A stretch of DNA of 64,000 nucleotides. It comes from Saccostrea cucullata (Eukaryota). Shown here piece after piece: positions 1 through 64,000 of this stretch. The notes under the pieces are model-generated. The model saw only the letters and a program-made list of their open reading frames with translations, was not told the DNA's origin and did not search any database. Location of the stretch: the NCBI RefSeq assembly GCF_032062105.1, contig NW_026933720.1:372001-436000 (forward strand), written 5' to 3'. The translations under genes were made by a program, and so were the position numbers. How positions within the stretch are numbered: the first letter of the stretch is position 1; each line of letters starts with the position of its first letter.

Positions 1-113
1 TGTCCTGGCGTTGTTTAACGAAATCGTGAACAGAAACTTAAGATATTCTAGTCTACATTTATCTTTGTTGATGATTTAAATTTTCTAACTCCGTTTTTAT
101 TCCCTCGTCAAAG

Positions 114-3100
114 ATATTCGGGTTGATGTTAATTCTTCCCGGAATCCTAATTCTGGCAAACATTGAATACATCGATGAGAAAGTCAAACCTCTAATGAAG
201 ACGCTGTCTTACGGTGACGTCAATCTGGCTGACGTAGCAGACGGTCTCTCTATCTCCATGATTATCCTGGGAACCTTCACGCTCCTGGTGGCTACTCTAG
301 GATTGTGTGGAGCCTGCAAATCAAACAAGAAATGTCTCTGTGTGGTCAGTTCTATTACAGTATATCCAGTTATATATATGTACCAATAACAAGTTAAATG
401 AACATGCAAGAATCAGTTATACGTCATTAATATGAATTAAAACGTTTAAACATCTGAAAATAATGTGTTAGTGTACTTAATTAACTTGATGGGACTTCTG
501 TTTTTCTTTTTAGTACTCGATAATAGTACTCACTCTTCTGGTGTTACAATTGGTCGGAGTGGCGCTCTGGGCAGTTGCCAATGATAAGGTAACTTACATG
601 TGCTTAATTTGCATTGTTTTCTTTGACAAAAAAGTAGATATTTCTTGCGATGAAAGTAACGGATTTTGGAATTTATTCATGCAGAATGTATATAACCACC
701 ATGACTTTTTTATGTTTAAGGTGACCAACTCCATTAAAAGTGAACTACTCAACAACCTACAGACTCACTACACAAAGGAAGATCTATCAAGCCATGAAAT
801 CTCTACGGCCTGGAACTATCTTTTCATGAAGGTATCGACATACAAAAACACCGCCAAATAGTTTTCAAATCAAACTTATTTAGGGCGGCTTTAATCTTAA
901 TGATAAATTTCTTTGATGATACTTACCAATGTCAAAAAATGTTTACATGAGAGAAATTTCAGCAGTACTGTGCAACAATATATTAAACAAAAATGGTATA
1001 AATCAGATACGTAAAAATTTCAAGGAACTTTTGGAAAATTTGAAATTAAATTTTTCTTACTAAAACCAGTAACATAAAAACTTACACGACTTTTCAACTC
1101 TACAATGTATAGAACAATATTACACGATGAATTCAAGTCCAGGCTTGTAAAATATGAAATAATAAATATCCTAATTATATTCAATAAATATAAAAGATGA
1201 GTCTGATTGATGCTATCTATTTGGTTATTGGAGATAAGGTTTTCCAATAATCTGTAAGAATTCCCATGGGTACTAATTGCGTCTCGTAATAGGCAGACTA
1301 TTCTGGTATTTATACGAAGCAAACTTTATGCAAAATCTTACATATAGGAAGAGGAAAACAATTGTTATGGCATTCAACTCATTAGATATATATCGACGAC
1401 GTATGATAAATAAACAGTAGTTACTTCCATTTATATGTCGACATGATATATCCCAGTGAGCTTGACATTGATGTAACCACAGAGTCTGACACATCTGTTT
1501 TATATTTGAATATTTTACTTCAAAAAGACATAATGGTAATCTTACAAGAAATTTTCATGATAAATATGATGACCAACTTTGCAATCGTCAACTTAAATTA
1601 TTGACGAAAAAGTTTATATAATGGGAATATTAACAGCATATCTTGTCAGCAGATACAACCTATCCTTAAGGACGTTCGATCCTGATATTTTGAGCGTATT
1701 TCGCGCAGGTCATTTATTCATAAAATTAAGCATCATTTTTAGGTTCTAACAATAAAACTGAATTGTACAATGCAAATTAAACTAAATTCAATGAAAAAAC
1801 CGCGATTAAATTCCATTCAAGTAGAATTAAGCTAGGGACTATATTTTGTGGCGGAAGGTTTTTTAGACGAAAATCATCAGTTTTTTCCATTTGAACTATA
1901 ACAGTACTGTTAATTTTGGATGCCTATTTTTCCATGCTGGTTGCACACAAAGCTGTTTTTTGCAGTGAAATATGCTATGCTGGTTCTGAAATATGTATTA
2001 AATTATTTCTTATGAATTCTATCAACAAAGTGTGACAAATATAGTAAATATATTCTGAAAATCCGGGAAAAAATTGAGTCAATTTTAACGTAAATTTTTA
2101 CACTTTTTTAGTAATATTTGAAAATTAAGATCATATACCCCTACTTTTGATGTTCTTTTCTAAATATTTAAGATAACTTTGACCTATATGCTTAAAATCA
2201 GAAAAAGTTTAAGACTTTAAAATAGTTTTCTTGCTTATTATATTTTCAATGCCGGGAAAAAAAACATTTTATTAGTGCAGAAAGGTCAAATAATTGATTA
2301 TGCGAAGCAATTTGAAACTTTATCTTAGTCACAATTTTTAAGTGTCTTTTTTTTAAACAGACTTAGACTTCATTTTGTTTCATGCTTTAATTGCATAAAA
2401 ATATCGAAGGGAAAACGTCGAAGATGTAATTTTTAATTAAGACACAAATTTCAGTGCAGAAAGGTCATATTAAATGTACTGTAGCGCTAAAAGAAGCATA
2501 TTGACCCCCATTTTTTGATTTGAATTTCAATTAAGCTATGTTTGTAGAAACTAAAAATATACTTGGCAAAAAAAGTTTAAGACTTTAAATATCAGGATCG
2601 AACGTCGTTAGGTCACATTTGAACTTACGTTTAATTTTCTTATCAATAGTTATGCCATTAGTTACACATTAATTCCGTTATTTCCCGATCATGACAAGTA
2701 GCACACGGCGGGAGTGACCGGTCAGCAGGGGGATGCTCACTCCTCCATGGCACCTAATCCCACCTCTGATGTTTTAGAGGTCTGTGTTAGCTAAGCTCCT
2801 GTTTTGTTTTGTTCCAATGGACTTTTGAGCTTGAATACCGTTTGTTATCTCCATATATTTCATTACATATGAAACGGTATTATTTTCCTTTTTGTAAACC
2901 TTTTTTTGGTAATGATTGAAGGTTCCTTAATTAACCTTTCGTTTAAAATGTGTTTTTAACGATTTCAATTCAAATACAAAAATTCAAACTACTAGTAATT
3001 TCTTTCAATTTTGCAAAATAGCTGTCTTGTTGCGGTGTCAATGATAATCAGAACACGACAAACGACTTCACAAACACCCCGTGGAAAACCTCCTCAGCTG

Positions 3101-4016
3101 GTACAAAGAAAGTCCCCATCTTTTGCTGTACCGGGATCAACACCAACAACTATAACCTCATCCTCTTCACGTCATGCACGGATGACGTGTATAAAGGCTT
3201 TTACAATACAGTAAGTTCAGGAACATAGATATAGCTCAAAGTTTTATCTTAAATTTCATAATCAAATTTGGTGTCAGAAATTATAATCCAAATCCCTGAC
3301 TAAATTGACTGAAGTACGTTTTTATCAATAACAGGGTTGTTACAGTGCTGTAGAAAAGGCCATATCTACCTATACTTTGTACTTCATCGCTACCGGATGT
3401 ATCATCTTAGGCGTAGAGGTAAAGTAACTCAGGACTATTGAAAGAGATATCCAATCAGTCTGTTAGGTCTTTGTTTTTAAACCGAATTTGACGAGGAAAT
3501 GTTCCATCTAGCTGATCAAAACATAGGGTTCACGGCGGAGGTGACCGTTCAAGAGGGGATGCTTACCTCTCTGAGGCACCTGATTCCACGTCTAGAATTC
3601 CTTCCGTATTTTATGCCCTTTTGACAGATTTTGTTTTGTTTTTACTTTTTTGAGATCGATTACTATGTGTTATCTTCACCCTTTCTCATCCTTCTAACCA
3701 CTCTGGCAAGTTGCAGAGGTTGGTCATACTTAAAAGTTAAGCGTTCCTGGTTTTCATTGAGATATTTACTCTGATTGACAAATGGTATTTACGCTGCTTG
3801 ACAAATGGAGTTTTGTAATTTTCCATCATTTTCAAAAAAAAAATTGTAGTGATATACAAACTGACCAAATAAATGATAAAAACATTTATATCATTATATT
3901 GCAAAAAGTTATGGCGTTTATTTCAGATTATTGGTCTCGTGTGCGCATGCTGTTTGTGTAAAAACATTGGAAAGAAAAAGCAGGAAGTTTCCCCCCGTAA
4001 AAAGAAGAAAAAATAA
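114..4016 (+). CDS. Tetraspanin paralog A (first coding exon lies upstream of the window). Exons 114-344, 514-588, 721-831, 3022-3210, 3335-3418, 3927-4016
   Basis: GT-AG exons join in frame: TM1/TM2 (IFGLMLILPG...LGLCGACKSNKKCLCV), TM3 (YSIIVLTLLVLQ), EC2 with CCG (LSCCGVN), PIFCC, C, GCY, then TM4 and tail IIGLVCACCLCKNIGKKKQEVSPRKKKKK*. AATAAA near 4194. Confidence 0.93.
905..2860 (+). mobile_element. Degenerate Naiad-type Penelope-like retroelement fragment (RT plus 3' end) in intron of tetraspanin A
   Basis: Decayed homology to the RT copies at 17010-18120 and 23530-24305 (GIPMG, FRYIDD, IYP.EL regions) and the shared 3' motif at ~2699-2860; interrupted by a MITE. Confidence 0.7.
1670..2607. 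mobile_element. Kolobok-like MITE
   Basis: TIRs ggacgttcgatcctgatattt / aaatatcaggatcgaacgtcg; flanked by TTAA on the left and TTAG on the right. Confidence 0.7.
3524..3688 (+). mobile_element. Solo 3'-end motif of a Naiad-like element
   Basis: cacggcggaggtgaccg...ggggatgcttacc...ggcacctgattccac is homologous to 2699-2860 and 24146-24305. Confidence 0.65.
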
Positions 4017-4265
4017 TTATAGAACATGATAATCAAAAAGTTTGAATGAAGAATAACAAAGTTACATTTGGATTCCTCATTGAAAACTAGCTTCTACTCG
4101 ATAAAATATTACTTTGAAAATCAATTTGCAAATTAATTTCAATCTCTAATGACAACCATGTAAGTTTTTTTTTTAAAGATTGAATTGTCTTTTAATAAAC
4201 TTTTGAATTGTTGTTCTCTGCTTTGTAATCCTTCAGGCATTAATAATTTACAAGTATATCATTAA

Positions 4266-5665
4266 AGTATCAGTCACATTATCCAGCCATGGGGTAGACG
4301 ATGAGAAACCGATGGTTCTTTTTAAAATGGCGTGGTTGCCGGCCGGACATCTATAGTAATCGGACGGTGACAGAGGCCATTTGGCGCATCGGTGGGGGTC
4401 ATCGGTAGAAAATAAAGTATCAGTCACATTATCCAACGATGGGGTAGACGATGAGAAACCGATGGGGTTTTTTCTATATAAAAATGGCGTGGTGGCCGGA
4501 CGGACACCTATAATAATCGGACGGTGACTGAGGCCATTTGGCAAATCGGTGGGGGTCATCGGTAGAAAATAATTTGTAGTTAAAAATCAGCGATGTCTCC
4601 ACCGATGTCCCATATCGCTCCTCAACAACAACCCATCATTAACACATCTTTCAAGGATTGACCGATGTCTGACCGAGCATCGTTAAGTGTCCGTTGAATC
4701 TGCGGTCATCGGGGGGGGGGGGGGCGGCGGGAGGGGGGCTGAGTGGTGGGCAACAGATCATTGGTCGATTTTCCACCAAACATTGGCCCATAGTCGACTG
4801 ACGTACGAATGATGTTCATCAATGTATGAGCGATGTAATATACATCGGCCGATTTCCCTGGAACATTGTTTTATGATTAGCAATGTATCGCTGGGCCTTT
4901 GTAAGTCTAGTCGGCAACCACGCCACTTTGATCAAAAAACGCATTGGTTGCCCATCGTATACCCCATTGCTGGATACTGTGAGTAATACTTTATGCCTTA
5001 GTCACAATTCCCGGCCGGTGGCCGTAGACCGGTGGTAATCCGTGGTGTGAGCGATGCCCCAACATCGGTCCACATCATCCTAGTATTCATTCATTTAACA
5101 GTCACATTACCCAGCGATGGGGTATACTATGGGCAACCATTTGATAAAAATGTAGTGGTTGCCGGTCGGACTTACAAAGGCCCAGCTATGCATTGCTAAT
5201 CATAAAACGATGTTCCAGGGTAATCGGCTGATGTATCTTACATCGCGCATACATTGGTGAACAACGTTCGTACGTCGGTCGACTATGGGCCAATGTTTGG
5301 TCGAACATTGACCGATGATCGGCCGATGTCTGTTGCCCACCACTCAACCCCCCCCCCCCCCCCCCCCCAATGATCTCAGATTCACCAGACACTTGAGAAT
5401 GCTCGGCCATACATCGGCCAATCCTTGAAAGATGTGTTAATGATGTGTTGCCGATGAGGAGCGATGTGGGGCATCGATGGAGATATCGCTGACTTTTAAC
5501 TGCAACTTATTTTCTACCGATGAATCCCACCGATTAGCCAAATGGCCTCAGTCACCGTCCGATTATTATAGGTGTTCGTCCCGCCACCAGGACATTTTTT
5601 ATGAAAAAAAAAAACGCATCGGTTTCTCATCGTATACCCCATCGCTGGATAATGTGACTGATACT
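4266..5665. mobile_element. Foldback/composite MITE (PIF/Harbinger-like)
   Basis: Termini agtatcagtcacattatccagc... / ...gctggataatgtgactgatact with TAA on both sides; arms ~4415-4990 and ~5095-5665 are inverted copies; first ~150 bp tandemly duplicated. Confidence 0.8.
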
Positions 5666-5895
5666 TAAGATATTAACAACAGTGAAGGAGAAACTTCAAG
5701 ACTACTGTGCAACAATATACACTGTATTCAAGAAGTGGTGAAAATCAGATGTGGATGCTTACAAATTCCAAGGAACTTTTGGACAATTTAGAATCACAAG
5801 ATTTTAACAAAATCAGCAGCTTAAATTTTTACGACTTTATACACAATCATTCCCCGCGATAAATTAAAGTCCAGGTTTTTTTTATATTATTCAAT

Positions 5896-7494
5896 AACCA
5901 GAAGTGTCTGTCGAGACTGAAGCTCTACTGGTTTGCACTTAAAGCAAATGAAGAAAAAAGTACTTAGGCAGTTGGGAATTGAATCTTTACAACAGCAATA
6001 AATAGAATAATATCCTTGATTATAAGTCTCTTTATGTTCTTAGTTAAGTCTACTTGCATGCCACATTATATTATAATCAGACTAAAACTGCATCTGGAGT
6101 AGCATTTGAGAGTATTTAACAGAAATTTCTATTTTTAGTAACCACGGCAACACCGTTCATAGAAATCAAAAACCGATATACAGAATTATGTATCTTAGTG
6201 TAGTCTACTTGTGTGCCAAGTTATATTGCAATCAGACAAAAACTGTAGGAGACGTAGCATTTTGAAAGAATTTCACAGAAATTTCTATTTTTAGTAACCA
6301 CGGCAACACCGTTAATCGAAATCAAAAACCGAAAAGCAGAATTATGTATCTTAGTATAGTCTACTTGTGTGCCAAGTTATATTGAAATCAGACCAGAACT
6401 GTAGGAAATGTAGCATTTTGAAAGAATTTCACAGAAATTTCTATTTTTAGTAACCACGGCAACACCGTTCATCGAAATCAAAAACTGATACACAGAATTA
6501 TGTATCTAAGTGTAGTCTACGTGTGTGCCAAATTATATTATTATACCTCTACTGATTTTTCACTATATAAAAGTAAATCGATATATTTTGCTGATTTCCT
6601 TAAAATCACCGTAAATAAACCGATTCCCTGCAAAACAGACCGATTCCCTGCAAAAAAAGTACGTTTTTTTGATGAAGTGATACACACCTATTCGGAACGC
6701 TTGACATTTTCTTTCAACTCACGACAAACTTAAAAATGTTCCGAATAAACTCATGAATATTCATTAGTGAATCGAAATGCATCGCGATACAACTGGTCCC
6801 AAATCAATCAAAAAGAACCAGTTTACTTGAAGCGAACAACAACAGAAATGGCGTGCTCAATTTTGCGTAATGTTACTTTCGATTTTACTAGGTAAAAACT
6901 CGGACAATGAACTGATTTATTGATAAAATGGAATTCCTTTCATGACTGTATTCTGTTTTTGTCGTTTTTTTCCCTTAATTTTTTCATTTTTTTAAACATT
7001 GTTACTGAATACAGTATTGAATATAATTTTTTTCAAATGTCTTGTTTGTATCGGTATAATAAAACAGTTAAAGTATATCATTTCGGGAGTCAGCAAGATT
7101 CCAGTTCCCTTGAGCAAGCCTATTTCCCTCGGCGCAAGCGCCTCGGGAAATAGACTGCTCTTGGGGAACTGGAATCTTGCTGACTCCCTCAACGATATAC
7201 TTTAACTGTATACTGAAATCAGACGAAAACTGTAGGAGGAGTAGCATTTTGAAAGAATTTCACAGAAATTTCTATTTTTAGTAACCACGGTAGCACAGTT
7301 CATCGAAATCAAAAACCGATATACAGAATTATGTATCTTAGTGTAGTCTACTTGCGTGCCAAGTTATACTGAAATCAGACAAAAACTGTAGGGGGAGTAG
7401 CATTTTGAAGAAATGTTTACAGACAGACGGACGGACGCCGGACGCATTACTGTCGCATAAGCTCTTCTGGTCTCTGACCAGTAGAGCTAAAAAT
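5896..7494 (-). mobile_element. Helentron-associated HINE/DINE-1-like element with central 156-bp tandem repeats
   Basis: 156-bp monomers starting at 6121, 6277, 6433 and resuming ~7210-7410; GACA/GACG microsatellite at ~7420-7445; terminal hairpin agctcttctggtc..gaccagtagagct followed by an A-run. Confidence 0.7.
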
Positions 7495-7645
7495 AGAACT
7501 CGTAAATTTTCTTACCTGGTCATTGGTTATTTGCAAAATTACTTTGTTAAAAACATTCTGATTATACACACAAGTACTCTGAAGATGACATCAAAAGAAT
7601 GCTTGAGTGTCTGATTGACAATATCTCTGTGGTTTTGGAGACCAG

Positions 7646-8212
7646 GGGGTCGTAACATAAAGGCTACTTAAGTCTAAGACCGTGCTTAAGTAGGACTTAA
7701 GTACAGTCTAAAACTTAAGACCGTAACTAGAAGCATGCTAAGATTTGTCAATCTTAGCAAAACTTAGGCGGCCGGTAGAGGTGACTTAAGTATGTCTTAA
7801 GTTTCTTATACATGTATTTCGACTTATTTAATGTTAACTTTCGATGTTAAAACATTCCTCTTTTCATAATATGCATTAAAGAAAATAACTATCTGTATTT
7901 GACGCTGATTTAAAAATCTTATTTTTTCGTTGGGGGGGGGGGGGGCTCAGTGATTCCAATATCACTTCCAACACAGCGTACATGTAAATACAAGGTTTAA
8001 TTTTAGGGGTACCTCTAAAAATAGTCGTACCTCGGTTATAGAAATAAATTGAACACAGTAATAAACCATGGATCTGTATGTTCACTTTGAAAATATGAGT
8101 TGAAATAATTTGTTAAAGACAGAAAAGAATGAGGATGATGACTAAACAGTAATAAAGAAGTATCTTTAAAGTAAAATAAATGAATAAATAAAAGACAGGG
8201 TTCACGACAGTT

Positions 8213-8274
<62 letters not shown>

Positions 8275-8959
8275 GCTGATAAGTGGAGACATAGAAAAAT
8301 ATCCCGATTTTTTTGTATCCTTGAATTAAATTGCAAATTAGTATATCATAAAACTTCCACAGTTTTTGCTTATGACATGCATGGCCTGATACATGTATAC
8401 ATAGCGGGGATTCAAAATGTTTAGAGTTTCAATTTCAAGTGGAAAGGCGGCCGATTATCTTTTCTTGTCTGCGATAATAAAAGGGTAAGTGAACATTCGT
8501 CAAAACAAAAGAGTTACAAAGGCACACTGAAAACACCTCAGGTGATAAAACAATTGTCGTGAACATTTACAATTAACCACAAATTGCTACTTTCTGACCG
8601 TGTGGTATTGATTTCAAACATTCCGAATAACTTATAACATAATTATTATTTTAATACGAAATCTAATCTAACATACTTAAACCGATAGGTAAGGACATCA
8701 ACCTTAGTATGTAATTAATTAGAACCCTAACTGAATCACTTTTAGCAATATATCTATATTAAATCAAAAACCATAGATTGACTCATATGAAATATTTTTA
8801 ACATATAAGTTTGACTTAGCTAAGACCTCGCTAAGTTCGCTTTATGATACGGTTTAAGACATACTTAAGTAGTACTTAGACAGGTCCTAAGATTATGCCT
8901 AAAACGTACTTACGACCCTACTTAAGTCAAAAACTTAGCAAGCTTTATGTTACGAGCCC
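7646..8959. mobile_element. PIF/Harbinger-like MITE with CAG TSD
   Basis: TIR ggggtcgtaacataaa / tttatgttacgagccc; CAG duplicated; the empty site gagaccaggtcttcc is visible in the uninterrupted Naiad copy near 17650; many cttaag subterminal repeats; internal (GA)n at ~8215-8270. Confidence 0.88.
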
Positions 8960-10012
8960 CAGGTCTTCCAACAATCTATTGGAATTCCCATGGGTACCAA
9001 TTGCGCCTTGTTTTAGCAGACCTATTTTTGCATTCATATGAAGCAGAATTTGTTCAAAATCTTATGTGTGAAAAGAAGAAAACACTTCCTCTGGCCTTCA
9101 ACTCGACATTCAGATATATCGACGACGCATTGTCAATTACCAATGGTAATTTCCATTCCTATGTCGATAAGATATATCCTGGTGAGCTTGAGATAAAAGA
9201 CATAAAAGATACCACAGAGTCTGACACATCTGTTTCATACTTGAAAAAGACGTTATTGGTAATCTAACAACCAAGCTCTATGACTTTAACTTTTCTATCG
9301 TCAACTACCCATACTTATGCAGCAACATACCGTTATGACACCTGCATGCGGAATTTTTACACTGACACTCAAAAGAAAAGCAACACCCTAATTTTAGGGT
9401 GAAAATTATATACGGGATATAACCATGTACCAAAAAAGTTAGGACATCTTTAACTTTGCCAAATCAGTTATTTAACGGTTGAATGATTTTCATCCATTAC
9501 CGCAAGTTGACTTTTAGCCCTCTTAACAGAAAACAAAAATAAGCATTTTAAATAAAATTATTGACAATATTTTGGGGTTTCAAGGTTTTGTAGCTGTTAA
9601 TCATTAGTATTGTACTAAAATGCCGGGAAAAAAATTCTTCTATCTTTTTCCGTATGTGATTTCCTCAAAATGACTGAAAGCACGCATTTTCATTGCTGGA
9701 AATTCTCAAAATAAGAAAAAGGAGAGCTGCAGATGCAAATATATACTACATAGCGACTTTTCGGACTCATGTATTTCAAATGCATGAATGACAGTTCCTT
9801 GACCGGAAGTCCAAGGGTTACTACACAACACAAAGTTAGAGAAAATTCGACCTCAGTATCTGAAAAACAGGCATTTAAAAATGCCCAAGAATATTTGTTT
9901 CGCTCAGATTAAGACATCCATAAACCTATTGCATGGTAGAAATCGGGCTGCATTTGTTGTACATGGCGGACTAGCACGTATAATTGATTTCATTGTGTTG
10001 GAAAATAACCAG

Positions 10013-10969
10013 GGGGTCGTAACATAAAGGGAACTTAAGTATGTCTTAACTATCTTATCTACATATTTAGAAGAGATAGATTTAAAAATCTCGACGTTAA
10101 AACATTTCTTTGTTCATATTATGCATTTAAAAAAAAACAATTTACCAAATGAATGTAAAATAGTGATAAATAAGTTCTAGCTTTTTGCGGGGGGTGGGAG
10201 TCGGGTTTGAAAACAGATTTATTGAACACTAATTCTAGTATCAGTCTTGACATGGCATATATGTACATGCTAAAAAAATTTTTTGAAATATTAATTAAAT
10301 TATATAATTTATGTTACTTACTATCTGTATAATTTGGAAAATAAATTGTGAATTATTATGTTGGCTGTGACATTGTGAGATATAATAGACTTTAAAGACA
10401 GAGATATTGTTGGTACGGTAAATTAGAAAATGAATTTTCTCAGATTTATTTCATGTAGGTCTATAGATAAACGTTCGATTTATCGTGCCACATGTCCGCG
10501 ACTATGGCAAAGCGAGTGAATATTTTTCAAAACAAAAGAGTGACAACAAAAGGGTAACTGAAAACATCGCAGTCTAGAGTGATAAACAAAAGTCATGTTT
10601 TTACAATGAATCATTATTATGATTTATAATTTTCAAATATTAAGAATAATTTTTAATTGTATTTTTTTTACTATGAAATCTAATCCAACCTAACAACCGA
10701 TAGCTTATTACGAACATCAACTTTTATACATGTGTATACTTAAAAATGTAACTGATTAATTTTTTAAGTAAATTACGTGAAAAACTAGGGTTATGTATGA
10801 AAAATAAAGTGAACTTAAGTTTGACTTAGTTAAGACCTTGCTAAGTTCGTTTTATGTTACGGTTTAAGACATACTTAAGTAGTACTTAGGCATGTCCTAA
10901 GATTGGGCCTAAAACATACTTAAGACCCTACTTAAGTCAAAAACTTAGCAAGCTTTATGTTACGAGCCC
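10013..10969. mobile_element. Second, shorter copy of the same Harbinger-like MITE
   Basis: Same TIRs, CAG TSD (10010-10012 and 10970-10972), near-identical right subterminal region. Confidence 0.85.
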
Positions 10970-11608
10970 CAGATGTTGATATGCGATTAAAAATAATATG
11001 TAAATATGGTTACAATATATCCTTGAATTCCATAAAGTTTTCATTCAAAATATAATCAAGGCCATGAGATTTTTCTCGTTATATAGCATCCGATATTTGT
11101 TTTTCAGTGATTTCAGTTTCTAATTCTTCAAACACGGTATTTCCTGTGTCCACGGGGGATTCGTTATCCATACTGGTATAGATGTAGATAAATCACTCAC
11201 TCCTCCGTGGCATACGATCCCACCTCCGATGTTTTGGAGTTCGTGCTTGCTCTGCTTTCGTCTCCTTTTTTTAAGGCCTCGTTATTTGCGCGTTTTAAAT
11301 CCCTGATCCTTTTTTTTGAATGATAACTGGGGAAAGGAAGGAAGAAAGGAAGATCATAATGGGCAAAAAAAAAAAAATAAATAAATGAATAAAAAAAATT
11401 AAATAAAATAAATTTTTTCAAATCAAATCTTGTTATTCCCGATTTTTTTTATTCGAAGTCTGCTAATAAACAATTACAGTTAAAACCAATTAAATAATTA
11501 TAATCTCTTAACCAAACAACAGCCTGATTATAATTATCCTTACGTTCTGCCACGCAGTTAGACCCCCGCGTAATTAGACACGGTCCTTTGTCCTGTTGTC
11601 CACTCAGC

Positions 11609-11618
11609 GTGACGTCAC
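11609..11618. promoter_or_regulatory. Candidate CRE site near the probable 5' UTR exon of tetraspanin B
   Basis: Perfect palindrome GTGACGTCAC ~40 bp before a donor-like ctg|gtaagg (11657); acceptor ttcag at 11970 just before the ATG. Confidence 0.3.
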
Positions 11619-11976
11619 TAACAGGGCCGGGCATGTCCAGTGTTAGGTATTTACTGGTAAGGAATGAATATCGAGGAACAATAAAGCAACTTTTCAGTAA
11701 GTCAATTTTTACTGAAGTACTAAATTGAAAGGAACGCCAAAGACGTAAGTACATGTATTTAAACCATTGATCTTTTTTTCATAAAAAAAAAATAATAATA
11801 AAATTTAAAGTCAAAATTATTTTTACTCTCAAGATAAGACAAGACATACTTCCTCTTAAAACGTATTATATTCTCAATTTCTCTGTTTACATGTAATCTC
11901 AAAGAATAATTATAACAAAATATGATAATTATCATCAATTAACAACGTTAATTTTATAATATTATTTCAGTTAACC

Positions 11977-14900
11977 ATGGGATGCTTTGATTCCTTAGGA
12001 TATATCTACCTTGTAATTGTTAATGGACTATTTATGGTAAGTATTGCGTTTTTTCCCTAGATTTCCTTTTCTCTTGAACATCTTTTTTTAAAATTCTTAT
12101 TAGGCCTTAATTAATCTAAGTCTGCTGCGATTCTCAATAAAATTCCAAGAGACCACAATTTTTAAGTGATGTCATTTTGAATGCGTGGAATCAAGGGCGA
12201 GGGACATTTTAGCGAAATTGCCAAAGGTGTGAATGGACAATTTAGCGTAAAATTTATAGGACAATTTAGCTAAAGAAAAACAGTTACCTGCGAAAAAGAT
12301 TTTTTAAGAAGTTAAATTTAAATTTTCTTTAGAGATTCAATGTGAAGTGAGCAAATATTGACCAATTAACTGCAAAGTGATTACAAACTCTTACGGAAGC
12401 TCCAATGGAACAGATAAAACAAACTCGACCCTAATATACTCAGGAAAGTACACGAGAACATGATAGAACTTCTAAAATACTTTTAATGAAATAAAACCCT
12501 TTAAAGAGATGTTCAATAAGAATAACTTGTTTTTTTTTTTTCGAACTAGAATTATTCTTAGACCATTCTCATTGTTCCTGTTGATGAGCATTGGTTAACG
12601 AAAGAGAAAGATGCACGTATATATTTCTGATTTTTTTGCAAAAGTGTTCGCTCAAATTTTGCTAAAATTTCCTTTAAATCTTTCATTAAACCTTCAAATT
12701 GTCGCGCTGCAGGTTGCACAACAGTATTACATTCTGCTATATATTCTTACCAAAAAATGCGCAAGTTTGAGTAGATGTGATTAATTTAAAACAAACTTCT
12801 GGGAAGTTTCCTTTTCAGACCTTGTAAAACCATTCTTTATAAAGATTTTAGTACCAAAAAATACATAGCCATCCAGCAAGGCACGCAAGTTTGTCTCGGT
12901 CGAAGCAGGTGCTTGAAAATCTAGTCCATGGCCTAATCACTCCCCACTCTTGACAGTATAAAGAAAAATCAGCACGCCCTAAATTTTAATAAATCTTTTA
13001 AATACATGAAGTTTACATGTTGTTTTTCATCTCATAAAAAATTCAGCTCCAGTCTCGTATCAAAATGCCCGAATCGGAAGGGAAAATTCCGGGATTATTT
13101 TCATGGCGTAAGCCATGATTTGACATGAACCCGAGTGAAATAATGTTATGACACCTGTAATTTGTGAATTTCATTGAATTAAGAAATTTAGGAATTGCAA
13201 AAGAAAACCTTGATGTGTAATTATGGAGCTTTCAGTTATTTTAAATTTGAGTGTGGAGACAAACCGCCGTCTTTAAAATTGAAATCAAACGCCACACTTG
13301 TATTGCCATCTCTCCCACCCCCTCATTATCCTGTACACTATTCATATTTTGTTACAGTTATTTGCCATTCTGTTGATCGTCCCGGGGGCTGTGATGCTGG
13401 CAGACATCACATACGTGAATGAGAAAGTGGTTCCGCTGATGAAAACCATGTCAGTGGGGAGCTTTAACGCGGCGGACCTCGCCGACGGGCTGGCCATTAC
13501 TATGGTGGTCATAGGGGGTCTCATCCTCGTCATAGCCACCCTGGGGATCTGTGGCGCCTGCAAGAAAGCCAAGGGTTGTCTCTGTGTGGTGAGGTCCTTT
13601 GTTTAATTAAAAAAAATTCTATAGTTAAAATAAAGGCTGATTATTTGCTTTTGGTGACATTAAGTTTATAAATTTAATAATTATTTCATCATTCCTATAT
13701 TTAGTATTCCCTCATTGTGTTGAGTCTGCTGGTTGGTAAAGTCATCGTTGTGGTCCTGTGGGTTTTGATGAATGCAGAGGTAAGTACTTCAAAATTTATG
13801 CACATTACGGTATTTAAGGAAACATTCATGTTTTAAAGAGTAAACACAATTGACATAATCTTGTTATATCAAAATTATAACTTGTTTACAGTTAGATTAG
13901 CATTATTGCTTTCAAGACTTAGAAATGTTGTTTAAAGGTTTTTTAAAGCTTGAATCGTGCAATATTACGAAACCTCGAGATTTACGTACCTGATGATGTC
14001 TACACAGATTTAATTTGATATAACATTACATGTTGTATTTTTATTGACAGGTACAGTCGTACTTAAAATCTCAGTTGTTGTCCCAGCTAACGAATAAATA
14101 CTCGGCGGACGACCTAACAACGGACGAGATATCCACAGCATTCAACTTCCTGTTTATGACGGTAATGCAGCATCAATAATAAAAAAAATTAATAAGAGGT
14201 TTACATTAAAACATTCTTTATTCTAAAAATTATGTTTTCAAATATATATGAGCATACATTATGTCTTGTACATATCGATGTATTAACTGTTTGGTATGGA
14301 CGTTTAAAAAAAAGAATTATTCCTAAGTTGCTGAAACCTAAAATCAATGTTAAAAGAAAAGTTAAACCCGTTTTATAAATTATCGTGCATTTTTAGCTGG
14401 AGTGCTGCGCAGTAAACGCAGTGACGGGACAAACAAACGATTTTGACAACACCCCTTGGATAGCTGGAGCCGGAAGTAAACACATTCCCATCTTTTGCTG
14501 TTCCGGTATAGACGCCAATTCTGCTGGCGCCACCTACACGGCCTGTACAGACAACGTGAGTGCGGGTTACTACAGCATTGTAAGTCTTGGTGATATCTTT
14601 CTTCCGATAAATAATTAATATTTGATAGCTTACCATATGGACTGAGTGGGTGCAACTGTCAGATTAAAAATCAACAACCTCTGTCTCTCAGGACGTTGCA
14701 CATGACTGGTTGAAGATATTATCGTCATGCAATATTTACATTATTCCTTGAGTGTAGTCGACTTACCCTTTACAGTTTTCTATTTTATGTCGAGCAAAGC
14801 TCCTGATTTTGATCATTCAAATGAAAGGATTCTATGGAAAATTCTCTCCCTTATACCATCCAAATGTAAAATATGAAAGTGACTGACATATATCTCATAG

Positions 14901-15671
14901 TCGTTAACTTTGATTCGACCCTGAAATTTTAATAAAAGTCAACTTATTTGATCCTGTTTCATATTTATTTGTTATAACAGGCACGTAGCATCGTTTTTGA
15001 AAGGGGGGGGCAACCATAGAAAAAAAAATTTCTTTACTTACCTGTAAAAGTTGACAAGCAAAAAAAAAAAAAGAAGAAATTTGGCCAAACTCGAAAATCC
15101 AAGTAGCCAACTTTTTAGTGGCCCCCCTGCCCCCCCCCCCCCCCGTTGCTACGTCCCTGTATATAAGGTAAACGGCAATCAAATCAAATTGCTGGGTGTA
15201 TGTTCGATCCTGTTACATGTAAACCGTATGTATCGTTTGAGAGTTTGATTAAAGATTCCCACTCAGTTTTTAAGGCACCTAACATTTCGTAATTTAAATT
15301 TCATATGAAAACGGTTTATTTGTAACTTTTTCTAAAGGCTTTATTGGCAGTATAACCTTGCACATGTCCATTCTTTTTCAGGGCTGCTACGACGCTTTTT
15401 ATAATCTTATTATGAAATACTCGATCTACTACATTGCCGTTGGAGTAACAATACTTATAGTCGAGGTAAGATTTGATTTGAAATAAAACTGCAATGTTAA
15501 TTAAAATAATATACATGCAGGTTAATGAAGACGTCTTTGATATCTATAAATTGTATATGAATTATTGGTTTTATCTTAGAAACAATTTTTTTCTTTTTTC
15601 AGGTCCTAGGGGTTATATTTGCCTGCTGTATGTGCAAAAAAATCGGCAAGACGGAAAACGGAAAAGTTTAA
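11977..15671 (+). CDS. Tetraspanin paralog B. Exons 11977-12036, 13358-13588, 13705-13779, 14051-14161, 14397-14579, 15382-15465, 15603-15671
   Basis: Starts MGCFDSLGYIYLVIVNGLFM; exon sizes 231/75/111/183/84 match paralogs; EC2 LECCAVN...PIFCC...GCY; tail VLGVIFACCMCKKIGKTENGKV*. Confidence 0.93.
14978..15159. mobile_element. Small G/C-tract MITE in intron of tetraspanin B
   Basis: TIR caggcacgtagcatcg / cgttgctacgtccctg with subterminal poly-G and poly-C tracts. Confidence 0.55.
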
Positions 15672-16225
15672 GGGACAACTGAAGGAGAGAATGTTGCAAC
15701 CTCTTTAAGAAATTCAGTGTATCTGTGATATATTTATTATATTCTTTTGAAAAATATACATGGACGATATTATTTACATCACATCATTACTGAAATTTGT
15801 TTAAATAAAGATTTTATAACAATTGCATCAAGAGATTCTCATTGAATGAGAAAGAATGCTACATCTCACAATTTGTTGTGGTCATTATAGCAAAATTACT
15901 TGCGTAATTTCGGAGAACAAAAAAAAAATTGTTATATATCGTAAAAAACAAGTATATATGCATTCGTGTAATTTAAACTTTCAAGATTTTTTTTGTTATT
16001 GTAAAATACGTACAATTTTGATTTTAAACTTTAAATATATGGCACATTGTATAAAACAAATGTTAAACATACATAGTACATGTTTAGCTTCAAAGAATTG
16101 TCAAGAGAGAAAAATCAAAGACGGATCACAATTTGGATCAAGCTACTGAGACAAAAAGTGCACTACGGTTGATTTTCTGGACGGAATAAAGTATTTACGG
16201 ACACACACAGTCGTTCATTTTCCTG

Positions 16226-19200
16226 CTACACCATTTTGGCAGCTCCGGATAATCCCGTTCCGTCCTCGCCTCCGTTCTTTATGATTATAATGGCCCCAAC
16301 GAACGCAACAATCTGCAGGACAAAAATTATCAAATTTATATTTTCAGTATTTTGTCTACCTCAACAAATGATAAAAGCAAAAAGACAACAACAAATATTC
16401 AAAAAAGTAAAATTTCAACCCTAGTGATAAGGAACACCCCAAATTAAACTCTAACATGATAAATAAACTTAACTTGACCTTTGACCTTTTCAGCTCAAAA
16501 ACAGTAGCTATGTCTTTTTAGGCTATGCATACGGGGTTGTGATAAAACATTTTATTTATAAAATCTCGGAGAAAACTTAAGATATAATCTGGAAACTGTT
16601 ATTTGCATTGTATGAGTTTATTACCTTAACCTTTGATTTTGATCTCAGTACCAAATGGGGTATTGTTTAGGCCATAAGTTTGGACTCTGAAGTGTTACAC
16701 ACTGTCAGATAGTGTTAATTTCTGACCTACATCTTTGACCTCAAAGTCAATACAGATCTTACTATTGAGTTGTGATCAAATATCATTGCAAAAGCTCGGC
16801 TTTCTGAGATATCGTCATGAAATGAAAGTGTTACACACAGTGCAAGAGTAAAAAATTAATAGCAAGCTTTGTTATGATGAATAATAATAATCCTGTTCAC
16901 AATATCGTTTCATATTTCCCCCATGTTTTTGTAATTTGAAGTTGAAGAAATTGACAGCCTTAGAACTTAACACTTCTTCTCTTTAGAAATCGTTAATTCA
17001 ATGTATAAGTAATGAATTAACAATTAGTATTAAAAAAGTCAGTCAGCATTTGACTTGATAAATTGTATTTGCTGACTTTCACATGGTCATTGTATCGACC
17101 ATAGAACTTACGAAATGATGACTTTAAACGAGACTGCTGATATTCTTCAACTTGCATGCTTGTCAATAATTTACCTCGTTTTAGAATTTGTTCATATGTA
17201 GAGCATGCTCTTGTGTATCGAATCAACTGAGATATATACACTCCGTATGCAGGTGATGAAGGTTAAATATTGCTGCATAAGTAAGGGAAGTTGACGATAG
17301 AAAAGTTAAAGCCATCACGTTTATCATAAAGCTTGGTTGTTAGATTACCATTAGTGTCTTTTTCAAGTAAAATATCCAAGTATGAAACAGATGAGTCAGA
17401 CTCAGTGGTATCTTTTATCTCAAGCTCTCCAGGATATATCGTATCGATGTAGGAATGGAAATTACCATGATTGTTAATTGACAATACGTCGTCGATATAT
17501 CTAAATATCGAGTTGAAGGATACAGCAAGTTTTTTTCTTCTTTTCATGCATAAGATTTTGCACAAATTTTGCTTCAAATGAATACAAAAATAGGTCTGTT
17601 AATTACAAGTGCAATTGGTACCCATGGGAATTCCAATAGATTTGTTGGAAGACCTGGTCTCCAAAAACCACATGGATATTGTCAATCAAAAACTCAAGCA
17701 TCTTTTTGAGGTCAACTTCAGAGTACTTGTGTGTGCAATCAGAATGTGTTTTAATAAAATAAGTAAACTTACGAGTTCCATTTTTATTGAAAAACAGCTG
17801 TTAATGATATCAAAAAGCCTTGACTTTAATTTATCGTGGGGAATGATTGTGTATAAAGTTGAAAAGTCGTAAGTTTTTAAGCTGTTGATTTTGGTAAAAT
17901 CTTGTGATTTCAAATTATCCAAAAGTTCCTTGGAATTTTTGAGTATCCACATCTGATTTACAACACTTCGTCAGTGTATATATTGTTGCACAGTGCTCTT
18001 GGAAGTTTCTTCTTCACCACTGTTAATATCTTAGTGAGAAGTAAAGAAAGATGCTTGATTGAACATTTATTGGAACCCGCTACGTATCTTTGTAAGAATT
18101 CTTATGAAGTTTCGGAATCTATTATACATGTAGTTCAAAATGATTTTAATTCTTTGGTATATTAAATTATTTCTTATCCTGATAGGATAAAGATCCCGAT
18201 CTAACTCTTATCTCGACAGGATAAAAATACCGATCTAATTCTTACCTCGACTAACAGGGTAAATATCCTGATCTAATTCTTACCTCTACTAACAGGTTAA
18301 ATATCCTGATCTAATTCTTACCTCGACTAACAGGGTAAATATCCTGATCTAATTCTTACCTCGACTAACAGGGTAAATATCCTGATCTAATTCTTACCTC
18401 GACTAACAGGGTAGATATCCTGATCTAATTCTTACCTCTACTAACAGGGTAAATATCCTGATCTAATTCTTACCTCTACTAACAGGGTAAATATCCTGAT
18501 CTAATTCTTACCTCGACTAACAGGTTAAATATCCTGATCTAATTCTTACCTCGACTAACAGGGTAAATATCCTGATCTAATTCTTACCTCGACTAACAGG
18601 GTAGATATCCTGATCTAATTCTTACCTCGACTAACAGGGTAGATATCCTGATCTAATTCTTACCTCTACTAACAGGGTAAATATCCTGATCTTATTCTTA
18701 CCTCGACTAACAGGTTAAATATCCTGACCTAATTCTTACCTCTACTAACAGGGTAAATATCCTGATCTAATTCTTACCTCGACTAACAGGGTAGATATCC
18801 TGATCTAATTCTTACCTCGACTAACAGCGTTAAAACTCCGACGACAATAAACGCCGTGCTATAACTGCTGAGGGCATCATACGTGGCATCATAACAACCC
18901 TAAAATTCGTATGAAATTCAACTATATAAAAATACATGAAAATATGAATAAAATTTAACATAAATTTAAAAAAATTGCAGTTTGAGGTTGTATTTAAAGA
19001 ATATCTTAAAATTCAATCTCTTACTTAATGGTCATGACCACCAAGGCATCTTAATGTTAGAGTTCACGCACATGTATAAAAATCTCATTCTTAAAAGGGC
19101 TTTCTAATAAAGAAAATAAAATCAAAGAGACTTACTTTAGTGTGGTAGCCTGATGTGACGGTAGTTGTGCATGCAGTGTTAGTCGTTGAGGCGTAATTGG

Positions 19201-19416
19201 AGGCTGTGACTCCAGTACAGCAGAATATCGGGATTTCTTTACCTCCGTTATTGCCTCCAGTGATCCACGCCGAACTATCAAAGTCATTTGTTGTTCCGGT
19301 TACTGCAGTGACGCCACAACAGGAGAGCTGTAGTAAAAATGAAAAGTGTTCTGTTAACCACACTCACACGTACACCCTCACCCATACCCTTACCCTCACC
19401 CCACCCACCGCCACCC

Positions 19417-19447
<31 letters not shown>

Positions 19448-21779
19448 ACAGAAAGAGAGAAATACTTACAGACATGAACATATAGTTCCAAGCAGTTGAA
19501 ATTTCATGCGTTGTCAAGTCGTCCTTTTGATAGTTGGTCTGAAGTTGCTTTAAAAGTTCCGTTTTCATCCAACTTTGGATCTGAATGCATCAATAAAACC
19601 AACAAATGTGAATTACATTCATTTTCACGATTAATACTTCATTATTTCAATACTTCATTTATTTTCATTTCTGATTGATTATTTTAACACCTTGTCGTTC
19701 ATAACAATCCACAAAATAACAACCACCAGCTTAGCCAGGAAGAACACCAGCACTACAATGGCATACTGCAAAGAAAATCACGACAACCAACATTAACTTC
19801 ATCAACGATACTAAAACATAAATAAAGAATTTGATTGTTTTGTCAGATTAATTTCCAGATATATCTGAATGAGAACCTCAACAGAGATAATACAAGCTGA
19901 GGATGAAAGTTGAGAAACCCACAACACTTGACGTTACATATTTTTATCATTCAAAAAATATAACCCCATTAAAATGTGACAAGTGCCTGTGGGGTAACCT
20001 GTGGAAAACTCACAATGATGAGGCAGCACTTCTGCTGACAGAAGGCCCCGCAACAGCCTAGTGTTGAGACAATGAGGACAAAGGCGCCAAAAACGATCAA
20101 GGTCACAGACAGATTTTTGGCCAGGTCCCCAACGTTTAACGCACCGAATGACAGCTGTTGTAGCAGGGGCAATACTTCATCATTGATGACATCAACATCA
20201 GCAAGCATCAAAATTCCTGGAATAAGGATTCCAAGCCCGAGCAACTAAAAATTAAAGATGATGTACTGTCCTTAAGATCCATGTATATGGTAGGCTAGTT
20301 GATTAAAAGGTAAAGGTATTTCAAAATGTATACATGTATTTGATAATGAATTGAATGGAGAACTACAAGAATCCCTGTCTTGATATGGGAATTGGGTTTT
20401 TAGTCCCCTACATACTGATGAAACCGGATGGAACTATAGTTCTCCTTCGAGTTTTTTAGTTGTCTTTCTCTCTGTCAGTCTGTCCCACTTCGTTTTCCGC
20501 ACTTTTTTTCTAAACGCTCAAGCAGATAAGCTGATTTCTGGTATATGACTGTATCTTGATGAGTTACGATCAAGTTTGCATTGCTGATTTTTGACGGAAT
20601 TATGGTATTTTTAATTTTTCATAAGAGGGTACATAATAGTTTGCTTGTGCAAAACTCTCTTATTTTTTATGGCCTTTGTAATTAATTTGGAACTCGAATG
20701 AATTCAAATATAAGTGTATGCAACATATGATTTCATCCATACTGTCTCTAGATTACTGAAATGAACCACTGATATATGGAGATAATTTTTTTTTGTCTGA
20801 GCAACTTTAAATCTATTAATTCGTTTTCCGTTCACTTTAATGAATATTTTTGAATATATTTGTTGTTAAGGTGTCCTTCTCGAGAATTTTTTCTTTCATG
20901 TGGAGACGCCAACACTTGCCGATGGAGAGCTGCAAGTTTTGTCCTATTCTCGGCACTCGGGGCCATTGAGCAGTGAGGGATCTTTTTCGTACCAGCATCT
21001 ACTGCGACGTGCGACCTCGGTTATACAGTCTCATCCGAAGGACCGGTATCCATGTCCCCAAAGTGGTATTCGAACCCGCGAAGTAAGGATAAATTCTTTA
21101 CCCCGTGAGTCTAGAGCAGACGTTCTACCACTTTAAAAAGTGGGAGTTGAAAATCAGCATAGATAGATAAAACCAAAGATGAATGAAGTAATTCTCAACC
21201 ATCATTAAAGCAATCACAGGTTATTTTTAGTATTGACATTATTATGTTAAAGAACTAAATTAAAGACTAAAATATTTTTTTATATAAATTTCAATTTGTC
21301 CAATACTTAATACTTCCTGTAAGCAATACCACTGGTTATAAATGGTAAAAATGCCAGTGTTAGTTTAACTCCATGGATTGAATGATAAATAATAAATCAA
21401 TATACCACTGAACAGGAAAATCTATTATGCCGAATTTGGACTTTAAATTAGACGAACCAAAACAAACGTGATCTTATGCTATATCAGTTTGTAAGACAGA
21501 GGATTTCAAAATCTCAGGCCCATCGTAAGGTCAATGAACACTGAGATTTAAATAAGAATTGTACACCTTTTCATTAAAATGAAGTGTGGACGATTAGAAA
21601 GACATACTGAAATCTAAATACCCCCACGACCCCATATGTGTTCAAACATTTTGTTTTTCAAAAACCATTCGAAGCACACGACCTATAAGGAGTGTACAAC
21701 AAATATACAGTACCATAAATATTAGGTTGATGACCACTAAGAAAAATTTGACACATTTTCCTCCGCAAGACAGCGCCAT
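16226..21779 (-). CDS. Tetraspanin paralog C. Exons 21779-21714, 20244-20014, 19765-19691, 19580-19470, 19327-19136, 18899-18816, 16312-16226
   Basis: Starts MALSCGGKCVKFFLVVINLIFM; LGCCGAF; EC2 LSCCGV...PIFCC...GCY; tail IVAFVGAIIIIKNGGEDGTGLSGAAKMV*. All junctions are GT-AG and in frame. Confidence 0.93.
17010..18120 (-). mobile_element. Naiad-type Penelope-like RT fragment in last intron of tetraspanin C
   Basis: Frameshifted RT: MWILKNSKELL, YDFSTLYTIIPHDKLK, GIPMG, FRYIDDVLSINN, KLYDKRD, YISQLIRY, FRKFYGRY; no C-terminal GIY-YIG. Confidence 0.85.
18170..18828. repeat. 38-bp minisatellite overlapping the exon 6/intron 6 junction of tetraspanin C
   Basis: Unit tcctgatctaattcttacctcgactaacagggtaaata; cttacc recurs every 38 bp from 18241 to 18811 (16 times), plus 2 degenerate units. 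Confidence 0.95.
20861..21133 (-). mobile_element. tRNA-derived SINE (Deu/Nin-like core)
   Basis: Reverse-complement homolog of 45205-45485: B box ggttcgaatacc, core cttcggatgagac..aaccgaggtc..aaagatccc. Confidence 0.75.
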
Positions 21780-22196
21780 TTTGAATAATTACACCTGAAA
21801 AAAGAAAACACAGTTCAATATACCGCTGTATATCGAAATATTTTACAATGCTATGTTTTTCCTATGAACAAAAATATTAATTATATAAGTAGGTATTTGA
21901 CAGTTAATTAAATACTACAGCGTTTTGGTATCTACAAGGATTCTAGAAAGTTCACAGTAACAGTGACATTTTGTGTCGACCTACTTTTAAATATTTATGA
22001 TAAAAATATAACACTCCTAACAATTTGCACACGTTCAGATGAACCAATATGTTAATATATTTTTTTTTTTACATTTCTGAACGTGTGTTTTAGTGTGTTT
22101 TTGTATGTTTATTGAAGGACAATAACAAAATAATAAACATTTCTGATATACAGATGTTAACGTTAACAAATTTACTAAAGGGGAAGTATTTATTTA

Positions 22197-22445
22197 GGAA
22201 TGAAACAAATTAATACACCTGTGTGTGAAACAAAGTGTGTTTTTGTATGTTTCAAAATGAAACAAATTAAACACCTGTATAATGTCAAACATGAAACAAA
22301 TTAATACACCTGTATTGTTCAAAATGAAACAAATTAATACAAGTATTGAAGTATTTATTGTCAGGAATGAAACAAATTAATACACCTGTATTGGCTATTA
22401 TCAAAATGAAACAAATTAATACACCTGTATTGGCTATTGTCAAAA
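22197..22445. repeat. Degenerate short tandem repeat
   Basis: About 6 copies of atgaaacaaattaatacacctgtat. Confidence 0.8.
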
Positions 22446-23529
22446 TGCTCGGTATGAAACATAACGAAATATTTTCAATAAAATAAAATAATAAATTTAT
22501 GATCAATAATACAAAATGTATGATTTTCATGACTTGTAATTCATTAACCTGAAGTTTTAAAATATATAAGGTACTCGATTCTCCCACTTACCCTTGATAA
22601 TCTCTTCTCTCTAGTATATTCCTCACTTAAACGAGAATTTATGACATGGAAATATTTTTACACACTGCGTAAATGGTTATTTCCAAATACATCGACGTCT
22701 AAAGATCGTTCAAAATTGTTCGATTTGTTTGTTTAAAATGTTCATGCTTCATTGCATCTCTACACACAAATGGCGTTCGATAAATAATAATTTTCATTTC
22801 TTTTCAAGTTGCTCTCAGATAAAAGATTTAAATTTGTGCCAGAGCTTTTGATACATCAACAATTTTTTAATACCTTAAATACATGCAAATTTTATCCTAT
22901 TAAAATCGTCCAACTTTTAGCGTTAACGATTGAGGGGGAGGGGGGGAGGGGGTATTGAAGTATGAATGAAGCATATAGAACACAAAGCCCTAGCGAAAAG
23001 TAAAGATGTTCTTTATTTGATTTTTTATGGATAGACCTGAAAGCGTCATTATTGAAGTTTTACGACTGAACCACATCTGTCATTAATTGAGATGTCTTTT
23101 ACAATATTATTTATATCCTTGTGGAATTGCATGCATTTAATGAAAAGGCAAGTTTATTGCATACTTAAATAAGAATCAATAATTTAAAGTAAATAGTCAG
23201 ACAAAACATCACTTCATTTTCGTCTAAAACAGGAATTTGTGGGACAGAAGTTCATCATAACGTGTGTTTGTTTCGTGATGTAAAGAGTACCTCAAATTTC
23301 CATCAGAATTGATAAAATGTCTGCTTTGGCACCCTATCATGGCCTCCTTGTATGCCTTTAGTGTTACATGTACAAAAAGAACTTTGTTATTTTTGAGAAG
23401 TGTTTTATGGGGTTTCTATTTTAAGTTGTCAGTGAATGAAATGAGGTTTGTAATGTTTTACATTTTAAAGTGAATATATATTAATGTTTGAAATGTTTGA
23501 AAATAAATGATGGAATGTAGGAATATTAC

Positions 23530-24305
23530 AGAAAATCTTATGCATTAAAGAAGAAAAAAAGAAAAGAAGAAAACACTTACTGTGGCCTTCAACGCGACAT
23601 TTAGATATATCGACGACTTATTGTCAATTAACAATGGTAATTTCCATTTCTACGTCGATACGACATATCTTGGTGAGCTTGAGATAAAAGATACCACAGA
23701 GTCTGACACATCTGTTTCTTACTTGGATATTTTACTTGAGAAAGACGTTAATGGTAATCTAACAACCAAACTATATGATGAACATGGTGACTTTAACTTT
23801 TCCATCGTCAGCTTCACTTACCTATGAAGCAATATACCTTCATCACCTGCATTCGGAGTATATATACCGGTATCTCAGTTGATTCGATACGCAAGAGCAT
23901 ACTCTACGTATGAACAATTTCTAAAATGAGGTAAATTATTGACAAGCAAGTTGATGAAACAAGAATATCAGCAGTCTCCTTTAAAGTCATCATTTCGCAA
24001 GTTCTATGGTCGATACAGTGACCTTGTCAGCAAATACAATTTATCATTGAGTTAAATGCTGACAGACGTTTTCATACTAATTGTTAGTCCATTATTTATA
24101 CACTGAGTGACGACGGATTTTTCCGTTATTTCCTGATCATGGCAAGGAGCACACGGCGGGTGTGACCGGTCAGCAGGGGATGCTCACTCCTCCATGGCAC
24201 CTGATCCCACCTCTGATGTTTCGGAGGTCCTGTTTGCTCTGCTCCTATTTTGTATTGTTTTATGGACTTTGAGATCGAATACTGTTCGTTATCTCCATAT
24301 CCTTC
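23530..24305 (+). mobile_element. 5'-truncated Naiad-type Penelope-like element with complete 3' end
   Basis: AFNATFRYIDDLLSINN...ELEIKDTTES...FRKFYGRY followed by the conserved 3' motif at 24146-24305. Confidence 0.85.
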
Positions 24306-24736
24306 ACCTTACTAGATGTCAACTATCATTTGACAAAGAAAAATGTCATTACATTTTAGTTTTAAATTTTGATCATTTTTGAATATCTTTATATTGAGCT
24401 CTTCTTCTAAAGGAGATCAATGTAGTCAGAAAATGACCACAACCATCAAGCACTCCTAAAGTGTAGCGTTGAATTATATACAGGAAAAATGTGTTAAAAT
24501 CCATGTTTTTATTATAAACAAGAATACATTTTTTTTAACTGATATACCAGCAACTTCATTCTGCGTGTGTTCACATTAATAAAACTCTCCTTTCTTCTTA
24601 GGTGAGCGATGTGGCCAATAAGTTTGTCATTTCCATTTGCATTAAACAGCAAAACAAAAGATGGAATGAACCTTAGACTTATTGTGACCAAATATTTGAA
24701 GGTTTATTTAATGTTTTTTTTTTCTTTTGATTTAGA

Positions 24737-25490
24737 TAATGCCACTAAAACAGCTCCAGACTGATAAACCACATCTTGGATGGCCAATTATCAGAGAACA
24801 ACTATCAATCATCAATTAGAAGCACTCGTTCTCCTTTGCATGAATCACCATCAACCAGTAAACCAAATACATACACTGCCAAACTAAGGACACCTATATC
24901 AACCATTACCAAAAGTCAAGTTCAGGAATTCCTATATCATCGTGGACTGAAAATGAGGAACGGCTTCTGACAGATGAAAGGTATAGCAAATCTACTGAAT
25001 TATTTAAGACAAGAAATAATAATTCGTTGTGAGAAGGCAATGTCTTCAAGACATTGCCCAGAAACTACTTCAAGTTTTCAACACAAAGATCACTGGAAAT
25101 CAAGCGATGTATAAGTATAACTCTCTGAAGAAAAAGTGGAAAGTTAGTGATGCACCATCAGGTTCAGCTGCGAAGAAAGTCCTATACAAAGATTGTACAA
25201 ATGCAAGCACAAGACCAAAATTTGTATTGGACACAGATGATGAGCCTACTCAGTAATTCAAGCTCAACTTCAAAGGAAGGTGAAAAAATTCTGATCCTAA
25301 AATAGGCTCTTCCTCGGTGTCCAACACAAAATTCAACACAAAATGCAGGAAAAGGAAGTATGATGTATACACTCTTATTCAAAAACATCATGAAGAATTT
25401 CTTACAAAAACAACGAAAGTACACGAGAAAAAACTAGATAGATTTGATAAATTCCTCTAGTTGATGGAACAGAGTAGATGAAAAATAAGA
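24737..25490 (+). pseudogene. Decayed Myb/SANT-like DNA-binding ORF of a Harbinger element
   Basis: WTENEERLL...LQDIAQKL...ITGNQAMYKYNSLKKKWK; frameshifted; convergent with the Harbinger transposase remnant. Confidence 0.65.
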
Positions 25491-25699
25491 AACTCGCCTC
25501 TTGAACCAATCACGGATAGTGATTAACCGGCATCTTTGAACATATGAAAGTGTTTCAATATGTTGTAATTGTTAACCATTTTCTGATATTGTTTACTCAA
25601 GTTTGAATGTCTTGTTTATACACTCAGTACAACGGATAGTGGTTTATCAGCATCCTTGAACACATGTTATGGAGTATACACTTTTTAGCTTAATTTTAC

Positions 25700-26950
25700 A
25701 CATCACATCAGTATTCCTAATGGGCATATGATTGTCTCGCAGAATCCTGAACCTGCTTTTCACTATTCCAAAGGCTCACTCAACAGTTTGCCAAGCACTA
25801 GATAGTTTTCGTTAAACCGAATTGTTTGTGGTGATAAATTCCAATAACTTTTTATAGGGTATATGAGCCAGTTTTTCAATGGATAGGCATTATCTGCTGA
25901 AATGTGGTGGTTTTCCAAAAGAAATTTACCAGCTTTTGCTTTTCGATATAATTTCGAAGGACTCTGGTCGACGTCATGTGTGCATCCCGGTCATCCAATA
26001 TATGCACTAGTAATGAGGAGGTTGTGTACTACCACCTAAAAGTATATAACACATAAATATGTTAATATGGAAATGGCAATATTCTAATTGCTGCACAATC
26101 ATTCACTATCTTTTTTTTATTGACAACACCATCATACATTGGCATATAGTCATGAATACAACAATTAACATACATAAAATAAAATATCAAAGAAAGCATA
26201 TCAGTTTTGTTGAAGGTTTTCTTTCCTAATATCAAAGCACTTTTTTCAAAAAGTTACAATCAGATACAAGTGGGACTCACCAGGAATCAACTCCTTTTAA
26301 ATTATTTGACACAGGGATATGAAAGTTTTAATATTACGAAGTATATCTCATAATCTATACTTTCAGAAAGTACACGATTTCCAGCACATGTAATTTAGAA
26401 AAGTCAGGCACATGTGATGTGTGGATATAGAAAATGTATATGCATGTAAACAGTGCAACCTGAAGTTACATGAAAGAATGACCTTTGCGGTTGTAGTAAT
26501 CATTGTCCCGATTATGGACATGAGTAAAGCGTATGCGGGTGCCATCGATAAACCCAACCACTAAGGGATTCCTCCAGAATTCGTCACTGCTTCAGAAATC
26601 TGTTGCTGTGTAACTACCGAGGGCAAACATATAATCTACAAAATGAATAAACATGTTAAAGTTGTGTAGTTATTACATCCCTTCCCGAAAACAGATTGCG
26701 CTGTGTACTTTGCATGTCATACTTACACGTTTCTGTAGGTTTAGAAGGGCATCAGTAATGGATGGAATTATACCATACTGTAGAAATGAACATCCCATAC
26801 AATGTCCACAATTGCGCATAGAATGTTGATTTGTTACGTAATTGAGGAACACAAAAATTGACGATCTGGAGCAACTAGCGTTACTCCACCAACATAGCAA
26901 TGCATTAAATCAGCAGCAATTACCTCCTGAATGATCTCTGCCTGGTCACT
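25700..26950 (-). pseudogene. Decayed intron-containing Harbinger (HARBI1-like) transposase
   Basis: Fragments VVGFIDGTRI..YYNRKGHSF..LQ, G*PGCTHD, ADNAYPL, VE*AFGIVKSRFRIL with stops and frameshifts; probable element end near 29979. Confidence 0.75.
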
Positions 26951-28194
26951 CTATAAAGCACTTTAAAGTCATCGATATTTTGTAACAAAGTGATCCCGCC
27001 AGCAACTTGCATGTAATTTGTAATTTTTGGAACACTGTCTCTCGGAATACAACTTTGTGCAAATAAAATTGTATGAAGATTTTGTTGAAAAAGAAAGTTG
27101 TCATGACTTCATCAGTAAAGAGAAAATCTGAAGCGGCCACATGAAGCAATAAAAAGGGTTTCATGTTGTCTGTCATCCTTTTCTTAGGCCTCCAAACACC
27201 AAATTGATCCCTCTGGATCTTGTCTACTGACGCTTGCTTGTCTTGCTGCTGAACTGCTGCTGCTGCACCCATTCAAGTTTCTGAGATCCCCACATAGACG
27301 TTGTATTGAAGACTTGGGATGGCCATTGTGAGGGATTAGGATGCCATTGTATGATAAAAGAGATCACTCTCCTTGTTTGAGGAAAAGTCACGTCTAAATA
27401 TCTGTTGTTGCTGCTTCTCCTGCATGTCAATATAGCGGCTGACCAGTTGTTGTACATCAGTGTGGAAGCGGCTCCAAATAGTCTTTTTAATGCCTACCAC
27501 GGCTTGCTTAACCCACTCCATAAAGGCATCATGCTTATTCGGTTCAGGTGTATTCTTGATGCGACCCAGCAACTCTCGCTCCAAGTTAATAAGCTGTTCC
27601 TGGCTACTTGCCAGGTCTGCCAGATTTCATCATCGGAGGACCGGTTTTGCGATTGGGAGGCTCTTGAATACGTTGATGTTGAAGATACACCAGTGGAAGT
27701 GGATACCAAAGTACGGAGAACATTACCACTTTTTTCTACTTTGAATTGAGCCGTGAAGGGCTCCAGCTTCAACGGTCGAAGGTTAGTCATGCTCTTTCCC
27801 GGCTTCAGGATTTTCTTCTGCAGAATTTTCAAGGTCTCAAAGCTTGCAACTGCAAATTTTTTGAGGATTTCGGGGCATTTAAATTGTAACTGTGACAAGT
27901 TCGAAGTCTCAAAATGAACATTACATATTACATCACCCTTAACATGTAATTGACAGGTGATGCTTGGTGAATTTTTAGCGCTGATGCCTGATACGTCTTG
28001 GTATGATCGGCGCAAGGTCATTGTAGGTCTTCTTAGGATCGTCATCAGGAACGTAGAGAGATTGCAGTGGGAAATTAGTGAGAACGTAATGAGAGCTATG
28101 TAGGAGCGTACTTGATAAGTTGCCGACTATACTGTACTACGCTTTCACTGCACTTTTACTGCCGGTCACAAAGATCTCTTCACGATGCTTCCGA

Positions 28195-28462
28195 TGTATG
28201 AATACTTTTAATGTGTTTATATGGTTTTATAGGCCTTTTCTTAAACAATTTTTGATGCAAAAAAAGATCATGAATTTAGGTTTCGTAGTTTTTGTATATT
28301 TTTTTTTCAATAATGCAAAAATTTTCATAATTTGATATCTTACAAAATCCCTTGAATGCATGCTGATATTTTGTCTATGAACATCTGATGGCACTATAAT
28401 CTTAAATTAAGAATATCTTGAAAAATTATCAATAGGTAAGGTAGCTTGCCGTATGTCTTTAA
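28195..28462. mobile_element. Diverged partial copy of the Kolobok-like MITE at 48465-48802
   Basis: Collinear similarity ending gaatatcttgaaaaattatc...ggtaaggtag.ttg..gtatgtc.ttaa. Confidence 0.6.
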
Positions 28463-30514
28463 CTCTGATTTTTCTTGGCCAAGATACTGCTACGCTTGTG
28501 TGGAGCATGTTCAAAATAAGCATGGCGAGATCGTAGAGCTCTCCGATCATGAAGAACCCACTGCGATCATACTACGCTTCTGAAGAAGCCACTACTTTTT
28601 TCCTGCACGATCGGCCACGTTTTCGGCCACACTTTGATCATAGTTAAAAGTGGTGTCTTGTGAACGGGGGGTTAGGAGTTGATCTTTTCTTCGCGAAATT
28701 AAATTCACTGAAGGAGGTTGAAACCGGTTCTTCGGATGCTCAGTGGATCTAATTATTAAATATAAATCTGCAACCCTTCACCCAGAGAATATAAAACTCT
28801 ATCTGGACGTTTTTGTTGGCACTGCCAACTATTTGGAATTTGTTCAGCACCTGAGATTTACCAATATATCTTGAAAGTAAACTTACTTCGTGTTCTGATA
28901 ATATCCTTATCCTTACACGGAAGGAGGTAGGGAAGAGAATCAACTTCGTCTGTCCTACTTGTCTTCTTTTAGTTGCTCTCCTTAAAACATTTACATGTAT
29001 AAGCCTCAACTCCTATTTAATACAATGTCTTTCCTTCAACCTCATTCTCATTCATTATGATACACTTGGTGGGACAAAATTACTTGTTAAACGTTCTGCC
29101 TCTGTTTTATCCGGAAAAAAGTAACTGATGATAATCAATACATTGGAAAGTGAAATTAATTCAAATGTACATTCAGTACATAAAAATGAACAAAAAACAG
29201 TCGAAACAGTTGGTGGATTAATGCCAGCACAGCACTGAGTCGTATAGGATGACATTACACCACGACTGAAATTAAGATTTGGCTGTTGTATTTGAAATGA
29301 AACGATTCAGTACACACACTATACAAAGCAAGATGATCATTGAAAGCTAATACCTTGAAAATGTTCAAAAGAAACCACTTGCCTCACTTCAAAGAAGTTT
29401 ACAACGCATGTTTTTTTCCGGCAAGGTTCCAGGAATTCATACCTGTATTTAGGTTACAAAATTTTCAGAGTACACGTAATTGTTTGGTTTATAATTTGAA
29501 CACAAAATTTTGCAAGTATTATAATACTTTTGTATTATAATGCTTTCCTGTACTTACACTTACGCTGATGCATATCTTAAAAAATTATAAATAAACTACG
29601 TGTTTTCCAACGCCATATTTCTCTCTCTGTCAAAGTAATAAAAATGGAGGATGAGGCTCTGATAGCAGTGTTTATCATCGTACTATGCATTGATACAAAA
29701 AGCAAAACTTTACTTGTGAAGACGACCATTTTTATTTAACATGTGTTTTTTTTTTTAGCAATGATAAAATAGGATGACCTCTAGTTTCATTACATTTCAT
29801 TGGTTGAAAGTGATAGGTAAGTTAAGACTTGTATTAGGAAATAGAGCATTGCTCTATTCTTAATACAGCTTTATAAGATTCGAAAAATCTTATGATACAC
29901 TGTAATAAGAGTGTATACACAGAAGATTTTGTATTATAATACAAATCTTATAATATAAATCTTACCGTGTATACCGGCCTTTAGATACAACTAATTACGA
30001 TTATTTTCTCCTTCACTCTGTTCATCCGCAAATAAAACATTTCTTTTCTGAACCATAATTGAAAAGAGACTAAATTCAGAAAAAAACAAAACATTTATTA
30101 GTTATAAGTTGTATACACAGCTGAATACAAAATATTTCACTGTTTTTTCCTTTATATAATGTACAATTTAAAGTTTTGTAAACAGAAGCAGACGAATTGA
30201 AATCTTATTTTATATTTAAGATTTAATGAATATATTCTTTAATTTTACTTATAATGTACAATTCTGAAATTATTATCATTCTGAAAATATGGCGTAAATC
30301 ACAGCTTATGACTTCGTTATTACCGATAAAAAGTTATCAAAATAACCAGTATATTATTTTACATTGTACTTCTTAGCTGAACTCGAATGAATAGAATACG
30401 CAAACAGCTGTTTTAATACCCAAGACATTTTTCACATAATAAAGCGCATATCATGCTTACAAGAAAACATATCGAACACTCTACACATTAAATAGTTCGC
30501 TTACCAAAAGAATT

Positions 30515-30757
30515 AAAATATAGCTTGCCAGTGGAGAGTATATTATTTTACAAATCTTGCCACCACTTTCTATATACTGGGTACTCGGGTTATTAAGCGG
30601 TGAGGGATCTTTTTTGTGCCAGCACCTACTGCGACACGGGACCCCTGTTTATACGGTCTTTTCTGAAGGACCGGCCTCCACGTCCCACAGTCGAACCAGC
30701 GACGTAAGGATCAACTCCTTACTTCGAGCAGACGCTCTAACCACTTTGCCACGTTTT
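30515..30757 (-). mobile_element. tRNA-derived SINE copy
   Basis: Homologous to 45205-45485 in reverse orientation (tggcaaagtggttagagcg head). Confidence 0.7.
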
Positions 30758-31242
30758 TGAATATATAAATATGGTGGACTACTTACCTATCAAGCAAGCA
30801 AGAATGTTGAAGATGAAGCAGTGCCAGTGACAAAATACATGATTGACTCAAGCAGACCTGTCTGGAAAGAAGGCTTAAGAAGAAGAAACAGATGACACCG
30901 AAAGACATGCACCTACATGTTTGACAAATTATCTGTCCTTGATGGTTTTGTATACGGTGATACTGGCATTGCGATTGCGTCATACCACTGTAAAACTTAA
31001 ATCGACACAACAAATTTACAAAAACCCATCCAAGTGCACAAATTATTAACCCGCCTTCGGTCTATTGTAAGACTGGACCTCTTCTCTTTCCACCTTTTAA
31101 ACGCAATAAATAGTAAAATCTAGAATTACTGGGTAAAACTTTTTTGATCTTGGTTGATATATCTCACTTAGTGTATAACTACATGTAAGTGTATAAGCTT
31201 ACTTGCAGTCCTTTCTGGTTTGAAAGGAAATAAATGACAAGA

Positions 31243-31537
31243 TGGTTGATTGATTGATTGTATGTTGTTTAACGTCCCTGTAGAGAATTTTTCTCTGATA
31301 TGGAGACGCCACGTTTTGCCGGAGGAGAGCCGTAAATTTTGTCCTTTAATCGACACTTACGGCCATTTAGCAGTGATGGGGCTTTTTTCGTGCCAGCACC
31401 TATACTATGACACGGGACCTCGGTTTATACGGTTTCATCTGAAGGACAGGCCTCCGCGTCCAACAGTTGGACAATTTTGAACTCCTTACTTTAAGACTTT
31501 TGAGCAGAAGCACGAACCACTGTGCAACGCGGGCGAC
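31243..31537 (-). mobile_element. tRNA-derived SINE copy
   Basis: Same core plus an (attg)n tail at ~31245-31260. Confidence 0.7.
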
Positions 31538-32296
31538 GGACAAGAGGGAGAAAAATCTATTTTAATGAGTATTTAATTATAGCTCCACTAATTCCCCCTT
31601 TATTTGACTACACTATAGAAATGTCATTCCCAGTTATAGATTAAAGAGCAGATTATTCACTACTACCTAGAATACAAGGAAATCAGACCTTATGGGTGTG
31701 CATGAAGGGTTCTTAATACAAACTTGAGACAGCGTCGCTTCTACAAGGTTAATAAAGTGATTAACATTCATGAAATGTGTGATATATACAGTCATTTATT
31801 TCTGTCAACATATTAACAATATATACATTTTTAACAACAGTTAACATACGTTTTTTTAAAAAGCAAGTCAATGTTACCTATAAAGAAATTAAGCTTTTGT
31901 GTTCATTTAAATATAAAACAGACTGGTTATACTATTTTATTTTTCAAAAGCGTTCATTTCAGGAACGATCTTATACTAGTACTACACTTATTGGTGTAAC
32001 TGTGAAAATATAAAATGTCACAAAGTTTAAACAACATAAACATTTAATACTATGCCACATTATAAGCATTATAGCCGAAGAGAGGTACAAATATAATAGT
32101 AGTGAGGGTTGAATAGTGAACATTTCAGCACCAGGATCAAATTATGTCAAGAAGTGGACAAAAGATTTTCAAATAAGTAATTTAACAAGAAACACCATTC
32201 AAAACAACAATGTATAAAGTATATAATAAATATTGGACGGAATCAAGAACAAGACTAGTTGTTTTGTCACGGGGTCCGTTCGATGTTATTTTCCCG

Positions 32297-35200
32297 CTAC
32301 ACCATTTTGGCGGCTCCGGATAAACTCTTTCCGTCCTCGCCTCCTTGCTTTATAATTACAATGGACCCAATAAATGCAACAAGCTGGAAGACAAAGAGTA
32401 ATTTGAATGCGTTAATTTAAGTTCAAGAAATACTTGGTGTAAAAATTGATAAATCCACTATTTTCTGAAATTTGTTTATCAACGTTTTAATCGGTATTTA
32501 GAAGCGCCTAGAACTGTCGGTTCTAAAAATTATGTTTATGGAATTATTCAGTGCAGTTTTTGATGCCATCACCTATGACGTATTATCCAATAAAATATAT
32601 TGAATATGAATAATTGAAATTTAATATGGATAAAATCTGTACAACACTTCTCTTGGATAAATTATAAAGTTGTAATATTTTTTGTGATAGGCACGCATTA
32701 TAATAGAAACTGAAGAGTGCCAACAACCAATTTTATTAATACGATGTCTTGTGATTAGATCGCTGACCATATCTGTAGATAGTGCTCTTTATATAATAAC
32801 TGTAAAACCAGAACATAAATATAAAATACTTAAGTCTACGAGTGACAATGAGCAAACTATTCCCTAATGCACTTGGAATTGTGTGTCTGGACAATTTCAG
32901 CTAAAAGATAATACACAATGTAAATTCTAATTTATTAAAGATGAATCTAGTTTACAAAAGTGACATTGGGACAGGAAAATGAATGAGAAGGCAAAGTAAA
33001 ATAATTTGCTTTTTTTTTAAATAATAAAAATCACTATGCATTGTACATGCTTTAGTCCCTTTGCAACTTTTCAATCCTCTTTGACAACCGGGAAAACCTC
33101 GGAATTTTTTTTCATTTGAAGAACAAAAACCCAAACGAAATGTCTAGTTGAGCCTCAATTGTCGTCAACTAGCAGTCATTCAGTCGTCAACTGAGAACTT
33201 GGAAACAATTGACTTCTAGGAAAAGAATGCTCTTCTGTAAAATGTCAACCATTTTTACCTAAAATGATCAGTTGACTATCAAGTGACTGCTAACTTCTTC
33301 AAAAATTTATGCAAGAAAAGATTTGTCCATTGTTGAACTCTCCAACTTTGTTAAATCTTGCAGACTTGACTCTAGTTGATCAGTCAGTGTTAGAAAATCT
33401 CGCTGACTCTATTTACATGTATATATGTTGGGTTTGAAATGACAGTATTATGGATTAGGTTTGCAATTCATAATTCTTTCAACAAGCTACATTTGAATTA
33501 AGTAACATTTTATAGTATGTGTTCTGTTTGAAAGAATGTGAAGAAGTTTGAATTCGAAAAAAAAAAATATTATGACTGATTCAGCTTTAGCAATGTATGT
33601 AAGTAGAAAATTTAATGACTTTTCTTATTATAAGAAATATGACTCGCGCCGGGGTCACATGATTCGTGGATGGGCAGAACGGTGCATTAAAATCGAAGAT
33701 GACTACTTTAGTTTAGATATAAAATGGAAGTATTAAAAATACAATTCGCTCGCGAAATATTTTATTACACCTCGTACGTATACATGCAATACTTTTAATT
33801 ATAAATACATCTCATGTATATCTGAAGAATGCATTCGAAGTTTTTCCCCCGTAGTTTGTCAAAGAGGTTAAAAAGTTTTCCTCATCCAACGTGCAGACAA
33901 TGACCATGACCACATAATACCTATTTGGTCTGCTCCTTTTGTTCTTCAGCACGTGACTGACCTACTTTGTAGATCAGAATAATTCCCGCCAAAATCGACA
34001 ACAACTACAAGTCACATACATAAAACTTGCTCTTCAGATTGAGATCATAAAGTTCTACATATACCTGTATACCTACTTTTATTTATAATTACGTCTTTAG
34101 CATATAAAGTAAGTGATAAAGAACGCATGTATAAACATTTGTTTCTTTCTTATGATCCAAGTTTTCAAACATTGTTTTTATTTTCTGCTAATCTCAGCCT
34201 TCTGACTGTTTTGTCGATTAGATATATTAGGTGTATCTTTAAGAAATGAAAGCTGATGGGTTTTTTGTCTCCGAAATGCCCATGCTTACCTCTACCAGTA
34301 AAATACAGATTCCAGTTGCCATGAATACCGTACTGTATGTGTCCAGTAAACTATAGGTGGCGTCATAACAACCCTGAAAATATCGAACCAAATAAATACA
34401 CACCAGTCTGTTTTGTCTCATTTCTTTTGCCCTATACATGTACATCATAGATGGTGTCTGTATTAGCTGATAATGTACAAAGTTTTACGGCATGCTTATG
34501 CTTTTCAGACAAGTCCCTCCAAGGAAAATGATATCTTAAAGGTGTATAACAAAACGTTTATCCTTTGGTTGTGAGTTGTATATTTCTTTGATCAAGAACC
34601 AAACTCCAAAGCTTGCCCGAAAGGAAGTAATTTCTGTTAAATGTTCGCTCATGGTGGAATTCATATGCTAGTACATGTATTGCTCAATGGTTTAACTTAG
34701 GTTATTTTATTTAATTTTGTATTACCTTGGTGTAATAACCTGATGCGACAGTGTCCGTGCACGCACTGTTGGAGTAGGTGGCGTAATTTGAGGCGGTGAC
34801 CCCTGAACAACAGAATGTTGGAATTTCCTTACTTCCGGCACTTCCAATCCATACCGAGTTGTCAAAGTCATTTGTCGTTCCGGTTACTGCATTGACGCCA
34901 CAACAGGAGAGCTGTAGTGATATGTATATTTTGTTCACAACATGTACTAAGGAAGAGATAATTCAAAGGGAGATGATAGAGAGGACACTTACAGTCATAA
35001 ACATATAGTTCCATGCCGTAGAGATTTCCTCTGAAGTCAGATCGTTATATTTATAGTTCGTCTCGAGTTGGCTAAGCAGTTCTGTTTTCATCCAACTCTG
35101 GATCTGAATACAAGAGAAAAATATTTTTGAACACTTTAAAAACTGCATCTTAGACTATTCTTTGTATATGTTTTATATGTAAGAGCGAAATTTACCTTAT

Positions 35201-36115
35201 CGTTCATGACAAACCACAATATGACAACCACCAGCTTAGCCAGGAAGAACACCAAAACGAGAGCGGCATACTAAAAAAAACAATGTCCTTCTACTTTTGT
35301 AATGATGTACTAAACACTTGAAGGAAAAAAAAACTACTCTCAGCACATAGGTAGCCAGAAGTTGTAATATGAACGCAATGAAAACTACTCACAACGACGA
35401 GGCACAGTCTTTGTTGACACATTGCACCACAGCAACCCAGCATCGACACGATGAGGACGAATGAACCAAAGATTATCAGGGTCAAGGACAGACCCTTGGC
35501 AAGGTCACCCACATTTAGCGCACCGAATGACAACTGCTTCAGCAAGGGGAGTATGTTATCATTGATGACGTCAACATCAACCAACATAAGAATTCCTGGT
35601 ATTAGGATGCCGAGTCCGAGCAACTATAAAAGTATCACGTGATTTATTATTTTGTGAGGGTTATGGCAATAAAGGTGCTTGTACTAGTCTTGTTAGTAAA
35701 ATACCCTACTTATATGAAGCGACAACTTCAAAATGCTGTTTTTTTTCTATTCAATAGAGAATGAAGAATTGGGATCATAACCGATAAAGAGGTTTAGAGG
35801 ATATCAAATATAAACATGATCATCCGTGTAATTAACTGACGTCTGTCAATGAATTTGAATTTTACTTCTTTCTTTGTGGATTTCATATGAAGATATTTGA
35901 AAATAGCAATCAAACGACTCTTGTGTCCTAATTATACATATATTAATGTTCATGTATTAAAGGTATATTTTATTTATATTTATCGTACACAATCCTGTTC
36001 AAACTTAATCCCATTGAAATGTTGTATCAACAAAGTAAACATACAGTACCATAAAGATCGTGTTGACAACAATCAGGAACAACTTCATACATTTTCCTCC
36101 GCAAGATAACGCCAT
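32297..36115 (-). CDS. Tetraspanin paralog D. Exons 36115-36050, 35623-35393, 35270-35196, 35103-34993, 34911-34726, 34373-34290, then final coding exon 32383-32297 (or alternative 34004-33921)
   Basis: Starts MALSCGGKCMKLFLIVVNTIFM; close paralog of C; EC2 LSCCGV...PTFCC...GCY; distal last exon LVAFIGSIVIIKQGGEDGKSLSGAAKMV*. Confidence 0.93.
33921..34004 (-). CDS. Candidate alternative final coding exon of tetraspanin D
   Basis: ttgtag acceptor, phase 0, encodes LLSILAGIILIYKVGQSRAEEQKEQTK* (hydrophobic TM4 half plus tail); the stop TAG is followed directly by a GT donor-like site. Confidence 0.65.
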   Translation of the reverse strand: MLSILAGIILIYKVGQSRAEEQKEQTK

Positions 36116-38492
36116 CTTGGATACCTGTACTTGAATAATTATATACGTCAAAGGTCATTACTAAGAAACATAGCAGTAAAATGTTATATATAAATTACTC
36201 ATAAAATTCGATCTGTAGTACAACCAAGATCACGTCGTTATATGAATGTATTCAGTGCCACTCGTCACCACAAAAAAACCCATTAAAATAGTTAATTTTA
36301 AACGAAATTCATAATTGGCAATACTACAGTATACTGAAGCTCAACTGACCTCTAGATAGTGTTGAAAAATCCGTATATCTTTGATATTTTCCTTTATTTT
36401 GAGTTTTTACTTTCCTGAAAATGGCCTTTTCCTTCAAACGACCGTCAGTCAAGGTTGACAAAAACAGTTTAAATCAGTGAATAAAACTCTTTACAAAGGG
36501 GGTCAATTACCAGGTGATTACAAGAACTGACCGATAACAGCTCTGTCTCGATCGTTAGAACGGGAATCTCTCCACTCAATAATGCAACGATATCGATCAA
36601 TTTAAATATTTATCCATTGGTGAAGGAAACTGCGCATACACCAATACACCGACACATCAATATTTAATCCTAAAGCTATTTCTGACCAGAACTTTGTTTG
36701 TGATATATGTTGAGATTTTCAAATTAAACACAGATTAATTCACTGTTCGAGCGTGTATGAAAATGAATTAATCTCTTATAATCTAAAAATCATGATCCCT
36801 TATACATGTAATGACGCATATTAAGCACGTTGTGATAAAAAAACAACGTACATGTACCTTAAACAATTGTACCTGGGGATCGCGGTACAGAGAAATTGTT
36901 TTTCTAACATAGGTAGGTACTTCACAGTGGCGGATTCAGAGGGGGGGGGGGGGTTACGAGGATTTGCAAAAAAAAAAAAGAAGAAAGTCCCAAATTTTTT
37001 GTTTGTGTTTTTACTATAGAAAAATGTTCAGTGAAAGGCTAAAGTTGTAATATTTAAAAAAAATTCGGATGTGAATACAAAATGAAACCCTACCCCCTTT
37101 ACAGAATAGGATTTTCGGGTTCGGAGATATATTTTCCTTTCTTTTTCAAAAACTTTTCAGATAATCCATTCAAGTACTTTTTACTAGGATGATCAACCTC
37201 CCACTTAAAAAAAACCATACTCCACCCGGTATCCTATTGAGTTATTTAACTAAATGTATGTTATAATAACTCTTTTCCCCTTAACCCCCCCCCCCCCCCC
37301 CCCAACCCCCATTGAAAAATTTCTAGATCCGCGCCTGCTTCATTCGAGACGCTGAAAAATAAAGAAGGGAATAAATTGAGTGTGTCAATTTGAAACTTTT
37401 TTTTCACGATTTTTGTTTCTGATATTCTTGATCACCCAGTTTAGACTTACAATCTTTAATTTTTATAACATTCACATAAAAGACTGATAATATTTTTTTC
37501 TTTGATTTTCTCGAATGATTTTTAGAAAGTTCCCATAAAGCCGAAAAAAAAGGTTCGCCAAATACGGATAACTAAGTAATAAGTTCACTGTTTGTTCGAT
37601 TGCTAAACATTTAAAGACAGTGTTGTTGAACAACTATATAGTAGTGTTGTAAACAAGAGGATTAATTAATCCTGTTAGAGATAATTCATTGGACGTTCGG
37701 AGGAAAAGCAAGGAGACGTTTGTTCGTATATTTGTAAATTCTAATAATCTCAGATCCACTCACATGACCCCGTATCGTGAACCAAAACAAGCAACTTAAA
37801 TATTTACAGTGCAAGTGGACTTATGAAGAGTCAAATTAAAAAAAAAATCCTAATTATTCAGAGATATATCTTGCTTTAAATAAATCAAATTGATTAGGAT
37901 ATAAATTTTACTTTACACGAACTAAGCGTCAACCTACAAATAACCCCAACGGAATTGTGATATAGCTAGGGATACTCGTATGTAAATATAAAATATGTAT
38001 ATTATTTTATTGAGATAAATAACTTAAAAAATCCCCCACAAGTTTGTATTCACATGTACAGTCCCTTATGGATAGCGATACAAGGTACTTTCAGTTGACC
38101 AACAAAGATTCTGAAAATGCATGTCTTTTCTTTATATTTCATTATATACATGTATATTCTGGTTATAAAAATGTCAGCATTAACAGTCGAACATTGCAAA
38201 ACATTATTCTAAATCTAAGAACATTTATTCTAATAACTAACTAAATAAAAAGAAACACTAAGCATAATGTGAAGATACTTTATTATACAAATACATATAT
38301 TACACTATACATACAATAGCTGAACATCTATACGCTATTACAGCTTTAAAAATTGTTCTCACCTTAATAAGGTTACAACTTTTAACAGTATAGTTAAACA
38401 TAGATATAAAAAGAAGCTTGTTTAAATACGTACATTCTATGTTTGGAATATCTTTCAATATCTTTTGAAATATATACATGTATCTCAAGTGG

Positions 38493-38523
<31 letters not shown>

Positions 38524-38742
38524 CAATAATCAGTATATTCTTTAGGACTGTAACAATCAGATATCCAGAACGAAGCAGAGAAGGATGAAGAGACGAGAAT
38601 GAAGTATGAAATGCCATCGAAGAGAAATGGTCAGGAATAAACAGTCAGGAATACTGTAGTAAAGGACAGCTAAGATATAGAAGTGACTAGTCACCTTAAC
38701 AAGGTTACAACCCACAAGGTATAGTTAAACATAGATAGAAAA

Positions 38743-39192
38743 GAGGATAAAGCCAGACGGAAGTCATGACGAAATATATACTGACTTGTCACGGGGAGAG
38801 TTGAGCCCCACAGAGCGAGGACAGAGAAAACCAGATAAAGCCAGACGGAAGTCATGACGAACTGACTGAAGTCACGAGGAGAAGTATGAAAGCCCCACAG
38901 AGAGAGGACAGGAAAACCAGGAATAAAGCCAAAGGAAGTCATGACGAACTGACTTGTCACGGGGAGAGTTAGCCCCACAGAGCGAGGACAGAGAAAACCA
39001 GGATAAAGCCAGACGGAAGTCATGACGAACTGACTTGTCACGGGGAGAGTTAGCCCCACAGAGCGAGGACAGAGAAAACCAGGATAAAGCCAGACGGAAG
39101 TCATGACGAACTGACTTGTCACGGGAAGAGTTAGCCCCACAGAGAGAGGACAGAGAAAACCAGGATAAAGCCAGACGGAAGTCATGACGAAC
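38743..39192. repeat. 81-bp minisatellite, about 5.5 copies
   Basis: Unit ggataaagccagacggaagtcatgacgaactgacttgtcacggggagagttagccccacagagcgaggacagagaaaacca (39001 to 39082). Confidence 0.92.
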
Positions 39193-39693
39193 TCAAGTGT
39201 TTAATTCTTTGTTGGACAACTATGTGGGTGGTTCCGGTTTGTCACAAAAGTCATCAATGGTGTAAAAGTATACCCTAGTTCCGTAAAACATTTGTGACAT
39301 CACATTCAGATACTATTACACATGTATTTGAAGATTTTCGGTAATGTTTAAAGGTTGCCAATAACAACAAAAGTACTGTTTGACTGTACTTAATGAATGG
39401 TCACTTCGTCGTGTCACGTGATCAATGGATTCATGACTTCTGATTTCAAAATGATGTAAACAAATCCATTACATTTGCCCTTGTCGAGAATTTGATGGCA
39501 TGGTCAAGATAAAATTGCTTGTTTAATACGTGGGGTGGGGGCTTTTCTATATAATGTTTATAAACAATTTCGGTTCAATTCTCAGCAGATTAAATAGCGG
39601 TAGATAGGAAGAGAATGCATTATAAGTGCCGGGACGTATTCACAGCAAAATTGTCGTGTTAATCAAAGGAATATTTCACTAAAATACTCAATT

Positions 39694-52583: not shown

Positions 52584-54937
52584 ATGCCAGGACACAAAAC
52601 TGAATACTTCAACTGTGTATTGTGCTCTAAAAGAACAAAACCCAATGAAAGGAGGCATCTTGACAAAGGCATAAGAAAATATTTAAGAAAAAGGTTTATG
52701 GTGGAAGGAAGGGAAAATTCTGTCATCTGCAGCAAATGTAGAAGCAATTATTACAGAGATGTTTCATGCCGTAAATCATCTGCAACACCCTGCTCTACCA
52801 CAATTCACAGGGAATGTCCAGCGTCCGAAACAAATGACAACAGAAAACATCTCTCCAGTCCACCATCTGTATCCTTGCACTTAAAATCCACTGCAAAGAC
52901 TCATGCCTATTGTATCGTTTGTAAGAAACCAGGGCCCAAATTGATAGTAGTGTCACCAGAATGCCGCACATCTGTTTTTATTGAACACAATATATTAATT
53001 CCATCCGGAAATAGATGTTGTCCTGGTCATGTGGAAAATGAACGCTTCACAACTGATGCAATTCAGCAATTACCGACGACAGACAATGCATTTGTTAACA
53101 GAACTACCATCCTAAGTTTACTTCAAGAGATGCGTGTTTTATGTCATAAACATGACAAGTCTTATTTGGACTTTGATGACACCACGACTCTGACCGATAC
53201 AGACTATTTGTCTTTGCTGGGACACAACAAGGAAGATTTCCATACAATATGTGACGCTGTGAAAGATGAAGTGAAACCAACACCGTCTAGGAGTCTAAGA
53301 AAATCTGTTGCCATATTCCTGTGCAAATTAAAGACTGGCTTGTCAAATCAAATACTGTCAACACTTTTCCAAACTTCCAAATCCAGTTTAAGGAGGGCTG
53401 TTAGTGCTGTAAGAGCAGCATTGATGATCAGCTTTGTGCCACACCATCTTGGGTTTGAACACATAAGAAGAGAGGAAGTCATCGAAGACCATACACGACA
53501 GCTAGCACAGACACTGTTTGGTAACATCGAGAAGAAACAGGCCATATTGGTACTGGATGGCACTTACATATACACAGCTAAGAGCAATAATTTCCACTAC
53601 CAAAGACGTTCTTACAGTATCCACAAGGGGAGACCACTAATCAAGCCTATGGTTATCGTAACTACTACTGGTTACTTTGTCTCAATCTTAGGACCATACC
53701 TTGCTGATAATAAAAACAATGATGCATCAATTCTCCAACACATCATCAAAACAAATGCTGAAGATATTCGGAGCTGGCTAAGTGAAGACGACATCTTTAT
53801 TGTTGACCGCGGGTTCAGAGATGCTTTGCCTCTGCTTGAAGATCTTGGAATCCAGGCAGAAATGCCCCGATTTCTGCTCAAGGGACAAAACCAAATGACT
53901 ACTGATGATGCAAATATGAGCAGACTTGTGACAAAGGTAAATAACATGTAAATTCTCACAATAAAGTTATTTACAATTTCTTGTGAAAATATATATTACT
54001 ATGAATAAGTTTTGAAAAAATATTTTTTAGGTCAGATGGGTAGTGGAATCTTCAAACGCACGTATCAAGAGGTGGCGATATTTGGACAAGACACTACCCA
54101 CTAATCAAATTCCCTTCATCGGTGACTATGTCAGGATAGTTTGCGCACTCTCAAACAGATTCTCTCCACCCCTGAGTAAAAGTAACAACACTGAGGCTGA
54201 TGATGCAGAGGCAGCAAAAATGCTCTATCTGTCCAAACAGGTATTTAAGTTGCACAATTGATTTATTGTATAATACCTTAATGTACTAGTAATTGAGCAG
54301 CTGCAAAAATCTGCATTTAAGAATACATTTAACTTTTTTAAATTTCATCTTGCTCATCTCCCTTGAATACATAAGCATATAAGTTATAATTACATGCGTA
54401 TGGCTTTCTTAATAGGTAAATAATCTCAAACGAATGGTTCAAGAGAATGGACTTAACAGAAGATCTACTCAATGGCAAACAGTTCTTGAATGTGAAATTC
54501 AGAATTTCCCCATGTTCGATGAGGATCAGTTGCGGAATTTGACTTGTGGCACCTATCAATTGAAGCTCTCTCGTAGCTATATTCAAGAACACATTGAGGG
54601 AGGATGTGATATTTTCTTCCATAAAGAAAATGATAGGCTCCTAAAGGTGAAAATTCAGAGTCGGCACACATCATCAAAGCAGTATTTAGTTTGGATTGAG
54701 TATTCTGATTACTCTGTAGAGGCATGGTATTGTACCTGCAGAGCGGGTGCCAGAGTTGTAGGCATGTGCTCTCACATAGCAGCCATCATTTGGTACCTGG
54801 CAAAAGGAAGGCATGAACAAAGGACATATGGTGTGCGTGACTGGAGTGAGCATGTCCTTGATGCAGCTGACATCCCACCTGCTTTGGACGAGTCTGACAG
54901 TGATGACAGTAGCTGTGAAAGTGTTCCCGAGGAGTGA
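52584..54937 (+). CDS. Intact DDE_Tnp_4-type transposase (PIF/Harbinger-ISL2EU-like), ~694 aa. Exons 52584-53936, 54031-54240, 54416-54937
   Basis: N-terminal Cys/His zinc-finger-like clusters, HTH region ([15 protein letters not shown]), catalytic LDGTY / VDRGF / RWVVES, C-terminal [19 protein letters not shown]. Two phase-0 GT-AG introns, no stops. Element termini not resolved. Confidence 0.85.
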
Positions 54938-55024
54938 ACAGTTAGTTAATGTTAATTGTATTTTATTCATTGTTATTTTATATACACTGTATCTGTCATA
55001 TATAATATGTTTTTAAAAAAAATT

Positions 55025-56035
55025 ATGTTATTTTTTCAATTTACTTGTTTAATCTGCTGTATGAGTTTTAAGTCGGATGCGGAAATTGGGCCGCTCCGCA
55101 TGTAGAGTGTTATTTTTTCAATTAACCTGTTTATAATCTCATGTGTGAGTTTTAAGTCGGATGTGGAAATTTGGCCGCTCAGCATGTAGAGTGTTATTTT
55201 TTCAATATACCTGTTTATAATCTCATGTAAAGTGTTATTTTTCAATTTACCTGTTTATAATCTCATGTAAAGTGTTATTTTTCAATTTACCTGTTTATAA
55301 TCTCATGTGGGAGTTTTAAGTAGAATGCGGAAATTGGGCCACTCCGCATGTAGAGTGTTATTTTTCAATATACCTGTTTATAATCTCATGTAAAGTATTA
55401 TTTTTCAATTTACCTGTTTATAATCTCATGTAGAGTGTTATTTTTCAATATACCTGTTTATAATCTCATGTGTGAGTTTTAAGTCGGATGCGGAAATTGG
55501 GCCGCTCCGCATGTAGAGTGTTATTTTTTTCAATATACCTGTTTATAATCTCATGTGTGAGTTTTAAGTCGGATGCGGAAATTGGGCCGCTCCGCATGTA
55601 GAGTGTTATTTTTTTCAATATACCTGTTTATAGTCTCATGTGTGAGTTTTAAGTCGGATGCGGAAATTGGGCCGCTCCGCATGTAGACTGTTATTTTTTT
55701 CAATATACCTGTTTATAATCTGCTGTGTGAGTTTTAAGTCGGATGCGGAAATTGGGCCTCTCCGCATGTAGAGTGTTATTTTTCAATATACCTGTTTATA
55801 ATCCCATGTAGAGTGTTATTTTTCAATATATCTGTTTATAATCTCATGTGTGAGTTTTAAGTCGGATGCGGAAATTGGGCCACTCCGCATGTAGAGTATC
55901 ATTTTTCAATTTACCTGTTTATAATCTCTTGTGTGAGTTTTAAGTCGGATGCGGAAATTGGGCCGCTCCGCAGGTAGAGTGTTATTTTTTTCAATATACC
56001 TGTTTATAATTTCATGTGTGAGATTTATGTCGGGT
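55025..56035. repeat. Two-subunit tandem array (~40-bp A plus ~43-bp B)
   Basis: A = tagagtgttatttttcaatatacctgtttataatctcatg; B = tgtgagttttaagtcggatgcggaaattgggccgctccgcatg; irregular AB/AAB/AAAB order. Confidence 0.92.
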
Positions 56036-56079
56036 GTGATATTGTAGCAATAATCAGTAAAAAGGCATAGCTTGACTTT

Positions 56080-56394
56080 GCATATACACATTTTCTGATT
56101 TATGTATTTTCATGATTTACCTTAAAAATGTGTTAAAGTGAAGTTTACTTCAATATTTTATGTATTGTTATGAATACTATTGGAGCAAGAAATACAAATG
56201 TTTACAAAACTGATAATTTTGTTGTTATTATTATTGGAGCATATACACATTTTCTGATTTATGTATTTTCATGATTTACCTGAAAAATATGTTAAAGTGA
56301 AGTTTACTTCAATATTTTATGTATTGTTATGAATACTATTGGAGCAAGAAATACAAATGTTTACAAAACTGATAATTTTGTTGTTATTATTATT
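56080..56394. repeat. Direct duplication of ~159 bp
   Basis: gcatatacacattttctgatt...gttgttattattatt occurs twice in tandem (56080 and 56239). Confidence 0.9.
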
Positions 56395-57525
56395 TTAAAC
56401 TGACACTGTTACATTTGTAAAATGGTAAACAGCGTTACTGCTTATGAAGTATATATATTTTCTTTAGAGAAGTACATAAGTAAGAAAAGCAAACACTAAA
56501 CTCTTTTCCATGCCTCAGAATTTCTTTGAAAAGACCATGATAAATTGAGATTTATATAAAAATAATTGAATTTTCTCCTCTTTAGAATATATATGATATG
56601 TTTATTACTAATTAAGTTCACATCATGACGTTAAAGTATATATGATTGACGTCATGACGTTAAAGTAAGTAACGGCAACGTCATGACGTTGTAGAATTAA
56701 CATTGAGAACAATACCAAATTCAAACAGCTGTAAAAATAAAACTAGAAGAGATATTGTTAAAAAATAAAATGTTATATAATATACTAATCTAAGAGCATT
56801 GTTTGAAAAAGTTTCATCCGTTTCGATGACAGGGCGGATTTTTGTACATTCTGGCTTAAGTCCTTTATAGAATGTTGGAAACAGAAACCCCTCCCCCCTT
56901 TTGACGTCATTTTCAAGGCCTCATTTGTTTGGACATGAAAAATTTACGATAAAATTACATAGAAGTTCCAGATTAAAGTGAAAATTTCATGTTTTATGGA
57001 ACAATTGTGTCCCGACACAAACCTGAATTAACCGGATTTTTGGATGTCAAATGATCATATCAAAAGAGTTTTTCTCAGTTACACATAGGTCGCAAAAACG
57101 TCGTGTTCGAGGTTGCACCGCCTGGACATACCATTGCTTACACAAAAACATTACTAATTTATTAAAAAATAAAATTAATGACTTATGGTTTATTCTTTAG
57201 ATAGAAAACATGATGCTATTTTGATATTTTAAAATTCATTGATGTGCCTAAAGAAGTTTTAATTTTATGACGCTAGTCCACGAACTTTTTGATAATCCCT
57301 CGTAAACGTTATTTTCCTCTATTGACTGAAAACATATTTGGATATATTATCTTTCTGAAAACAGAAATATATATCATGTTTGTAGAAATTTCTATATCTA
57401 GCTTTAACGCTGTATTTTAACTATTTTATACCCTTTTGTGCATTACAACATAGATATAAATACATTCTTAATTTACGAGGGACGTTCAATAAAAAATGTC
57501 ATCAGCTCGATGCCATACAACATAT

Positions 57526-60500
57526 CGAGGGGTTAATGCCACAACCACGTATCACAAAATTCCTTAAATTTCACTTTTTGTTAGTATAATATGTTATTTG
57601 AGATGGTTTTTTTGGTGTCAAAATATCTTAATTATTGCTTAAGAATTGATATGTTTATTTAAAAATTCATCATCACATTATCTCATATAAAATGACTGAC
57701 CAGTGTCAAAAAGATGGCACCTATGACAAATATGTTGAGTCATACTTAATTACATTTTACAAATTATTTTTTAATCTGGATAAAACACCTTTACTTTACA
57801 TACAGTATTGTGCCTTTTACAAAATACCAGAGCAAGAAGAGAAATGTCACTATTTAAACCATGTATTTTGAGATACGTGGTTTTGGCATTCAGAAATCTA
57901 ACTGGTCAGTAAGTTCTCACAGCATTTCAAACCCCGCAGTGTAAGATGATACCTAACATGTGTATGTAATCTAAGGTTTGCAGCTGTGCTGCAGTATAGT
58001 AATAAGGGATGCTCTTATCTGGCCAGCGAACCTCTGGGAGGAAAATGTGTTATCAGAGCTGCAATAACCTAGCTTTACCATGGAACTTCAAGGAAAACAC
58101 GTGCTTGTGAAAAAGTTGTGAAATAATATATTAACAATGGGATTTTAAGTAAAGAAATGAGTAAGTATCTAGTATAATTCCTACAATAAGTATAAAACTA
58201 TAATGGTGATATACTTTGAAATAAAAAATATGAAGATATTAAGTATACAATCTGATCAATTTTGTCTATTATGTAAGACTTTGTATGTTTCACAAATAAT
58301 CCTTATTAATCAGTTTAATAATCTATTATAAATATTTCGATATTACAGAAAGTGAGTGAATTAAAATGGATTGGGATAATGAAGAAATTTGGGATGAATC
58401 AGTTGTTAATAAAATTCTATCTGAGGAGAGTACAAGCGCATGTGGAAATACATCAAACTGTGACAGTGTAAAAAAAGTTCAGGAAAATAAGAAAACATCA
58501 AAACATGTGAAGAAGAAAAAAATTTCTAATGCTGTAATACGAGCACAAAAAATTGTCAAATTTTATCAGAGATGTAAAAAGCCTGTCCAAAATACAAAGA
58601 AAGAAGAACAAAAGAGAACAAAAACTAAACAAGAAAGTTCGGACAGTGAATACAGCAGTAGTGACAATATCCCGCTGAAGTATTTTAAGGACAATAAAAG
58701 CGCCACGACCCGTAGGAAAAAGGAACAGACATACAGACAACTGTTTGAAGGTGATTGTGAGGATGAAGTGGAATATGACAGCGAAGATTCATACAAACCA
58801 AGCAAAAAGGATCAAAATTCCTCTGACTCCGAGTTTTCCCCTGAGGAAAGTAATGCAGAGAGTGATGTCTCAATGCAAGAGGAAGATCAACCTAAACGTC
58901 ATAAGCATGAAGGGAAAAGGAAAAGCAAGACAAACAAAACCTTTGCAAAAAATCCTGGCACCGCTGTTACGAACAACGTAGAAAAAGCAAAAGAAAGAAG
59001 TTTGCAAGAATCAAAGCTTAATACCTTGATAGCAAATCACCACAAATCCAGGCTTGATAGGCTTCTGGAAGCAAACGGGATGCTGCGGGAAACAATTACA
59101 TCTGATGGTAACTGCTTTTTCAATGCTGCATTATTTCATCTTCCTTCAATAGAAGGGGTTTCAGAGCTGAGGCATTTACTTTGTGATCATATGATAGATA
59201 ATGCAGGAGAATACACAGGATTTTTCTCCTCTCCAGCAACCCTGGATTCAGCAGAACAAGAGTTACTGTGGATGGACTTCAGTATTGAAGTAGATCAATT
59301 AAGAAGGGATGGAATATGGAGCAACAAAGCAGCAGATATGCTTCCACTTGCTTTGGCCAATTTTACTGGCAGACATGTTCGCATTTTTTCAAGTTCATCA
59401 GAGGCTTCTGTCTTAGACATAGAACCTACCATGCAGCGTTCTCAAAATACAAACCATATTTATTTGGCATATGTCGGATCAAGGGGAATATCTGAGCATT
59501 ACGATGGGTGTGTGAAGAAAACGGACCGTATCCAGCAGGCTCCTATGCAAACGTCAGAAAAAAATGCCACTGTAACAGAAACAACCGCAAATGCAGATGA
59601 AAACAATGAGGGCCTTGACACTCCTTTAGAACAGTCCCCTCTAAAAACCAAAACGCAACGAAAAGGAAGACCTAAAGGAACTCCAAAGAAAAAGTCAGCT
59701 TCTTTTATGACACCTCCAAAGAAGAAACTTTTTAGAAAGAGAAAAGCCACTCCAGAAACTTGGAAGAAAAATGTCAGAAAACAATTAAAGTTAACTGGAC
59801 AGCAGTACGTGTCTCAAAGAGGAAAAACTGTTAAAGCGAGGGTCATGAAATCTGTAAATTGCAGTAAATGTAAACTGAAATGTTCCACCAAAGTAACAGA
59901 AGAGAAAAGAAATGAGATCTTCAAAAACTTTTGGTCACTAGGTTCATACGAGCGACAAAAAGATTTTGTGGTATCACACATTGAGGAAAAGAAGACAAGA
60001 ACATATCTGGCAGATGATAACCAACCTGTCAAAAAAAGGCGACAAGTGCACAGAACCTATCATTTTGAGACTGATGGTAGCAGAACCATCATATGTAAGA
60101 AGTTTTTCCTTGCTACCCTTAGCGTTGGGGAGTCGTATATTGACCACGCCATGAAAAACAAATCTGGGGGCGTATTTGCTGGGTCGGACAAGAGAGGGAG
60201 GCATAGACCCTACAACAAGACCACTGAGAGGGCTGCACAGCTGGTTCGAGAACACATCGAATCATTTCCCGCATTAGAGGGTCATTACACCAGAAAAGAC
60301 TCCAACCGAAAATACCTTGGACAGGACTTGAACATAACCAAAATGTATGAGCTTTACTTACAGCTACATAAGGGAAATTTGAGAGAAGATGAACTGGTTA
60401 GTCAGCCCATCTACAGGCGCATTTTCAATGAAGAATACAATTTCTCCTTCCATATTCCCAAAAAGGATCAATGCTCTCTCTGTGTTAACTACCACAAATC

Positions 60501-62295
60501 AGTCAGTAGCAATACTACTACAGAAAAAGAAAAGGAAAACTTTGAAAAACATCAAGAACGAAAAAAACGTGCCAGAGAAGAAAAGCAAAAGGATAAAACA
60601 ACTGCCAAGTCCAGAAATGACACTTTTGCAGCTACATTTGATCTCCAAGCTGTCCTTCATACACCATGCTCCCTTGTGAGTCAGCTGTACTACACTAGGA
60701 AACTAAGTTGCTACAACTTGTCGATTTATAATTTAGGTAGCTCAAATGCAACATGTTATCTGTGGTCAGAGGTTGAAGCTAAGCGTGGATCCTGCGAAAT
60801 TGGAACCTGTCTATATTTACAGTTGTTGTCATTGCCTTCTAGTATCAAACATGCAATTCTTTATTCCGATGCCTGCTCAGGACAAAATAGGAACCAATTT
60901 ACAGCCACAAGTCTAATGCATGCTGTCTCATTCTTACCAAACCTAGAGATAATAGATCATAAATTCCTGGAGAGTGGACATACCCAGATGGAATGTGACA
61001 GCATGCACTCTGCCATTGAGTTTGCAAAGAAGAAAACGGAAATATACATTCCACAGCAATGGTCAACAGTAATCAGAATGGCAAGAAGAAAAGATCCATA
61101 CAACGTCGTTCCTCTTACACATGAGGATATATGGGATTTTAAGAAAGTGCAGTCCCAGTCAATGAAATACAGCAAAGTGGAGTACAATGGCACAAAGATC
61201 AACTGGCTTAACATCAAATGGCTCCGATTTATGAAAGAAGATTCTGAAAACATCCTCTTTAAATATGATTTTGAGGAGGAATTTAGGAAGATGAAAGTAA
61301 CTGGGAGTGGAAAACGAGGAAGACCAGAAAAATCCAAAAATCTTCCAAGAAAATACAATGGAAAACAGCCCGTTTCACAGGCAAAGAAAAAAGACCTTTT
61401 AAACTTGTGCAAATCTAAAGTCATCTCTCCAGAATACCATGACTATTACAAGAACTTGCCATGCAGCAACAATGTTGTGGATAGACTTCCTGAGCCTGAT
61501 GCCGATGAAGATGACACCGACAGTGAAACGGAATAAATGCTGTTTCTACCATTATGTGTACTGTGTATTAAGTTACATACATGTATATACAGTGGTGAAT
61601 ATATCATACTTGGATTAAGTGGTTCTTTGTGCATGATTTTTGTTTATGTCTTTGTTCTTACGGTGTTTATGCTTATGTTTTATTTTGGATTATGTTGGTA
61701 TATGTATTGGCAAAACAAATTATTTTTCGGTAATGGTTTGCAACATGATTTTTATGTATAATACATCTCTATTCCTACAAAACCATATCCACGCATAAAG
61801 CACTACAACTTTAATACTATTGTAAAATCTGTTCATATAATAGATACAAAGAATGCAAAAACAATGTAACTTTCTGTGCTGTGTTTTATCACCTATAGAT
61901 TCTATCCTTCGTATGTGATTTACACCAGCCATAACGGCGTATCTACAGAAACGATGTTTTGTCACTTGTTTTTAGAACAATGGAAATTGGATGTATTAGA
62001 GCCAGAACGACGTATCTCAGAATGCAAGCTTTATGCATGTATTGAATAATTAATATAAACAACATGTCTCAAACCATAAAACCTTACATTTTAAATTTTG
62101 ATTTAAGCATAATTCTGGTGAATTATGGTTGTTGCATAAGTGGCAATAGGTAAATAATGGTATACCAAGTTGACTAAAACAGATAAATTATCTTTAATAT
62201 GCATGTAAGTATTTTTATTTTTGGCTCAAACTTTGTCGGCCATTTTCTCCACAATGTATCTTATAGGGATAAGTGGTTGTGGCATTAACCCATCG
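57526..62295 (+). mobile_element. Complete Sola1-like DNA transposon (~4.77 kb)
   Basis: 28-bp TIRs cgaggggttaatgccacaaccacgtatc (57526-57553) and gataagtggttgtggcattaacccatcg (62268-62295), 2 mismatches; 4-bp TSD ATAT (57522-57525 and 62296-62299) fits the AWWT target of Sola1; single long ORF inside. Confidence 0.85.
58366..61536 (+). CDS. Sola-type DDD transposase with an N-terminal OTU-like cysteine protease domain and AT-hook, 1056 aa
   Basis: OTU-like SDGNCFF (D247/C250)...IYLAY..EHYD (H378); RKGRPK AT-hook; FHIPKKDQCSLC; catalytic FDLQ (D759), YSDACSGQNRN (D835), GHTQMECDSMH (D878). Uninterrupted ORF. Confidence 0.88.
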   Translation: MDWDNEEIWDESVVNKILSEESTSACGNTSNCDSVKKVQENKKTSKHVKKKKISNAVIRAQKIVKFYQRCKKPVQNTKKEEQKRTKTKQESSDSEYSSSDNIPLKYFKDNKSATTRRKKEQTYRQLFEGDCEDEVEYDSEDSYKPSKKDQNSSDSEFSPEESNAESDVSMQEEDQPKRHKHEGKRKSKTNKTFAKNPGTAVTNNVEKAKERSLQESKLNTLIANHHKSRLDRLLEANGMLRETITSDGNCFFNAALFHLPSIEGVSELRHLLCDHMIDNAGEYTGFFSSPATLDSAEQELLWMDFSIEVDQLRRDGIWSNKAADMLPLALANFTGRHVRIFSSSSEASVLDIEPTMQRSQNTNHIYLAYVGSRGISEHYDGCVKKTDRIQQAPMQTSEKNATVTETTANADENNEGLDTPLEQSPLKTKTQRKGRPKGTPKKKSASFMTPPKKKLFRKRKATPETWKKNVRKQLKLTGQQYVSQRGKTVKARVMKSVNCSKCKLKCSTKVTEEKRNEIFKNFWSLGSYERQKDFVVSHIEEKKTRTYLADDNQPVKKRRQVHRTYHFETDGSRTIICKKFFLATLSVGESYIDHAMKNKSGGVFAGSDKRGRHRPYNKTTERAAQLVREHIESFPALEGHYTRKDSNRKYLGQDLNITKMYELYLQLHKGNLREDELVSQPIYRRIFNEEYNFSFHIPKKDQCSLCVNYHKSVSSNTTTEKEKENFEKHQERKKRAREEKQKDKTTAKSRNDTFAATFDLQAVLHTPCSLVSQLYYTRKLSCYNLSIYNLGSSNATCYLWSEVEAKRGSCEIGTCLYLQLLSLPSSIKHAILYSDACSGQNRNQFTATSLMHAVSFLPNLEIIDHKFLESGHTQMECDSMHSAIEFAKKKTEIYIPQQWSTVIRMARRKDPYNVVPLTHEDIWDFKKVQSQSMKYSKVEYNGTKINWLNIKWLRFMKEDSENILFKYDFEEEFRKMKVTGSGKRGRPEKSKNLPRKYNGKQPVSQAKKKDLLNLCKSKVISPEYHDYYKNLPCSNNVVDRLPEPDADEDDTDSETE

Positions 62296-62314
62296 ATATG
62301 AATCATATACCATT

Positions 62315-63024
62315 CATCTTCGCTAGCCAAGGGTTTCCGATCCGATACCTACTCTACAACCCTTGGCAGATTTAGTCCTATCAAACGGGAACTTTGATTG
62401 CGCCGCCTATCGCCGTAATTGAGTTAAGTCCCTTGAAGCTCTTTAACATTTGTCCAATGAAAATAGCTGTAACATACGTAGATCAATATGACGTTTGAAA
62501 CAATATGGCGACCTCCATCTGGAATATATCCAAACAACTTCTTACAGCTGTGGGCAGTGGGCACGCCTCAAAAGTGGTAGAAAGTATCGTTCTTCGTGGA
62601 CTTTTAGTCAAGAGTTTGACACTACTTTCTACTTGTTGCCGTATCAATTATTATCAATGAGCCGTGACATTTGATTGGCTTAAATTGATGCATCTAAAAT
62701 GCGGAACACGGACTTATGTGGTCCTTTCAATAATTCTTGAAAACATATATAATTAAGAGAAAAAAATTCAAATTAATTAATCCCTTGTTTCTTAAGCATA
62801 GATCACGTCCTAACTTTCATCTATTGTAAATATTACTTTTATTTTGTGCATAAAACACGAACAGACTGTAATTCAGCCGAAAATCGTCGATTAGTAAAAA
62901 CTTTGCGAAGACTCTGACTTCGCAGCCAATCAAATTCGTTTGCGCAAGTTCTAAAATTTTCGGCCAAATCTGCCAAGGGTTGTAGAGTAGGTATCGGATC
63001 GGAAACCCTTGGCTAGCGAAGATG
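62315..63024. mobile_element. Non-autonomous TIR element (MITE), P- or hAT-like
   Basis: Perfect 59-bp TIRs starting catcttcgctagccaagggtttccgatc; 8-bp TSD ATACCATT (62307-62314 and 63025-63032). Confidence 0.9.
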
Positions 63025-63149
63025 ATACCATTAAGCTTGACTTTCTCTAATTATTGAATCTTTAATGAGTTGATAACAGTTTATTTGATCACTTTTCATC
63101 ACACAGTTCTTTTGTGAGAAAATGGAAAACAAGAGCTAGTCGAGACACT

Positions 63150-63540
63150 GCATATAAAATGAATAGTCAAGAATCAGAAAACTAGAGTGAAATTAAACGC
63201 TCCATCAAAGCTGCTGTAAAACTTGTTCAGAATCCCAAAGATATATAAACTGAAATATGTGAAATTTACAGCAACCAATGTCTGTTTTATACACACATGA
63301 GCAGGTGCATTTCAATGAACAAAACTGATATAATGGACATCAAAAATGGGTACCGTCCTTGGCGACAAGGACATACAACAACCGATGTATATTTGCAAAA
63401 ATTGAACAAATTATCACTAAGTATGTTTGATTGACTTTAAGACACATAGCAAATTTGATAGACATCATTTTGGGGGTAGTTCACACTGTTTTAAAGAAAC
63501 ATTTGATAGTAAAAAAAGTTTAATACTCAAAGGTCACCCA
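63150..63540 (+). pseudogene. Decayed mariner transposase N-terminus; its left end is probably at ~57476
   Basis: Degenerate translation ..EIKRSIKAAVKL..NPKDI*TEICEIY..DIKNGYRP..GVVHTVLKKHL resembles mariner HTH domains; mariner-like terminus ta|cgagggacgttcaataa lies just left of the Sola insertion. Confidence 0.55.
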
Positions 63541-64000
63541 ATATTTTGAAAAATGGGTGAAAACGACAGCGTGTAGGAATATCTAGCCAATTATTTAAAA
63601 AAAATTGTACTTATCCATGTTTGTCTGAAATTCAAACAGATAATGAAACTTGAATCCATTTGCTTTAAACCCCCAAACAAATTTACAATGAGATACACTT
63701 GACAAAACAGCAAAGGTCTGAAAAGAGAAAAGAATAGCAAGAGCACAAAAAAACAGTTTTATATGCTTTTTTCTTATAATATTAGTGGTCTTGTTGTTTA
63801 AATTCTTATTGGGGGAGTAATTTCAATTTCTGGAAAAGTCTAAAAAGCAAAATTTTAGCAAAAAAGTGAAAGGTTTATGAGAGGAAGGACCCAGAATCAG
63901 GAATCCACTACATTAAATTTCTTCATGACAGTGTCCAAACCAACAGGCCATGAAGAGTAGATGGGTTCCGGGGATAAAAAGAAAGTTAATGTTTTGTCAC

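What the first reader, a model, noticed from the sequence alone, without database searches (positions are those of the whole stretch)
18170..18828. Minisatellite made of a tetraspanin splice donor: 16 tandem exon-end/5' splice sites
Seen: on the gene strand the 38-bp unit reads tatttaccctgttagtcgag|GTAAGAattagatcagga. It contains the last 12 nt of coding exon 6 plus the real donor (18815), so 15 extra donors follow the true one. Each unit also has a pyrimidine tract+AG 5 nt before the GT, a microexon- or recursive-splice-like layout. Reading past the true donor gives VRIRSGYLPC then TAG, so any downstream donor yields a protein lacking half of TM4 and the tail, or an NMD target. Paralog D lacks the array. 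Inference: copy number could tune productive splicing.
Basis: partly seen in the sequence, partly recalled or inferred. Interest (0 to 1): 0.7.

Follow-up and report, generated by a model that had tools for sequence, protein, structure and literature searches.

The report
Splice-donor minisatellite in oyster tetraspanin
The end of an exon and its splice signal in a rock-oyster tetraspanin gene are repeated 16 times in one gene copy and 54 times in another, but the RNA examined shows only the first signal in use, so this is likely a tolerated repeat of a kind already known from human and lancelet genes.

Summary
The array is real: 16 identical GAG|GTAAGA donors at 38-nt steps behind exon 6 of a 281-aa tetraspanin. 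A second, colinear contig of the same genome has 54 units. DNA runs under two other organism codes hold related units, including a 42-nt variant, so an assembly artefact is unlikely. Any later donor would give a 263-aa truncated protein. The RNA shows only the first donor: 25 raw reads in X22 and spliced contigs X5 and X7 join 18816 to exon 7. Depth leaves room for about 1-2 read-through reads in 56. The 'acceptor' in each unit is copied coding sequence, and hairpin masking failed shuffle controls. This matches the human F7 intron-7 VNTR (PMC1557585) and amphioxus 'mirages' (PMC3087553). The scan has noted the same kind on other DNA (58 notes in at least 28 genomes, two in this genome). An effect of array length on expression is untested and unsupported. 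Verdict: ordinary new member of a known kind.

The parts
18184..18827 (-). 38-nt minisatellite whose first unit spans the exon 6 / intron 6 boundary
   Evidence: TRF period 38, 17.1 copies, 94% matches; unit listing
18810..18818 (-). Authentic 5' splice site GAG|GTAAGA; exon ends at 18816, intron starts at 18815
   Evidence: 25 loose-end reads in X22 and contigs X5, X7 continue from 18816 into exon 7; 9 of 11 matches to the U1-pairing consensus
18240..18780 (-). 15 further donors identical from -3 to +6 (GT at 18777 ... 18245); no use detected
   Evidence: depth residual
18170..18245 (-). Two degenerate 34-nt distal units whose GT has become AT (18211, 18177); likely an older round of the same duplication
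   Evidence: same two units end the 54-unit copy
18816..18899 (-). Coding exon 6, 84 nt, end of large loop and first half of TM4
   Evidence: RNA depth and contigs
16226..16312 (-). Coding part of exon 7 (last exon; acceptor before 16312): rest of TM4, tail and stop
   Evidence: loose-end consensus equals its first 30 bases
16226..21779 (-). Tetraspanin gene C, 7 coding exons (21779-21714, 20244-20014, 19765-19691, 19580-19470, 19327-19136, 18899-18816, 16312-16226), 281 aa
   Evidence: Pfam PF00335 on exon 2, E 1.2e-8, 35.3 bits against cut-off 32.1; relatives named tetraspanin-9-like in Saccostrea and Ostrea

Best explanation
This is a locus-specific, length-variable minisatellite made from the gene's own exon 6 end and splice donor, and it is likely near-neutral because the spliceosome uses the first donor in all RNA examined and likely ignores the identical copies behind it. 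Origin (inferred): an early duplication of the junction left two now-decayed 34-nt copies, and likeness between the exon end and the first of these seeded slippage or unequal exchange that built 38-nt (in another lineage 42-nt) units. Silence (inferred from the F7 experiments): the 84-nt exon is defined between its acceptor and the first strong donor met in the 5' to 3' direction, so later donors are probably functional but outcompeted by position, not masked by structure or weakened by mutation.
For: Shown: 16 and 54 units in two colinear contigs, 94-98% alike in the blocks listed over about 43 kb. The unit core occurs only at these two places (48 of 48 hits). X22 has 25 reads with a loose end at 18816 equal to exon 7, agreement 0.99. 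Depth over the bin holding the first two units is explained by the exon part alone in 3 of 3 raw RNA runs (2.08/11.64/10.95 observed against 2.02/11.45/10.66). 2 of 2 spliced contigs laid (X5, exon 6 identical to the window; X7) join exons 5-6-7 and none lies on the array. 0 of 26 proteins fetched hold the read-through tail, and the 4 members of this gene's cluster are all 281 aa. Extra donors are not weakened: 15 of 15 and 49 of 53 keep GT. Paralogs A, B and D have the same intron position without an array. Precedent: in F7 only the most upstream donor is used, and later ones switch on one at a time when earlier ones are mutated (PMC1557585).
Against: RNA depth is low (about 56 reads at the junction over three runs). 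The raw reads come from 'organism A', with 4 fixed differences in exon 6, and from animals whose array length is unknown. The loose-end table was cut (334 rows not shown), so rows at 18778 could be hidden. Contigs drop rare isoforms. Products of donors 4 and later could be removed by decay. In human 6-16 and CBS two further donors are used (PMC1557585 introduction). The array seems to persist across divergent lineages with donors intact, which neutrality allows but does not require.
Confidence: 0.8

Rival explanations
1. Leaky rheostat: a fraction of transcripts uses later donors or skips exon 6, this fraction grows with unit number, and long alleles make less full-length tetraspanin.
For: Length varies more than threefold. 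All donors are strong, 9 of 11 U1 matches, the best of the gene's six donors. In ABCA7, whose 25-bp VNTR includes the exon 18 donor, length correlates with lower expression and with exon 19 skipping (PMC5954066 passages). A residual of 1-2 reads in 56 is not excluded.
Against: No read-through or later-donor junction was listed. Donor 2 and 3 products should escape junction-dependent decay and yet are not seen above a few percent. In ABCA7 the one-unit retention itself did not change with VNTR size.
Confidence: 0.12
2. Self-masking units: the pyrimidine run 11 nt upstream of each extra donor pairs with it in a hairpin, which the real donor lacks, and this keeps the copies silent.
For: Predicted accessibility of the 9-nt site is 0.125 for the real donor against a mean of 0.013 for the 15 copies.
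Against: Shuffled units bury the donor as well or better in 153 of 200 arrays (84% of 150 with another unit variant). The one-unit hairpin is -5.5 kcal/mol against -4.6 +/- 2.0 for shuffles, and 30% of 1000 reach it. Four of seven other real donors computed (gene C e2, e4, e5; paralog D e1) are less accessible (0.004-0.011) than the copies' mean.
Confidence: 0.04
3. Microexon or recursive-splicing device: each unit's AG and GT define 5-nt microexons or ratchet points that are used during removal of intron 6.
For: Each unit has a 10-of-13 pyrimidine run, AG, 5 nt, then GT (sequence). Five units of the 54-unit copy read CAG|GT.
Against: The same AG lies inside real exon 6 as coding sequence. Three other AGs lie just upstream in each unit and I saw no branch-point-like motif on the gene strand (by eye). 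The intron is 2.5 kb, far shorter than introns known to use recursive sites (recalled). The X22 junction reads go straight to exon 7, agreement 0.99.
Confidence: 0.02
4. Assembly artefact: the array, or its length, is a product of assembly.
For: No long reads were laid, and exact copy numbers rest on one assembly.
Against: The two contigs carry different unit mixtures (9 and 27 types, 5 shared) with the same first unit and the same distal decayed units. Unit-bearing contigs occur in independent DNA runs X2 and X10.
Confidence: 0.02

Closest known systems
Human F7 intron 7 37-bp VNTR (Borensztajn et al. 2006, PMC1557585; read: abstract, Introduction, first Results section, Discussion)
   Same: First unit spans the exon-intron boundary; unit of nearly the same length (37 versus 38); identical donors repeated; copy number varies; only the most upstream donor is seen in use.
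   Different: F7 has 5-9 units holding 4 exon bases. This array has 16 or 54 units holding about 23 exon-derived bases. Function of the spare donors was shown by mutation in F7 and is untested here.
Amphioxus 'mirage' minisatellites (Adh3, globins BflGb6 and BflGb9; PMC3087553, passages of abstract and section 16)
   Same: Tandem copies of an exon-intron boundary in an invertebrate; haplotypes differ in unit number; edge units escape homogenisation; normal splicing reported as unaffected.
   Different: Different phylum and gene; globin units are 150-160 bp. The original Adh3 paper was not read.
Human 6-16 (IFI6), CBS intron 13, LMNB2 and PDGF minisatellites (as summarised in the Introduction of PMC1557585; primary papers not read)
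   Same: 10-25 repeated donors behind the real one; LMNB2 and PDGF use only the real donor.
   Different: 6-16 and CBS also use two further donors; no such use was detected here, at low depth.
ABCA7 intron 18 VNTR (De Roeck et al. 2018, PMC5954066; 12 passages read)
   Same: Unit includes the donor; use of the second donor gives a frameshift and early stop; wide length range.
   Different: There a length effect on expression and on skipping of the next exon is measured. Here none is shown, and the next exon is the last one.

Membership tests
Exon-intron boundary minisatellite (F7-type, 'mirage') | Head-to-tail array whose first unit spans the exon-intron junction | tested here: met
Exon-intron boundary minisatellite (F7-type, 'mirage') | Splice-site sequence repeated in the following units | tested here: met
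   16 of 16 GAG|GTAAGA in the window; 50 of 54 keep GT in C13143
Exon-intron boundary minisatellite (F7-type, 'mirage') | Unit number differs between haplotypes | tested here: met
   16 versus 54 in colinear contigs; that C13143 is an allele and not a recent segmental copy is inferred
Exon-intron boundary minisatellite (F7-type, 'mirage') | Normal splicing at the most upstream donor dominates | tested here: met
   low depth, and the RNA animals' arrays were not genotyped
Exon-intron boundary minisatellite (F7-type, 'mirage') | Spare donors are functional when the first is mutated | not testable with these tools
   needs a minigene; shown for F7 only
Length-dependent splicing or expression VNTR (ABCA7-type) | Isoform ratio or expression correlates with array length | not testable with these tools
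   no matched genotype and RNA
Length-dependent splicing or expression VNTR (ABCA7-type) | Transcripts that keep one or more units are detectable | tested here: inconclusive
   none listed; residual of about 1-2 reads in 56; loose-end table cut
Recursive splice sites / microexons | YAG|GT with its own tract and branch point in a long intron, with intermediate junction reads | tested here: not met
   GAG|GT in 16 of 16 units, 2.5-kb intron, no such junction listed; defining features recalled
Tetraspanin family (Pfam PF00335) | Profile match above the curated cut-off | tested here: met
   exon 2 alone: 35.3 bits against 32.1; exon 5 alone gave no tetraspanin hit in the same call; full-length relatives carry PF00335

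The most novel reading that the evidence does not exclude
The array has been kept with intact donors across divergent rock-oyster lineages while its unit turned over (38 versus 42 nt) because it acts as a heritable dial: long alleles divert some transcripts to later donors and decay, or soak up U1, and so lower the level of this tetraspanin.
Probability: 0.08. Interest if true: 0.55.

Novelty: new member of a known kind. Interest (0 to 1): 0.2.

Why it matters
It is one more natural case showing that 15 to about 50 perfect spare donors can sit behind a real one without visible harm, which extends the 'first donor wins' rule from mammals and lancelets to a mollusc. The 16-unit and 54-unit copies in one assembly would make a convenient allele-specific test of whether array length matters. 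It does not reveal a new mechanism. It would matter more only if length were shown to set tetraspanin levels.

Tried and rejected
Hairpin masking of the spare donors: failed shuffle controls. Origin from a dispersed repeat or transposon: DNA and pattern searches of the own genome hit only the two contigs with this gene; the DNA search skips very common words, so the exact-pattern searches carry the weight. Scan of metagenome contigs for a 31-nt unit pattern: 0 matches. Search for a truncated protein with the read-through tail: 0 of 26 proteins fetched hold it; this is weak, because clusters show one representative and rare isoforms are seldom on record. X5 and X7 have no contig on the array, which shows no absence. 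No lay covered units 3-16 or exon 7 itself, so joints from the far donors were not counted directly. Paper searches without a hit: (tetraspanin + oyster + intron + minisatellite: 0). One search gave one paper (PMC12855859), useful only for its ABCA7 reference. These searches cover open papers only, so 'this locus is not described' holds only that far. No supplements were opened.

Full report
Observation. Tandem Repeats Finder reports one array at 18184-18827 with period 38, 17.1 copies and 94% matches. On the - strand there are 16 donors, at 18815, 18777 and so on to 18245, followed by two 34-nt units with AT in place of GT at 18211 and 18177. All 16 read GAG|GTAAGA. The last 12 exon bases are copied exactly, and the likeness reaches 20 of 24 bases with one gap (my count on the alignment). 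The unit is therefore about 23 nt of exon end plus 15 nt of intron start.

Gene. Seven exons with GT-AG ends, all in phase 0, give 281 aa (my first edges were off and were corrected). Exon 2 matches Pfam Tetraspanin above its cut-off, while exon 5 alone did not. The nearest named proteins are tetraspanin-9-like of Saccostrea and Ostrea, so the genome is of a rock oyster. Three paralogs lie in the window. All have the same intron after the Val-Glu codons and none has an array. Each of five later donors tried gives the same 263-aa product ending VRIRSGYLPC. The stop ends 5, 43, 81 and 119 nt before the last junction for donors 2 to 5. By the mammalian 50-55-nt rule (recalled; untested in molluscs) only donors 4 and later would trigger decay.

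Variation. Contig G000:C13143 is colinear with the window's contig over about 43 kb, with listed blocks at 94-98% identity and different insertions. I read it as the other haplotype; a recent segmental copy is not excluded. Its array has 54 units: 44 GAG|GTAAGA, 5 CAG|GTAAGA, 1 GAA|GTAAGA, and 4 without GT. The two arrays have 9 and 27 unit types with 5 shared, and the same first unit and distal decayed units. An 18-nt core occurs 48 times in the genome, only on these two contigs, and a pattern for the 34-nt unit occurs twice, once on each. In DNA run X2 (organism A), short high-depth contigs carry the unit; the loose ends show a variant with 4 more bases, and the exon 6 contig ends 39 bases into the intron. 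In X10 (organism C) a 68-nt contig covers the unit with 3 differences and the exon 6 contig stops 15 bases into the intron. The array is thus likely shared by lineages whose exon 6 differs from the window at about 5 of 84 bases. Contig depth is no copy number.

RNA. Eight of 24 listed runs were laid, on stretches holding exon 6 and the first two units. In raw RNA run X22, 25 reads have a loose end at 18816 whose consensus is the start of exon 7, agreement 0.99. The table was cut (334 rows hidden), so the same row for X21 and X23, and any row at 18778, could not be seen. Mean depth in the bin 18745-18860 was 2.08, 11.64 and 10.95, against 2.02, 11.45 and 10.66 expected from the exon part alone. 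The summed residual equals about 1 read if it covered all 71 array bases, or about 2 if it covered only the first 28 (hand calculation), out of 56 reads at 18819. That is within the error of the interpolation. These animals differ from the window at 4 exon 6 positions in all reads and their arrays are not genotyped. Runs X5 and X7 are labelled DNA by guess but give spliced contigs: an 1810-nt contig with exon 6 identical to the window, and a 155-nt contig, both joining exon 5, exon 6 and exon 7 at the first donor. All 4 members of the protein cluster are 281 aa. P0005 has the Ile seen in exon 6 of the 54-unit contig, so a full-length model exists for that copy too. None of 26 fetched proteins has the read-through tail.

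Why the first donor. The copies are not weaker: the site matches 9 of 11 positions of the U1-pairing consensus (consensus recalled), the best of the gene's six donors. I tested masking by RNA structure, because each unit holds a short run complementary to its own donor. The real donor is predicted more open (0.125) than the copies (mean 0.013). But shuffled units bury the donor as well or better in 153 of 200 arrays, and the real donor is the more open one in 133 of 200. The single hairpin is unremarkable (30% of 1000 shuffles reach it), and several real donors are predicted less open than the copies. Position is left as the likely cause. In F7 minigenes the spare donors are functional, yet only the most upstream intact one is used, and no masking structure was found (PMC1557585). 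Applying this to the oyster is inference.

Origin (inferred). The distal 34-nt units align with the 38-nt unit apart from a 4-base gap and have lost GT. They look like an older duplication of the same junction. Likeness between the exon end and the first of them would seed slippage or unequal exchange. Homogeneous inner units with decayed edge units are what PMC3087553 describes for amphioxus mirages. The acceptor-like AG and T-rich run are simply the copied hydrophobic codons of TM4.

Comparison. The array meets the tested features of exon-intron boundary minisatellites: F7, 6-16, CBS, LMNB2 and PDGF as listed in PMC1557585, and amphioxus mirages. ABCA7 shows that such a VNTR can affect expression and exon skipping, but there the one-unit retention did not change with length (PMC5954066). 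A search for tetraspanin, oyster, intron and minisatellite together found no paper. Earlier notes of this scan hold 58 findings with my search words in at least 28 genomes, and at least two of the same kind in this genome. They are unchecked AI notes; I took from them only the lead to PMC3087553, which I read in passages.

Verdict. The feature is real, variable in length and locus-specific. It is most likely a tolerated minisatellite in which the first donor wins (0.8). A length-dependent leak is possible but unsupported (0.12). New member of a known kind; interest 0.2.

Noticed in passing
window 114-3421 (+), 13325-15468 (+), 16226-21779 (-), 32300-36115 (-): Cluster of four tetraspanin paralogs with a shared intron after the Val-Glu codons of TM4; the ends of the first two were not mapped.
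   Followed up: partly
window about 17017-17970 (-), inside intron 6: Broken reverse-transcriptase-like element in several frames, with a YIDD motif; related pieces match at about 1200-1590, 8960-9350, 23560-24100 and 49170-49320. A Penelope-like assignment is recalled, not tested.
   Followed up: partly
window 18165-18245 (-): The two decayed 34-nt units fold into a long hairpin; the last 111 nt of the array give -26.6 kcal/mol (no shuffle control). It might have favoured slippage.
   Followed up: no
G000:C13143 39395-41409; window 18245-18815: A C-to-A unit variant (5 of 15 and 19 of 53 units) spells TACTAAC on the opposite strand, and a T-to-C variant in 5 of 53 units resembles the U1 5' end (both motifs recalled). 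Probably chance.
   Followed up: partly
window 18816-18899, runs X5, X7, X2: X5 and X7 carry one sample label but different exon 6 alleles; the three X7 changes are shared with organism A DNA, so the organism codes may share alleles or be mislabelled.
   Followed up: no
window 38780-39193, 44158-44921, 55026-56033, 6032-6539: Other tandem arrays with periods 81, 166, 40/85/170 and 156; not checked against exon boundaries.
   Followed up: no
protein P0019: A pearl-oyster tetraspanin model runs on past the matching donor (LLVE then VRVI...) and ends early; likely a gene-model error, but it shows the intron position is old.
   Followed up: no

What the first reader, a model, noticed from the sequence alone, without database searches (positions are those of the whole stretch)
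57526..62295. Complete Sola1-like transposon whose transposase carries an apparently catalytic OTU deubiquitinase domain
Seen: near-perfect TIRs, ATAT TSD and one uninterrupted 1056-aa ORF. Residues ~240-385 (nt ~59080-59510) show the OTU pattern SDGNCFF...W...IYLAY...EHYD (D247/C250/H378/D380), followed by an AT-hook and a Sola-type DDD core. Established: OTU domains cleave ubiquitin or UBL conjugates, and occur in some Helitron proteins, vertnin and viral polyproteins. Inference: a young, possibly active cut-and-paste element with its own deubiquitinase, which could counter transposase degradation, H2A-ubiquitin silencing or ubiquitin signalling at its own DNA breaks. I am not aware of this fusion being characterised in Sola1, but cannot check.
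Basis: partly seen in the sequence, partly recalled or inferred. Interest (0 to 1): 0.85.

Follow-up and report, generated by a model that had tools for sequence, protein, structure and literature searches.

The report
Mollusc Sola1 transposons carrying deubiquitinases
This is an intact cut-and-paste jumping gene whose cutting enzyme is fused to a probable ubiquitin-removing enzyme; the fusion is kept across dozens of related elements in clams, mussels, oysters and snails, and a sister group uses an unrelated ubiquitin-removing domain instead, which makes it a handy system for testing why transposons carry such enzymes.

Summary
Observation confirmed. 57526-62295 is a complete Sola1-type element: 28-bp TIRs (26/28), ATAT duplication, one 1056-aa ORF with an RNase H-fold D759/D835/D878 core. 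Residues 225-385 are a real OTU domain (model pLDDT 94; Z 16.7 to Otu2, 16.1 to OTUD3). It is not a one-off. 67 related transposases carry a full OTU and 63 keep both Cys and His. All named carriers are bivalves or gastropods. dN/dS against a complete Pinctada element is 0.15. New here: a separate Sola1 clade in Mercenaria and Dreissena has a VTD (herpes-tegument-like) deubiquitinase domain instead, inside TIR/TSD-bounded elements. Corrections: OTU on a cut-and-paste transposase is already known (Ginger1). 'Young, active' is weak: one complete copy, six TIR ends in the assembly, trace RNA, while an OTU-less Sola1 family in the same genome has seven 99%-identical copies. The AT-hook is not conserved. 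No held paper describes Sola1+OTU or Sola1+VTD, but Repbase and Bao 2009 were not readable. Enzyme activity and substrate are untested. The scan had no earlier Sola-OTU note. New variant of a known kind.

The parts
57522..57525 (.). Left target-site duplication ATAT
57526..57553 (+). Left TIR, 28 bp, 5'-CG terminus
   Evidence: 26/28 match to the right TIR
57865..57890 (-). Subterminal inverted copy of the inner part of the left TIR (24/26); a weaker matching stretch lies at 61987-62033. Possible extra transposase-binding sites (inference)
   Evidence: I2, I4
58366..61536 (+). Single transposase ORF, 1056 aa (P0001)
   Evidence: 78% identical over aa 213-1056 to Pinctada imbricata FSP39_016707
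58366..59010 (+). aa 1-215: low-complexity charged N-terminus (45 K/R, 41 D/E, 27 S), no Pfam domain, variable in length among relatives
59038..59520 (+). OTU domain aa 225-385: D247 (59104), C250 (59113), W318, H378 (59497), Y379, D380 (59503)
59662..59676 (+). Degenerate AT-hook-like K433-G-R-P-K in a poorly conserved linker; not a family feature
   Evidence: 3 of 64 relatives
59701..60597 (+). aa 446-744: conserved Sola region with a basic patch and Cys/His clusters (C499/C502/C506/C577; C703/C706/H729); DNA- and zinc-binding inferred
   Evidence: dN/dS 0.04
60598..61101 (+). RNase H-fold catalytic core aa ~745-912 with D759 (60640), D835 (60868), D878 (60997)
   Evidence: Z 10-11.6 to retroviral integrases, Mos1, Metnase
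62268..62295 (-). Right TIR
62296..62299 (.). Right target-site duplication ATAT

Best explanation
An autonomous-looking Sola1 cut-and-paste transposon of a mollusc lineage whose single protein has an accessory, catalytically intact OTU deubiquitinase ahead of the DNA-binding and DDD core. Shown: the anatomy, both folds, conservation of both active sites, purifying selection on the OTU, co-divergence of OTU and core, and an unrelated deubiquitinase fold (VTD) in a sister clade. Inferred: the core binds the TIRs, excises the element and inserts it at A-N-N-T (mostly ATAT) targets. The tethered OTU removes ubiquitin chains locally, from the transposase itself or from proteins at the DNA ends it holds. 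My split within that step: protecting the transposase from degradative chains about 0.45; damping ubiquitin signalling at excision and insertion breaks about 0.35; removing repressive histone ubiquitin about 0.2. The activity improves the element's survival but is dispensable, since OTU-less Sola1 families transpose in the same host.
For: OTU fold: AF2 pLDDT 94; Foldseek E 7e-8 to DUBA; Z 16.7/16.2/16.1 to Otu2/OTUD1/OTUD3; profile E 2.6e-14 to OTUD3. Of 67 full OTU domains on Sola cores, Cys 65, His 65, both 63; an aromatic residue follows the His in 67/67 and W318 is kept in 64. dN/dS window vs Pinctada: OTU 0.15 (95% 0.07-0.25), core 0.04, linker 0.46. OTU and core distances correlate, Mantel rho 0.76, n=47. 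Relatives are complete elements with 5'-CG TIRs and 4-bp A/T targets. VTD-Sola1: P0117 and P0069 pass the PF04843 cut-off, keep Q-C and D-P-H, have the Sola core and TIR/TSD, and form their own clade 99/95 with P0248. Helitron VTDs are proven deubiquitinases preferring K48 and K63 chains (PMC9741609).
Against: No activity test. Transposon OTU domains had not been assayed as of PMC9741609. P0001 alone scores under the Pfam cut-off. dS is near saturation (1.3-2.8), so the ratios are rough and rest on one pair. The Mantel result is expected from shared descent and shows co-inheritance, not functional coupling. An OTU-less family is the more recently amplified one in this genome. RNA over the ORF is at trace level. 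The structure matches span enzymes of different linkage preference, so no substrate can be read from them.
Confidence: 0.72

Rival explanations
1. The OTU is an active protease but works as a self-processing enzyme (cutting off the charged N-terminus or itself, as some viral proteases do) or acts on a ubiquitin-like modifier such as NEDD8 rather than on ubiquitin.
For: It sits between a variable low-complexity N-terminus and a variable linker. Two of three tested Helitron VTDs also cleave NEDD8 (PMC9741609).
Against: The closest folds are cellular ubiquitin-specific OTUs, ahead of viral ones (Z 16 vs 12). The aromatic residue after the His, typical of deubiquitinases (own knowledge; the motif is named in PMC9741609), is kept in 67/67. 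The linkers show no conserved cleavage motif in the consensus.
Confidence: 0.12
2. The OTU is a non-catalytic ubiquitin-binding or targeting module, or a passenger captured from a host gene or a Helitron with no role in transposition.
For: Four of 67 members lack Cys or His. The genome holds at least 149 OTU loci, many in Helitron-like ORFs. Many Sola1 families lack the domain.
Against: Cys and His are kept in 63/67 domains that are only 25-65% identical. dN/dS is 0.15. Sola OTUs are far from the six Helitron OTUs sampled. A second deubiquitinase class was recruited independently.
Confidence: 0.1
3. The locus is a domesticated host gene kept for a host function.
For: Only one complete copy, with an intact ORF.
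Against: Intact TIRs and TSD; related fragments at other insertion sites; a complete TIR-bounded relative with unrelated flanks in Pinctada; almost no RNA in three poly-A libraries.
Confidence: 0.04

Closest known systems
Sola1 DNA transposons (Bao et al. 2009, PMID 19174482; paper not held, features taken from PMC3845634 and own knowledge)
   Same: Short TIRs, 4-bp AWWT/AWDT-type target duplication, single large transposase with a DDD triad; size near the 5.4-kb mean of bivalve Sola1 (PMC10294476).
   Different: N-terminal OTU (or, in a sister clade, VTD) domain, not mentioned for Sola1 in any held paper. Named insect Sola1-like proteins with long N-termini lack it.
Ginger1 transposons with OTU or Ulp1 (PMC2836005)
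   Same: Cut-and-paste transposase fused to a ubiquitin/UBL protease; alternative protease classes in sister families; same hypothesis of a role at DNA breaks.
   Different: Ginger1 has a Gypsy-integrase-like core, CCGG/CCGT targets, 40-270-bp TIRs and a C-terminal protease. Here the core is Sola type, the target ATAT and the OTU N-terminal.
Helitron/Helentron RepHel proteins with OTU and/or VTD (PMC9741609, PMC6431247)
   Same: OTU and VTD interchangeable or combined on a transposon protein; VTDs shown to be active deubiquitinases.
   Different: Rolling-circle mechanism, no TSD of this kind. That paper names Helitrons as the main carriers and mentions only unspecified transposon-associated domains in cnidarians; it does not mention Sola.
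Cellular OTUs Otu2/OTUD6, OTUD1, OTUD3, OTUD5 (DUBA)
   Same: Fold (Z 15.7-16.7, rmsd 2.5-3.1 over about 140 residues) and D-x-x-C...H-x-D arrangement.
   Different: 16-22% identity; linkage specificity cannot be transferred.

Membership tests
Sola1 | Terminal inverted repeats bounding the element | tested here: met
   28 bp, 26/28
Sola1 | 4-bp AWWT/AWDT target-site duplication (hallmark per PMC3845634) | tested here: met
   ATAT on both sides here and in L063, L064, L068; ATGT in L069
Sola1 | RNase H-fold transposase with a conserved DDD triad | tested here: met
   D759/D835/D878 nearly invariant; fold matches integrases and mariner transposases
Sola1 | Sequence grouping with Repbase Sola1 references rather than Sola2/Sola3 | not testable with these tools
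   No Repbase or Sola profile on hand. Assignment rests on the TSD, the termini and the S-D-x-C-x-x-Q-N-x-N and G-H-x5-D-x2-H motifs recalled as Sola1-type (own knowledge).
OTU protease family (PF02338) | Pfam gathering score 23.3 bits | tested here: inconclusive
   P0001 21.8 bits over the full profile; 27 of 30 family members match at E<0.01, best 7e-12; P0255 passes at 25.5 bits
OTU protease family (PF02338) | OTU fold | tested here: met
OTU protease family (PF02338) | Cys-His-Asp/Asn triad with oxyanion-loop Asp | tested here: met
   D247/C250/H378/D380; 63 of 67 relatives keep Cys and His
OTU protease family (PF02338) | Isopeptidase activity on ubiquitin or a UBL | not testable with these tools
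   needs a biochemical assay
Ginger1 | Gypsy-integrase-like core, CCGG/CCGT TSD, C-terminal protease | tested here: not met
   no rve hit, ATAT TSD, N-terminal OTU; definition
Helitron/Helentron | Rep and helicase domains | tested here: not met
   no such Pfam hit in P0001; DDD core instead

The most novel reading that the evidence does not exclude
Aquatic-invertebrate Sola1 transposases have repeatedly gained, swapped or lost an active deubiquitinase module, using two unrelated folds (OTU and VTD), because their hosts restrict transposases through ubiquitin; a single Cys-to-Ala change would expose that restriction in an ordinary excision assay. VTD on a TIR-bounded DDD transposase would be a new carrier for that enzyme class.
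Probability: 0.4. Interest if true: 0.75.

Novelty: new variant of a known kind. Interest (0 to 1): 0.52.

Why it matters
Ubiquitin and UBL proteases on transposon proteins (Ginger1, Mutator, Helitron) have been noted since at least 2010, and their role in transposition is still a guess (PMC2836005; PMC9741609 states that transposon OTU domains were untested). This lineage adds a further superfamily and shows two unrelated deubiquitinase folds in sister clades, which argues for selection on the activity itself. It also supplies a compact test system: a 4.8-kb element with one uninterrupted ORF, natural OTU+, VTD+ and protease-less relatives, and natural Cys-less variants. It is not a new kind of system.

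Tried and rejected
Single-sequence search of the OTU against PDB sequences gave only E 0.4; the family profile was needed. The first length-limited search found only the Pinctada relative; the wide family came. A single origin of the OTU on the sampled core tree was rejected (AU p 9e-6, LG+G4, 46 chosen rows), so 'one OTU clade' from the fast tree (24 of 26) is too simple. Capture from the host's Helitrons was not supported (only six Helitron OTUs sampled). A search for kin of the host ankyrin-OTU ORF found nothing (length-limited, 3' part only), so donor and recipient cannot be ordered. Recent horizontal transfer with Pinctada is not indicated, since dS is about 2. The AT-hook was rejected as a family feature. 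No empty-site read was found. The host species was not identified by my own tests.
Full report
Observation. The element runs 57526-62295 (4770 bp). Its 28-bp ends match at 26 positions and begin 5'-CG; ATAT lies on both sides. A weaker inverted copy of the inner TIR sits at 57865-57890. One ORF, 58366-61536, encodes 1056 aa. There are no N stretches in the region.

The core. Residues 680-1000, folded with 80 relatives (pLDDT 91), match retroviral integrases, Mos1 and Metnase at Z 10-11.6. D759, D835 and D878 are present in 147/149, 146/147 and 144/147 aligned relatives. The 4-bp A/T duplication is the Sola1 hallmark quoted from Bao 2009 in PMC3845634. I could not compare with Repbase references, so the split from Sola2/3 rests on the TSD and on motifs recalled from my own knowledge.

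The OTU. Pfam OTU spans aa 246-379 over the whole profile at 21.8 bits, just below the cut-off. A profile of 30 relatives hits OTUD3 at E 2.6e-14 and yeast Otu2 at 3e-12. The model (pLDDT 94) matches DUBA at Foldseek E 7e-8 and Otu2, OTUD1, OTUD3 and DUBA at Z 15.7-16.7. D247, C250, H378 and D380 occupy the catalytic positions.

It is a lineage, not an accident. The nearest relative, in Pinctada imbricata, is 78% identical over aa 213-1056. It lies in a complete 5478-bp element with nearly the same TIR, ATAT duplication and a 1286-aa ORF longer than the annotated protein. Searches of cluster representatives and of the 90% library gave 87 proteins with both OTU and core. After dropping near-copies, 67 have a full OTU; 63 keep both Cys and His, all 67 have Tyr or Phe after the His, and 64 keep W318. 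Every named carrier is a mollusc: Pinctada, four Mytilus species, Mercenaria, Mya, Batillaria, Littorina. Named beetle and butterfly relatives with long N-termini have no OTU. Many carriers come from unnamed metagenome contigs, so the host range may be wider. Three further loci examined (L064, L065, L066) also have TIRs starting 5'-CG and A/T-rich 4-bp flanks; the two flanks differ at one letter in L065 and L066 (L064's ends are one base inside those printed).

Selection and history. Window vs Pinctada gives dN/dS 0.15 (0.07-0.25) for the OTU, 0.04 for the core and 0.46 for the linker, with dS near saturation. Tree distances of OTU and core correlate (Mantel rho 0.76, 47 proteins), which shows long co-inheritance, not function. 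On a fast tree of 134 cores, 24 of 26 OTU carriers fall in one group (rows covering under 380 aa left out; many unlabelled rows are truncated gene calls). A careful tree of 46 chosen rows needs 3-4 changes, and one OTU clade is rejected (AU p 9e-6; LG+G4, no root). So the domain was lost or moved between families more than once; direction cannot be told. Sola OTUs are distant from six Helitron OTUs of the host genome, while a host ankyrin-OTU ORF groups among them.

A second deubiquitinase class. Scanning OTU-less relatives showed that P0117 and P0069 (Mercenaria mercenaria, XP_053396810.1 and XP_053395869.1) begin with PF04843 above the cut-off. P0248 (Dreissena) and P0238/P0245 also match. 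They keep Q-C and D-P-H (P0238 is cut short of the Cys), the VTD catalytic pattern described in PMC9741609. Both Mercenaria genes sit in complete 8.3-8.4-kb elements with 5'-CG TIRs and ATAT or ATGT duplications. The three on the tree form a clade (99/95). Helitron VTDs are proven K48/K63 deubiquitinases. The VTD lies at the very N-terminus, 430-620 residues before the core, so it is an independent recruitment rather than an exact swap.

Activity in this host. The assembly has one complete copy; other matches are fragments at 76-98%. A TIR pattern finds six ends in all, two of which share a flank. Three poly-A libraries show depth 0-5 over the ORF on both strands, and one shows none. A DNA run, possibly of another individual, holds variant copies across the whole length, some with frameshifts. 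In contrast an OTU-less 809-aa Sola1-like family has seven copies over 99% identical. The element looks competent but is not shown to be active, and the OTU is not required for Sola1 spread in this genome.

Mechanism. Shown: anatomy, folds, conservation, selection, two protease classes. Inferred: the core cuts and pastes; the tethered OTU strips ubiquitin near the transpososome, most likely to keep the transposase from degradation, with break signalling a close second and histone ubiquitin third. Overall confidence 0.72 for an active accessory deubiquitinase; the substrate is open.

Comparison with what is known. Ginger1 cut-and-paste transposases carry C-terminal OTU or Ulp1 domains, Mutators carry Ulp1, Helitrons carry OTU, and the same functional idea was offered in 2010 (PMC2836005). 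PMC9741609 notes OTU/VTD exchange in Helitrons and herpesviruses and that transposon OTUs were untested. Searches of the held library found no paper joining Sola1 with OTU. Bao 2009 and Repbase could not be read, and UniRef already auto-names several of these proteins 'OTU domain-containing'. I put the chance of an earlier description in Repbase at about 0.25.

The host was not identified by my tests; an earlier unchecked note on this genome calls it an oyster, which fits the relatives found.

Verdict. New variant; interest 0.52.

Noticed in passing
window 62315-63024: 710-bp MITE with perfect ~59-bp TIRs starting CATC and an 8-bp duplication (62307-62314 / 63025-63032), 19 bp right of the Sola1 end; at least 40 full-length copies at 93-98% (402 candidates). 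hAT- or P-like by TSD length (inference).
   Followed up: partly
window 52584-54937: Two ORFs (455 aa with DDE_Tnp_4 and HTH_Tnp_4; 167 aa with SWIM) that look like a split ISL2EU/Harbinger-group transposase.
   Followed up: partly
L068 1401-9664 and L069 2356-10749 (Mercenaria mercenaria, GCA_021730395.1): Complete Sola1-type elements whose transposases start with a VTD deubiquitinase domain with intact catalytic motifs; both lie inside annotated host genes.
   Followed up: yes
L025 1249-3483 (-); G000:C16102: 1706-aa open frame ending in many ankyrin repeats plus an OTU that is the closest non-Sola match to the Sola OTU profile in this genome (133 bits). Donor or recipient unknown; the first ~960 aa were not read.
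   Followed up: partly
G000, many contigs: At least 149 OTU-matching loci, dozens in 2100-2850-aa single open frames; those sampled carry OTU and DUF6570, two also VTD, consistent with a large intact Helitron/Helentron expansion.
   Followed up: partly
G000:C3756 25534-47511: Seven OTU matches spaced exactly 3605 bp apart, in 1078-aa open frames (the last 981 aa): a tandem array of an OTU-bearing unit.
   Followed up: no
L042, L044-L049: OTU-less 809-aa Sola1-like family with seven copies over 99% identical, apparently the recently amplified Sola1 family in this genome.
   Followed up: partly
P0163 (Batillaria) and P0167 (Littorina): OTU-Sola1 proteins from two distantly related snails are as close (core distance 0.15) as the window/Pinctada pair; possible horizontal transfer, untested.
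   Followed up: no
window 58162-58349: GT...AG stretch ending 16 bp before the start codon, possibly a 5' UTR intron; no spliced reads were seen at the low depth available.
   Followed up: no
L002/L004 and G000:C7316/C16706: Identical insertions or ORFs on different contigs suggest that the assembly keeps duplicate haplotypes, so copy counts may be inflated.
   Followed up: no
Pfam PF25273 (DUF7869): Recurrent match to the catalytic region of these Sola-type transposases; the DUF probably corresponds to the Sola RNase H core.
   Followed up: partly
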